DNA of 64,000 nt from Octopus vulgaris (Eukaryota), in contig OX597815.1 of the NCBI GenBank assembly GCA_951406725.2, forward strand, positions 85,064,001 to 85,128,000, read 5' to 3'. The first letter of the stretch is position 1. The number at the start of each line of letters is the position of its first letter. The translations under genes and the position numbers were made by a program. Shown here piece after piece: positions 1-64,000 of the stretch. The notes below the pieces were generated by a model. It was not told where the DNA came from. It did no database searches and worked only from the letters and a program-made list of their open reading frames with translations.

Positions 1-204
1 CTTGTGCTGGTGGCACATAAAACACACCCACTACACTCATGGAGTGGTTGGCATTAGGAACGGCATCCAGCTGTAGAAACACTGCCAAACCAAACTGGAG
101 CCTGGTGCAGCCTCCATGGCTTACCAGACCCCGGTCGAACCGTCCAACCCATGCTAGCATGGAAAGCGGACGTTAAATGATAATGATGATAATGATGATG
201 ATGA

Positions 205-207
<3 letters not shown>
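1..207 (+). mobile_element. 3' tail of an RTE-type LINE or derived SINE ending in (GAT)n
   Basis: GGTGGCAC.TAAAA...GAGTGGTTGGC.TTAGGAA...CCGTCCAACCCATGCTAGCATGG followed by (GAT)n; the same tail recurs many times and joins RTE coding sequence at 30945-32005. Confidence 0.8.
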
Positions 208-243
<36 letters not shown>

Positions 244-465
244 GAGAGAGATGATTTTTTTTACAGGTGATTACTTTACAGAGTCAATTATGTTTTGATC
301 CTTATAATCATGGTTTTGTGCATGACAGCAAGAATCAAATCAGGATTATTTCTGTAGTCACCAAAAAAAAATAGAATAACATAATCTATTTCTTGAAGTA
401 TTCAGTAGTTTCTTCCGTATTTGAAAGTTTTGTTCATCATAAATAAACACGCAAGAATGTATTTA

Positions 466-627
466 GGCACAGGCATGGCTGTGTGGTAAGAAGCTTGCTT
501 CCTAACCAGATGGTTCTGAATTCAGTCCCACTGCATGACGTCTTGGGCAAGTGTCTACTACAGCCACAGGTTGACTGAAGCCTTGTGAGTGGGTTTGGAA
601 GACAGAAACTGAAAGAAGGCCATCATC

Positions 628-696
<69 letters not shown>
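466..696 (+). mobile_element. tRNA-derived SINE (dominant family A), 5' half, followed by (CTAT)n
   Basis: GGCATGGCTGTGTGGTAAG (A box-like), TTCAGTCCC (B box-like), TTGGGCAAGTGTCT; many copies in the window. Confidence 0.8.
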
Positions 697-697
<1 letters not shown>

Positions 698-1064
698 ATA
701 TAATAAGAGTAAATAATAGCTTTAATGGTTTTTAAAAAAACCAACAATTATTTACTGGTAGATTTCGGCATGTAAATATAACCATTAACGGTAGGAACTT
801 CTATAAAAGTTCAATATATATATTGTATATAAATAAAAGAGGCAGGCAACAGGTTGCTTAGCCACATACCAAAAAAATTAGAAATAGCAGTCAAAGACTG
901 TTTATTTCTATTTTCTACAAATGAAACTCCACATACGACATACAGGGATATGTCATATGTGGAGTCTCATTTGTAGAAAATAGAAATAAACAGTCTTTGA
1001 CTGCTATTTCTAATTTTTTCGGTATGTGGCTAAGCAACCTGTTGCCTGCCACTTTTATTTATAT
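697..1064. repeat. Fold-back insertion (arms 827-942 and 949-1064), probable PLE stub with inverted end
   Basis: About 116-bp near-perfect inverted arms with a 6-nt loop, flanked by microsatellite and TA tracts. Confidence 0.75.
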
Positions 1065-1086
1065 CTATCTATCTATATATATATAT

Positions 1087-1640
1087 GGTGGCTGCCCCCT
1101 CATTATCGAGTATGGCCATTGCACAAAGCTTAATCAATGTTGTTATCGTGCAATGCCTGTGCAAGAAGATTTTTTTTTAAAGTGAGGAAAGGCTGTACAC
1201 TGAGTCAATCCCACTCACTAAGCAACAGCAGCCATAATCCGAAAAGAAGAACAAGTCAACATCATCGGTAACCACTGAGCCGCAGGTTTTATGTCGGAGT
1301 TATCCCAGTTACCTGAGTTACCTTCTCCTAGAAGGATGCCCTAACAAAGGCTAGGAGTCCTACACTCCCAATGGTTTAACCGCGCGATCGGGTATTCAGT
1401 CCAATTATTTCTATGTCCCCGCGCATGAGACAGCCTTAAGACATATATTGGATGGCCGTTGACTCTCAAGAGTTCTCCGCCCTTTGACGGGATTTGTTTT
1501 TCATCCTGCAGGGTGTCCAATAAACACCCTCCTCACCAAGCGAGCTTGGTGGGGTTGCCGGTTTAGTCGCCGACGACCCGACCATGCAACAGGTTGTACT
1601 GGGCTACATGTTACCAGTAGCACACGAAAGTGACCTGACA
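1087..1640 (-). mobile_element. Young non-autonomous RTE-derived element (5' UTR plus 3' end) in a TA tract
   Basis: CpG-rich; minus strand has GGCGACTAAACC and GGGCATCCTTCTAGGAGAAGGTAACTC, resembling RTE 5' UTR blocks; TA repeats on both sides. Confidence 0.55.
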
Positions 1641-1646
1641 TATATC

Positions 1647-1725
<79 letters not shown>

Positions 1726-1745
1726 ATATATATATATATATATAT

Positions 1746-2129
1746 CAGGCATGTGCCACCTGGGCAGGTAACATAGGCAGTGCCTACTCTGAATAAAACA
1801 GATCGATAGTAATATTTTCCTTTTATGGCAAAATACGCACGTAATTCTATAAAATTATGAAGGTTACTCTGATTACTATACTTAAAATGCAAAAAAATTT
1901 ATAGTTTTGTAGATTAGGTAGGCATAATTTGCCCCTGCCTTTCAATCTCAGTATTAAAACTATGCATAGAACTGCTGTGGCACACATGCAGTGTACATTC
2001 CTACAACGTTTTCTTTACACACTATAAAGGCAGAAGTAAATCTGCCAACAACTCAGTCGTATGCCTGTGTTTTACTACATAAACGTCACCAACTGCCTAC
2101 CCTGAGTAATTATAGATGGCACATGCCTG
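1746..2129. mobile_element. hAT-like MITE
   Basis: TIRs CAGGCATGTGCCACCT / AGATGGCACATGCCTG; ATATATAT on both sides is compatible with an 8-bp TSD. Confidence 0.8.
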
Positions 2130-2144
2130 ATATATATATATATA

Positions 2145-2184
<40 letters not shown>

Positions 2185-2186
<2 letters not shown>

Positions 2187-3553
2187 TACAAGCAAAAATT
2201 CTGGCTAATTCCTGGAGCATAAAATAATTTCAGAAATGCCTAACACAAAGCACAAAATGCAGAAACTAAATAGGCAATCACAGCTTCCAGAATCCAATTG
2301 AACCTTGTTTCACAAAAAAAAAAAAAATGTCACCAAAACTGGGTGTACAATTATCTCACACACCCTGCCACAATGCAGGGCTCAAAGTTCACATAAATAT
2401 TATAACATAGCTTAAAAGATTTTTGTACTCACCCAGATGTGACAAATTATTTTAAAACTGACAGATAAAAAGTTCTGGCGAATTCTTGGAGCATAAAATA
2501 TTTCCACAAATGCCTAACACAAAGTACAAAGTGCATAAACTAAAACAGGCAATTACCGCTACCAGAATCCAATAGAACAAAACTCTTCCATGGGGGGATG
2601 GAGGGGGGGGGGGTAAAATTATGTCTATTTACAAAGCTTTGCCAGGGTGTAGCCAATTTGTCATAGTTTCTGGGGCTAATAATTATAGTGTCCCCCACTC
2701 AACAATGGACTTCACCCTTACAGTGCAGCATGAAAACGGTTTTTCCTGTTTAATTTATTGTCAAACATCATTATAGGACCCGCGTTCGATACATGCAATC
2801 TCCACCATTTATAATTTCATAGCAGCCAAAAGTGTGTCAATAGGGTGAGTAGGGGCGCAAAAAAGTGACGATGCGTACCTTGTTGTCTCTACTCTGTAAG
2901 TAACATCATACACAGCAACTACGGTGTGGGTATGGTTAACGGACAAGCTATTGTAAGCAGTAATAGGGCTTCAAAAGCTTTGACGTGATTTTTTTACAAC
3001 GAACCACCACTATGGCCCTCGACTAAGAAAGCCTATTGCTCAACGTTACGCATTGGAACTTGCAAAAAGTATAGAACATAGGTTCTTTTGCTGTCTTTCT
3101 TCAAAGTAAAAAGTGTAATGATGTATTGACTAAACGTTCGGCAAGTGGTTTTTTTAAGGTAGCATTACATTACAAGAAAGGGTAAGCGCTTCATTTACTG
3201 GTCTAAAAAATGTGTCAAAAGGGTAGCTAGAGGTGCAAAACATGTTGGTGCATGAGCCATTTTGCTCTGTCTCCCCCCCAAATAAAACATTAACGTATAA
3301 AACAGAGCAATTAAGGAGTGAACAAAAGTTCAGCAACACATGTGCTCATAAAGTAACTTTATGTCTATGCCCACTATCATGCGTGCAGGTCACAGGAGTA
3401 ATTTCTTTGCCATGACCTAGCTCTGACCTTATAGAGTATGTCTATAAAATTTGAGGTCAATCAGACATTGAATGTGGATTTCTATAAAAAACATAAATGT
3501 CTACACATACACAGACACACACACACATATACACACACACAAACTCAATTTTA

Positions 3554-3560
<7 letters not shown>
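2185..3560 (-). mobile_element. Putative non-autonomous Helitron-like element with an internal diverged duplication (about 2194-2303 vs 2468-2578)
   Basis: Right end (CA)n-AACTCAATTTTATATATA matches the terminus of the element at 30920; left end is degenerate. Confidence 0.4.
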
Positions 3561-3594
<34 letters not shown>

Positions 3595-3730
3595 TAAATA
3601 AATAAATAAATGGAGTTGAACGAAAATGTTAACAAAATTCCTTTACTCTGACATATCGGTTCATCGAATTTTCCATGTTGACAGTAAACATAGGATAATT
3701 CATTCACCTATCGAAATATATATATATATA

Positions 3731-4345
3731 CACCCCCTTTGCTTGCGAAGACATGTTGGGGCAAGCGAAATCGAAATCGAAATCGAATTGAACCAGCCAG
3801 GATCCCTGGTCTGGTGGTACATAAAAAGCACTATCCGACTCGTGGCCGATGCCAGCACCGCCTCGACTGGCTTCCGTGCCGGTGGCACATAAAATACACC
3901 AATCCAACCATGGCCGTTGCCAGCCTCGCCTGGCACCTGTGCAGGTGGCACGCAAAAAGCACCCACTACACTCACGGAGTGGTTGGCGTTAGGAAGGGCA
4001 TCCAGCTGTAGAAACATTGCCAGATAAGACTGGAGCCTGGTGCAGCCTTCTGGCTTCCCAGATCCCCGGTCGAACCGTCCAACCCATGCTAGCATGGAGA
4101 ACGGACGTTAAACGATGATGATGATGATGATGATGATGATATACATAAAAAGCACCATCCGTTCGTGGCCGTTTGCCAGCTCTGTCTGGCACCTGTGTGG
4201 GTGGCACGTAAAAAGCACCCACTACACTCACGAAGTGGTTGGCGTTAGGAAAGGCATTCAGCCGTAGAAACACTGCCAGATTTGACTGGGCCTGATGAAG
4301 CCTTCTGGCTTCACAGACCCCAGTAGAACCGTCCAACCCATGCTG
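3731..4345 (+). mobile_element. Two tandem RTE 3'-tail copies (3731-4140 with (GAT)n; 4144-4345 truncated)
   Basis: Same tail sequence as 1-207. Confidence 0.8.
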
Positions 4346-4347
4346 AA

Positions 4348-4617
4348 CCCCTAAGTAATGGGGATGTAAACACACCAACACTGGTTGTCAAGCAGTGATG
4401 TAGTGGAAGAAAGACACAAAGACACACAGACATACATATATACATATATATATACAATGGGCTTCTTTCAGTTTCTGTCTGCCAAATCCACTCATGAGGC
4501 TTTGATTGGCCCAAGGCTATAGAAGAGGACACTTGCCCAAAGTGCCATACAGTGGGACTGAACCCAGAACCACGTGGTTAGGAAGCAAGCTTCTTACCAC
4601 ATAACCATTCCTGCACC
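4348..4617 (-). mobile_element. SINE family A
   Basis: Reverse complement of the family A consensus. Confidence 0.8.
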
Positions 4618-4661
4618 TGTATCTATCTATTTATCTATCTGTCTATCTATCTATCTATCTG

Positions 4662-4710
<49 letters not shown>

Positions 4711-4725
4711 ATATATGTATGTATG

Positions 4726-4778
<53 letters not shown>

Positions 4779-4959
4779 AGATAGATAGATAGATAGATAG
4801 ATAAATAGATAGATGGATGGATAGATGGATAGATAGGTAGATAGATAGATATATGTATTTACATATATATATATATATATATAATATATATATATATAAT
4901 ATATATATATATACATATATATATTTATATATAAACTTATAAGCACTGCGTATATCAGT

Positions 4960-5762
4960 ATTCTACAGAAAATAAAGAAATTTGTGAACAGAAGAAGGCT
5001 GTGAGACAGCTTAGAAAATCATGCAAATACCCTTTAGAAGATGGAAAAAGTATCCTGCAAGCCTCCATAGGGTATTGAGTCCTGTACCTCTCAAATTCCA
5101 GCTGAGCACTCTATACTATTAAGCTAAGAATCTAATAACAGATGCACTCTGATTTTCTAAGCTGTCCTCACAGCCTTCCTCTGTTTGTGAATTCCTTTAG
5201 AATTCCTGTAGATTGGTCTCACACTCCAGCAGCAATTACTTAGCATTATGGAATGACAGTATCCATTGTCAGGGGTCTCTTAGCTTAATGGTACAGAGTG
5301 CTCAGCTAGAATTTCAGAGGTGCCAAGTTTGATTCCCTATGGATGCTTGCTGGCCATTTTTTTTTCTGTCCTAATGACCCAGTGGTTAGAGTATCAGGCT
5401 CACAATCATGTGATAGTGAGTTCAATTCCCGGCTGTGTGTTGTGCTCTTGAGCAAGACACTATATTTCACATTGCTCCAGTTCACTCAGCTGTAGAAATG
5501 AGTTGGGATGTCACTGGTGCCAAGCTGTGTCGGCCTTTGTGTTTCCTTTGGATAACATCAGTGGCATGGACAGAAAGGTCTGGTATGCATGGGCGACTGC
5601 TGGTCTTCCATAAACAACCTTACCCAGACTTGTGCCTCAGAGGGGAACTTTCTAGGTGAAATGCCATGGTTATACATGACCAAACAGGATCATTACTCTT
5701 TTACCTGATTTTCTAAGCTGTCTTCACAAGCCTTCCTGCATTTCAGATGCCTTTATTTTCTA
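4960..5762. mobile_element. Inverted-repeat-bounded element(s) carrying tRNA-like segments in both orientations
   Basis: AAGGCTGTGAGACAGCTTAGAAAATCA (about 4995-5021) is inverted at about 5150-5178 and about 5706-5735; tRNA-like segments at about 5065-5128 (-) and 5275-5345 (+). Confidence 0.5.
5374..5700 (+). mobile_element. tRNA-derived SINE family C (Meta-domain-like core)
   Basis: CAGTGGTTAGAG...GAGTTCAATTCCC...TTGAGCAAGACAC...CCAGTTCACTCAGCTGTAGAAATGAG; second copy at 8633-8965. Confidence 0.75.
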
Positions 5763-6480
5763 TATGTCTCTATATATAAAGCATGCAGTGTGGTGAGATC
5801 TTTGCTTCCCAACCATATGATCCTGGGTTTAGTCCCACTGAATGACATATTAGGTAAGTGTTATCTGAATCAACCAAAGCCTTGTGAATGAATTTGGTAG
5901 ACGGAAACTGAAAGAAACCTGTCATATACATATATACATACGTACATATATATATAAACATAAATGACACTTAAAATTTACAATAGCTGTTCTGGTAGAA
6001 TCTCCATTAATGCATTCATAGATTACGGTGTTATATATAATCCACCTTCACAAGAGAAAATTTCACACAGGTAACATTTTAAACAGGTGAGATTGTCTTA
6101 CATGGACCTGGATAAATCCAACATTAGTTACATTAGTAGCTCATTTAAATTTAACACAAGAATATATAGGAGAATTAGAAGTGGCTTAAAACAGGCAAAT
6201 AAGAAGAAAAGAGATCAAGAGATCATAAATATATATATATGATCTAAATTCACTATCTAAATTAGTTTAAAGTTTAACACTGATGTTGAAATAATGTAAG
6301 AACCAACAGACATAATATAGCTTTGAGTTGTGATTAAAAAATCATCAAAACTTCAGCAGATATTTTCTCAGTTAAAGGAGATAAGGTAAGGGTTCTGACC
6401 AACATAAAACATTAAGCTCTCATTAACATTCATTCTAGCCTATACAGACTTATGCACAGTAGATAAAGACACATGCTTAA

Positions 6481-7275
<795 letters not shown>

Positions 7276-7277
<2 letters not shown>

Positions 7278-7575
7278 CAGGCTCTCCCAATGTTAGATGA
7301 TGTATGAGGGTTTCACAATTTCTTACCAAACAACCACACAAATGCATTGTTTATAGTGATCAAATGTTAGTGTGCATATAAGATCACTCGCTCCATCAAA
7401 TCGGCATTACCTGTGCAGGTGCAACAAGTGTCACAAGTCAGATGTTGAAATGATCGCAGAGCAATGTGAAATGAAGTGCTTGCTCAAGAACACAATGCAA
7501 TGCCTGGCCTGGAAATCGAACCATGATCTTGCAATCACGAATGCAACACCTTAACCACTAAACCATGCACTTTCA
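7276..7575 (-). mobile_element. tRNA-derived SINE
   Basis: Minus strand starts GCATGGTTTAGTGGTTAAGGTGTTG...GGTTCGATTTCC...TTGTGTTCTTGAGCAAG. Confidence 0.7.
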
Positions 7576-8632
7576 CATGCCGGTAGCACATAATGTTTAA
7601 ATTGTTATTTAGTAGATTTTCACTATCAGGTCTCCTTAAAATTTCAAATAGCTCTATGCAGCAAAGTTTGCACCCGTATCTACTGTTTAAGTATGGTTTA
7701 GTGACCCTAATGATGACCCAATTCAAATCAAATTTGATATTGTCATTCTTGAGCTTCCAAATCTTTGTGACTCGAGATGTCCTGCCAACCCTATGTCTTT
7801 ATTTAAAAAATGAATAGTGGTTGCATAAGCACCCCTTGAGATTTACAGAGCAGCCAATATATGTATTGGTGTCCATTACAATATCACATTTATAAACCAC
7901 ATTTTCTGCTACGCATCAACCAGAAAACAGACAAGATGTTTAGTCTTAACAATTGTGCCCAATATTTTCTAACACTTGAAATTTATTGTTATGGGTACAT
8001 GATCCAATGTTATTGTGTAATAGTTCGAGCTCGTGAGAGTTACTGGTGTTTGCATAGTAGCTGCTGGGGTTTATATTACTATGATCAATAGCATTATGCT
8101 TAAAATTAGTTGCCGAGTCCTGGGTCAGAGACTGTTGGTTCTGGGTGTTGACATAAGAGATTTGGCTTTCAAAAAGTGACACCAGAGCATTGAGGGTGGG
8201 TGGTATAATGTAAAGATTTCCAGCACAGGTGTTAGAGTTCTGTACATTAAGCATATCAGCAACATAAATGGGAGTAGGTGGGCTAGTGTTAACCTGCTCT
8301 CTAATATGATTCAAATGCTTGTAACTAACATCTCAGCATTTATTTAACATATACCCTGTAACTTAAGTAAGCTTATTTCACTTAAATATTATTTAAAGAT
8401 AGAAGTAATTTATACTGCCAGCATGGAGGACTCTAGCTACATCCCTGCTGTATTCTTGGGATATCCTTTTGTTTGTAAAATTACTTTTCATCTGGTGTTT
8501 ACGGTTTTTTATAATGGAGTAATGTTCTCATTCTTCTATTAAAAAGTTACATAAGAAATAGCTGTAATGAGCTGACAAGTATCCTTTGTATGTTATTATT
8601 CATTTGATACACACACACACACACACACATAT

Positions 8633-8965
8633 AGGCACATGGCTCAGTAGTTAGAGTGTTGGGCTCACAATCATGAAGTAGTGAGTTTGATTCCTGTATC
8701 AGGCTGTGTATTGTGTTCTTGAGCAAGACACTTTATTTCACATTGCTGCAGTTCACTCACCTGTAGAAATGAGTTGCGACATCACAGGTGCCAAGCTGTA
8801 TTAGCTTTTGCCTTTCCTTTGGGTAACATCGGTGGTGTGGAGAGAGGAGGATGGTATGCATGGGTGGCTGCTGGTCTTCTGTAAAAACAACTCTGCTTGG
8901 ATTTGTGCCTCGGATGGTAACTTTCTAGATGCAATCCCATGGTTATTCACGACCAAAGAGGGTTT
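8633..8965 (+). mobile_element. SINE family C
   Basis: Colinear with 5374-5700. Confidence 0.75.
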
Positions 8966-8983
8966 TTACATATATATATATAT

Positions 8984-9380
8984 TCTTTTATTCCTTTACT
9001 TGTTTCCGTCATTTGACTGCAGCCATGGTGGAGCACCGCCTTTAGTCGAGCAAATTAACCCCAGGACTTATTCTTTGTAAGCCTAGTACTTATTCTATCA
9101 GTCTCTTTTGCCAAACTGCTAACTTACGGGGACGTAAATACCCCAACATCGGTTGTCAAGTGATGTTGGGGGGACAAACACAGACACACAAACATACACA
9201 CACACACACACACACATATATATACGATGGGTTTCTTTTAGTTTCCGTCTACCAAATTCACTCACAAGGCTTTGGTCAGCCCAAGGCTATAGTAGAAGAC
9301 ACTTGCCCAAGGTGCCATGCAGTGGAACTGAACCCAGAACCATGTAGTTGGGAAGCTAGCTTCTTACCACACAGCCACTC
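8984..9380 (-). mobile_element. SINE family A, near full length
   Basis: Head, central (CA/TA)n and tail all present; similar copies at 16350-16850 (+), 19372-19785 (-), 21015-21398 (-), 38650-39068 (-). Confidence 0.85.
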
Positions 9381-9429
9381 ACACACATACAAATGTAGAC
9401 AATATAGGACAAAGGGATTAGGAAATCAT

Positions 9430-9915
9430 ACATTGATAGTTGGTAGACTAAGAAACGGTAAGTGCCAGAGGGTAGTGGCAACAATAAGTAGATGTAGATT
9501 TCCTGGTAATATTAAAGTATAAATTAGTCTTATCTTTAAATAATATTTATGTGAGATGAAAATACTTAACTAAGTTACAAAGTATAGGTTTAATAAATGA
9601 TTAGAGCTAAGAGATTAAGTAATAAATATTCGAAGCATATCAAATAATAAGTTTAATAAACCCTGTTGTCTAATATGATTCAAATACTTATACCCTAATC
9701 TCTAACCTCAAAGCATTTATTTAACCTATACTTTATAATTTAAGTAAGCTTACTACACTTAAATATTACTTAAAGATAGAAGTAATTTATACTGCCAGCA
9801 TGGAAAGTGGATGTTGAACGGTGATGATGATGATGACATTACTTAGAAATCCATACCTACTTATTGTTGGTCATTGCTCACTGGCACTTACCTTTTCCTC
9901 GTCTATCAACTTACA
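9430..9915. repeat. Diverged fold-back palindrome (MITE-like); partial copy at about 8300-8428
   Basis: AGTATAAATTAGTCTTATCTTTAAATAATATTTA vs TAAATATTACTTAAAGATAGAAGTAATTTATACT; outer GGTAAGTGCCAG vs CTGGCACTTACC. Confidence 0.65.
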
Positions 9916-10696
9916 TGTTACATGGCGTAGTTTGCCTCTCTAGTTATGTATTATTATCATAATGTTTTGCAACGTCTATGTTACTGGGATTGACTTTGCT
10001 TTTCATCCGTTTGGGGATCAATAAAATAAGTGCCAGTTGAACATTAGGGTTAATATAACTGATTTATCACTCCCTTAAAATCGCTGAACTTGTGCCAAAA
10101 CTTAAAACCAATATTTGTTCCAGCTCTTAGTGAACTAACATCAGTTTGACCACCTGGTGACAGCAATGATGGTTGATTAACCCCACTAGAGATATAAATA
10201 AGAGTGCTTGTATGCACTACAAGTCTATATAAGAGGTTCTCTCGTGGTATCTATCACAGTATTCTGTGTTCTAATACAACATCCACTTTTAAGTATAAAT
10301 ACCTTTTGGTATTTATACGGTTTCTGTTGCTTTTAATTAATTTTTAATAAGCCCACTGGCTACTTGTGACACAAGTGTCTGATTAGGCACTGAGAGTCTA
10401 TGCATATTACTAGTGGAGGAATCGCTGCTATTTCTAACTTTCAGGTATCTACCATTGACCAGGCCAAGGAAGGCCAATATCACATAAACTGGTAGTCCCA
10501 ACAGTGGTGATGGCTGTTGATTATCTCCTGCTAGTGGTATAAACAAGAGTACCTATATGCACCACAAGTTGATATGGGAGCACCTCTCATGCAAACTATT
10601 GCAGTACTTTATGTTGTAACACAACATCCACTTTTAAGTGGTGGTAAATATTACCTTTTTTGGTAGTAATACTTCCTCTGTCACTATCAAGTGTTT

Positions 10697-10766
<70 letters not shown>

Positions 10767-11419
10767 GCAGGAACAGGACAATGACGCACATTGAAGAGAC
10801 AGCATGTAGTATAGGTGAGTGAATAAGCCAACATTGGCAGGAGTCAATGCTTTACCAGCATACTAAATTAGAACATAGAAGCTCAGGTGACAACATAGAT
10901 GTTGGGATCTTATCAATGCATAAGACAGACACGACACTCAGACAGACTACGAAGTCCACACACACAATAGAAAATAGATTGATCCTCAACAAAAAATGTG
11001 AATAATAACACACTCTACTCCACAACTCTATGCAACCTGACAACTAAAAACAGAATGAGGAAAACTAAATAAGTGACATGAGTACTAACAGTGTAATATA
11101 CAAACCCTTATGTACACTTACAAATTAATAGGGGCGTAAACAAACCAATACCAGTTGTTAAACAGTGGAGTGGGAACAAATACAAACACACACACTCACA
11201 TGTATATATATATTTGACAAGTTACCATACAGTTTCCCCTAACATAATTCACTCACAAGCTATTGGTTGGTCTTGGGCTGTAGTAGAGGACATGTGCCCA
11301 AGGTGCCACGCAATGAGACTGAACCTGAACCCATGCGGTTGCAAAGCAAGCTTCTTAACACTGTGCCTATATCAATATATACATATTTGTCAAATATTAT
11401 ATAACTGATTATTAGCATA

Positions 11420-11778
11420 ACTAGCTGACCACGTGCCATCAATAATGATGGCTAATTGTAGTATTTTATAAATAAGGCTCATAATAATCCCACATACAAA
11501 CATTCACATACTTCCCTTGTACACACACACATATACTCACAGAGAGTTGAAATGCTGTTTTTTTTTTCACCCCTTCCTTCCTTATTCATCTATTACCCCT
11601 TCTTTTCTCTCATTGCTATTATTTCTCTCACTCCCTCTCAGTCACAGCTATTATTCTCACTACTTCTCCTTCACTGAATTACTATTTTCTCTCCTCCCCC
11701 GCATCCGGCCTGATTCTGGACAAATATGTATATATACAAATATATAAAAACACTACGCTCATTATTATATTAGGAGAT
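11420..11778 (-). mobile_element. Putative short non-autonomous Helitron
   Basis: Minus strand starts TC(C)TAATATAATAA and ends with a hairpin (GCCATC/GATGGC) followed by CTAG|T. Confidence 0.45.
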
Positions 11779-12194
11779 GATTATTTATTCTCACTAAGGG
11801 CAAAACCTTTAATTAAAATTTCTTGGATCACCACATCTAGTATATCAGAACCAACTTTGCTATTTGTTTTTCATACAGAAGGCAGCCTTGTCTAAAAATT
11901 TGAGTGTTATATGCAATAGCTTTCATATAGCGTTGAGGGTGTTGCTCTGATTGTTAATTTTGTTGCCTTTCAGGTAAGAGTGTCCCGACCTAAATCTTAA
12001 AAGAAAGCATAACTGACACAGATTTTGTTCTTTTATTTTTTTATTTTTTTAGTGGTTCCAGTCATTGAACAGCAGTTATGCTGAACAATGGCTTCAAGAT
12101 TTTTCTTCATCCAGCACATATTGTTGTCTGCTACTTATTTTAATGACCTCCATTTGTTGAACTTCTAAGTACTGGAACATGAACTGACACTTAT

Positions 12195-12960
12195 TTTACA
12201 ATAAATCCAAGTGATTTGCTAATGTTTTTAACTAAATTCTTAAACACTTTGGGAAGATGGCAGGAACCTACATTAATATAACTAAGTCTTTCGTTGGGCT
12301 TCCTATAGGGTTTGTAAATATTCTTATTTAAATCTAAGGATACATCTAGGAAATTGACAACTGCCAGGTTGGTATCTGTAGTTATGCTAAGATCAAATAT
12401 TTTCATCATTTGGATAATGTCTTTCCTAAACCAATCTTGTGTTGGTCCATTGGTATTTGTGGTTAAAGCTAGGGCATCATCTTTGTAAATGGCAAAATAT
12501 ACACCAGGAAAAGTCTTGCCCACTGTATCGAGTAGGAATAGTCCAATGAGATCACATATGCCTGCTCCATCATAATGAGATCACATATGACATGCTCACA
12601 TCGAAAGCCCCCTCTTTATCAGTAGTCTTGACCCACTCTACGTTCTCACTGAAGAGTAAAGTCTTTCTAGTGTGGAAGATTATGTCCTTATCTTGTGAGC
12701 ATGGGTGTAAGGCTTACACTTGTGAGTCGTTGGTGTAAGGCTTACACTTGGCTAAGATCTTCCAATGAATGTCATAGTTGACACCTTTTTCTTTTAAGGA
12801 CCATAAATAACTGGATAATTTGTTGTTTTTTTTTCTTTTTTCCCAGTGACTGAATCTCAAGGTGTGATTGTTGAACCTGGCTTTGAAATTCTCCTCATAT
12901 TTCTTTGATGAAACTATGTCCTTAGTGGTTGTAGAGTCTATGATGCAGTCTTTGTGATAT
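12195..12960 (-). pseudogene. Penelope-like element fragments: GIY-YIG C-terminal part (about 12960-12725) followed by RT (about 12695-12200)
   Basis: FKARFNNHTLRF..KLSSYLWSLKEKGVNYDIHWKILAKCKPY; IIFHTRKTLLF..WVK..FDVSM..DGAGICDLIGLFLL..IYKDDAL..NFLDVSLDL..YKPYRKPN..YINVGSCH. Confidence 0.85.
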
Positions 12961-13812
12961 GGAAAGATGGCTCATCTAGAAAAGCAGTTTAGACCCTGCT
13001 ACGTGTCTAAATTCAAGAACTGAACTTTTTGGTTCATGTCCATATATGGCTAAATATTTGTTACATTTTTGGTCCCCACAAGATCACAGACAGAACCTGC
13101 TTTTTATACTGTGTCCATATACAAGCATTTCATTTCTTACATATATGTTTTTATATTTTTACATATTTTTATAAATATTTTTTCTATATTTTTTGCTTTA
13201 TATATTTTTTCTGTACATTACATTTCACCCTTGCATATTTGTGCATGTACATATAGAGACATGTATATGAACATAATTGTGCGTGTATGGGTATATACAC
13301 ATGTGGGTATGTATGTGTGTATGTTTACATATGTATAGATGCATACATATATATATGTGTGTGGGTGTGCATGTATGTGTTTGGCATGAGTGTGAGTGAG
13401 TATATGCATATATGCACATGCACGTGGGTGTGCACACATGTGTATGTATGTATGTATATGCACATATACACTGATTCTATGAGCGTGGTTTTACCTTCTT
13501 CCAGTAATTTTACCTTCCCCCTATTTGGGTAATCTCCCTTTATTTAACGGTCATCCAAAACTCTGAGTTTTATTATGGCAATTGAATAATTGTCTCATAT
13601 TATATTTACAGATAAATTCCTCTATTTACATAGTATCGAGGTCTCATTCATTCTTTTGTTGTCATACAATTACTATTAATATATATATATATATAGGACT
13701 TCACTACCTCATATGTTCTTAAAATTTAAATCCACTTCTTTGTCTGTATATCTACCTTCTCTATAATGTTGCCACTTGATTTGAAAATTTTTGTATTAAT
13801 GGAAAACCTCTA

Positions 13813-13905
13813 TAATTGGCTGATGAGTACTCAGCATCTTAAATCTGTTGTAATACTTACAACATTTAATAAAATGATGTAGTATGAAACGATCGTACCA
13901 AATTA
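13813..13905 (+). ncRNA. Type-I hammerhead ribozyme motif in a PLE 3' stub (13697-14031, between TA tracts)
   Basis: TAATTGG-CTGATGA-GTACT[long hairpin]AGTAT-GAAA-CGATCG-TA-CCAAATTA. Confidence 0.8.
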
Positions 13906-14699
13906 CCGGAGTCATTCTTGTTGCTTATTTTGATTATAATCACCCCACGGATTTTTATGGATAACACCATACAAAATTCTGGTGCATCTAAATTAAGAAC
14001 CATATTCATTTAAATCTAAATTTTTGCTGAACTATATATATATATATGGACATGTACATAATGTGTGTATATACATATATGTGTGTAGATAATGTGTAGG
14101 CATGGAAGGAGGGACTAAATTATTTATTCATTTGATAACATGCACATATACATATACATACACACATATATGTATATACACACATTATCACTCTTGCTCT
14201 CCTTTTCTCTATTTCCCTCTCATGCATGCACATAATTCATTCCACACTTCTTTCATACAATCACGCATACACTTTTCTCTCTTTCTCTCTCACACAGTCC
14301 TCCTTTCCCTCTCCTTCTTCCTCTCTCACATCTAAAAGTGTAAAAGAGAAAAAGCAATAGTATGACATTTGTGCCATTAATTTATAAGCTAGTAGATAAC
14401 TTTGAAGTGTATCTACACAATATATATTTGTAAATAGATAGTGTTGTGCTGTGTCTTTATAATATATACCCAAAAGCAAGTAGCCAGTCTTGAAATGTTA
14501 TTACATAGTATATATTTGTAAACAGATAAATAGTCTTGAGCTTTGTCAACATAATATATATTAGTAAGCAAGTAGATATTCTTGAGTAGCCTAGCATTCA
14601 AAGTAGAGAGGCAGTGTTGTACTGCCTGAAGCCACCCTTCTGTTAGGTCTTTGATCCCACACTGATACTAGTTCTTGTCCTTTGAGGAGGAGAAATCCT

Positions 14700-15345
14700 T
14701 CACTGAAGCTTCCATCTACTCTTGATTGATGAAGCACAAAAAGTGAGCACAGAAAGTGATTGCAGAAAGTGAGCCATGGTTCAGAATGAGAAGGAAATTT
14801 TTTTTTTCATTTTTTTTTTGCAATCTTAATATGCATAAGCAGTGGTTATGCAAGAGCCAGCTTCTGGAACATGTCGTCAAACAGGGGTGTTTCGAACACA
14901 GGTAACACTCTGCATCTGGTGGAGTTATGAGTTCATTACAGATGATCAATCCATCAATGCCAACTTGTGCTCCAAACAGCAGCTGCATTTTTTTTTTGCA
15001 ATCTTAATATGCATAAGCAGTGGTTATGCAAGAGCCAGCTTCTGGAACATGTCGTCAAACAGGGGTGTTTCGAACACAGGTAACACTCTGCATCTGGTGG
15101 AGTTATGAGTTCATTACAGATGATCAATCCATCAATGCCAACTTGTGCTCCAAACAGCAGCTGCAGATGATGCCATTGCAAAGCAAAATACCTGGTATTG
15201 GTTGACAGAAAGCAAATACTTCAGTAAGACAATGCAAGATCTCATACTGCTTGAACAACCTGGAGTAAACTCTAAGAACTAGAAGGAATCAAAATGATGC
15301 CACACCTAGCATATATCCTGCACCAAGCTCCCTCAGATTATTACT
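14700..15345 (+). pseudogene. Mariner transposase relic containing a perfect 178-bp tandem duplication (about 14810-15166)
   Basis: VTLCIWW..YEF...SINANL..QQL resembles the mariner catalytic region; identical ORF starts at 14842 and 15020. Confidence 0.6.
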
Positions 15346-15364
15346 TGTTCTAGTCCATGGCTCA

Positions 15365-15745
15365 CTGGGAGTTCTTTGCTTAGAAAATAAAATTCCAGGC
15401 ATGGAAGTAAAACCTGGATTCAAAGGGCCTTAAAGTTAACCTAGCAAAGACCAAAGTTGTAGTGAGCAAGAAAATAGACAGGATTCTCTTCTTGTCAGTT
15501 AAATGGCCCTGCCCAATATATAAAAAAGGTGTAGGCAGGAATTCCATGTGGTGTATCTAGTGCAAGGTCTTGATATACAAGAGGTGCAGTGGAATTATAG
15601 GAAGATTCACAAAGGAAGTAGTTTTTGTATGTGAGGAGCGATAAACCCAAGGACACATGGAAAATAGTATTTTCTCAAATGCTCAAGAGGTTCACTAGAG
15701 ATGTTAGATAGTTTTTGTTACCTAGATGATCTAACTAGCAGCAGA
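15365..15745 (+). pseudogene. RTE LINE fragment (post-RT region with Cys-rich finger)
   Basis: KGLKVNLAKTKVVVS..KWPCPI..KGVGRNS..LEMLDSFCYLDD. Confidence 0.75.
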
Positions 15746-17684
15746 AGATGATATTACACTTACATCACCAAAATATATTTTCAGAATTTACCATATAAAA
15801 ATGACATTTGAAAACATCATGTTTCTTTTGCTGTTCAGTGTATATTTCGGACACATTTTTTTAAGGGTGAGATATAAACTATACTAATATTAATAGCTCA
15901 GTACATTTCCAGGACATATCTTACTGACACTCCACACTCAAATACTGTGAACTATTAATTGCTCTACAAGCTTAACTTTGAAGTCAAATCCCCAATGAAG
16001 CTATTGCTGATAGATGTTTGTCATAAAAAGAAAAACAAGTGAAGGATAGATGCAGCAATATCAAAATTTGAACTGAGAATGTTGAGGGAAGAAATTAAAA
16101 ACTATAAGGAATTTTGCCTGACATTGTAATGTTTCTGCTATCCTAGTTACTCTTTTTTTCAAATAATAATGATTTGGTTTCATTTGGTCTACAGCTCCAT
16201 ATTCAGAAGAAACAACATTGAATGTTATATGGTTTCATGTTATACAAAAGGGCAATGCAGAAGAACTTTATTCAGGAATCCAAACTATATTACATATATT
16301 TTTTTATTTCCTTTCTGCAAGATTTCATCACAGAAATGCACTTAATCAGAAGTGACTGTGTGGTAAGTAGCTTGCTTACCAACTACATGGTTCTGGGTTC
16401 AGTCCCACTGTGTGGGCACCTTGGGTAAGCATCTTCTACTATAGCCTCAGGCCGACAAAGCCTTGTGAGTGGATTTGGTAGACGGAAACTGAAAGAAGCC
16501 TGACATAAATAAGTTGACATAATATAATGTCTAAAAGTTGATGAACCACTTATGGATCCCCTCCATTTTCTTATTGCTTTCTCTCTCTCTCTCTCTCTCT
16601 CTCTGTATATATATGTATGTATGTGTGTGTGTATGTTTGTGTGTCTGTGTTTGTCCCCGCCAACATCACTTGACAGCCAATACTGGTGTATTTACGACCC
16701 CCTAACTTAGCAGTTTGGCAAAAGAGACAGATAGAATAAGTACTAGGCTTTCAAAGAATAAGTCCTGGGATCGATTTGCTCAACTAAAAAGGTGGTGCTC
16801 CAGCATGGCCGCAGTCAAATGACTAAAACAAGTAGAAGAGTAAAAGAGTAAATCGAGAACTTTACCATTTCTACTATTCTCTCACCTACTTTTCACCTAT
16901 AAACTTTTGTGCCACAGATTTATAAGACATGATGAAAGAAACTATATAAAGCCCATTACTTTCTTAAAGGTATTTGAAGCAAAAATAAAATGAATTGACT
17001 TCAGTAATGTACTAAAACCAGTTTGTAAACTTAGTTTTCTAGAGGTATGCATACCTTTTACTGCCCTACAAAACTTATAATTGCTTATTGTGATATAAGT
17101 TGTGGCTGTTGTTGTTTAGCCCAATGTATAAATTCCTGATGAAGCAGACCTCTGATAAAAGTGTTTCCAGCTATGACCTGCCCACCTTTTATTCAGGTAC
17201 AACACAACTAAGACTACATTATTCAATGTATTCACTTTTTATTTTCATGCGGTTTAAATGATATTTGACTGCTACTTCTAAGAAGTCAAGCAGCTGTAGA
17301 GAGACTCTTATGTCGCGTCAGCTAATACAGATTTCCTACAAGACCAAATGTTTCAGGAAACAGGCAAATGTAAACAATATCATTAACCATATTAGATTTT
17401 TAGTACTGATTGGTAACTTCCGAACATAAAATACAGGAATAAGTGTTGTTGAAATTTGAATCTGACTGTTTGTTATCTCACTCATCTTTACCAACTCTTT
17501 GCAGTCAATCTTCCATTACATTTGACCACAGTTTTTGCAATAAAATGGATACATATGATTATATCAAGTTTAATATATTACAAATAATTATTTTATTAGC
17601 TTTTGAGAGATGAAGGACAAAGTCTACACTAGAAGAGTTTTAAGCTCAGAACATTGAAAGAATAGAGCATTTAGCTTTATGTTC

Positions 17685-17925
17685 CAGGTGCCATTGTAAG
17701 ATATGTTTTCATCCACCCCTAGATACCTGTAACAATCCTCATCAGATATAGGGAAAGCTGTCAGGTCATTGACGGAGATGTTGCTAGTCTGGTTTACTGT
17801 TTTCCTCCTTTCACAACTATGTAACAACATTTATCCAGACCAAACTCTAACTCTACATCCTTTGAGAATGTTATAACCAAGTCAAGGCTCTTTTTCATAT
17901 TGTGCATATTCTTTGCATAAAATTG
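17685..17925 (-). pseudogene. R4/Dong-type RT fragment
   Basis: FYAKN..LDLVITFSKDVELEFGLDKC..GK..CYRYLGVDE. Confidence 0.75.
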
Positions 17926-18281
17926 TAATGTTAGTATCAGTCCATGAGTCCACTGCTGAGATGCTTCCAAAAAAAAAATAAAAGAAGAAAAGCAGTTGGA
18001 AAACCGATTATAGCAGCGACTCCATCTAAGAATATCTGAAGAAGGAATTTTATTCCGAAATATCATCAGACTATGGATGACTAAACAGGTATACAGCCCA
18101 TTGTTTGTATTATAGTGCATTGTTGTACCATTCAAAACTTTTTATTCTTTACAGTCCAAATATGTTTAATGCACGTTCAAACTGGGGAACAAGCTGCTCA
18201 CTGTGGTTTGTCATGGAGGATATATCTTGGTTGTTGACAAATGGTGTGTACTAGATCAACTCACAGTGCCATCTATCTAGA

Positions 18282-18329
18282 CTGTGAGATGCTAGCATTT
18301 CAGAGTTGTTATCTCCTCATCAGACACAG
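18282..18329 (-). ncRNA. Compact type-I hammerhead ribozyme motif
   Basis: Minus strand: CTGTGT-CTGATGA-GGAG ataacaa CTCT-GAAA-TGCTAGCA-TC-TCACAG. Confidence 0.75.
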
Positions 18330-18988
18330 ACACTAAGCAGCCAACACTACAAGCTAAATTAAGAGATTACCTCTCATATGCTTTTCCAGTCACAAAACAA
18401 TGACTAGTAGCACTATACGATGGTTCACCATATGTAAATTATGGAGGGGGAGTGCTAAGCAGTGATAAGTAAAATTGCAATACTGTTATCAGTTCAAATA
18501 TGCTTGATGCACATTCAAACTGCTCACTGCATTTTGTTACAGAGAATTTATCTTGCCTGTTGACAAATGGTGTGTATACATTTCGTTCATGTCGAATTTT
18601 ATCCCTAATTTTGTGGTTATAGAACCTAGCTGTTCTTTCTAGCGTGTTGAATCCCACAAGTGGATTCCTTATGTGTTTAAATGTACACTGTATTTTATGA
18701 CTAATACATAGTCTTTGGACTAAACTTTTACATGTTAGGCCACTGGAAATGAAAATTTTAATTAATTTCCATTTCCCTTTGATATGATATATATATATAC
18801 ATATGTATGTATGTATAGTATATGATAATATAATTTGAGTGATAATTGTTTCATGGCAGTTATCGTAATAGCAAGTTTGCATGCAGAAAAAAATTTCTCG
18901 CTTCAACTACTCGCTTGACAATTAAATGTTCTAATTTCTTCAAATCATTGCTTAAATACATAATTTAAAAATAAAATCTTTTCAACAG

Positions 18989-19026
18989 GTGCAATAATAC
19001 TGTCTACTGGGCAGGAACGTTTCAAT
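18989..19026 (+). CDS. Candidate 38-nt internal exon of an unidentified host gene
   Basis: TCTTTTCAACAG acceptor and GTAAGA donor in non-repetitive sequence; two open frames (GAIILSTGQERFN or CNNTVYWAGTFQ). Confidence 0.4.
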
Positions 19027-19591
19027 GTAAGATCTTTACATTTTCTTTGTTTGTGAGTTTAGTCAGTGATAGTACAAAAGGCTGAATTATGTCAGTAGAC
19101 CACTTAATAATGAGCTAGGAGGTTGGCGGTCTGTATATTACTAATGGTGCTATATTATGTCTATGGCTAAGACACTTAGTTCTTGATACTTACCTACTTA
19201 GTAGATACTGCAGGTGTGCATATATCATTGCTATAACCAGTGACGTGGTATTGTAAGCAGTAGGAGCCAGCAGTGCTAAATTCAAGCTTTTCTGAGTGCC
19301 TTCCTGAGAAAGAATAGGCAACCATTCTAGCACATTCATTCCTTAGATTTGTAACAGAGTAATCTTACATTTATCTTTTACTTGTTTCAGTCATCAGACT
19401 GGGGCCAGGTTGGGGCACTGCTTTGAAAAATTCCACTTTTTAGTCAAATGAACTGACCCCAGTACTTATTGTTTGTTAAGCCTGGTACTTATTGTATAGG
19501 TCCCTTTTGCCGAACTGCTAAGTTATGGGGGTGTAAATACACCAACACCAGTTGTCAAGTAGTGAGTGGATGGGTGGGGGGACAAACATAG

Positions 19592-19626
<35 letters not shown>

Positions 19627-19899
19627 CACACACACAACAGGCTTCTTTCAGTTTCCATCGGCCAAATTCACCCACAGTCCAAGGCTATAGTAAAAGACAC
19701 TTGCCCAAGGTGCTATACAGTGGGACTAAACCTGGAATCATGTCATTGAGAAGCAAGTTTCTAACCACACAGTCATGCCTGCACAATACAGCAGATTTGT
19801 ATACATCTGCTTAACCTTAACACATACATCATCAACATATTCTTACTATTGTGGCCTTTGCAGGGTCTTTGGCAATAGTGAGATTAATAATATCATTAA

Positions 19900-20610
19900 T
19901 GTTTTGGCAGAATCATTAGCATGTCAGACAAAATGCTTGACAATATTTATTCTGTCTTTACATTCTGAGATCAAATTCCACTGAGGTTGACTTTGCATTT
20001 CATTCTTTCAGGATTGATGAAATAATTAACCAGTCAAATACTGAAGTTGATATAATCAACTAGCCCCATCCAACAAAATTTCAGGCCTTGTGCCTATAGT
20101 AAAAAAGGATTATTAATGTTCTGCTTAAGCTGTTGTTATAAATCAATAGTCGCAAGGGAAGCGAGCAGGCAGAATCTTTAGCATGCCAGGTGAAATGCTT
20201 AGCAGTATTTTGTCTGCCGTTATGCTCTGAGTTCAAATTCCACCGAAGTCAACTTTGCCTTTTATCCTTTCGGGGTTAATAAATTAAGTACCAGTTATGC
20301 ATTGGAGTCAATGTAATCAACTTAATCCCTTTGTCTGTCCTTGTTTGTCCCCTCTATGTTTAGCCCCACCTGTGGGCAATAAAGAAATAAAAATCGTTAG
20401 CATGCCGGGCAAAATGCTTAGGGGTATTTTGTCTACCATAATGTTCTGAGTTCAAATTCTGCTGAGGTCGACTTTGCTCTTCATCCCTTTGGGATCGATT
20501 AAATAAGTACTAGTTACACACTGGAGTCAATGTAATCGACTTAATCCCTTTGTCTGTCCTTATTTGTCCCCTTTGTGTTTAGCCCCACCTGTGGGCAATA
20601 AAGAAATGAA
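19900..20610 (+). mobile_element. Cluster of SINE family B copies (Deu/Nin-domain-like), including a tandem pair at 20160-20610
   Basis: GGCAGAATC.TTAGCATGCC..GAGTTCAAATTC..GGTCGACTTTGC.TTTCATCC..TAAGTACCAG. Confidence 0.75.
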
Positions 20611-21559
20611 TTTAAATCAATAGCAGCTGGTAAGATATGCACAGGGAAATACTTCTAGAGGGCAGATGTCCTATGAAGAAAGGAATGAACCTAGTGGTTA
20701 AGATGGGGCCGGGAAGCCATCAGACATAACAAAGATGATAAGAAGTGGGAGATGAAAGCACCTTGACTTGAGGTGGTGCAAGACTACCAGCTCCATTGTA
20801 GTAGATGCAGAATAGGCAAATAGAAGAGATAGCATATCTATGAGCCAGAGACTGAAATAATGCTTGTGAGTGATTTTGTACCAATTAGTTGAACGATCCA
20901 CTGTATGGCAGAATCACTTTTATACTGGCTGCACTGAAAAGATTGACAAACAATTACTAGTTTGGAGTATATAAAACCCAGTGTTTGAAGAAACTGGTGG
21001 TGGTCTGTCTTTTCTTTTATTCTTTTTCATGTTTCAGTCATTTGACTGTGGCCATAAAGGGATCAACCTCTGGACTTATTTTTTGTAAGCCTGGTACTTA
21101 TTCTATTGGTCTCTTTTGCCATACTACTAAGTTATGGGGACATAAACACATCAAGATCGATTGTCAAGCGATGTTGGGGGGAAAAAACACAGACACAAAC
21201 ACACAAATATATACATATATATAAATATATATACGACAGGCTTCTTTCAGTTTCCGTCTACCAAATCCACTCACAAGGCTTTGGTCAGCCCAAGGCTATA
21301 GTAGAAGAAACTTGCTCAAGGTGCCATGCAGTGGGACTGAACCAAAAACTATGTGGTTGGGAAGCAAGTTTCTTACCACACAGCCATACCTGCACCTGTG
21401 TTGGCAAAAATCATTCAATAAAATTGATAAATTTAGATAAGTTCATATTTTATGCAAGTTTGCAGGCTTATTTTATTTTTAAGTTTGATCTAAACACCAA
21501 TCACATCATCTTCAGTAATGTTAAAATTTCATGATTTAATATTGATGGTGTTATGTGAA

Positions 21560-21839
21560 TTGCTGGTGTCACATTAAAGAGCATCCATGCTGGTGCCATG
21601 TTTAAAGCTCCTTTGCTGGTGCCACATATGAAGCATCCATGCTGGTGCAATATATAAAACGTTGGTGCTGGTGCCATGTAAAAAGCACCCGGTGTACTCT
21701 GTATAGAGGTTGGCATTAGGAAGTACATCAACCATAGAAACCGTGCCAAGACTAACAATTGGAGCCTGGTGCAGCTCTCTGGCTTGCCAATTACTATCAA
21801 ACTGTCCAACGTATGCCACCATGGAAAATGGAATTTAAG

Positions 21840-21873
<34 letters not shown>

Positions 21874-22520
21874 AGTGAGGTGTTTTTTCACATGAAAATC
21901 TAGCAAGAAACATTTAAAAAACATTTTTTTACCTGTTTCAGTCATTTGACTGAGGCCATGCTGGAGCACCACCTTTAGTCAAACAAATCGACCCCAGGAC
22001 TTATTCTTTGTAAGCCTAGTACTTATCCTGTTGGTCTCTTTTGCCGAACTGCTAAGTTACAGGGATGTAAACGCCAACCACTCTGAGAGTGTAATGGGTG
22101 TTTTTACGTGCCGTTTGCATGACACCAGAATCTACCATGACTACAATTTCACTTGGCTTGAGGAGCCTTCTTCTCTTGGATGGCATAATGCCAAAGGTCT
22201 CAGTCATTTGTCATTGCCTCTTTGAGGCCCAACACTCAAAAGTTGCTTTTCATGTGCCACCAGCATTAGCTACCTTGACTCCGTGAGGCTCAACATACAA
22301 AAGGTGCTTTTTGCATGCCTACTGGTATGGATACCAGTTACATGACACCAGCATCAGCCACAACTACAATTTCTCTTGGCTTGATGGGTCCCCTCAAGCA
22401 CAGCATATTGCCAAAGGTCTCAGTCACTCATCATTGCCTCCATGAGGCCCAATGTTCAAAGATCATACTTCACCACCTTATCCCATATCTTCTTGGGTCT
22501 TAGAGATCAGCACTTCTTTT
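21560..22520. mobile_element. RTE tail (+, 21560-21870), SINE A tail (-, 21928-22070) and RTE 3' region (-, 22071-22520)
   Basis: Similarity to other copies in the window. Confidence 0.7.
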
Positions 22521-23914
22521 TATTAGTTTAAATTTGAATTTTGGTTTACGTTTCTAATTAACTTTTGATTTATATTTCATTTTTTTATTTGATTAGCAAG
22601 ATTCCTGATGTGAACTCATGTACTGAAACATGTTTTGTCGTATCTTAGGAGGATTATTATGCCATCTACATTCCATGTTAATCTTACTTTGCAAAATATT
22701 TTTTAAAAATTGTTCTATCTTCCCTTCAAAGTTAGTATATGAAGATTTATCAGTTTCATAAATCTGAAATTTTGAATCAGGAAACGAGTGGGAAGGAGGA
22801 ACAGAAAAAAAAAACCCAACTCTTTATTCCTCATCCATCAAAAGAAAAAAAAAAGAAAAAAAAGAACCATAAACACCCTACTGCAGACTTCCATTCTTGA
22901 AAGATTATGCATTGTTTTACATCTTCCTTTTCTTATCTCTTCCATTTATGCTAAATTTTCTTTCTAAACCATGTAAACATTAATATCTTAAGAACTTCTT
23001 TATACTATTCACACATCTTTTAAACAAGTACATGACTCATAGAAATCTCCTTTTATAAATAAAACCACCCACACTTTTTCACTTCTTTTCAATAAGTCAC
23101 TCCTTTTACCTCCTCTCTACAACTACCACAGACAGTAGGTGACAAGTCAAAAAGGTTGTCACTATATGGTCATTTGGTCAGCTAGAAATAATAGTAAAAT
23201 CTCTTTCATTACACTATACTCCTACTATCTTTAAAAAGAAATGAGATATGTAAGGCTAAGATAAAAGAAATTCAGAATTTACTATGTTTTGAACAAAGAT
23301 TGATCATGACTTGCACAATTTCGGTTATATATTCGCATAATATGTGATACACTGAGGTCATCGATAGTAACAGCAATAAATAGGTGGATGACCATCACGA
23401 GAACAGTAGGATTGTTAGCAGACACTTCAAATATGTGCAACATAAGTATGACAGTTTCCTAAATTCCTAGTAAATTAACCCAAAATGTTAAGAGCTTTCC
23501 ACATGCAATTATGATAGTTAAGAATTTACTGTAGAGTTCTCAGTAGAATATCAGTGTTGTCATCATCATCATTATCGTCGTCATCATCATGGTCATGGTC
23601 ATCATCATCATTGTCATCATCGTCGTTGTTGTCGTCTGACATTTATTTTCCATGCTGACATGGGTTAGCTGGTTTAACAGGATCCAGCAAGCTGCAGGGC
23701 TGTGTTGAGCTCCAACATCACCTTTAGCATGGTTTTTTGCTGCTAGCTGTCTTTCCTAACACCAACTGTTTTAGAACGAGTAAGTGTGTACTGGGAGCTG
23801 TTTTTGTGCCACTGGTACTAGGGATGTCACCAAGTAACTTGTAAAGCAGAAAAAAAAAGAACAGGAAAAAAGGCCTCATGATGTATGAATATTTATGTAT
23901 ATGTAAACTCACAC

Positions 23915-24112
23915 ATATTTATGGCCTAGGTAATTTGCATAATTTAAAAATGAGCCAAGAGAAATAACAGCAACAGCAACAAAACCATAAGAAAGCCATA
24001 GAGACAATAAATAGAGTGGCTGGTGGCATGTATATGAATAACATAGACAAATACCATACAATGTATCAAATACCATACAACATATTTTCGTGATTACCTA
24101 GGTCATAAATGT
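23915..24112. mobile_element. Small MITE
   Basis: TIRs ATTTATGGCCTAGGTAAT / ATTACCTAGGTCATAAAT; the internal motif recurs at about 29200-29240. Confidence 0.6.
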
Positions 24113-24393
24113 ATTCTACTCTTTTGTTATATGATTAAGTTCCTTGGCTATTGAAGATAGGATAGGACAATTGTCATGGTGATGATGTCTATTGAAGCAG
24201 AAACACATAAGCACACCTGCCAAGCAATAAGCCTGTCCTTTTCCTTAAAGGGCATGTTATATTTGAAGAATTCTTGATTCTTGGGATTATTTCCCTTTCT
24301 CATATGGAGCTGTTTTTAATTGCCATTTGGTAATTATAACACGTTTCTGGAGGCAGAGATAATTTTAATAAAATTTAACAAATCATATATATA

Positions 24394-25264
24394 CGAGGGG
24401 GTACCCAAAAGTAACCAGAAACATTCTCTGTAGGACAAAACTGTTGTAGTTCAGGCTTCCACTATTAGAAGGCACTTGACCCAATCCTCAGGCATCAGTC
24501 TGCTGACTGGCATTGCCAAGTGAGGTCATACTGCCGTGTGATGCATCTTTGTTTTGCAGTGCTTCTCCCCTGTTCATCAATTTTTGTGGTGGTTGAACTG
24601 AAGAAAGAGCGTGCTTCCATGAAATTCTGTTTTCTGGTAGGGAAAACAGCAGCCAAAACAGTTCTCATGCTTTAAGCAGCTTACAAGGTTGCTGCCATAA
24701 GCAAAACACAAGTTTATGAATGGTTACTTCTCGCTTGTGGACCAACCTCATTCAGGATGGCTGTTGACCTCCCAAACAAATGAAAACATCAAGAAAAGTT
24801 TTGGAGGACCATCACTGAACAATTAAGAAACTTTTTCATATGACTGGTATGTCCTGGAGCTCCTGCTAACAAATTTTGAGTGAGGAATTGCGAATGAAAA
24901 GAGTTGCAGCAAAATTTGTCTTGCTTGCTCATGGAAGATCAAAAGCAGTCATGACTGAATGTGTGTCATGAACTGGAAGTCAGCTGGAAGTTGATCCGGA
25001 CCTTTTTTCGAAGGTCATCACTGGTGCTGAAAGATTGGTGCTATGGAATTTGCAGATGTGGAAGAGGTGAAGAAAAAGACGATGGAGGCATTAAAAGGCA
25101 TCACTTTGCAAGAGTTCCAGCACTGCTTCGAATAGTGGAAATGTCTGGACCAATGTATTGCTTCAAATTGAGAATACTTTAAAGGTCATAAAAAGTGTAA
25201 ACATGTAAAACTAAGTGAATGAAATAGTATTGCAAAATTCAGGTTTCTTTTGGGTACCCCCTTG
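24394..25264 (+). mobile_element. Internally deleted mariner element
   Basis: TA TSD; TIRs CGAGGGGGTACCCAAAAG / CTTTTGGGTACCCCCTTG; relic ILSEELRMKRVAAKFV and ITGAE.WCYG. Confidence 0.85.
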
Positions 25265-27639
25265 TATACACACACACACACACACACATGCACACACACA
25301 CATACACACATATATATATATGCACACATATGACAGGCTTCCTTCAGTTTCTGTCTATCAATTTCACTCATAATACGTTGGTCAATCCAGTACTATAGTA
25401 GGAGACACTTGCTCAAGGTGCCATCCAGAATAACTGAACTCAAAAACTCACAAAGCAAACTTCTTAACCACATAGCCTTGCCTGTCTGATTGCATTTGAA
25501 CAAAAGTCTTGATCCATGACCCTTTATTGTCTAAGTTCAAATCCTGTTGGGTTAGAGTTACCTTTCAGTCTTCAGAGGGAACTGAAAATGTACCCATGAA
25601 GTATTGGATTTCATTTAATTGGCTAATTGGCTAAATCATTGCTTTCCAATTGATGATCTTGTGCCAATCTTGTTACTGTTTAGCCCCATTGATTGACCAG
25701 ACTTATGATCAAAAGTGACTATTCCATGTTTCATATATTAGTTACTATATTGTACAATGAGTATTTATTTTTAAGACAAGAGGGTGTAGTTTGAAAAGAA
25801 TTTGGCAGCTATTTCTAGCTGAGGTTCTCATGCTAGTTCATTGTAACTCTATTAGAAATCATACTCAAACAAGATCAACTTGAAGGACTACAAATAGTGA
25901 AATCTGACCATTCAAAATTAAATGTTTGTTTTTATTTGCATAAAGTTTTGTTAAGTTAGTATTAACATATTTAATGTAGTGCGCATGTAAGACTAACTGA
26001 AAATAATTATGTAGTAAGGTATAAAAAAATAACTCAAATAGATATTGACTTAGGAGTTCAAATCCTGCCAAAGTTGACTTTTCCTTTTGTCTTAGTGAAA
26101 ATACCTGAGACCGTTTACTGAACTATATCTGCCACAAACTTTTTAGCACCATGCTCATGTTATAAAGTTACTAGAATCTTCAGCCAGCCCTGGTTATTGG
26201 ATATCATGTTGCTGGATATTAACATGTTGGAGAAAATGATTAGCTGCATTTCTTTTGGTCCTTTTTGTTCTGATTTCAAATACTGTCCACTCACTTATTC
26301 CAGCCGTATTTTGCTGTTGACATCACCAAAATGAATAGCCTAATGGCTATTGGCATGAAAATGTGAGAGATGAGCATGTGCATGTGTTGTGTGTGTTTTT
26401 TGTGTGTTTTTTTTATGCTCTCCTTGTGCAGTCAACTTTACCTTTTATTCTTTTGGGGGTCAATAAAATTAAGTACCTGTCAAATACTGGGGTTGATGTC
26501 ATTGATTCACCCTCTTTCATACATTTGCTGGCTTTGTGACAATATTTGAAGCAATTATTGTTGTTATGATTCTATCAGTAAGTTAAAGAGACATCAGATG
26601 CTTCACTAAAGAGATCAGATAAGACCCATAGTGTCTGAAAGAATTAAAAAAACAAACATTAATCCATGATTTGTATTATTTTCCCCTCACTACATATTTC
26701 CTGTTGGATTTTTATTATCTCCATTAAATATTCTAGATGAAACTGAACCATTGTTTATCAAGTGGGAATTATTTCTGAGTCATTTACTAACATTAAGGAG
26801 AGGCAACAACAGGATACAAGTCACTTTCAGGTCAGCTGGTGTCAGTATCTCGTCAGTATCCTATCAATTGCACCAACTAACCAAATGTACTTCCTTTCTA
26901 ACACTACATGCTTTATAGTGAGACAACAAAGAAGCCTCAATGTATTTGCTCGATTAGCTAGAAACCACAACCAAGTCTCTTTCAAATGATACCCTGCTGT
27001 CTTAAAGTAGAGGAAGGATGCATATGACAATGTAGTCATATATATACTGAGAACTTATAGACTTGATCCAAGACTTCGAAATATGACCTGACTATTGCTG
27101 GTGCCATAAAAAAAAAGCACCCAGTGCTTTCTGTAAAGTGGTTGGTATTAGGAAGAGCATCCAGTCATAGAAATCATGCCAAAGTAGACAGTGGCACATG
27201 ATGGTGTTCTTGGGTACATTGGATCCTATCAAACAGGTCAACCTACATAATCTTTCAAGAATAGAAGTCTGTAGTAGGATGTTTTTGTCTTTTTTTTTTT
27301 TTTTTTTGTGGATAAGAAGTGAAGAGTTGACTTTTTTGTTTCTCCCTCCCATCCATTTTCTGATTCAAAATTTCAAATTTATAAAACTGATAAATCTTCA
27401 TATGCTAACTTTGAAGGGAAGAGAGAACAATTTTTGAAAAATATTTTGGGAAGTAAAGTTAACACTGAAATGTAAATGGCATAATGACTCTCCTAAGATA
27501 CAACAAAATATATTTCAATAATCTACCCATCTTATATCTCTCTGCCGTCCCTTTTTAGTACCACATAACCAGCTCATTTCTCCTTTCACCCATCCTTTTC
27601 ATGCTTGACCACAGACTCATTCATTTGTACTATCTTGGG

Positions 27640-28520
27640 CCCTCACGAAGGTAAACTTGGGTATGCGAATAACAAGAGAAACAAGTAACATATAGAACGA
27701 CCCTTCATCAGTTTTCAGCTGTTCATCTACTCCACATTTCGAGCAATTCACAACAATATGAGGCTTCAAAAACAGCTGCTCCTGCAAACCAAAATAAAAT
27801 TTGGGATTTGCGGAGGGTCAAAGTTGGTAACAAAAACAGGATAGTGGAGACATACAACAAACCAAATGAAAACAAACATAGAGGGCCGTTTGGCCAGATG
27901 AGGTAAGGTGGCGAATGCTGGAGGAATATTCTTTGACAAGAGAAAAAACAGGAGAGGAGACAGATAAGAATGCATCTGGTTTGTGTGACAGACTGAAGGA
28001 AAAGAAAGATGGACGATGGTCACGTGTAAACAATGAGAAAGACAAAAGGAGGAAGAAGGAAAGAGGGGGAGACAAACAGATAGAAAATGGTGAAGGGGAG
28101 AAAAAGAATTAGAGAAAGGGAGAGAGAGAAAACGAAAGGGGGGGAGAGAACAGCACAGGGTAGAGTCACACATATATATATATATATCCTCTCATAAGCT
28201 CATCTTTCTAGCATTCATAACAATTCTTGTATCGTCTTGGCTTAACAGCCATCACCGTTTTTTTTTTTTACTGTCTTGTTCTCACTGTCCTGTTCTTGTA
28301 ACCACTTTCACTCTCCACAAAAAATCCCAAATTTTATTTAATTTGCTTTGCAGGAAGGACTGTTTCAATGACATCGTGTATTGTCTTTGCCTTCGAAACG
28401 CAGAGTAAATGAAACAGGGAGAACTGATAAAGGGGAATCTTCTTTATGTTGCATGTCTCGTTTCTCTGTTTTATTCGTTGTTAAAAAAAAAGTTCGTTTT
28501 CTATGTTTTTGTTTTTATGT
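27640..28520. repeat. Two diverged copies of one repeat in opposite orientation around a TA tract
   Basis: Shared blocks CCCAAATTTTATT..TTTGCAGGA..CTGTTT..TCGAAA.G..GAGTA.ATG..ACTGAT.AAGGG on the minus strand (27680-27810) and plus strand (28325-28460). Confidence 0.6.
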
Positions 28521-28526
28521 TTTCAT

Positions 28527-28718
28527 TGCCAGCTCTGTCTGGCTCCTGTGCAGGTGGCACGTAAAAAGCACCCACTACACTCACGGAGTGGTTGGCATTA
28601 GGAAGGGCATCCAGCCGTAGAAACACTGCCAAATCTGACTGGGCCTGATGAAGCCTTCCGGCTTCACAGACCCCAGTTAAACCGTCCAACCCATGCTAGC
28701 ATGGAAAACGGACGCTAA

Positions 28719-28752
<34 letters not shown>

Positions 28753-28905
28753 CTCATTGTATTCAACGTTTTTTTTTTATGTCTTGTACCCACATATATG
28801 TAGTTATGTACATATATGTATGTATATATGCATATATTTATATATTATTTATACTATTATATACATATATATATATATATATACATACATACATACATAC
28901 ATACA

Positions 28906-28941
<36 letters not shown>

Positions 28942-28989
28942 TATATATATTATTATATATATATACATATATATATATGTATATATATG

Positions 28990-29022
<33 letters not shown>

Positions 29023-29118
29023 CATCATCATTATCATTTAGCGTCCGCTTTCCATGCTAGCATGGGTTGGACGGGTCAACTGGGGTCTGTGAAGCTGGAA
29101 GGCTTCGTCAGGCCCAGT
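28527..29118. mobile_element. RTE tails (+ 28527-28750; - 29021-29118) around compound microsatellites
   Basis: Tail consensus plus (GAT)n. Confidence 0.75.
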
Positions 29119-29156
<38 letters not shown>

Positions 29157-29487
29157 AAAATGTGTGAACATGTATGGAATGCTGATCCGGAGGTTAAACA
29201 ACAGCAACAGCAACACAGTCATAAGAAAGCCATAAAGACATGATATATATCAAGGTAGATAGCGTCTTGTGTGGGACGTAGTCCTAAATAAAGGTGTGTT
29301 AGCAAAAGAATACTTCCAGATATTTTGCTGTTCTTTTTTTTATTTTTTTGTACTTCTGTTATTTATTTTTATTGTTATGTATAATTTATCACTGTTTCTT
29401 TAATATTGCTTTCAATTAATTGGTTGGGTGACAAGCTAACTGGGTTCACAATGGTAGGAGGTGGAGTTAAAGACATAATTATGAGTT

Positions 29488-30855
29488 ATTAGCAGATACA
29501 CCCGGCGTCGCTCAGGATTTAACCCTTTCGTTACTGTATTTGTTTTGAGATACTCTGTGTTTCTTACAATTACTTTAAATATAACAAAAAATTTTGTAAG
29601 ATAACTTAGTTATCATTCAGTTAGTATTAGGAACATAAATTGTGACTAAGGTTTGGTGGAATATTTATATATATATAAAATACTAGCAGCATAGCCCGGT
29701 GTTGCCCGGGTATGTAAGAAACTTTGTCGATAAGCAATGCCCTTTACCTTTTTACCCTTTTTTGTACTCATTGAACCGTTATTTTGTAAAATGAAGCCTA
29801 AAAGGCATTAAGGCATTCAAGGCACCGTTCCCTTGCATGCATGAAAATAAGACATTTGTACTCAGAGCCAGAGCCAGTTTCAGTTGGGTTGGTAACGAAA
29901 GGGTTAAATGGCTTAGCTTCTATATGTGGTAAAGTTAAGTTGAAACATGGGATACAGGGAAGTGCAGCATCGATGACAAAACATTTGCGGAGTATATGAA
30001 GGGCTAATTCAACTAAGCAACATGTCATGCTTCTGTTTGGAAGATTCCAGACCCTAACCATGTCATGGTGATGTGGGAGGCAGGGTATGTGATTTTCGAA
30101 TGCACCAAAAAGCTCTCAGTGGATATACTCTCCTTTGCAGCTGTCAACGCTACCACTACCACACTGAACAATCAGCAAACAAAGGAACTACATCTATGTG
30201 GTAAATTAAGCCTGTGGGCACACTCAAAAGTACCACATGAGAGAAATCTACATGAAAGAAATGATGTGGTAAGTTGGGGTGGGATTGGTTGAAGCTGTTA
30301 ATGCAGCATTCCTGGCCAGGCAACTACTACACTGCTCATTGCTTTCAGTTGCTCTTGCTGTAGTTGTACATGCAGTATTTTGTGATTGTCTAATTGAAGT
30401 CTCATTTGATGATTCATTTGCTCTTCTTCTTTTTTAATTTTTCTGCTACTGCTGTTTTTCAGCCAATGAAGGATCTCTTCTTTGGAGACATTATGTCAAG
30501 AAATATGATGTATAAAGTCGTCAGGTATGAAATTTGTAGTGAGATATATGGTACATTTTGACAGCTGCTCATTTTGTGCCATTATTATATTTTGGCAATT
30601 TTTATTTTTTGTTAGAAAGCTGACACATCTATTTCTTTATTCTAACTCATTTTGTGCTTTATAAAGTATTTATAAATCCTTTTTTGCTATTTTTGTTTAG
30701 AGATGGATAAGTCGAAAATTTGAACAGTTTTGAAATATGAATTCTTTCTTGAAAATACAGCATCACAGACAGCTCAGAATACCATCTCTGGAACATAAGT
30801 AATGTATATTCCCAGTTTGAAGAAAATCAGTTGTGAATTTCAGAAGATATGCAGG

Positions 30856-30893
<38 letters not shown>

Positions 30894-30920
30894 ACACATA
30901 CTGAGTTTTATATATATAGA
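29488..30920 (-). mobile_element. Non-autonomous Helitron-like element
   Basis: Minus strand starts TCTATATATATAAAACTCAG-(TG)n; the 3' end has a GC-rich hairpin and CTAAT (CTRR). Confidence 0.6.
29523..29903. mobile_element. piggyBac-like MITE, itself interrupted by a Helitron 3' end at about 29682-29830
   Basis: TTAA-CCCTTTCGTTAC...GTAACGAAAGGG-TTAA; internal ACTAG..CCCGGTGTTGCCCGGG. Confidence 0.8.
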
Positions 30921-30944
30921 TGATTGGGTGTAGTACTTAATTCA

Positions 30945-32005
30945 TTTGGCATGGTTTCTATGGCTTGATACCTTTCATAATTCCAACCACTCCAAAAGTG
31001 TAATGGGTGCTTTTACATTCCACCAGCATGGGTGCCATTTGCTTGACACCAGTAACTATCACGACTATGATTTTACTTGGCTTGATGAGTCTTCTTCTCA
31101 AGCTTGGCATAATGCCAAAGGTCTTGATCATTCATCATTGCCTCTGTAGGGCCGAAAACACTCAAAAGGTGCTTTTCACATGCCACCAGCATCAGCCACC
31201 TTGCCTCCATGAGGCCTAACACTCAAAAGGTGTTTTTTACGTGCCTCCAGCATGGTTGCCAGTTACATGACACCAGCATCAGCCATGACCACGATTTCAC
31301 TTGGCTTGACGTGTCTTCTCAAGCACAGCATATCACCAAAGGTTTTGGTCACTAGTCTTTGCCTCTGTGAAGCTCAATGTTTGAAGATCGTGCTTCACCA
31401 CCTCGTCCCATGTCTTCCTGGGTCTACCTCTACCATAGATTCCCTCCACAGCTGGAGATTGGCACTTCTTTACACAGGTGTACTTGTACATATGCATTAC
31501 ATGACTATACCAACACAGTTGTTTCTCTTGTACACCACATCTGATGCCTCTTATGCCTAACTTTTCTCTCAAGATGCTTACACTGTCATACATGTACACT
31601 GACATTGCACATCCAATGAAATATACTGCCTTCATTTCTTTCAAGCCTACACATATCCTCAGCTGTCACAACCTGTTTTGCTGCCATGTAGCATAGCTGT
31701 TTACACACAAGCATCATACAATGAGCCTTTCTTTCTGAAGGAGAGGCCCTTTGTTGCCAACAGAGGTAGGAACTCTCTGAACTTTGCCCTACATATTCTT
31801 ATTTTCACAGCTATGCTCTCGGAGCATTCACCTCCACTACTAGCTTGGTCACCCAGATAACAGAAGCTACCTACTACCTCTCGCTTACCCCACTTGCAGT
31901 TGATGGAGTTTATTTTCTGTACATTTTTGGTGTTTATTGTACCTGTGCATATTCCACAAACAAAAACTATTTTCCCTGTTAGCCTTCTTCTGATATTGCT
32001 GTCCC
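30945..32005 (-). pseudogene. 5'-truncated RTE LINE (C-terminal ORF part and 3' UTR)
   Basis: EVVGSFCYLGDQ..AKFREFLPLL..KGSLYDACV..LCWYSHVMHM..GRGRPRKTW. Confidence 0.85.
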
Positions 32006-33105
32006 TCTTATATATATATATATAAGATATTACGATTCCAGTGAATAAGGCACTTATATGGCAAGGCACCAGGTTGGGTCAAAATTAAAATGCATACACA
32101 TCAATTATAGACAAATAACAACATTGGTACAGAAGTACTAGAAGAAGGATATTCAGGTTATGTATGCAATTAACTGAACCCAACTTAGTACACCATCAGC
32201 CCTTGGGCTAATTCTGAAATGCACATTTTATCAAATATACAGTTCATAATATACTTCAGAACATGTGAGGGGCAGGTTCTGAGAGAGGTGAATCATAAAT
32301 AAATAACAAATGATGGATAGGTATCAATTCATTACGGCTGTTTCCAATTTTTTAATTGATTAATGAGTATATTATATCATTATAAAAAAATTATTTTCTT
32401 CATATGAATACACAAATTATACATTTAAGGACATTTAAAAAATTTCAAATCCTTGGCATGTGCATATTCAGTGATTCCTTGATCGATGCTGGTCACAAAA
32501 TGAGTTTGCTAAATCAAAATAAACCAAATTCAAGTGGTTTTGTAGGAGGGGGACATCTCTACACATATGTTGGAGAGGTATATTTAAGATTTATAGTCTA
32601 GAAGGAGGTTAGTTAGCAAGGTAGGTGGAGAGAGAAAAGAGACAGCCAAATGTCTCCTCTCCACAATTAAGAAAGAGGTACTTCCTTTTATCTTAAAATA
32701 CAATTTAACTTGAGATATGGGATCAAAGGCAAAAGATAAGATTCACAATGATTTATAAATACATCTATTTAAGGTTCCCTTTATGCCAGCTTTATTACTA
32801 AGAGTATGTTTGATGGAGGCATAAATACCAGACTTCGGCTATAGGGTGGAGAGGGAGAAAGAGGGAAATGAGGATGGTATTCATCTTGTTAACAGATAGG
32901 TAAGGAAGTATACCATTAATAGCATACCATAACACCATTGTATGAAAGCAAATGGATAATAGTAAGAGAGAGATTGAAATGGATAAAACAATTCATGTAG
33001 AAAACAGGGGTTATAATAAAAAAAAGTGGGTAGTCATAATGAAGGAATTTGGATACTAATAAAAATGGAACTGATAAAAGTTTCATATAAATCATTAAAA
33101 TTAGT

Positions 33106-33157
<52 letters not shown>

Positions 33158-33309
33158 TCATATAGTAATTATAAAGGTAATTGAAACAATAGAAAAATGG
33201 TTAGAAATAGTATACTGGGAGTAAGATAAAAGAAATGCAATATAACAGGATACAGTACACAGGCAGGTAAAAGGTATAGTTGTAGCATAAAATTAATAAT
33301 GATAATAAT

Positions 33310-33830
33310 GCAAAAAGTGGGGGCTAGAGAGAGGCAAGATGCAGTATGATCACAAACCACAGAGAGTGGTGAAGATGTGGACTTGCAAAATCTTTTGGGA
33401 TTTCTCAGTCCAAACAGACCAGACCTAGTGGTGGTCGACAAGATGCACCACATTTGCTATATAGTTGATGTTGCATACCCCTTTGACCTATGAAAAATCA
33501 AGAAGGTAGGCAAAAAAATAGATAAATACAACCTTCTTAAATACAAAATATCCTGGCTATGGTAAATAAAGAAAGTGAAGATAGTGCCAATTACTGTTCA
33601 GTCCTTGGGAACAGTACCAGAAGGCATCAAGAGGAATATAAAGGAAATTGGAATAGAGTGCCCAGTAGAACTGTTACAAAAGATTTGCCTTGTTGGCATG
33701 GCCAGAATAATCAGGAATGTATTAAATAGTTGAAAAGAACAGATAGCATGATACTGTAGGCTGCAGGCAGCAATCCTGCTATGAATGCAAGACTCCAGGA
33801 GTTCCAACAAAACCAGAGTTAAAAAGAAAT
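33310..33830 (+). pseudogene. R4/Dong LINE 3' fragment (restriction-like endonuclease) in a (TAA)n tract
   Basis: YDHKP..IFWDF..RPDLVVVDK..IVDVAYPFD..KIDKY..LGTVP..LLQKICL; TAA repeats on both sides. Confidence 0.85.
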
Positions 33831-33859
33831 AATAATAATAGTAATAATAATGATAATAT

Positions 33860-35261
33860 TCGGAAACACTCGACATATGTGGAATAGCTGAGAATGTGTG
33901 TGTACTGATTAAGAACAGCATACCTAGTTGGAAAACGTGTCTTTCTTGTAACAACCAGCACTTAGTCGAGGTAACAATCAAAAGCAGTATCTTCCAAGGA
34001 GATTCTTGTTCACCTCTGTTATTTGTTATAGCTTTAATCCCACTTTCTGTAGTCATACATAAAATCAATGTGCACTATTAGCTGAGAAAGAATGGACCTT
34101 GTCTCAACCATGGATGATTTAAAACTGTTCGCAAAAACAGAGCCTGAAATGGAGAGGCTGGTTGAGACTGTGCAAATGTGCAGCAAGGATATAGGGATGG
34201 AATTCGGTATCTTGAAGTGTGCAGAGCTTACTTTGAAGCAGGGGAAAAGAGTAAATTGTAGGGGAACAGAATTACCTAACAGAGAGAATCAAAGACCCAG
34301 ATGATAATGGGTACAATTACTTTGGGATCCTGGAGCTGGACAATATCTTGTGCAGAGAAATGAAAGACAAGGTCATCACTACATATTTCAAGCACCTCAA
34401 ACTTCTCTTGATATCAAAGCTCAACTCAAGGAACCTTGTGACTGCCATCAACATATGAGCTGTTGCTGTAGTCCGCTATAGTGCACCCATCCTGAGATGG
34501 ACTCAAGCAGAGATTGACCAACTCAATTAAACTACCCAAAAGACAATGACAATGCATAGTGCCCTCCACTCTAAGGCAAATGTACACAGGCTTTACATGA
34601 AGAGAGGTAAGGGTGGACGTTGGCTGATTGCTGTACAGGAGTGTATCAAATGTGAAAGAAGAAACATGGCAGAATATTTGGTAAACAGTAAACAAAACCT
34701 GCTACAGTATACTGCTAGTGCAGGAGTTAACAAAAATGGACTTGAGAGTGTTCATGAATTCTGAACAAGAACAACCAACGTGAGAGAAGAAATCCTACTC
34801 CATATGGAATTATATGGTCAGTTCCACCATGAAACCAACAAAGACCAGGAAGCATCATGGAAGTGGCTCAGCAAGAATACTGAAAGCCTAATCATTGCGG
34901 CCCAGGACCAGGCATTGAATACCAACTTAGTGAAAAAGAATATATACCACACAAGTGCATCGGAACTTTGCAGAATGTGTGGGAAGTGTGGCAGCAACAA
35001 GAGTCAAATATAAAGGTTATTCCTATTGTCATCGGAGCATTGGGCTCAATACTAGCCAATCAGAAAAAACATCTGAAAATTTTAGAGATACCCTACAATC
35101 TAAATGTATTGCAAAAGTCAGCACTACTTGAAATTGCATGCATATTGTGTAAAGTACTGTCTGTCTGAGGTCCTTGTTGTGACTTGACAAACAGTACAAA
35201 CCGCCAGTAGACACAATATCTTCAATCAACAACATCACAATATTGCACACTGTGCGATGTC

Positions 35262-35327
<66 letters not shown>
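33860..35327 (+). pseudogene. R4/Dong LINE (RT to C-terminus, endonuclease core deleted) ending in (TAA)n
   Basis: IFQGDSCSPLLF..MDDLKLFAK..DIGMEFG..RLYMKRGKGGR..IIAAQDQAL..CRMCGK joined to VIPIVIGALG..LQKSALL. Confidence 0.9.
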
Positions 35328-36807
35328 TTGAAAGACTGCTGAAAACTTGTGGATACCTAAGGTTACAGGTAGTAACCCACTATCCATGCAATCCTTACCA
35401 AGAATAAGAGCGAACCTGAGACAAATCAGAATAATAATAAAATAATCATAGAATGGTAGGGCAATATAATACACAAATTCCATTGATAAGTAAAATACAG
35501 GAGGAGTGAAATATGAAAAAATTAATTTCTTATAGATTATAAAAGATCAGACATAGAGAGGGAACTGTATATACAAAATGTATTTAAAAACAGATACTAA
35601 TGCCTTTACTTGGTTACTCAGTTGACCTGGAAAAGCTATTGGCGCAATCACCTGTTGTCTTTTAAACTTAGACATAAGGCTAATAGCAAGTCATTATCCA
35701 CGAAGGTTTGGGAAATCAAATTTAACATAATATGAAATATAATTTGTAGAGCTCAACCATACTTCAACAGTTGATATGGGTGTTGCATGGAGCTGTATGA
35801 AATATTAAAATATCAAAATATAGAAATACGGATAATTTAATGAATAATAAATTAAATCTTAGGGTTTCATGTGTTCATAAAATCGCCCATATATTTAAAT
35901 ATTTTAAAAGCATTATTTAGTCAACGAGCCCCTGTTTTTCTATGACAGCATCTGTACCTTCTCTTCGCTTCATAGCTGAGCCTGTGTAATAGAATTGCCA
36001 TTGTGATTATATAGTGATATCTCCTGACCCACTAGCCCTTATAGACCTCCTGTTTAGCTAATTATGCTTTGATTAGCTTGATATACCTTCACAATTTTTG
36101 TGTGGTTTGGGCAATTAATACTAGAACCTGTTTATTATGTAACACATAACCTGACCCAATTGGCATGTTACTATACCTTTATATATTATTTTTACTTATA
36201 ATTACTTTTATTATAATTATGCTTATGATTACTTTAGTGTTGATGTCTTATCACACCTATAGATTGCTAACTACACCTGTATTAACTAAGCTTGAATTAT
36301 AACTAAATGTGCACTCTTATCAGCTGCTAGGTGTCCAACATGGATCATGTTTATCTTCTCTTTGCTTTTTATAAACTATGAAACTTTATGATCTCTCTTG
36401 AAATATATCGTTAATATTACTGTAGAATGATAATAATACTTTACGGAGATGTACTTCCATAGCAAGTGATTTGATCTGAGATCGTGTGCTTAAACTTAAA
36501 TGTTGAAGTGAATCGAACGGCTTTTGTGTGTTTCTTAAATGGCTTACAAACACCTTCTACGCTGCAATTGGATAATAATACCATTTACTTTGTTTGTTAC
36601 TCCTTACTAAAATTAAAGACTACATTTATAATCACATTTTTTAAAATCCATTTTATATATACAGTTCCCTCTCTATGCCTAATTATTTATAATCTATAAC
36701 AAAAAATTAATTTTTTCATATTTCACTCATCCCATATATTACTTATCTATGGGGTTTGTGTATTACCATATTTTAACATGTATAAGGAACCCCCTAATTT
36801 TTAGGGC

Positions 36808-37478
36808 TTTAGTCATTGCCTTTGTGAGGCTCAAAGTTCAAAGATCATGCTTCACCACCTCATTCCATGTCTTCCTGGGTCTACCTCTACCATAGGTTCC
36901 CTCCACAGTTAGAGATTGGCACTTCTTCACACAGCTGTACTTGTCCATATGCATGACATGACCATACCAGTGCAGTGGTCTCTCTTGCACACCACATTTG
37001 ATGCCTCTTATGCTTAACTTTTCTCTCAAGGTTCTTACACTCTGTCATGCATGCACGCTGACATTGCATATCCAGAAAAACATACTGGCTTTATTTCTTT
37101 CAAGCCTACACATGTCCTTGGCTGTCACAACCCATGTTTCACTGCCATGCAACATAGCTGCTAACACACAGGCAGCAGATAATCTGCCTCTCACCCTGAG
37201 AGAGAGTCTCTTTGTTTCCAGCAGGGGTAGGAGCTCTTTGAACTTTGCCCATCCTATTCTTGTTCTCATAGCTACGCGCTCTCGTGGCATCCACCTCCAC
37301 TTAATTTGGTCACCTAGATAATGGAAGCTATTTACTACTGCTTGCTTGTTCCTGTGGCAGTTGATAGAGTCTATTTTCTACCCATTTTCAATGTTTATCG
37401 TACCTGTGCAGCTTCCACATACAAAAGCTAGTTTCCCTGATAACCTTCCCCTGATATTGCTGCACCTATTATGTGTCC
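36808..37478 (-). pseudogene. RTE LINE fragment
   Basis: RIGWAKFKELLPLL..MLHGSETW..WYGHVMHM..GRGRPRKTW. Confidence 0.85.
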
Positions 37479-37708
37479 ATATATATATATATATAATAAT
37501 AATAAATATTAGGGAATAAATCCAAACTTACAGGGAAAAATCAGATTTAGGATTGAATCCAATTTTATAGTAAAATATTATATTATATTAAATTAGAGAC
37601 AAAACCACTATTAGGCAAATCAAACAATGAAAGACTTAAGCCAATACATATGATTAATTTATATTATTTAAATATGTAACAAAATTATCAAAAAATATAA
37701 TTAATATC

Positions 37709-37771
37709 CCACTACGATCGTTTCCTGCCTGCTATCTTCAAATTTTTGAGTTGCAGTCATTCATCAGGTGG
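37709..37771 (-). ncRNA. Type-I hammerhead motif (mirror copy)
   Basis: Reverse complement of 37838-37900 with two substitutions in loop II. Confidence 0.7.
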
Positions 37772-37837
37772 TTTAAATATTTTTCTTGGCGAGGTTTAAA
37801 CAATGAACAATGAACCTCGCCAAGAAAAATATTTAAA

Positions 37838-37900
37838 CCACCTGATGAATGACTGCGACTCAAAAATTTGAAGACAGCAGGCAGGAAACGATCGTAGTGG
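37838..37900 (+). ncRNA. Type-I hammerhead motif
   Basis: CCAC-CTGATGA-ATGACTGC...GCAGGCAG-GAAA-CGATCG-TA-GTGG. Confidence 0.7.
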
Positions 37901-38031
37901 GATATTAATTATATTTTTTGATAATTTTGTTACATATTTAAATAATATAAATTAATCATATGTATTGGCTTAAGTCTTTCATTGTTTGATTTGCCTAATA
38001 GTGGTTTTGTCTCTAATTTAATATAATATAT

Positions 38032-38387
38032 ATGGGCAAAGTTCAAAGAGCTCCTACCCCTGCTGGAAACAAAGAGACTCTCTCTCAGGGTGAGAGGCAG
38101 ATTATCTGCTGCCTGTGTGTTAGCAGCTATGTTGCATGGCAGTGAAACATGGGTTGTGACAGCCAAGGACATGTGTAGGCTTGAAAGAAATGAAGCCAGT
38201 ATGTTTTTCTGGATATGCAATGTCAGCGTGCATGCATGACAGAGTGTAAGAACCTTGAGAGAAAAGTTAAGCATAAGAGGCATCAAATGTGGTGTGCAAG
38301 AGAGACCACTGCACTGGTATGGTCATGTCATGCATATGGACAAGTACAGCTGTGTGAAGAAGTGCCAATCTCTAACTGTGGAGGGAA

Positions 38388-38392
<5 letters not shown>
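38032..38392 (+). repeat. Inverted duplicate of 36892-37252 (RTE fragment)
   Basis: Near-identical reverse complement; the ORFs at 36998 and 37930 differ at one residue (ILALF vs ILASF). Confidence 0.9.
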
Positions 38393-38430
<38 letters not shown>

Positions 38431-38448
38431 ATATTCTATTTATATATA

Positions 38449-38853
38449 TTGGGTCATCCCATAAATAATGCAGGCTTTTTCATACTTCTTTTATTTTTCA
38501 GAATTAAGACAAACAAAGTTCTTTTATAATCTAAAATATACTCTCCTTCATTTTCTACAATACTCTTCCATCTGGTAGACTTGCAAGGCCCCTCTTCCAA
38601 AATTCACTTGTCCATAATGAAAAATACTCCTCCAGTGCTGTTCTGACCTTTTTTTTTTTACTTGTTTCAGTCATTTGACTGCGGCCGTGCTGGAGCACTA
38701 CCTTTAGTCGACCAAATCGATCCCAGGACTTATTCTTTGTAAGCCTAGTACTTACTCTATCAGTCTCTTTTGCCAAACCGCTAAGTTACGGAGACGCAAG
38801 CACACCAGCATCGGTTGTCAAGCGATGTTGTGGGGACAAACACACACACACAA

Positions 38854-38888
<35 letters not shown>

Positions 38889-39310
38889 CATATATACATA
38901 TATACGACGGGCTTCTTTCAGTTTCCATCTACCAAATCCACTCACAAGGCTTTGGTCGGCCCGAGGCTATAGTAGAAGACACTTGCTCAAGATGCCACTC
39001 AGTGGGAATGAACCCGGAACCATGTGGTTGGTTAGCAAGCTACTTACCACACAGCCACTCCTGCGCCTTGTCTACAGAATTCATATCTTTTCTGTCCAAA
39101 TGATTATGGAGACTGAGGAATAAATGATAATCAGATGGGATTATCTGATGGGAATTTCTGGTGAATATGGTGGGAGGAACATCGTTTCCCATTAAAACTG
39201 TTCCAGTCTTTTGAATGTCATCCTCGCTGTATGTGGCCGAGCATAACTTTGACGGAAGAGCACCCTTCATCTTGAAACCAAATTTGGTTGCTTTTCTCCT
39301 AGCACTGACT
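38449..39310 (-). mobile_element. Mariner 3' relic interrupted by a SINE A copy (38650-39068)
   Basis: IPSDYHLFLSLHNHL..VRTALEEYF..EFWKRGLASLP; terminal TTGGGTCATCCCATAAATAATGC next to TA. Confidence 0.7.
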
Positions 39311-40116
39311 TGAATGACTGGTTGAATGATCAAATCCAAGCATCTCTGCTAGTTGGATTTGGTATGGTGAAACTGGAAGAAACCTGTCGAATACACACAC
39401 ACAAGCATATATACAGATATATATATATGTATAGAGAGAGAGAGAGAGAGAGATGTAATTACACACACATGTATTTGTATGTGTGGGAGTGTTATATGCC
39501 AATGTGTACTTGACTATGTATGAGTCTGTATGTGTGTGTGTGTGTGTATGCATATGCGTCTGTGACCTAGAATGTGGGGCTGTAATATTATTAGCATGAA
39601 ACAGACAGGCAGGTCATTGCAAATAATTAATAGAGGAGATATGGGATTGGCCTTGGAAATATGGAGGGCGGAAAGACCTTAAAATATTCTTTGCATATTC
39701 AAAGATCCATTGTGCCAATATTTGTCTCCAGATTAATTTCGAATCTCTATGGCCCTATGCAGATGAGAGGTGATTATTCATAACAGAAAAGTTATGGTGT
39801 CTTTTTCAAATACTAAATGTAGGCAAATCAAATTATATTGTCAAGGAAAGAGAAAAAAGTCTAACATTTTAGGTGGAGCCATTTTTCAGAGAGAGACGAA
39901 ATGTTTACTATCATTTATTTGTTTATTGGCTGTGTGGTAAGAAGCCTGCTTCCCAACCACATGTTCAGTCCCATTGTGTGGCATATTGAGAAAGTATCTT
40001 CTACTATAACCTCAGACAGACTAAAGCCTTGTGAATGCATTTGGTAGATAGAACCTGAAAGAAGCCTGTCATATATATATATATATACTTTATTTAAAGC
40101 AGCAGAAAATTCAACA

Positions 40117-40162
40117 AAATCTGTTACACTGAGTTTCTCTTTGCCGTTCATCAGACAGTTTT
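40117..40162 (-). ncRNA. Degenerate minimal type-I hammerhead in a TA-flanked stub (40088-40297)
   Basis: Minus strand: AAAACTGT-CTGATGA-ACGGCAAAGA-GAAA-CTCAGTG-TA-ACAGATTTT; stems II and III imperfect. Confidence 0.6.
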
Positions 40163-40349
40163 TGCTAGAATGGAACCGATATATCAATTCAATCCAGACT
40201 CTTACAAACGCTACACCTTTAAAAAAATGGACTTGTTTGATTGGCCCTTTAGAAATAACGGTCAATCTTCGAGCAATAAACAAAAAATGAGCTCAAAAAT
40301 ATATGTATATATATATAAAAAAAATTATAAAAATTACAAAAATTATAAA

Positions 40350-40392
<43 letters not shown>

Positions 40393-40394
<2 letters not shown>

Positions 40395-40700
40395 CAATGG
40401 CCCAGTGGTTAGGGTAGTGGACTTGCGGTTGTAGGATCACGGTTTCAATTCCCAGACTGGGCGTTGCAAGTGCTTATTGAGCGAAAACACCTAAAGCTCC
40501 ACGAGGCTCCAGTGGGGGAAGGAGGGGGGCGATCCCTGCTGTACTCTTTCACCACAACTTTCTCTCACTCTTTCTTCTGTTGGCCTGCTCACTTAGCCAG
40601 CAGGGTGGCATCATTTGAAGGCTAAAACAATGCGAAGCGCATTGTGACCATCGATGTGTAGCAACATCTGACAGCTTGGTTGGTCACGTGGTCATGTGAT
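40393..40700 (+). mobile_element. tRNA-derived SINE (distinct family)
   Basis: TGGCCCAGTGGTTAGG A box and GGTTTCAATTCCC B box. Confidence 0.7.
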
Positions 40701-40914
40701 ATATATATATATATTCTAGTTTCAGCTCAGAGCTGTGGCCATGCTGGGGCACTACCATTTCACTACACTGTTATTATTGAGAGCCTCCTCTAATATGTGG
40801 CATTAGACCCCAAAACCTGTTGTCACAGGTTTTGAGGTCTAATGATACATTGTAAAGCTAAGCGATTTATGGACATGAAACCCAAGGTAATCCCATAAAC
40901 CAGCCTTATCTATC

Positions 40915-40957
<43 letters not shown>

Positions 40958-41226
40958 GTGTGTCTTAGTGTCTGCTTTTGTACCCCCACCAGTGCTTGAC
41001 AATCAGTGTTGGTGTCTTTATATCCCCCATAACTTAGCGGTTTGGCAAAAGAGAGTGATAGGATAAGCACCAGGCTTAAAAAAAGTACTGGGATTGATTC
41101 ATTTGACTAAAAATCTTCAAGGCGGTGCTCAGTATGGCCATAGTCTAATGACTGTATCAAATAAAAGACAGAAGATGAAAGATCAGTAAATATATCATCT
41201 TGTTTTATCTGATGAAGAGTCTAAGC

Positions 41227-41533
41227 CAGTGTTTCTCAAACTTTTTACCCTTGCGTAACCCTTAAAATAAATTACATGTCTCAAGGGACCCCTGCACAAA
41301 AAAATTATATACCATATCTTTCTCATATTTTTTTCATCATAGGTTAAATATCATATATATTTGTTATGTTTTTTGATAACATAATAGTTTAGATAGGATG
41401 ATGTCTATATTACAATATTACAATAACCAATAATATGTTGTGCATGTATAGTCATATTACAATCATGAAATTAGCATTAGCTTATCTCACACTTTTTCAC
41501 GGAACCACTCGGAACCCCAGGTGGGAAATGCTG
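41227..41533. mobile_element. hAT/Charlie-like MITE
   Basis: CAGTGTTTCTCAAAC ... GTGGGAAATGCTG; flanks GTCTAAGC / ATCTAGAC resemble the NTCTAGAN target. Confidence 0.7.
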
Positions 41534-41742
41534 ATCTAGACTGGAGCTTAAGAATTTTTATCAGTAAACATTTTAATTTTCTTTCTCCTTCTGATACAAA
41601 ATCTTGCCCTAAATGATAGACTTATCATCAACAAATAATTCATCTGTATCTGATGAAGAGTCTTGCCTAAACCCTTAGACAACTCTTCTTCACAGCAAAA
41701 TAATTCTGCAGTCTTTTTTGTAATTATTATTTGCTAACACAA

Positions 41743-42410
41743 AGGCAGCGAGCTGGCAGAATCGTTATCACACTGGACAAAATGCTTAGCGGTATTTCAT
41801 CTGTTGCTATGTTCTGAGTTCAAATTCCCCCGACGTCAACTTTACCTTTCATCCTTTTGGGGTCGATAAATTAAGTACCAGCTGAGTACTGGGGTAGGTG
41901 TAATTGACTATCTCCACCCCCAAATTTCAGGCCTTGTGCCTATAATAGAAAGGATCATTTGCTCACACATAGATGACTTGCTGGCAGAATTTTTGAAGCA
42001 TTGGAGAAAAGTGCTTTGCAATAACTGTTCAGGCTCTCTATATTCTGAGTTCAAACTCTGCCAAGATAAACTTTGCCAGTCATCCCTCTGAGGTCAATAA
42101 AATAAAATACCAGTCAAATATAGGGGTTAATGGTATCAGCTAAATCTCTCTCTTCAAAATTGCTAAACTTGAACCTAGATTAGAAACCAGAGGGGAGTGG
42201 ATTGGCAGAATCATTAGAGCTCTGAAAAAAATGCTTTGTGAAATTTCCTTCAGCTTTTTACATTCTGTGTTCAAATACAACAATTTTCAAATTTGCCTTT
42301 CATTCTTTCTGGGTCAATGAAATAAAGCACCAGTCAAATACTAGCATCGATGATATCAGCTGTCCCCTCCTCTGAAAATTGCTGACCGTGTGTCTATTGT
42401 AAAAAGAATT
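41743..42410 (+). mobile_element. Three head-to-tail diverged SINE B copies
   Basis: TGGCAGAAT at about 41755, 41982 and 42203, each followed by GTTCAAA and TACCAG/CACCAG blocks. Confidence 0.75.
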
Positions 42411-42627
42411 ATTTGCTAACATTAGCCATCAATAATTTCCTTGAGTTTTACAGTTTCACTTTGTTTCTCTAAAATTAACATGTGACTCAACCTGACTGAT
42501 GTGGTTTGAAATCTAATAAGGACACTTCATTTCTATGTCAATGACCAACACATTTCTGAAATTGCAAAATATAAATTTTAAAAAAATCACATCTACCTAC
42601 CTGACACTCTATCTGTCTGTCTGTCTA

Positions 42628-43843
42628 TGGGGATGGGCTAAAATGTTCATAGGCTAACTATGAAGCAGTGATACAAGAGCTGTGAAATCTTGCATGCATT
42701 AATTTCAGCTCTTCTTATTAATAATAAATGCATTATTTCTTTCCAGGTAAACTAACATCTGACTGTTCAAACAAGACTTCAAATGAAACTAGTAGTGACT
42801 TCTCTTGAAAATGGAGAAAAAATTTAGCATCGTACCAGCAGAAAAAGGATTTAGTACCCAATGACATTCATGCTGACATGTTTGCCACATTAGGAGATGA
42901 TACTCTAGCTTTATGAACAGTGCAAAAGTAGGTCGCTGAATTTAGGAGGGGAAGGGAGAATCTTTAAAATGATCCAAGGTCTAAACTTCCTGCAACTGCC
43001 ATCACTGAGGTAAGTATTGATCATGTACTCCACATGGTGATGGATGACAATGAGAGAGTTAAGAATCTTTTGCACAATGAACTTGATATGATGAAGGCTT
43101 CTGTTCAGTGGGTGCCACGTCTTTTGACACCTGATCAAAAGCGCACCAAGCTGATCACATCACAGAAAAATCTGAGATTGTTTAAGGTAGATCCAGTTGG
43201 TTTCCATGAATGTTTCCTAATCCAGGTTGAGTGTTGGTTTCATCTCTTTGAGCCAGAGAAAAAGAGGCAATCCAAGCAGTGGAAACACCCCTCATTACCT
43301 GCTCCAAAGAAAGCCAAGGTCGTTTCATCTGCAGGGAAGGTGATAGTCTCAGTCTTTGTAGACGCAAAAGGCATTGTGTTTATTAGATATCTTCAAACGT
43401 GCCACCCCATCAGTGGAGAGTACTATGCCAACTTGCTGAGGCAGTTACAAAAGGCTATCAAGACCAAATGCCCAGAAAAACAGACAAAAGGGCTCTTGTT
43501 TCATCAGAACAATGCTCCAGCACACAAGTCCTTGCTGTCAAAAGCTGCTGTGTGTGACTGTGGTTTTGAACCAGTTGATCACTCTCCCTTTTCTCTTGAT
43601 TTGGCCCCATCTGACTATTATCTGTTCCCTAACATGAAAAAACCACATGGCTGGGAACTGGTATCACAGTGATGATGATGTAATATCTGCTGTTGATGAC
43701 TTTTTTGATGAACAGGATGAAAACTTCACCGATGGGAAGAAGTGTGTGGACCCCAAGGGGGACTATGTGAAAAGATAAACCTCATTTGGTCACTTTCCAT
43801 GAAAGTATCTTGGTCAGCCTATGAACTTTTCAGCTGACCCTTG
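42628..43843 (+). mobile_element. Near full-length decayed mariner element
   Basis: TIRs GGGCTAAAATGTTCATAGGCTAAC / GTCAGCCTATGAACTTTTCAGCTGACCC. Confidence 0.9.
43034..43672 (+). pseudogene. Mariner transposase remnant
   Basis: WVPRLLT, SAGKVIVSVF, HQNNAPAH, HSPFSLDLAPSDYYLF; the first two catalytic Asp are mutated and both ends are frameshifted. Confidence 0.9.
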
Positions 43844-43845
43844 TT

Positions 43846-43919
<74 letters not shown>

Positions 43920-44536
43920 AGAGAGATAGAGAAAGTGTAAGAGAGGGAAAATGTTCAAACATTTGTTGGGGGTAAGTAATTCATTTATATATGAAATATA
44001 CGTAACATACTTACATGATGTCAATAGACCTTAATCTTTAAATGACTGACGTCATCAATTGATGTTTCATTAAGAAGTCAATACTCATCAATTGATATAC
44101 ATTTATACAATGAGGGAATCTCAAATGAATTTATGTTCGGGTTGAATGCAAAGGAGAGTGAATATTTCACAGCACTTTTTGATGATTAGATTGTCAATTT
44201 TATTGTGCAAGAGACTAACAATTATTATAGTTTTTATACTTATACAAAAGTGAAATTAACTATAAAAATTACCTTTAAGAAAAAGAGATATTATTTTGTT
44301 TTCTATCCATTTGGCACACAACTATTAATCTGATCATGATAAGTTCAAAGCTAATAGCAAGTGTCTACACTTCAACTAGCCTTGCTAAATATGGGTGTAG
44401 TTCACTATAGGAAAGGTACTCAGCTGTAAAACACTTATTCAAAATATTTATGCAAATATTTGCATCCTTTAACAAATAATTCTATAACTATATATGCTTA
44501 AACAACCATGTAACCTAAATTGTGTGGGGATGGAGA

Positions 44537-44567
<31 letters not shown>

Positions 44568-44849
44568 TTATCTCCGAAGTAATGTAAAAGTGGGTATAAT
44601 TTTATTAACTGACATAGTTTGTTTAAATTTGGTGCCATGTGAAAACTACACAGTACATCCTTTAAAGTGGTTGGCATAGGAAGAGTATGCAACCATAGAA
44701 ACCATACCAAAACAGGCAATTGGAACCTGGGCAGCTAGCTCTATGGCAGGCCAACTCCTATCAAACCATTTGTCCCATGCTAGTATGGAAGATGGACACT
44801 AAATGATGGTGATGTTAGTATAGTGATACTTAGAAATTCCTGTTTTTCC

Positions 44850-46320
44850 TTCATTGTAGGTAAATCATAGGTTTCATGTCGGAACAATGTGTTGTCTTTG
44901 AGTTCTTGATGAAGGAGTGGTGCAGGCTGTCTGACATCTGCAGAAGGCTACGTGTTTTTTACAGAGATGACATCACAGATGACAAGAACAATTAGCACAG
45001 ATGGATGAAGCTTAAGAATGGAGAAAATGGCTTTGAAGACAAATTATACAATGAGAGGCTTTCAACTGTGAATACCAATGTGCATCACCAGCAAGTGGAA
45101 AATTAATTTGCGTGGATGTATGAGATTGCTACACAGCTGGAATGTGGTCATAATGCATTGCAGATGATGGAAGACTTTTGGGCATCAGAAAGTGAGTGCA
45201 AAATGGGTGTCTAGACAATTAACGCCCAATTTGAAAGAGGGCGGAAATCTGTTCAGATTTACGAAAAGCATTTGAAGTCAATGAAGACACATTTTTTACC
45301 CATCTGGAGACTGAGAGATAAAACATAGATAATTTTTATAATCTTTGAGCATTGGGCCTGATGGGGGCAAAGTGACTGAGTTCCTTTCAAGTGTTGGGCC
45401 TGATGGAGGCAAAGTGACTGAGTTCCTTTCGAGTGTTGGGCCTCACAGAGGCAAAGTGGCTGAGTTCCTTTCGAGCAGGCCTCATGGAAGCAAGGTAGCT
45501 GAGTTCCTTTCAAGCGTTGGACTTCATAGAGACAAAGTGGCCAAGCTCCTTTCGAGTGTTGGGCCTCATGGAGGCAATGACCAAGACCTTTGGCATTATG
45601 TTGTGCTTGAGAAGAAGACCCATCAAGCTGAGCAAAATCGCAGTCATAGAAGGTGTCAGTGTCACACAAATGGCACCTGTACTAGTGGCATGTAAAAGCA
45701 CCAATTACACTCTCGGAGTGGTTGGCGTTAGGAAGGGCATCCAGCCATAGAAAATCATGCCAAATGAGACTGGAGCTTGGCACAGCTTTCCAGCATGCCA
45801 GCCCAGTCAAACCATCCAACAAAAGCTTATTCCATGGAATGGCACCACACTTATTCACCAAGGCCTAAGAAGTTCAAGAGCCAGTGATAAGCACACAAGG
45901 TTATGATAACTGTGTTTTGGGATTACAAGGGTAATTCATTCATCTTGATTTTCTGGAACATGGTAACTCTGTGAACAATGAGTTGTACATTGAGGCACCT
46001 GAAAAGCTTAGAGAAGCCATTTAGAGGATGAGACAAAACAAAAATATGAAAATAATCGCTTCAACAACAAAATTCAACAATCAGTAACTTGGACTGGTCA
46101 GTGGCCACCCATTCACTATACAGCCCAGATATAATATTCTTAAAGTTCCACTCGTTTAATTCAATGAATGACTGGCTTCAAGGACAAATACTTGATAACA
46201 CAGATGAGGTGAAAATGGCAGGGAAGAAGTAGGTACAACAGTGCACACCTGAATTTTTAGAAAAAGGATTTGAGAGTTTGTTTTAACAATGGTGCAAATC
46301 CATCACTTGTGATGGAGTGG
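44850..46320 (+). pseudogene. Old mariner transposase relic interrupted by an RTE 3' UTR (about 45340-45820) with a 36-39-bp minisatellite
   Basis: KVSAKWVSRQLT, PRPKKFKS..KVMITVFWD, HSLYSPD. Confidence 0.75.
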
Positions 46321-46880
46321 AGATTTTGCTTTTCATCCTTTCAGGATTGATAAATAAAATATTAGTTCAGGGCTGTAGAATTAGTGGAATTGTTAGAACA
46401 TTGGATGAGATACTTTTACAATATCTGTTCCAGGTGTTTGCCTTTTTTGATCAAATACAACCTTCTATCACCAGCCTTCTCCTGGCAAAAAATAAGACCT
46501 TTGGAATCCAGTTGTTGAGGATAGGTCTTCAATGTTAGACAGAGATATGCATTGATTGGCACAACATCATTTCTATCATTAGAAACAAACTGACCTTGCA
46601 ACTGAAGCTGGGTAAATACTAAGACAGAAAAAAACATTATTCCATATGCTCCAAATCTTATCAAAATTATTTTTTCTTGTCAGCCTTCGTTACAGCCACC
46701 CATCACTGGCAACTAAGCTTCTGGTTTGTCTGTGCTTTTGTTAACTGGTTTAGATGCTTCAACAGTCATGAGCAAACATAGGCACTCTATCAGATACCTT
46801 ACTCTTGATCTAGGATTTGACTACTAGAGAGAGAGAGAGAGAGATCTGCACCAGCTACCAGAATTAAACTCATATCTTAA

Positions 46881-47101
46881 CCCTTTGGTGTTCAGAATAC
46901 TCTGTTAAATGTAATGCTTTTTCACTCAAATTGTTTTGAATTAATCATGCATTATCTTATAGCTTTGAGGTTTCAATGATGTGATTGTTTATTTTCAGAA
47001 TGGCATTGTAGGTTAGGAGTGAGAGGCCAGATATCACCAGTTTGAATATAAAACACGTAGAATATATTGGGCCAGATTTGGCCGGTTTAAACACTAAAGG
47101 G
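46881..47101. mobile_element. piggyBac-like MITE
   Basis: TTAA-CCCTTTGGTGTTCAGA...TTTAAACACTAAAGGG-TTAA. Confidence 0.85.
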
Positions 47102-48394
47102 TTAAGATAGTGAGTCAAACACCTCACCACTAGGCCATGATCCTTCACTTTCAGCTTTCTACTACAAGTAGAGTAAGTACCAGTAATATATTGTCTTTCA
47201 TCTGAATTGTTATATCCTACTCTGACAAATCAATTATGTAATGCTCAGCATTAAGTGTCAATTATGCATCAGTTGTACATCTGATTACCTAACATTGATG
47301 CCAATTTACTGATGGAGAAGAGGAAGCCACTCCAAATTAAGTGTCAGGAACACAGCATTGGTGGCAGGATGCAAAATGTCAACATGATTTTTATCTTTAA
47401 TACTTTAGATATCTACAGTACTTACAACACTTTTGCTCATAGGTCTGCTGGATTAGAGTTGATAAGGTATTAAACAAAAACAGCAACCCTTCCTCTATTC
47501 ATACAAGCCAATGAGGAAGGTTTTTATATAGTTATTCAATCTGCTAGAAATAGCAGCCAAATCGTTCTCAGACCATATTTAAAAGAAGTGGACGATGTAG
47601 TCTTAGATATGTTGTGTCTTAATAAAAAATGAGAGGATTATGGCTGGAATACCTTTGATCATAGGTTTACTTGAGACATTAGTCTAGTCTAGAATGTTAA
47701 ACAAAAAGAAAGATTGGACAACAAAATGTTGAAAATACTTTGTCTTAATAAAAGACCGAAAAGTCACAGGTGGAATGTCTTTAATTATAGGTAGGTCTGC
47801 TCAGTTTAGGCTATTAGGGTTGAGGTGGGGCTAAAACAACTTCTAATTCCTAATATTAGTTTCTCAAGGCACATGGACCCTATATAGCAGAAGAAAGAAT
47901 ACATATTACAACTTTCGCACCCTTCCTAAGAAGAGCAATAAAAATTAAATGAAAATTGTCTTGATAGGGTTATTGTTTTATTGTTTAGCTCCAAATTAGG
48001 AAAATATCGGTCTGGCTATGATAAAAACCATTTTACATGTAACTATCCTGTCTCTTTCACATGTGCAAGGAAACCAGGGCTATGTTATCCAATGTTTTCT
48101 TTTTTTAAGCACAGAGTGTGATTTAATGAAGATTTGGTTGCTATTTCTAGCACATCAGGTAACACATAGAAATTCTCTCGTGAAACAACTATGTGACTTC
48201 CACTTACTCTACAGCACTCACTTCACTCTAAATCAGCCATGGGACTTTCTGAATGGTATGCTGAAGGAAAAATTACCTTAAATCTTTTTAGTAGTGCAGC
48301 CTGCCTGATGATAAGCCATGTCTTATGTGGCCCACTTCATGTAAAATGTTGTCCATGCTTGATGTAATAATCCTTTCTACTATAAGGGCAAGAC

Positions 48395-48780
48395 CTGAAA
48401 TTTGGGGGAAGGGGCTAATCGGAATTTGGAGGAGGGGATAGTTGTAGTTAGTGGGAAGGGGCTAGTTGAAATTTGGAGGAAGCTGCTAGTTGAAATTTGA
48501 GGGAGGGGGCTACTTGAAATTTGGGGGAGGGGGATAGTCGAAATTTGGAGGAGGATGCTAGTTGAAATTTGGGGGAGGGAGATAGCTGAAATTTGGGGGA
48601 AGGGGCTAGCTGAAATTTGGGGGAGGAGGCTACTTGAAATTTGGGGGAGGGAGATAGTTGAAATTTGGGGGAGGGGGCCAACTGAAATTTGGGGAAGGAG
48701 GCTAGTTGAAATTTGAGGAAAGAGGCTAATTGAAATTTGGAGGAGGATGCTAGTTGAAATTTGGGGGAGGGGGCTAGTCA
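48395..48780. repeat. 24-bp G-rich minisatellite (about 16 units) inside a minus-strand SINE B tail
   Basis: Unit like TAGTTGAAATTTGGGGGAGGGGGC; preceded by TCCTTTCTACTATAAGGGCAAGACC and followed by AATAAGTACCAG. Confidence 0.9.
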
Positions 48781-49763
48781 ATATGAAATATCATATATGA
48801 AATAAGTACCAGTGTTCCAGTGGTACTCATTTCATATCCTATTAATTATAGTTCTTGTGTCACATTACTGCATCATTACATCTTTCAAAGCTAATAATAT
48901 CTAGCATCACTGCTCTCAGTGCTTTTATTCACAACAGTTTTATACTTTACCTCCAAGTCAGAAATTTATAGTGGAGGTGCAGGTTTGGCCATGCGATTAA
49001 GAAGCATGGTTTCTGACTATGTGGCATTTGGTTCAGTTCCACTGTGTGGTACTTTGGATAAGTGTTTTCTACTCTAGCCCCAGGCTGACCCAAGTCTTGT
49101 GAATGAATTTGTGAGTGGATTTGGGAAGCCCATCAATATATACATATAAATATATACAAGGTGGTATCAAAAAGTTCCCGGTGTAGAGCCTGAAAGATGT
49201 GGGATGAGGTGATGAGGACCTCAAAATGCTGGGCCTCACTGAGGAGATGATGCATAACTTCTGGCAATTTGCTGTGCTTGAGGAAATATATCAAGCTAAG
49301 TAAAAACTGTGGCCATTCATGCATAGAGGCAGGTCCTCTATGGCCCATGCCGGTGCCACATAGAAAACACTTGTGCTGACATCTGCTGACATCATGTAAG
49401 AAACACACATGCCGGCATCACATAAAAAGCACCTGTGCTGATGTCATGTGAAAGGCACCCAACACACTGTAAAATGCTTGGCATTAGGAAGGGCATCCAG
49501 CCATAGAAATCATGCCAAAACAGACAAGTAGAACCTAGGCAGCTCTCTAGCTGGCCAGTTCTTGTCAAACTGTCCAACCCATGCCAGCAAGGGAAACAGA
49601 TGTTAAATGATGATGATGACAATGTTTCTATGCGCTTACCAACCACATGGTTCCGGGTTCTGTCCCACTGTGTGGCATCTTGGGCAAGTGTCTTCTATTA
49701 TAGCCTCAGGCCGACCAAAGCCTTGTGATTGGATTTGGTAGATGGAAACTGAAAGAAGCCTAT

Positions 49764-49805
<42 letters not shown>

Positions 49806-49811
<6 letters not shown>

Positions 49812-50255
49812 AATGAGATAGGGGTTGTAAATTCAACCCTCCATGGGATAACATATATCCAACATACTGCTAGAGAGGTACCCAACAAAACTAATACATA
49901 AATGTTAAAAATTGCGATGCAATTAATTCATCTACTGTATTATGTGGGCAAGGGTAAAATTATTACCGTAAATTAATAATACAAAATGAGAAAATGGAGA
50001 AACATACCTAAATCAATCATCAACCATCAGATAATACCCAATCAATACTTTATCAAACCATTACACAACAGCAAAGATATTATACATAATATATTACAAA
50101 TATAACCAGACATAGAAATAATGTCTAGTTATATTTGTAATATATTATGTATAATATCTTTGCTGTTGTGTAATGGTTTAATAAAGTATTGATTGGGTAT
50201 TATCTGATGGTTGATGATTGATTTAGGTATGTTTCTCCATTTTCTCATTTTGTAT
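49806..50255. repeat. Fold-back insertion (arms 49979-50113 and 50121-50255) between TA tracts, probable PLE stub
   Basis: 135-bp inverted arms with a 7-nt loop and about 2 mismatches. Confidence 0.8.
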
Positions 50256-50270
50256 ATATATATATATATA

Positions 50271-53200
50271 TCTTTGAACTTTAATTCATCCGTATCTCTA
50301 TTTATTATTATTATTTATTAATTATTATTATTCTGATCCCCCTAGTCGCCACTCTGTTTACTATTTCAGCCTCGCCTCGTTTTGCATATTCTGTATAATT
50401 CACTAGTTATCGTTATAGATATTTTAAGATCTATCTCCCTTATAGAAATTGGCTGCCGATTCTTCGCGGGGTTTTTCTCTTCCCTTCTCTCCCCCTCTTG
50501 TTACATTGTCGTCTGTCTGGACTCCTCTCTTCCTACCACCCGCCATGGCTATGCATACTTAAGCTAGTAAACTGCCTCATTCTTGATTCCGAATTCCTTT
50601 TGCCAAGTCTGTCCGTAAACGAAGTGATCTCAAGATAAGAAATCTTTGAACTTTAATTCATCCGTATCTCTATTTATTATTATTATTTATTAATTATTAT
50701 TATTCTGATCCCCCTAGTCGCCACTCTGTTTACTATTTCAGCCTCGCCTCGTTTTGCATATTCTGTATAATTCACTAGTTATCGTTATAGATATTTTAAG
50801 ATCTATCTCCCTTATAGAAATTGGCTGCCGATTCTTCGCGGGGTTTTTCTCTTCCCTTCTCTCCCCCTCTTGTTACATTGTCGTCTGTCTGGACTCCTCT
50901 CTTCCTACCACCCGCCATGGCTATGCATACTTAAGCTAGTAAACTGCCTCATTCTTGATTCCGAATTCCTTTTGCCAAGTCTGTCCGTAAACGAAGTGAT
51001 CTCAAGATAAGAAATCTTTGAACTTTAATTCATCCGTATCTCTATTTATTATTATTATTTATTAATTATTATTATTCTGATCCCCCTAGTCGCCACTCTG
51101 TTTACTATTTCAGCCTCGCCTCGTTTTGCATATTCTGTATAATTCACTAGTTATCGTTATAGATATTTTAAGATCTATCTCCCTTATAGAAATTGGCTGC
51201 CGATTCTTCGCGGGGTTTTTCTCTTCCCTTCTCTCCCCCTCTTGTTACATTGTCGTCTGTCTGGACTCCTCTCTTCCTACCACCCGCCATGGCTATGCAT
51301 ACTTAAGCTAGTAAACTGCCTCATTCTTGATTCCGAATTCCTTTTGCCAAGTCTGTCCGTAAACGAAGTGATCTCAAGATAAGAAATCTTTGAACTTTAA
51401 TTCATCCGTATCTCTATTTATTATTATTATTTATTAATTATTATTATTCTGATCCCCCTAGTCGCCACTCTGTTTACTATTTCAGCCTCGCCTCGTTTTG
51501 CATATTCTGTATAATTCACTAGTTATCGTTATAGATATTTTAAGATCTATCTCCCTTATAGAAATTGGCTGCCGATTCTTCGCGGGGTTTTTCTCTTCCC
51601 TTCTCTCCCCCTCTTGTTACATTGTCGTCTGTCTGGACTCCTCTCTTCCTACCACCCGCCATGGCTATGCATACTTAAGCTAGTAAACTGCCTCATTCTT
51701 GATTCCGAATTCCTTTTGCCAAGTCTGTCCGTAAACGAAGTGATCTCAAGATAAGAAATCTTTGAACTTTAATTCATCCGTATCTCTATTTATTATTATT
51801 ATTTATTAATTATTATTATTCTGATCCCCCTAGTCGCCACTCTGTTTACTATTTCAGCCTCGCCTCGTTTTGCATATTCTGTATAATTCACTAGTTATCG
51901 TTATAGATATTTTAAGATCTATCTCCCTTATAGAAATTGGCTGCCGATTCTTCGCGGGGTTTTTCTCTTCCCTTCTCTCCCCCTCTTGTTACATTGTCGT
52001 CTGTCTGGACTCCTCTCTTCCTACCACCCGCCATGGCTATGCATACTTAAGCTAGTAAACTGCCTCATTCTTGATTCCGAATTCCTTTTGCCAAGTCTGT
52101 CCGTAAACGAAGTGATCTCAAGATAAGAAATCTTTGAACTTTAATTCATCCGTATCTCTATTTATTATTATTATTTATTAATTATTATTATTCTGATCCC
52201 CCTAGTCGCCACTCTGTTTACTATTTCAGCCTCGCCTCGTTTTGCATATTCTGTATAATTCACTAGTTATCGTTATAGATATTTTAAGATCTATCTCCCT
52301 TATAGAAATTGGCTGCCGATTCTTCGCGGGGTTTTTCTCTTCCCTTCTCTCCCCCTCTTGTTACATTGTCGTCTGTCTGGACTCCTCTCTTCCTACCACC
52401 CGCCATGGCTATGCATACTTAAGCTAGTAAACTGCCTCATTCTTGATTCCGAATTCCTTTTGCCAAGTCTGTCCGTAAACGAAGTGATCTCAAGATAAGA
52501 AATCTTTGATCTCAATTATTTTATAATCCCCTACTTTTTTAATCTTTGAACTTTAATTCTGATCCGTATCTCTCTATTTATTATTATTATTTATTAATTA
52601 TTATTATTATTCTGATCCCCCTAGTCGCCACTCTGTTTACTATTTCAGCCTCGCCTCGTTTTGCATATTCTGTATAATTCACTAGTTATCGTTATAGATA
52701 TTTTAAGATCTATCTCCCTTATAGAAATTGGCTGCCGATTCTTCGCGGGGTTTTTCTCTTCCCTTCTCTCCCCCTCTTGTTACATTGTCGTCTGTCTGGA
52801 CTCCTCTCTTCCTACCACCCGCCATGGCTATGCATACTTAAGCTAGTAAACTGCCTCATTCTTGATTCCGAATTCCTTTTGCCAAGTCTGTCCGTAAACG
52901 AAGTGATCTCAAGATAAGAAATCTTTGAACTTTAATTCATCCGTATCTCTATTTATTATTATTATTTATTAATTATTATTATTCTGATCCCCCTAGTCGC
53001 CACTCTGTTTACTATTTCAGCCTCGCCTCGTTTTGCATATTCTGTATAATTCACTAGTTATCGTTATAGATATTTTAAGATCTATCTCCCTTATAGAAAT
53101 TGGCTGCCGATTCTTCGCGGGGTTTTTCTCTTCCCTTCTCTCCCCCTCTTGTTACATTGTCGTCTGTCTGGACTCCTCTCTTCCTACCACCCGCCATGGC

Positions 53201-56200
53201 TATGCATACTTAAGCTAGTAAACTGCCTCATTCTTGATTCCGAATTCCTTTTGCCAAGTCTGTCCGTAAACGAAGTGATCTCAAGATAAGAAATCTTTGA
53301 ACTTTAATTCATCCGTATCTCTATTTATTATTATTATTTATTAATTATTATTATTCTGATCCCCCTAGTCGCCACTCTGTTTACTATTTCAGCCTCGCCT
53401 CGTTTTGCATATTCTGTATAATTCACTAGTTATCGTTATAGATATTTTAAGATCTATCTCCCTTATAGAAATTGGCTGCCGATTCTTCGCGGGGTTTTTC
53501 TCTTCCCTTCTCTCCCCCTCTTGTTACATTGTCGTCTGTCTGGACTCCTCTCTTCCTACCACCCGCCATGGCTATGCATACTTAAGCTAGTAAACTGCCT
53601 CATTCTTGATTCCGAATTCCTTTTGCCAAGTCTGTCCGTAAACGAAGTGATCTCAAGATAAGAAATCTTTGAACTTTAATTCATCCGTATCTCTATTTAT
53701 TATTTATTAATTATTATTATTCTGATCCCCCTAGTCGCCACTCTGTTTACTATTTCAGCCTCGCCTCGTTTTGCATATTCTGTATAATTCACTAGTTATC
53801 GTTATAGATATTTTAAGATCTATCTCCCTTATAGAAATTGGCTGCCGATTCTTCGCGGGGTTTTTCTCTTCCCTTCTCTCCCCCTCTTGTTACATTGTCG
53901 TCTGTCTGGACTCCTCTCTTCCTACCACCCGCCATGGCTATGCATACTTAAGCTAGTAAACTGCCTCATTCTTGATTCCGAATTCCTTTTGCCAAGTCTG
54001 TCCGTAAACGAAGTGATCTCAAGATAAGAAATCTTTGAACTTTAATTCATCCGTATCTCTATTTATTATTATTATTTATTAATTATTATTATTCTGATCC
54101 CCCTAGTCGCCACTCTGTTTACTATTTCAGCCTCGCCTCGTTTTGCATATTCTGTATAATTCACTAGTTATCGTTATAGATATTTTAAGATCTATCTCCC
54201 TTATAGAAATTGGCTGCCGATTCTTCGCGGGGTTTTTCTCTTCCCTTCTCTCCCCCTCTTGTTACATTGTCGTCTGTCTGGACTCCTCTCTTCCTACCAC
54301 CCGCCATGGCTATGCATACTTAAGCTAGTAAACTGCCTCATTCTTGATTCCGAATTCCTTTTGCCAAGTCTGTCCGTAAACGAAGTGATCTCAAGATAAG
54401 AAATCTTTGAACTTTAATTCATCCGTATCTCTATTTATTATTATTATTTATTAATTATTATTATTCTGATCCCCCTAGTCGCCACTCTGTTTACTATTTC
54501 AGCCTCGCCTCGTTTTGCATATTCTGTATAATTCACTAGTTATCGTTATAGATATTTTAAGATCTATCTCCCTTATAGAAATTGGCTGCCGATTCTTCGC
54601 GGGGTTTTTCTCTTCCTTCTCTCCCCCTCTTGTTACATTGTCGTCTGTCTGGACTCCTCTCTTCCTACCACCCGCCATGGCTATGCATACTTAAGCTAGT
54701 AAACTGCCTCATTCTTGATTCCGAATTCCTTTTGCCAAGTCTGTCCGTAAACGAAGTGATCTCAAGATAAGAAATCTTTGAACTTTAATTCATCCGTATC
54801 TCTATTTATTATTATTATTTATTAATTATTATTATTCTGATCCCCCTAGTCGCCACTCTGTTTACTATTTCAGCCTCGCCTCGTTTTGCATATTCTGTAT
54901 AATTCACTAGTTATCGTTATAGATATTTTAAGATCTATCTCCCTTATAGAAATTGGCTGCCGATTCTTCGCGGGGTTTTTCTCTTCCCTTCTCTCCCCCT
55001 CTTGTTACATTGTCGTCTGTCTGGACTCCTCTCTTCCTACCACCCGCCATGGCTATGCATACTTAAGCTAGTAAACTGCCTCATTCTTGATTCCGAATTC
55101 CTTTTGCCAAGTCTGTCCGTAAACGAAGTGATCTCAAGATAAGAAATCTTTGAACTTTAATTCATCCGTATCTCTATTTATTATTATTATTTATTAATTA
55201 TTATTATTCTGATCCCCCTAGTCGCCACTCTGTTTACTATTTCAGCCTCGCCTCGTTTTGCATATTCTGTATAATTCACTAGTTATCGTTATAGATATTT
55301 TAAGATCTATCTCCCTTATAGAAATTGGCTGCCGATTCTTCGCGGGGTTTTTCTCTTCCCTTCTCTCCCCCTCTTGTTACATTGTCGTCTGTCTGGACTC
55401 CTCTCTTCCTACCACCCGCCATGGCTATGCATACTTAAGCTAGTAAACTGCCTCATTCTTGATTCCGAATTCCTTTTGCCAAGTCTGTCCGTAAACGAAG
55501 TGATCTCAAGATAAGAAATCTTTGAACTTTAATTCATCCGTATCTCTATTTATTATTATTATTTATTAATTATTATTATTCTGATCCCCCTAGTCGCCAC
55601 TCTGTTTACTATTTCAGCCTCGCCTCGTTTTGCATATTCTGTATAATTCACTAGTTATCGTTATAGATATTTTAAGATCTATCTCCCTTATAGAAATTGG
55701 CTGCCGATTCTTCGCGGGGTTTTTCTCTTCCCTTCTCTCCCCCTCTTGTTACATTGTCGTCTGTCTGGACTCCTCTCTTCCTACCACCCGCCATGGCTAT
55801 GCATACTTAAGCTAGTAAACTGCCTCATTCTTGATTCCGAATTCCTTTTGCCAAGTCTGTCCGTAAACGAAGTGATCTCAAGATAAGAAATCTTTGAACT
55901 TTAATTCATCCGTATCTCTATTTATTATTATTATTTATTAATTATTATTATTCTGATCCCCCTAGTCGCCACTCTGTTTACTATTTCAGCCTCGCCTCGT
56001 TTTGCATATTCTGTATAATTCACTAGTTATCGTTATAGATATTTTAAGATCTATCTCCCTTATAGAAATTGGCTGCCGATTCTTCGCGGGGTTTTTCTCT
56101 TCCCTTCTCTCCCCCTCTTGTTACATTGTCGTCTGTCTGGACTCCTCTCTTCCTACCACCCGCCATGGCTATGCATACTTAAGCTAGTAAACTGCCTCAT

Positions 56201-57205
56201 TCTTGATTCCGAATTCCTTTTGCCAAGTCTGTCCGTAAACGAAGTGATCTCAAGATAAGAAATCTTTGAACTTTAATTCATCCGTATCTCTATTTATTAT
56301 TATTATTTATTAATTATTATTATTCTGATCCCCCTAGTCGCCACTCTGTTTACTATTTCAGCCTCGCCTCGTTTTGCATATTCTGTATAATTCACTAGTT
56401 ATCGTTATAGATATTTTAAGATCTATCTCCCTTATAGAAATTGGCTGCCGATTCTTCGCGGGGTTTTTCTCTTCCCTTCTCTCCCCCTCTTGTTACATTG
56501 TCGTCTGTCTGGACTCCTCTCTTCCTACCACCCGCCATGGCTATGCATACTTAAGCTAGTAAACTGCCTCATTCTTGATTCCGAATTCCTTTTGCCAAGT
56601 CTGTCCGTAAACGAAGTGATCTCAAGATAAGAAATCTTTGAACTTTAATTCATCCGTATCTCTATTTATTATTATTATTTATTAATTATTATTATTCTGA
56701 TCCCCCTAGTCGCCACTCTGTTTACTATTTCAGCCTCGCCTCGTTTTGCATATTCTGTATAATTCACTAGTTATCGTTATAGATATTTTAAGATCTATCT
56801 CCCTTATAGAAATTGGCTGCCGATTCTTCGCGGGGTTTTTCTCTTCCCTTCTCTCCCCCTCTTGTTACATTGTCGTCTGTCTGGACTCCTCTCTTCCTAC
56901 CACCCGCCATGGCTATGCATACTTAAGCTAGTAAACTGCCTCATTCTTGATTCCGAATTCCTTTTGCCAAGTCTGTCCGTAAACGAAGTGATCTCAAGAT
57001 AAGAAATCTTTGAACTTTAATTCATCCGTATCTCTATTTATTATTATTATTTATTAATTATTATTATTCTGATCCCCCTAGTCGCCACTCTGTTTACTAT
57101 TTCAGCCTCGCCTCGTTTTGCATATTCTGTATAATTCACTAGTTATCGTTATAGATATTTTAAGATCTATCTCCCTTATAGAAATTGGCTGCCGATTCTT
57201 CGCGG
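50271..57205. repeat. Tandem array of about 18.5 near-identical 372-bp units
   Basis: Identical 61-aa pseudo-ORF spaced by 372 bp; variant spacings of 419, 366 and 371. Confidence 0.98.
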
Positions 57206-57283
57206 CGCGCCCGCCCTACCCACCCCCACCACCAATACCGGATATCTCTATTTTGCTCCAACTATACCGGATGTCGTTTTCTC

Positions 57284-58128
57284 CCACCACCATTATAGGT
57301 GTCTACTCTTTGAACCCCCTCTTCAATACGCTATTTCACCATGCATTACCCCTCTCTCGATATCCTACGTTCTACTTGCCTAGAACCTGTCCTCTGGACC
57401 ACCCCTCCCACTGGTTCTCACCCCTCCCACTGGTGCTCACCCCTCCCACTGGTGCTCCCCTATATTTCTGCATCCCCCCACCACCATTATAGGTGTCTAC
57501 TCTTTGAACCCCCTCTTCAATACGCTATTTCACCATGCATTACCCCTCTCTCGATATCCTACGTTCTACTTGCCTAGAACCTGTCCTCTGAACCACCCCT
57601 CCCACTGGTGCTCCCCTATATTTCTGCACCCCCCACCACCATTATAGGTGTCTACTCTTTTGAACCCCCTCTTCAATACGCTATTCACCATGCATTACCC
57701 CTCTCTCGATATCCTACGTTCTACTTGCCTAGAACCTGTCCTCTGAACCACCCCTCCCACTGGTGCCCACCCCTCCCACTGGTGCTCCCCTATATTTCTG
57801 CACCCCCCCACCACCACCATAATAGGTGTCTACTCTTTGAACCCCCCTCTTCAATACGCTATTTCACCATGCATTACCCCTCTCTCGATATCCTACGTTC
57901 TACTTGCCTAGAACCTGTCCCCTGAACCACCCCTCCCACTGGTGCTCCCCTATATTTCTGCACCCCCCACCACCATTATAGGTGTCTACTCTTTGAACCC
58001 CCCTCTTCAATACGCTATTTCACCATGCATTACCCCTCTCTCGATATCCTACATTCTACTTGACTAGTACCTGTCCTCTGAACCACCCCTCCCACTGGTG
58101 CTCCCCTATATTTCTGCACCCCCCCCCC
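57284..58128. repeat. Tandem array of five 155-194-bp units with a nested 19-bp VNTR
   Basis: ATAGGTGTCTACTC at about 57295, 57489, 57644, 57822 and 57978; CCCCTCCCACTGGTGCTC occurs 1-3 times per unit. Confidence 0.95.
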
Positions 58129-58379
58129 ATAAAAAGCACCATCCGAACGTGGCCGATGCCAGACCCCTCTGGCACCTGTGCAGGTGGCACGTAAAAAACA
58201 CCCACTACACTCGCGGAGTGGTTGGCGTTAGGAAGGGCATCCAGCTGTAGAAACACTGCCAGACTAGACTGGAGCCTGGGGCAGTCCCGAGCTCCCCAGA
58301 CCCCGGTCGAAACCGTCCAACCCGTGCTAGCGCGGAAAACGGACGTTAAACGATGATGATGATGATGATGATGATGATG
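58129..58379 (+). mobile_element. Young RTE 3' tail with (GAT)n
   Basis: Tail consensus with CpGs intact, followed by a TA tract. Confidence 0.85.
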
Positions 58380-58473
58380 TATATATATATATATATGTAT
58401 GTGTGTGTAGTGTATTGTTCTGTGATGGTGAGATCAACAAAAAAAGTACTCCATCTGGAGAGAGATAAATATC

Positions 58474-58590
58474 ATTTAATAAACACAATATATGTTTTAT
58501 GTGTTACTATTAGTTTCATGCAATAAAACTAATAGTAGCACATAAAACATATATTGTGGTTATTAAATAATATTTCTCATTTTGTATTAT
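58474..58590. repeat. Short fold-back (about 43-bp arms) plus a tail abutting a TA tract
   Basis: CACAATATATGTTTTATGTG.TACTATTAGTTT / AAACTAATAGTA.CACATAAAACATATATTGTG. Confidence 0.7.
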
Positions 58591-59173
58591 ATATATATAT
58601 ATATATACATATTTATATATGAGAAAAAGAAGGCAGTCAGAATTTCATCTGAATCCTGACTTCCTGACTTATATATATGTGTGTGTATGTTGGTTGACCT
58701 GATGCTATAGTAGAAGACACTATAGGTGCTGTGCAGTGGGTCTGAACCCAGAACCATGTGTACAAGAAGCAAACGTCTTACCACACAGCCATGCCTGCAC
58801 CTTCCTAAAAATTAAAAGAAAAAATAAATAAATAACAAAGAGCATTTATTTTGTCAATGCACATTCTTCTACTCTGTAATATGTTTAAACATATTTATGT
58901 GAGGTTAGTTGTGTCAAGAACAGAATTAAGTCAGGAATGTTTTCTAAGGAGTGTTTCTTAAGAAAGCCATTAAAATGAAATAAAATATAGTGTAATTGAA
59001 ACACAGTAGCTCTCAGCCCACGATAGTATCACTAACAACACAGTGTCACAATGTATCACAGACATTCCACAGTGTCACTAACACCAAATTGCACTTATTT
59101 AGTGCTGTACAACTGAACCCACTAGAGTGCTATGAAGCCAGTGCAACACCTGTATTATGTTTCATTTGCTTTA

Positions 59174-59785
59174 CAAGGGAGTGCTGAAAAGTTCCTGGCT
59201 TTGGGTAAAAGAATATACAAGAGGAACAGTTAATTATGATTTAATTAATATATTGGACTGGTGGTACGTAAAAAGCACTATGCGAATCGTGGCCGATGCC
59301 AGCGCCCCCTCGACTGGCTTCCGTGCTGGTGGCACGTAAAAAGTACCATCCGAATCGTGGCCGATGCCAGTGCCGCCTCGACTGGCTTCCGTGCCGGTGG
59401 CGCGTAAAATGCACCAATCCGACCGTGGCCGTTGCCAGCCTCGCCTGGCACCTGTGCAGGTGGCACGTAAAAAGCACCCACTACACTCACGGAGTGGTTG
59501 GCGTTAGGAAGGGCATCCAGCTGTAGAAACATTGCCAGATAAGACTGGAGCCTGGTGAAGCCTTCTGGCTTCCCAGATCCCCGGTCGAACCGTCCAACCT
59601 ATGCTAGCATGGAAAATGGACGTTAAACGATGATGATGATGATGATGATTTCCCCCTCAGATTCACACACTTAATGCAACAGTCCTCCAGTTTTGCTAAG
59701 CCCTGTAAAAGAACGCAGAAGGTTGGTCCTCCAACCAGGTCTTTTGTGATACCCTTAAAGCCAGGAACTTTTGAGCACCCCTTCA
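59174..59785. mobile_element. Mariner-derived MITE interrupted by an RTE tail (about 59257-59649)
   Basis: TA TSD; TIRs AAGGGAGTGCTGAAAAGTTCCTGGCTTT / AAAGCCAGGAACTTTTGAGCACCCCTT. Confidence 0.85.
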
Positions 59786-60049
59786 TACCATACTACAGTG
59801 ATACTTTGAGCTTCTAGTGGTCACTTGACCTGTTAGAAAAAACAGTCAAATCTCCCTCAGATTACATATTTACTGACTTTTAAATGGACACATTATACAA
59901 AGTATCTACATGATATACAAAAAAAAGATGGTGTAGTCATGATCAGCTGGTGGACCTTTAATTATAAGTTCACCCATTGAGAGCTGATCTGAAGCTAAAT
60001 AAGAACAGTTACAGGGACACTTCCTCACAATTGTTCCTCTATCCACTCC

Positions 60050-60305
60050 TGATAATGATAAAGATCCTTCCTGATTCATATAAACTCCTTGGGCCAGTTT
60101 CCTGGTTTCTGTGATGTATACATTCCTCACCTGGATGGGTCAACAGTCCATCACTGGATGACTCATTTCTGCCAGCTAAGTGGACTGGAATAAAGTGAAA
60201 TGAAATGTTTTGCTCAAGAACACAATGTGTCATCCTGCCCAGGGATCAAAACTACTATCTTATGATCCTAAGCCCAACATCCTAACCACTAAGCTACACA
60301 CCTCC
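60050..60305 (-). mobile_element. tRNA-derived SINE (Meta-like)
   Basis: Minus strand GTAGCTTAGTGGTTAGG..TTTGATCCC..TTGTGTTCTTGAGCAAAAC..TCCAGTCCACTTAGCTG. Confidence 0.7.
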
Positions 60306-61528
60306 ATTCTACATACCTTTAATCACAGTATAGTACTATTAATCATACTTCAGTACTGCTGACCTCACAACAGTATCACTAACCTCACTAAAGCACCACT
60401 AACCATACTACAATAACACTAACCACACTACAATGCCACTAACTATGTAACCATACTACTAACAACACTACTGTATCACTTAGAACACCACAAGAAATAG
60501 TAATCAAATCTCCCTCAAATCACACCCAACTATCTTGGAAAAGTAGGGATACATTGGATGACATAGTCTTAATAAGTTACACTGGCAAAACAATAAATAA
60601 ATAGATACCAATAAAAAAAATAATAATAAAAGACAAAAATGATCATGGTTAATCATAGCTCTGTTTGATCAAGGCTGACCTAGTGTTAAACAACAATAAA
60701 AGTTCACTTCTGTGTATCTTGTCTACTGTTTTTACAATATTCTTAGTTTACTTTGTTGTATGTGATCCATTTAAAACTAATGAGTCCATTTATCTCTGTT
60801 CCTCTTATTCCTCCAACACTGGTTTCCAAGCATAGATCTACAGGAACAGAACCACTGTATCCTTTTTTTTTATGGCTTAATCATAGGAGGAAGAGCAGCA
60901 TCTATAACCATTTTTGAAAGCATTCAAGACTGATGGGAAGAAAAAAGGAAGAAATCCCAATTCCCATTTTATATTCAGATTCATGGTTTATGATTAATAT
61001 ACTTGCAAGAAACTGGACTCCACTATGGATCAGGTTGTGGTGTTAGACAGAGTAACAGATTAAGTCTACCACTTAACTGTGCACCATATAACAGCAATTA
61101 GAGAAATGTAAAAATCTAAACTTAATCCTTAATGAGAATACAGATGACTATGTTGAAATGGTGCCAGAGAAGTTACAAGCTCAGCAGTTAAAAATCATGT
61201 TGCTAGCACTGAAAGGTAGACATGTAAAATCATTAGTGCTCACTTCATTTATGACTGCAAACGGGTAACAGTGCAAGTTGATAAGGGCCCAGGAACAGGG
61301 GGTGGTGGTGGAAAATTCAATATTGCACCCCTTACTTACCTTTCTCAGGCTTAGAAAATAGTGTTTAAAAATTGATCTGTAAAAAGTTTCTTGAAGTTAG
61401 GCTTTTTCACAAAGTAAGAACATAGAACTAAAAGAAATAAAAAGAAAATCCCTCAAAGTCCCTAGAAAGATATATTACTGAACTAAGGCATCCTCAACAT
61501 TAAAATTAAAATTATGCATGTGTGTGTG

Positions 61529-61581
<53 letters not shown>

Positions 61582-61582
61582 C

Positions 61583-61630
<48 letters not shown>

Positions 61631-62079
61631 AACAATATTGCAACAACAACAACAACCATGGCCACTCTCTGAATACTAGCACAATTGATGAACTATCAAA
61701 CTCCACAATCAAGAGTCTTTTACAGTTCAGTTATCCACTTGCTCATTTCCTCAAGTGACCCTTATCCACTTGCTCATTTCCACAAGTGACCCTTCATCAT
61801 CATTGTTATCATGTTCTACTGCTACTAAACTTACCACAACTAAACAATAGCAACAACAAGATCAGCAATAGAAGTCACTCTTCAATACTAGAACAATTGA
61901 TGACCTATTAAACTCCAAAATCAAAAGCCCTTCACTAGAGTCAGGCTACTGAAATTCTTCTCAGAATAACACAAGAGATTCATCATCACCATCATCATCC
62001 CATTCTACTGTACTACCATTACTACTATTATTACTTGAATTAGTGAAGAATCACTCATTTCTTCCCCTATTGTCCATCT

Positions 62080-63060
62080 TGATCTGAATGTATACCTGAC
62101 AGCTCCATGATAAATCTGCCAACTGTAAAGAAAAGAAAATTATGAACATAAGAAACCTCAAAATAAGCCGCTATTCTCAACATGAGTGACTATGCATATG
62201 CAGTGACTGTAACTTCACCCATTTTCCTGGAACAAGACACACAGTTCATACAAGCAATACCAGCCAACACCAAACCACACATCTTACAACAGCAACAACA
62301 ACAACAACACCACCAAATGCTAAATCACACATAATAACTTCTGCACATGTAACCCGGAATCCTAAAATCTGTCACTATCTCCAACACAAAAGATTATGTC
62401 TGATGTGTGACTGTCCCTTCTCTCATCTTACAGAGACTTGATGCAATAGTAAAAGCATGACACCAGTCCACCACCAAATCTACAGTAGAAACACCCCTTA
62501 TGGTGGCAGTGTAGGTCCAGACTTTCATTGAAACACAGAAGTCCCTCAGATATCTACTGGATGCAATAGTAAAATTTACAGCCACAAACCATATAACTAC
62601 AACCATACCAACTCCAGAAAACAACCCCTCCCAAAACAAGAAAATTGTTTTTTAGTGATGATGAATGTGACAAAAGAAATTTAAAAAAATTTCTAGCTCT
62701 TATACAGTACCAGCCACTGCTATAACCCCAATGCACAACCACACCATTGCTGATATTAACCCACAATCCCAACTCAATAATAATACCCAGTGTACAAGGT
62801 TTTTCACACTTCACAAGTCAAACAAAGTTTCATATCTTAGAGACCTTGCACAGCAGGAAAAGACAATATGTGCAGCACAAAGTGAAATGCACTTGACCCC
62901 AGATATATTGGATGTGGAAATACATATGTCAGGTTATATACTATTAAGAACTGACTATAGAATATGGAAACAAGGAGAAATAGCGAACTTCATCCAAGAA
63001 GACCTGGCAGCAAATGTCCCCCTCTTCCACTCCAACACAATGTGCAATATACTAATAATG
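62080..63060 (+). pseudogene. CR1/L2-like LINE relic: Cys/His-rich ORF1 remnants and APE endonuclease N-terminus
   Basis: NKVSYLRDL..AAQSEMHLTPDILDVEIHMSGYILLRTD..KQGEIANFI matches the APE pattern ETHL..GY..RxDR..GGV. Confidence 0.65.
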
Positions 63061-64000
63061 CATGTCATGCTGCAAGCCTGTGTCTGTTGCATCAAGCAAG
63101 AAAATGTTCAGCATATTTGCTTTTTGAAGACCTGAATCCATATCACAATGATGCAACACTGTCTGATACAATGTGCTGTAATGCATTTACATAAAAATTT
63201 GTGCAATGAAAACACTTTGGACATCCTCTTGGAAAACTTCATCGCCAAAATGAGCCAGTATAGAAAAATTTTTGGAATGACTTGAAACATTACTTTTCCA
63301 TATGTAATAATAAAAAATATTATTATACCTGTGTTTGTTTTGATATTAAGGTTGAAAAAAAATTGGACCTGAGTTTGCACCCACTAAGCACATTTTTGTT
63401 CCCAGACCACTGCAAGCTGATATATTTCTCTGTAATGTATAGCGATGAATGTGAAATCAATGATTGATTTATGGGGTGCTAGTACTGAGCTTTGTTTCAT
63501 TTACAGCACATTTTTCTGACAATAGACTGGCATCCTGTCTATTGTGAGATTTGTTTCATGTCTGAGTAATGCTACAGAAACTGAAAATAAAGGCCCCATC
63601 AGAGAATTTGATAAAAGGAAATAATCATATGATTTTTAACAGTGGCACTAAACCACAACTTTGTAGAGAAGCACTGGATGATAATGATAATGATGATGAA
63701 GATAATCATTGTCAATATTCTGTCTATCCTAGAATTTAAAATAGTTTCTATTATCATAGAATTAAAAAACTCTCAACTATGATTCCCTTTGTGTGTGTGT
63801 GTGTGTGTATGTGTATGCTGTTTAGGGGCTACACACAATTCCTTTATGTAAAGGGAGAATGAACTGGGAAGATGACCTAAATATTGGAGAGTTTTATTTA
63901 TTCATTTGCTATGACTAATTCTTAATACATCGATGAATTAAAAATAGAATAAAGTGTAAGTAAATAATATTATGATTACCTCTGCCTTGGCGAAGGCAGA

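Follow-up and report, generated by a model that had tools for sequence, protein, structure and literature searches.

The question raised by this locus is how a short retroelement insertion came to carry, on one of its sides, an inverted copy of the DNA that lies on its other side. The locus is part of a 64,000-nt stretch of Octopus vulgaris DNA, on contig C2 of a 2.8-Gb genome, the whole stretch being referred to here as the window. A first-pass annotation had read it as one continuous act of synthesis, i.e., as a fold-back copy that overran the element, jumped template, and then went on into neighbouring sequence.

Two nested pairs of arms

Upon self-comparison of the window, two nested pairs of inverted arms are seen. 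The outer pair (36892-37252 and 38032-38392) is 361 nt long with a single mismatch, a T at 37092 versus 38192, and the inner pair (37579-37796 and 37813-38030) is 218 nt long with two mismatches, at 37734 and 37752, its arms being separated by a loop of 16 nt. Between the two pairs is a stretch of 326 nt (37253-37578) that is not mirrored. The annotated course of the right arm, which was to mirror the element's stub, skip about 326 bp, mirror 361 bp of flank, and end in a TA tract (from 38390), is found exactly where it had been placed, and the approximately three mismatches then counted are exactly three (1/361 and 2/218). The unmirrored stretch is itself composite, however: it is made up of 227 nt of flank, the left TA tract, and the element's tail, and the skip is the sum of two separate junctions.

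Reading from the left, the flank of the insertion is an old internal fragment of a LINE-type repeat (36810..37479, minus strand; 81.6% identical to window positions 31353-32024). This fragment is 83-86% identical to eight genomic copies, several of which extend past both of its ends, and its reading frame is broken. We take it to be 'RTE-like', a provisional label suggested by the likeness of its translation; a Pfam search with it returned no informative match. Within it lies the template of the copied flank (36892..37252, plus strand), of which 360/361 nt are complementary to 38032-38392. The right flank of the insertion does not continue this repeat. Next comes the left part of the TA target tract, grading into a short TAA run (37480..37499, unstranded), with TA repeats found at this place in 85/93 family copies. 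The element then begins, on the minus strand, with a one-sided tail of approximately 75 nt between two fixed ends (37500..37574), which is present on one arm only in family copies and which, in the coding relatives L163-L165, sits just before the start of the ORF. It is followed by the tailed arm of the terminal repeat, or pLTR (37575..37808, minus strand), which by alignment to a longer family copy, B, is an internally deleted short form, and which includes a predicted type I hammerhead motif (37713..37767, minus strand), the mirror of 37842-37896.

At the central junction 7 nt, AATGAAC, are present as a direct duplication, first at 37802-37808 and again at 37809-37815 (plus strand), which bears out the short repeat annotated in the loop; its last three nucleotides, AAC, are microhomology to the right arm. 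That arm (37813..38030, plus strand) is inverted and tail-less, ends at the family's fixed second end, and has its own type I hammerhead motif (37842..37896, plus strand), recognized by pattern as core, stem II, GAUC loop, and GUA site, with cleavage predicted only. Beyond it is a remnant of the right TA tract (38031..38033, plus strand), matching the TA-joined form seen with most inverted arms, then the inverted 361-nt copy of left-flank DNA (38032..38392, minus strand), and then the right TA tract (38390..38449, unstranded; pure TA to 38428), which has 3 nt of microhomology with the end of the copy. An AT microhomology had been annotated at the inner junction and an AT is indeed present there, but it is common to the flank and the TA remnant rather than to the flank and the left arm; a literal jump from 37579 requires one extra base or a slip.

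At every one of the three arm-arm mismatches it is the right-hand copy that has the common family base (27/28 and 44/48 arms scored, index arms included, and 8/8 copies of the flank repeat), which counts against a read artefact.

Several other features of the window may be mentioned. Just left of the locus are imperfect inverted repeats (35467-35590 and 36639-36765; 86%, approximately 1.05 kb apart) which likely are the ends of an old DNA transposon. A near-perfect 372-bp tandem array of 18.5 units (50270-57205) is directly preceded by a 277-bp palindrome (49979-50255), with the two together looking like a tandem (retrozyme-like) two-armed insertion. Palindromes at 814-1076 (264 nt, 92%) and 58464-58578 (115 nt, 89%) are possibly stubs of other PLE (Penelope-like element) families. 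A 178-bp tandem duplication at 14808-15165 is exact and hence very recent.

The element family and its inverted arms

A 33-mer from the element's end has 788 matches in the genome versus none for a control 33-mer, and the element (37500-37808) is 94-100% identical to 40 scored family matches; as judged from sequence, that is, it is a member of a young family of at least 788 copies. Element positions 1-281 align with positions 1-288 of copy B, and 275-309 with B positions 982-1016. The longer, non-coding B form in turn runs directly into coding sequence for RT/GIY-YIG in L150 and L151. Compared with L128, the index element is a mini form which lacks approximately 700 nt at a short, shared, AT-rich stretch. 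Element position 303-310 is where many arms, tailed as well as tail-less, come to an end; it may be the 5' terminus of the RNA or a strong RT stop.

Relatives with open frames of 695-841 aa have the first 150-176 nt of the repeat beside the ORF, at 86-92% identity. In L164, element positions 1-176 flank a 695-aa open frame on both sides, i.e., as pLTR-ORF-pLTR, with a tail-less inverted arm in addition, and in L163 an 841-aa frame begins 55 nt past the tail. Together with L150/L151 these loci display, in autonomous form, the architecture of EN+ PLEs, which is pLTRs around a single RT plus GIY-YIG ORF. The inverted 5'-truncated copy with one-sided tail that is characteristic of PLEs is seen as a tail-less inverted arm in 73/93 copies. 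Translations of L162-L165 can be read as including DKT, YRDD, CxCX5C, YIG without CCHH, CxxC, and CxH motifs; of these DKT, CxCX5C, the lack of CCHH, and CxxC with CxH, along with (TA)n insertion, match the description of the Hydra clade in PMC8557442. L163 and L165 read RIKWK where the Hydra RWK motif is described, which is similar, not identical. Pfam and PDB searches with the coding relatives gave no informative match, and the Hydra assignment thus rests on motifs plus structure. The family would seem in these terms to be a (TA)n-targeting PLE of Hydra type, with its domains named from motifs, and the annotated identity of the element as Penelope-like is upheld by its pLTR-ORF-pLTR relatives, their motifs, and the inverted tail-less arms.

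An asparagine-rich, AAT-coded stretch lies between RT and endonuclease in L150-L151 and L162-L165, and resembles the N-rich inserts of rotifer Penelopes (PMC3846280, as far as its account of these goes). There are, in addition, many Hydra-type copies with open frames of 820-860 aa and 82-88% identity to the query, such that this sister family probably is young and may be active.

The hammerhead which the annotation had seen in the stub stands as a motif, visible on inspection and recovered by pattern matching (core CUGAUGA at 37842, GAAAC at 37885, and a palindromic GAUC loop), and the same pattern of core, stems, and palindromic loop occurs in 78 arms of the family copies fetched. It does not stand as a database match or as a stable fold: Rfam returned no hammerhead at gathering threshold or at E<=10, with its miRNA matches at the locus due to the hairpin only, and the fold of the monomer was no better than that of shuffled sequences (z -1.2). 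The putative hammerhead is of the minimal type I kind with palindromic loop, which fits the minimal PLE hammerheads outlined in PMC4209133.

How the two arms of such copies arise was approached through a survey of the first 100 of the 788 listed tail-pattern matches, unselected for arm length and on contigs C1 and C2 only, of which 97 were analysed and four dropped as segmental duplicates, leaving 93 copies. To these were added 30 best matches. Flanks of 1.5-3.5 kb were inspected, and templates farther away thus would be missed. Removed before counting were the index locus, L052 (same place as L020), and L063, L064, L077, and L105 (duplicated segments). L076 and L077 are 29 kb apart within a duplicated segment that carries a cysteine-rich ORF of 187-188 aa, which may resemble interleukin-17.

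Tail-less inverted arms have their outer end at element position 76-81 in 64/73 cases, with the index arm ending at 80. TA repeats adjoin the tail-less end in 60/73, as they do the tailed end of most copies (85 of the 93). The commonest form of the tail-less end is joined to TA (50/85), with an exact copy of the tailed arm seen in 6/85; the outer end of the index arm follows the TA-joined form, a one-base difference and so a weak extra sign. As to length (n=73), the inverted arm exceeds the tailed one by at least 20 nt in 23 copies, is shorter in 18, and about equal in 32, and in 5/73 the tailed arm stops before position 76, meaning that the two arms share nothing. A fold-back copy cannot exceed its template, nor can the tail be copied from a tail-less strand, and copies that are longer or non-overlapping therefore need two RNA-templated strands. 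What fold-back would demand, which is that the inverted arm hold nothing absent from the first arm, fails family-wide but is true of the index copy. The index right arm is wholly within the left arm and is thus compatible with fold-back; taken alone, this copy and the 32 equal-armed ones fit both fold-back and priming at two sites. The central microhomology of the index locus recurs in exact mirror form, with arm roles swapped, in L013 and L096, and short central duplications like its 7-nt one are present in L082 and L136.

Such an arm-length survey is a simple genomic test of self-priming versus two-site priming, and its outcome favours the latter as the general route, with family arms likely being two RNA-primed cDNAs, one per target end. 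The annotated notion that the 218-nt arm is a hairpin-primed copy which overran the element and jumped accordingly loses its footing, as that arm's outer end is the fixed second end of the family, and 23/73 inverted arms are longer than any such copy could be.

Copied flanking DNA

The 361-nt copy is 99.7% identical to the neighbouring fragment versus 83.6-88.3% to nine other copies of the repeat, which also upholds the annotated view of a recent event. A 25-mer across the junction has a single genomic match when up to 1 mismatch is allowed, and no other pLTR-flank chimera is found among the best 40 of 6804 candidates. High local identity along with a unique junction points to a local DNA copy, neither a new retrotransposition nor a mobile chimera, and the possibility that the chimeric right arm is an independent element of many loci, raised earlier as grounds for rejection, is thereby set aside. 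The copy lies within what ordinarily is the right TA tract, was taken from 230-590 nt away, and has microhomology at both of its joins, of 2 nt and 3 nt respectively. Near-identical nearby DNA with short microhomology at both joins is what templated insertions look like, and the 361-nt piece is likely a separate templated insertion within the right TA tract.

Flank copies are found in 3/121 other independent insertions (29 best matches plus 93 pattern matches, one common to both), in every case in the central junction: a 174-nt inverted copy of left flank in L021 (98.3%), a 162-nt direct copy of right flank in L022 (96.3%), and a 114-nt direct copy of right flank in L098 (97.4%). As two of the three belong to the best-match set, the unbiased rate is 1/93. 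At the outer junction, as with the index locus, flank copies number 0/121, and 0/25 among further pattern matches with a short TA run there (a few of which overlap the earlier set and one of which is a tailed arm); the flank-patch step of the model below therefore draws on the index locus alone. Among 302 sides of unrelated TA tracts one inverted local copy was seen, which looks like a dispersed short repeat, in a test of inverted copies only that has little power against a rate of ~1%. That flank copying is tied to insertion is thus supported for the central junction and inferred for the outer, index type. The annotation's proposed survey of other PLE inversions for captured flanks hence was productive for the central junction and empty for the outer one, and its suggestion that PLE insertion can create inverted duplications of host DNA gains from those three loci while losing the hairpin-primed route by which this was to happen.

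Other candidates were rejected by eye. L008 seems to be a small element bounded by terminal inverted repeats, and L027 a further tandem element with two arms; L053, L088, the left side of L098, and L119 seem to be other palindromic or PLE-like insertions, and L099 a later short repeat. In L048, L112, L121, L122, and L126, plus other inverted pairs, there is no contact with the element end. To the right of the element in L152 (a wider view of L027), a second two-armed structure, of unit ~430 nt, begins at the same TA tract and probably is another PLE-mobilised repeat.

The reading which we consider probable, short of being assured, is of a short two-armed Hydra-type PLE insertion in a TA repeat, made of two reverse transcripts from two cut ends, to which a 361-nt repair patch of left-flank sequence was added in the right TA tract during or soon after insertion. 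The endonuclease would cut both strands in (TA)n, as family flanks suggest; two-strand cutting has been shown in vitro for another PLE (PMC11167929, in the part describing this). Priming would then take place at element position 1 from the left end and at 76-80 from the right, giving rise to the tailed and tail-less arms whose ends are observed. Both cDNAs would stop near position 297-309 and join at the observed junction, at 3 nt of microhomology following a 7-nt slip. The right junction presumably is still open or is re-broken two TA units past the arm, and the 218-bp palindrome between TA tracts could itself be the cause of a later break. A free top-strand end would pair through 2 nt with the left flank at 37251-37252, extend by 361 nt, and rejoin the right TA tract by 3 nt, the two junctions being seen in the sequence and the direction, timing, and polymerase being supplied by the model. 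Synthesis thus would run outward from the right arm on the exposed strand of the left flank, with folding of the two arms together perhaps having carried the free end near that flank, and in this respect something of the annotated fold-back picture is retained. Host end-joining (microhomology-mediated) synthesis is the preferred candidate for this step, though the element's own RT is possible.

Were the whole instead a single run, the first cDNA would fold at the loop, copy 218 nt, jump 326 nt, copy 361 nt of flank, and join the right TA tract. The geometry does suit one continuous strand, a 3-nt stem and small loop are present at the centre, from L021 it is clear that the end of a cDNA is able to turn back onto left-flank DNA, and self-priming has been proposed for PLE inverted repeats (PMC3846280, in its model section). 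The jump, however, coincides with the family's fixed end and bears the TA-joined form, and a strand at position 80 could continue through the tail or prime on the TA tract 80 nt away, rather than on 2 nt at 37252; with its inability to yield longer inverted arms (23/73) or mirror junctions weakening it at the family level, this account seems unlikely. Distinctly unlikely, too, is that two independent events are superimposed, i.e., that break repair patched the inverted copy into the TA tract first, with the element later landing at the edge of the left TA run. TA tracts are break-prone, and in some family copies the right TA run is very short. The outer arms, furthermore, are no more diverged than the inner (1/361 versus 2/218; Fisher p 0.56), though these counts are too small to order the events. 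Two rare, young events at one tract nevertheless would be needed, and the unrelated TA-tract sides include no clear flank copy in 302, versus the 3/121 of family insertions.

A third variant has the flank copied first and on the other strand, with 36892-37252 being read by the broken end on the right, or else by a replicated sister end that had been resected to 37252, and the new end then priming the second reverse transcript. The flank's AT thereby would prime the second cDNA directly at the fixed site, with no re-breaking, and for L1 there are described cases of sister ends that fold back and are bridged by cDNA (PMC11702581). Priming outside of a TA-type tract is rare in the family, however, the template strand would not be that exposed by resection, and sister fusion requires a second break and join, all of which makes this order of events improbable. 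Least credible is an assembly or chimeric-read artefact: palindromes are troublesome for assemblers (PMC8557442, in its remarks on assembly), but the right arm has the family base at each of the three arm mismatches, the junctions coincide with biological boundaries, and related composite junctions exist at other loci. Over 37813-38800, samples of ~3% from each of three raw read runs gave 0, 12, and 0 aligned reads, none of them at a junction, and one contig set gave pieces of ~60 nt. Over 36760-37475, four contig sets were compared; exact 126-nt pieces of the old left-flank repeat copy are found in X2 and X3, and among the listed pieces and 23 of the 36 loose ends none reaches a junction. In X3 an 82-nt piece that matches exactly covers 37092 and carries the left-arm base, with no second form seen at a depth of ~6, and X3 may be without the flank copy (contigs cannot show absence); the base at 37092 perhaps is an older polymorphism, and if so the copy possibly was read from the other chromosome.

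Two reverse transcripts plus a flank patch remains the preferred account of this locus. A broader claim is offered tentatively, as one which we doubt more than we credit: that PLE integration leaves free ends which would copy host DNA up to several hundred bases off in ~2-3% of insertions, the element's RT switching from RNA to flanking DNA. If true, then Hydra-type elements would steadily supply this genome with small duplications, direct as well as inverted, and an open intermediate with two ends would be recorded in their junctions.

Known systems

The footprint that PLEs usually leave is one of inverted pLTRs with a tail (PMC8557442, as there summarized). With the Hydra clade of EN+ PLEs as characterized in that source (Craig et al. 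2021, PMC8557442), the octopus family has in common a GIY-YIG-type C-terminal domain without CCHH, the CxCX5C linker, DKT, CxxC, and CxH, as well as a pLTR hammerhead, (TA)n targets, an inverted 5'-truncated copy, and a one-sided tail. It differs in having KWK rather than the RWK described for Hydra, a tail of ~75 nt versus the 30-40 nt given for PLEs, and flank copies, of which there is no mention for Hydra-clade PLEs in the portions consulted of PMC8557442. Host DNA captured between pLTRs, as portrayed in PMC3846280, is an arrangement unlike the flank copies here. Literature searches on Penelope elements found no report of inverted flank duplication or templated insertion.

The Poseidon element PAc, studied in vitro (Frangieh et al. 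2024, PMC11167929), likewise cuts and extends both target strands, and has two RT start sites whose spacing is that of the tail, with which the two-site reading of family arms agrees. It belongs to another clade, however, and in the sections seen of that study the joining of inverted arms is not worked out nor is flank copying reported. The PLE self-priming model (Arkhipova et al. 2013, PMC3846280) is matched insofar as palindromes or short stems are present at the inversion point in many octopus copies. It differs in that octopus arm lengths need two independent RNA-templated strands in at least 23/73 copies, counts which run against self-priming, as that model presents it, as the general route.

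The closest likeness for the flank copy is with L1. In L1 foldback inversion (Nam et al. 2023, PMC10191854), as reported for the events detailed there, an inverted flank duplication similarly is produced by extra DNA synthesis as insertion is resolved. Those events number 3 + 1 (0.3% + 0.1%), once together with twin priming. They are somatic, human, and 52-220 bp versus 361 here, and they are located upstream of the target site, whereas the octopus copy derives from the flank beside the tailed (3') end and lies at the junction opposite. L1 templated insertions (22 cases in 10.1101/2024.08.27.596794; 3 plus 3 in PMC11702581, as described in each) also copy nearby genomic DNA during integration, typically over <250 bp and from no more than 15 bp away (10.1101/2024.08.27.596794), versus octopus templates ~50-730 nt from the element; the 361-nt copy exceeds those typical L1 cases in both length and distance. 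By itself the locus amounts to one accident of repair within repetitive DNA and has no function that is evident; what gives it value is the clue it offers to how Penelope elements integrate. The family's flank copies show an intermediate with free 3' ends able to read nearby host DNA, as is known for L1, and most of the locus is accounted for by a normal twin-armed PLE stub together with a rare templated insertion, the latter of a kind known from that element.

Follow-up and report, generated by a model that had tools for sequence, protein, structure and literature searches.

Within the window, a 64,000-nucleotide stretch of Octopus vulgaris DNA, we located on the plus strand a repeat block whose parts follow one another in the order given by an earlier, sequence-only reading: TA tract, 372-bp array, linker, array of 155- to 194-bp units, RTE tail with (GAT)n, and TA tract. 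The 5' array (50271..57205; detected by TRF as a 372-bp unit repeated 18.5 times at 50270-57205) consists of about 18.5 type-A monomers of 372 bp and is truncated at its 5' end. Its monomers are putative promoter units, as suggested by the motif CGCCAT, by their CpG observed/expected ratio (o/e) and by the matched position of monomers in intact RTE LINEs. Fourteen of the 18 full units are identical and the other four differ by indels only; an interruption of 40 bp (52502..52541), composed of jumbled pieces that resemble the monomer, precedes a variant unit of 379 bp. The linker (57204..57286; GGYGCRCCCGCCC...CCACCAATACCG) is the conserved start of the RTE 5' UTR core and is common to autonomous and parent RTEs. 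The second array (57287..58128) contains five units, starting at 57287, 57481, 57636, 57814 and 57970 (194, 155, 178, 156 and ~160 bp, respectively), which represent the amplified remainder of the retained RTE 5' UTR. The tail (58129..58351, start approximate) is the 3'-terminal ~223 nt of an RTE LINE 3' UTR, as judged from its identity to parents and intact RTEs, and is followed by a (GAT)9 microsatellite detected by TRF (58352..58378). The deletion breakpoint lies in a C-run just before the tail (58129). With a longest ATG-initiated open reading frame (ORF) of 78 aa, the element has no coding capacity. The flanking TA tracts correspond to a 19-bp target-site duplication (TSD), TG(TA)8T, read directly from the sequence at 50251..50269, within a TA microsatellite, and at 58378..58396.

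Both arrays were pyrimidine-rich on the plus strand, as previously noticed, with fractions of 0.65 (372-bp array) and 0.71 (155-bp array) versus 0.48-0.49 in the flanks. The statement that all parts are CpG-rich relative to the flanks (o/e, 0.20-0.21) held for the 372-bp array (1.05-1.06), the linker (1.37) and the tail (0.85), but the 155-bp array reached only 0.38. Moreover, CpG richness is not peculiar to the composite, since a separate, ordinary copy of the tail at 59258-59650 had an o/e of 0.93.

On its 5' side, the block adjoins a fold-back of a dispersed, Penelope-like repeat (49810..50255, no strand assigned), whose arms (49979-50113 and 50121-50255) are 99% complementary. The fold-back and its adjacency had thus been recognized correctly, but it is no part of the element: among the loci retrieved, six had fold-back-like sequence, just one other type-A copy lies directly next to it, and we conclude that the fold-back is an independent neighbor. 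A longer copy of this repeat (L155) carries a hammerhead core.

No hammerhead core (CTGANGA...GAAA) was present in the 10 element monomer types scanned, and a retrozyme identity was rejected on this basis. An Rfam search of positions 49500-59700 at E≤5 returned no ribozyme and no match in the element, and ARAGORN found 0 tRNA genes, so that a tRNA-derived, Pol III-transcribed SINE was rejected as well. The reading as an LTR element was also rejected. Thirteen weak miRNA-type Rfam matches fell on the flanking hairpins and TA tracts.

Copies of the block in the genome

A pattern spanning the monomer/linker junction gave 81 exact genome matches, compared to 0 for the reversed control. All 81 were examined, and at 79 the sequence continued through the 155-bp array into the tail. 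This co-occurrence, which had been proposed as a check, supports the earlier suggestion of one young insertion mobilized via its RTE tail. A 23-mer from the linker had 555 exact matches. Among 37 other loci scored, 36 contained linker and tail and one ended in low-complexity DNA, and no stand-alone source of the 372-bp unit was seen among the 38 of 246 candidates that were scored. The counter-case to a single insertion, namely that the units occur elsewhere only as conventional large satellites, was rejected, as all examined arrays but one were tied to the linker.

Tails of 88 type-A copies showed 0-3 substitutions. Type-A copies contained 1-8 of the 155-type units; sister subfamilies and parents had one. 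At least 10 monomers were counted at 7 of the 81 type-A loci (maximum, at least 34), with array lengths above ~10 kb resting on one assembly; longer arrays were not older (rho -0.19, p=0.07). The 372-bp unit was also found in contigs of independent sequencing runs, and contigs of four runs covered unit, linker, 155-bp array and tail, a contig-level result that is silent on transcript starts, strand and level.

We built a tree from 9 of 94 type-A loci, 28 other nonautonomous loci and 6 of 15 parents. A 100/99 branch separated the 37 nonautonomous cores from the six parents, and monomer types A372, B237 and F334 each formed one group. The nonautonomous core is one clade, only 2-3% diverged, yet it carries at least seven monomer types. 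The deletion therefore arose once and the monomers have been replaced repeatedly since. The family numbers hundreds of copies, very young and reduced to the two RTE ends.

Parentage and autonomous partners

Together, the linker and one 155-type unit make up the 5'-most ~250 nt of an RTE LINE's 5' UTR. The 5' part of the core was 88-90% identical over ~252-256 nt to the degraded parent copies L217, L218 and L220, and the tail was 93-95% identical to the same copies. Two degraded full-length RTEs displayed monomer-like DNA, linker, 5' UTR, EN-RT ORF, matching tail and (GAT)n in this order. None of the 15 closest parent copies had an intact ORF (longest, 888 aa). The anatomy of the block is a monomer array, the start of a 5' UTR, a 3' end and (GAT)n, and the parentage of linker, 155-bp unit and tail is established.

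Twenty RTEs with long ORFs had open frames of 1,051-1,143 aa. The two of them that were scanned both contained Exo_endo_phos and RVT_1 domains, with a weak PHD hit; a look-up of the intact RTE ORF in a protein atlas returned nothing. The linker was present in 17 of the 20, and 16 had monomers upstream of it (0.3-40.7 units). In intact RTE LINEs, the monomers measured 340-360 bp, formed arrays of up to ~41 units and were joined at a matching junction motif. Since the linker and 155-bp unit also belong to the LINE's own 5' UTR, the idea of an SVA-like composite of foreign VNTRs was abandoned.

The partner LINE has one ORF, which encodes an AP endonuclease and an RT, and 3' simple repeats; from this architecture together with a C-terminal motif, we provisionally take it to be RTE-type. 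The same architecture is given for the RTE clade in the description of PMC2887409. Judging from the shared tail, with (GAT)n present in all copies compared, the element would be mobilized in trans by RTE protein. The intact RTE LINEs, to which tail identity is only 87-89%, are candidate drivers.

Monomers and array homogeneity

The YY1-like motif CGCCAT was found in 7 of 10 monomer types versus 0.9 expected, with the full GCCATNTT in only three. The motif was first spotted by eye; in an unbiased 6-mer scan it had a z of 6.5 versus a shuffle maximum of 6.2, to be read with the fact that the 10 types share modules and hence are not independent. CpG o/e of the monomers ranged from 0.72 to 1.41. 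B237 and E300 had no BLAST similarity to other monomer types. In every lineage examined, a monomer array was retained at the matching boundary though its sequence is replaced. By analogy with mouse L1, the 5' monomers are likely promoters.

Arrays were strikingly homogeneous, with 0 substitutions in 16 aligned units of the window array and about one in 34 units of C24. At 4 of 21 multi-unit loci (L035, L052, L072 and M14), a locus-private substitution was fixed in every unit; a fifth seemingly fixed private variant, in L107, was polymorphic in distal units after array extension. Sub-lineage markers extended to the terminal partial unit. Shared variants clustered in neighboring units, M28 contained a 6-unit higher-order repeat, and L051, L054 and M28 were mosaics of sub-lineages. 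In C4a, an odd-unit pair recurred 16 units apart; three odd units re-entered at phase ~201, the monomer/linker boundary, and two were the duplicated pair. Among loci, fixed variants were distinct and unit lengths varied from 333 to 391 bp.

5' ends and target sites

The 5' phases of 76 type-A loci were uniform (KS p=0.12, Rayleigh p=0.29), and a common transcription-start phase was rejected. For this test, we set aside three loci that were censored or gapped, together with every copy whose end fell in the last partial unit, and corrected five phases by hand; the phase table excludes L049, L050 and L047. The 5' ends of 16 autonomous loci were likewise scattered, and no locus whose end was reached had a unique 5' leader.

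Target sites were compared at 84 loci, 10 with censored, gapped or tailless ends being left out. A TSD of at least 12 bp was found at 22 of them versus 13.1 in shuffled pairs (maximum, 20), and nine TSDs were non-simple versus 1.6 in shuffles (maximum, 5); 41 of the 84 copies had no TSD of at least 6 bp. A TA tract lay on the 5' side of 54 of 84 copies versus a background of 7.6%, and insertion is biased toward TA-rich targets. The dispersed copies thus share an invariant 3' end, differ in how far the 5' end is truncated and show an excess of TSDs over shuffles, as expected of a bipartite derivative.

Discussion

When truncated, LINEs lose the promoter at their 5' end. We propose that the block is a young, internally deleted, bipartite nonautonomous RTE, likely copied in trans, with monomers that likely serve as promoters and an array that likely regrew by local duplication; we assign this reading as a whole a probability of about 0.62. 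In a source copy bearing a long array, one of the monomers would drive transcription, and RTE protein would bind the 3' tail, nick AT-rich DNA and prime reverse transcription at the GAT repeats. Copying would mostly halt inside the array, leaving daughters with 0.1 to about 40 monomers in random phase, of which any that kept at least one monomer would remain transcribable. Re-expansion by unequal exchange or slippage could fix the mutations of one monomer array-wide, and either template switching or recombination may bring in new monomers at the conserved boundary between ...TTCGC and GG. Given the unclustered 5' ends, promoter monomers would require source arrays of such length that copying seldom extends to the end of the RNA. 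As for regrowth, the blocks of neighboring variants, the M28 repeat and the repeated C4a pair fit duplication at the DNA level, which we consider likely. The substitution-free window array and the finding that longer arrays are not older fit equally with arrays that were long at birth.

It is also possible, though we think it unlikely, that RTE reverse transcriptase rebuilds the array at each insertion: on reaching the RNA 5' end it would re-anneal and recopy one monomer in the manner of telomerase until stopped randomly by integration, giving arrays of up to 14 kb, and re-annealing at the boundary would also let parasites swap promoters. The near-absence of substitutions in the window array and C24, the private variants fixed at four loci, the markers reaching the terminal partial unit, the C4a re-entry at the monomer/linker boundary, the missing 5' leader and the association of long arrays with the youngest tails all suit such reiteration. 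The clustering of variants in neighbor blocks and higher-order repeats, the three mosaic loci and the polymorphic L107 variant argue against it, and unsampled long-array parents could account for the private fixed variants.

A more doubtful view holds that the monomers are tandem DNA that expands neutrally at the 5' UTR, with transcripts arising by read-through or starting in the linker core. It would agree with the unclustered 5' ends and with the RTE-2_OV transcript, whose 5' UTR is given in PMC9115989 as only ~600 nt, near the linker-to-ATG distance in intact copies; short-read transcript assembly, however, would collapse an array. The retention of an array at one boundary in every lineage examined, despite sequence replacement, and the CpG-rich monomers with their common CGCCAT also speak against neutrality.

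A switch of the RTE tail onto an unrelated circular RNA or DNA copied by rolling circle, or an SVA-like composite assembled from foreign VNTRs, both entertained by the sequence-only reading, is highly improbable and already largely refuted. Rolling-circle copying would be expected to yield homogeneous arrays with random 5' phase, and B237 and E300 resemble no other monomer type. Nevertheless, the identical junction in 81 type-A copies, the linker and tail at all but one of the other scored loci, the lack of a stand-alone unit source among the candidates scored, the autonomous RTEs with like arrays and the origin of linker and 155-bp unit in the RTE 5' UTR all oppose it, as does the absence of a ribozyme core or Rfam ribozyme. 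One fixed circle would leave singleton variants, whereas those observed lie in neighbor blocks and higher-order repeats, a further argument against such a source. An origin of the long, uniform arrays in assembly errors, through over-expansion or polishing, is barely credible: a single assembly, arrays over 13 kb near read length and a C4a pair that could be a tiling error might suggest it, but cross-locus polishing would erase the locus-specific fixed variants and unit lengths, independent runs also yielded the 372-bp unit, and an artefact would touch array lengths, not anatomy.

SVA elements are VNTR-containing fusions of foreign parts. Like SVA, the subject of PMC3287187, the octopus element is nonautonomous, contains VNTRs and would be mobilized in trans by a LINE. 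However, its parts are, or occupy the place of, the LINE's own UTR, and its monomers also occur on the autonomous LINE, so that it falls outside the SVA-like class. Metazoan retrozymes, the subject of PMC7761336, share the dispersed tandem arrays of noncoding 200- to 400-bp monomers; unlike them, the octopus arrays have no hammerhead core and are tied to the UTR and tail of an RTE. Closer are the bipartite RTE derivatives described in PMC7245038, in which internal deletion joined part of the 5' UTR to the RTE 3' end, with a microsatellite tail and inferred trans-mobilization. The octopus element has the same fusion and tail, but the derivatives presented there are short, with tRNA, 5S, 7SL, snoRNA or GC-rich heads, whereas its own head contains no tRNA and is a kilobase-scale array, which the autonomous LINE also carries and which has undergone repeated replacement.

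For Octopus vulgaris itself, PMC9115989 describes RTE-2_OV: its one ORF, of 1,109 aa, encodes EN, RT and a domain resembling a Zn finger, its UTRs measure ~600 nt, and a microsatellite lies at the ORF end. Compared by description only, it resembles our intact copies in ORF length and in EN and RT; its sequence was not found in the eight supplementary files searched. The main text of that paper contains neither "tandem" nor "monomer" and leaves the array unmentioned. Published models of this brain-expressed RTE omit the array region, and repeat annotation would call such arrays satellites.

Within the literature covered, which placed most subscription papers and Repbase entries outside its scope, the full design was described for rodent LINE-1 only. 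As presented in PMC5381506, PMC6454616 and PMC9022269, mouse and rat L1 share with the octopus RTE CpG-rich tandem monomers with a YY1-like motif, located 5' of a tether (here the linker) in autonomous copies, variable monomer number and repeated recruitment of new 5' units. In contrast, the octopus array belongs to an RTE-type LINE rather than L1, is also carried by a noncoding parasite, and has a promoter role that is putative here. Rodent L1 has ORF1 and ORF2 and the octopus LINE a single EN-RT ORF; the octopus system may work alike but is not a member. Mouse L1 5' ends are reported to cluster at the start site (PMC6454616), whereas those in octopus are uniform. At least 10 units were present at 7 of 81 type-A loci, versus more than 10 at 7 of 5,765 mouse L1 loci in the figures of the rodent L1 papers. 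An unrelated LINE group and its noncoding parasite display a rodent-L1-like layout with much longer arrays. With hundreds of very young copies and at least seven monomer types, the family gives the statistical strength needed to tell regrowth at the DNA level from regrowth by RT, and to follow how promoters turn over. Rodent L1 offsets promoter loss with monomer arrays, whose maintenance PMC6454616 states to be unclear; if RT reiteration were true, the octopus LINE would have a self-renewing promoter and provide a direct model for the upkeep of the rodent L1 array.

Structure of the composite element and its neighbors

The stretch noted at 50271-58379 comprises a TA tract, 18.5 units of a 372-bp monomer (50271-57205), a C-rich linker, an array of five units of 155 to 194 bp (the 155 array), an RTE tail of about 223 nt followed by (GAT)9, and a second TA tract, the order of parts described in the sequence-only reading. 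Fourteen of the 18 full 372-bp units were identical, and the remaining units varied by indels only. All parts had been called CpG-rich relative to the flanks (observed/expected ratio, 0.2); this held for the 372-bp array (1.06), the linker (1.37) and the tail (0.85), whereas the 155 array reached just 0.38. An ordinary RTE tail nearby had a ratio of 0.93.

The fold-back at 49979-50255 does adjoin the element, as claimed, and is a copy of a distinct dispersed repeat. Another, longer copy contains a hammerhead core, a feature that makes the repeat probably Penelope-like. The fold-back adjoins one other copy with the 372-bp monomer (type A; locus L087), as expected since TA targets are shared. 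A hairpin with 56-bp arms at 58464-58578, also a dispersed repeat, ends in the same TTCTCATTTTGTA motif as this fold-back. Ordinary RTE 3' ends, 74-89% identical to the tail of the composite, lie at 3-228, 3820-4344, 21665-21868, 28527-28748, 45671-45820, 49429-49619 and 59258-59649, and some of these carry 68-bp repeats from the LINE 3' UTR. The window also contains a G-rich 24-bp minisatellite (16 copies, 48396-48778), a perfect 178-bp tandem duplication (14808-15165) and a 42-bp repeat (5.5 copies, 45352-45581).

The composite belongs to a very young dispersed family

The genome searched (2.8 Gb) is made up of 227 contigs, some 30 of which are chromosome-sized. Of 246 candidates from a search with one unit, 38 were scored; among these, 36 of the 37 other loci carried array, linker, 155 array and tail, and one ended in low-complexity DNA. 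The exact monomer/linker junction gave 81 matches versus 0 for the control, and 79 of these 81 loci, all of which were looked at, reached the tail (exceptions, L073 and L077). Both units thus co-occur with an RTE tail in other copies, which had been proposed as a check. Of 88 type-A tails, 46 were identical to that of the window copy and the rest differed from it by at most 3 substitutions, which makes the family very young; the composite is a member of it, in line with the young insertion first suggested. The 155 array numbered 1 to 8 copies in type A, with 5 in 46 of 90. A 6.5-kb stretch at one locus (L088; G000:C4:155394710-155401210) holds a type-A and a type-B (237-bp monomer) member in head-to-head orientation. 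Contigs of run X16, labeled as a second organism (organism B), cover the 372-bp unit, linker and 155 array; the type-A element may thus be common to a close relative.

Insertion signature

Type-A copies have a fixed 3' end and begin at any monomer phase: 5' phases were uniform across 76 loci (KS, p=0.12; Rayleigh, p=0.29; best 20-bp window, p=0.45), and no unique leader was seen at type-A 5' ends. Target-site duplications of at least 12 bp were found at 22 of 84 loci, versus 13.1 in shuffled pairs (maximum, 20), and non-simple ones at 9, versus 1.6 (maximum, 5); 41 of the 84 lacked a duplication of at least 6 bp. TA tracts lay 5' of the element in 54/84 and 3' in 36/84 (background, 7.6%). Given this enrichment and the 19-bp duplication TG(TA)8T at the window copy, the bracketing TA tracts are target DNA. 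They were commoner at the 5' junction, and several copies had (TA)n on the 5' side and no TA on the 3' side; this excess may stem from target deletion or from TA added during second-strand priming. RTE cleavage or priming has been proposed to depend on the tail microsatellite (PMC6007223). Inversions of monomer sequence at the 5' end, resembling twin priming, were seen at L058:2767-2876, the L039 5' junction and L165:1041-3974 (oriented).

Descent from autonomous RTE LINEs

Full-length RTE copies matched the first ~256 nt past the junction with their 5' UTR (88-90% identity) and the window tail with their own tails (93-95%). In 15 such close relatives no ORF was intact, the longest reaching 888 aa. 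Young intact RTEs were recovered by a search at the protein level (7,006 candidates, 150 scored). Among 20 picked for long open frames (1,051-1,143 aa), the linker was present in 17, a tail 87-89% identical in 19, and upstream monomers of 340-360 bp (0.3-40.7 units) in 16. Both copies scanned contained Exo_endo_phos and RVT_1, with a sub-threshold PHD match, and share the single-ORF layout of RTE elements (PMC2887409). Hence a piece of the UTR has been amplified into the 155 array, and the 372-bp array occupies the place of the LINE's own 5' monomers. Behind the linker, the UTR of the intact RTEs (L197-L216) carries further variable repeats (34, 38, 86 and 149 bp), indicating that local duplication is common throughout this UTR.

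A shared core behind differing monomers

A tail 45-mer had 390 exact genome matches and a linker 23-mer had 555; loci were followed among the matches listed (100 each). Of 20 listed tail matches on one contig (C1), 14 had other monomers ahead of the linker, a lone ~165-bp unit and the tail; 2 were type A, 1 broke off within the 155 array, and the remaining 3 were RTE 3' ends inside another LINE. One such 3' fragment occupies the same position in three copies of another LINE (L130, L136 and L137) and was therefore copied along as a passenger or multiplied through duplication. Of 20 listed linker matches lacking the tail 45-mer, 17 had core and tail, 2 were degraded full-length RTE LINEs and 1 was cut from view.

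Monomers of ~372, 357, 334, 256, 255, 243 and 237 bp are all joined to the core at one point. Most have related terminal motifs (TTCG..TATTCGC or TATTCCC), and several are mosaics of one another; the 237-bp monomer had no BLAST similarity to other types. A tree of 43 cores placed 37 non-autonomous copies opposite 6 parent RTE copies (100/99 branch), with the 372-, 237- and 334-bp types each a single group and the 357-bp type basal and scattered (bootstrap not fully settled). The simplest reading is that the deletion happened once and that monomers were replaced repeatedly thereafter. Three chimeras on C1 (L144, L156 and L164) combine an upstream array (the 371-bp array in L156) or an autonomous-type linker segment with D-type monomers and the usual core, and are possible intermediates of swapping.

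Array expansion and homogenization

At least 10 units were present in 7 of 81 type-A loci; in mouse L1, 7 of 5,765 loci have >10 monomers (PMC9022269). Extended arrays had about 29 units in one case and no fewer than 33 and 34 in two others, which were open-ended; an autonomous copy had 40. Sub-lineage markers were fixed across whole arrays, the last partial unit included, and in 4 of 21 multi-unit loci all units shared a private substitution (a fifth candidate proved polymorphic after extension). It follows that arrays probably go through a single-monomer stage and regrow more quickly than point mutations arise. Stepwise duplication, the favored route of regrowth, would account for variants in neighboring blocks, a 6-unit repeat in locus M28 and a pair of odd units that recurs at a distance of 16 units. 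Reiteration during reverse transcription may instead rebuild the arrays: that of the window is free of substitutions, odd units re-enter at the linker boundary, and long arrays go with the youngest tails (rho -0.19, p=0.07). Interruptions directly after one monomer position (phase ~5) occur at 52502-52541 and twice in odd units of a long-array locus (L232+L081), whose re-entry is at phase ~201.

Monomers as candidate promoters

Monomer CpG ratios were 0.72-1.41 in a CpG-depleted genome. CGCCAT, the core of a YY1 site in mammalian L1 promoters (PMC5381506, PMC6454616), was found in 7 of 10 monomer types versus 0.9 expected, the types being partly homologous and so not 10 independent cases. In an unbiased scan just two 6-mers, CGCCAT and the junction motif, exceeded the shuffle maximum. 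In mouse L1, 5' ends cluster at the start site, unlike in the octopus arrays. The monomers are candidate promoters; the homology between types and the absence of such clustering keep this reading tentative.

Comparison with known systems

Bipartite RTE derivatives are common (PMC7245038), and rodent L1 offers a precedent for monomer arrays with promoter turnover, whose maintenance mechanism was called unclear (PMC6454616). The available text of two octopus accounts (PMC9115989, PMC13282606) does not mention such arrays, and the combination of a bipartite RTE derivative with turnover of monomer arrays was not found in the literature searched, although supplements and Repbase may hold it. We consider the composite a genuine non-autonomous RTE derivative of very recent origin (probability about 0.9 for this identity), whose 5' monomer arrays can be exchanged and can expand; the whole mechanism, with promoter monomers and DNA-level regrowth, seems somewhat more likely than not.
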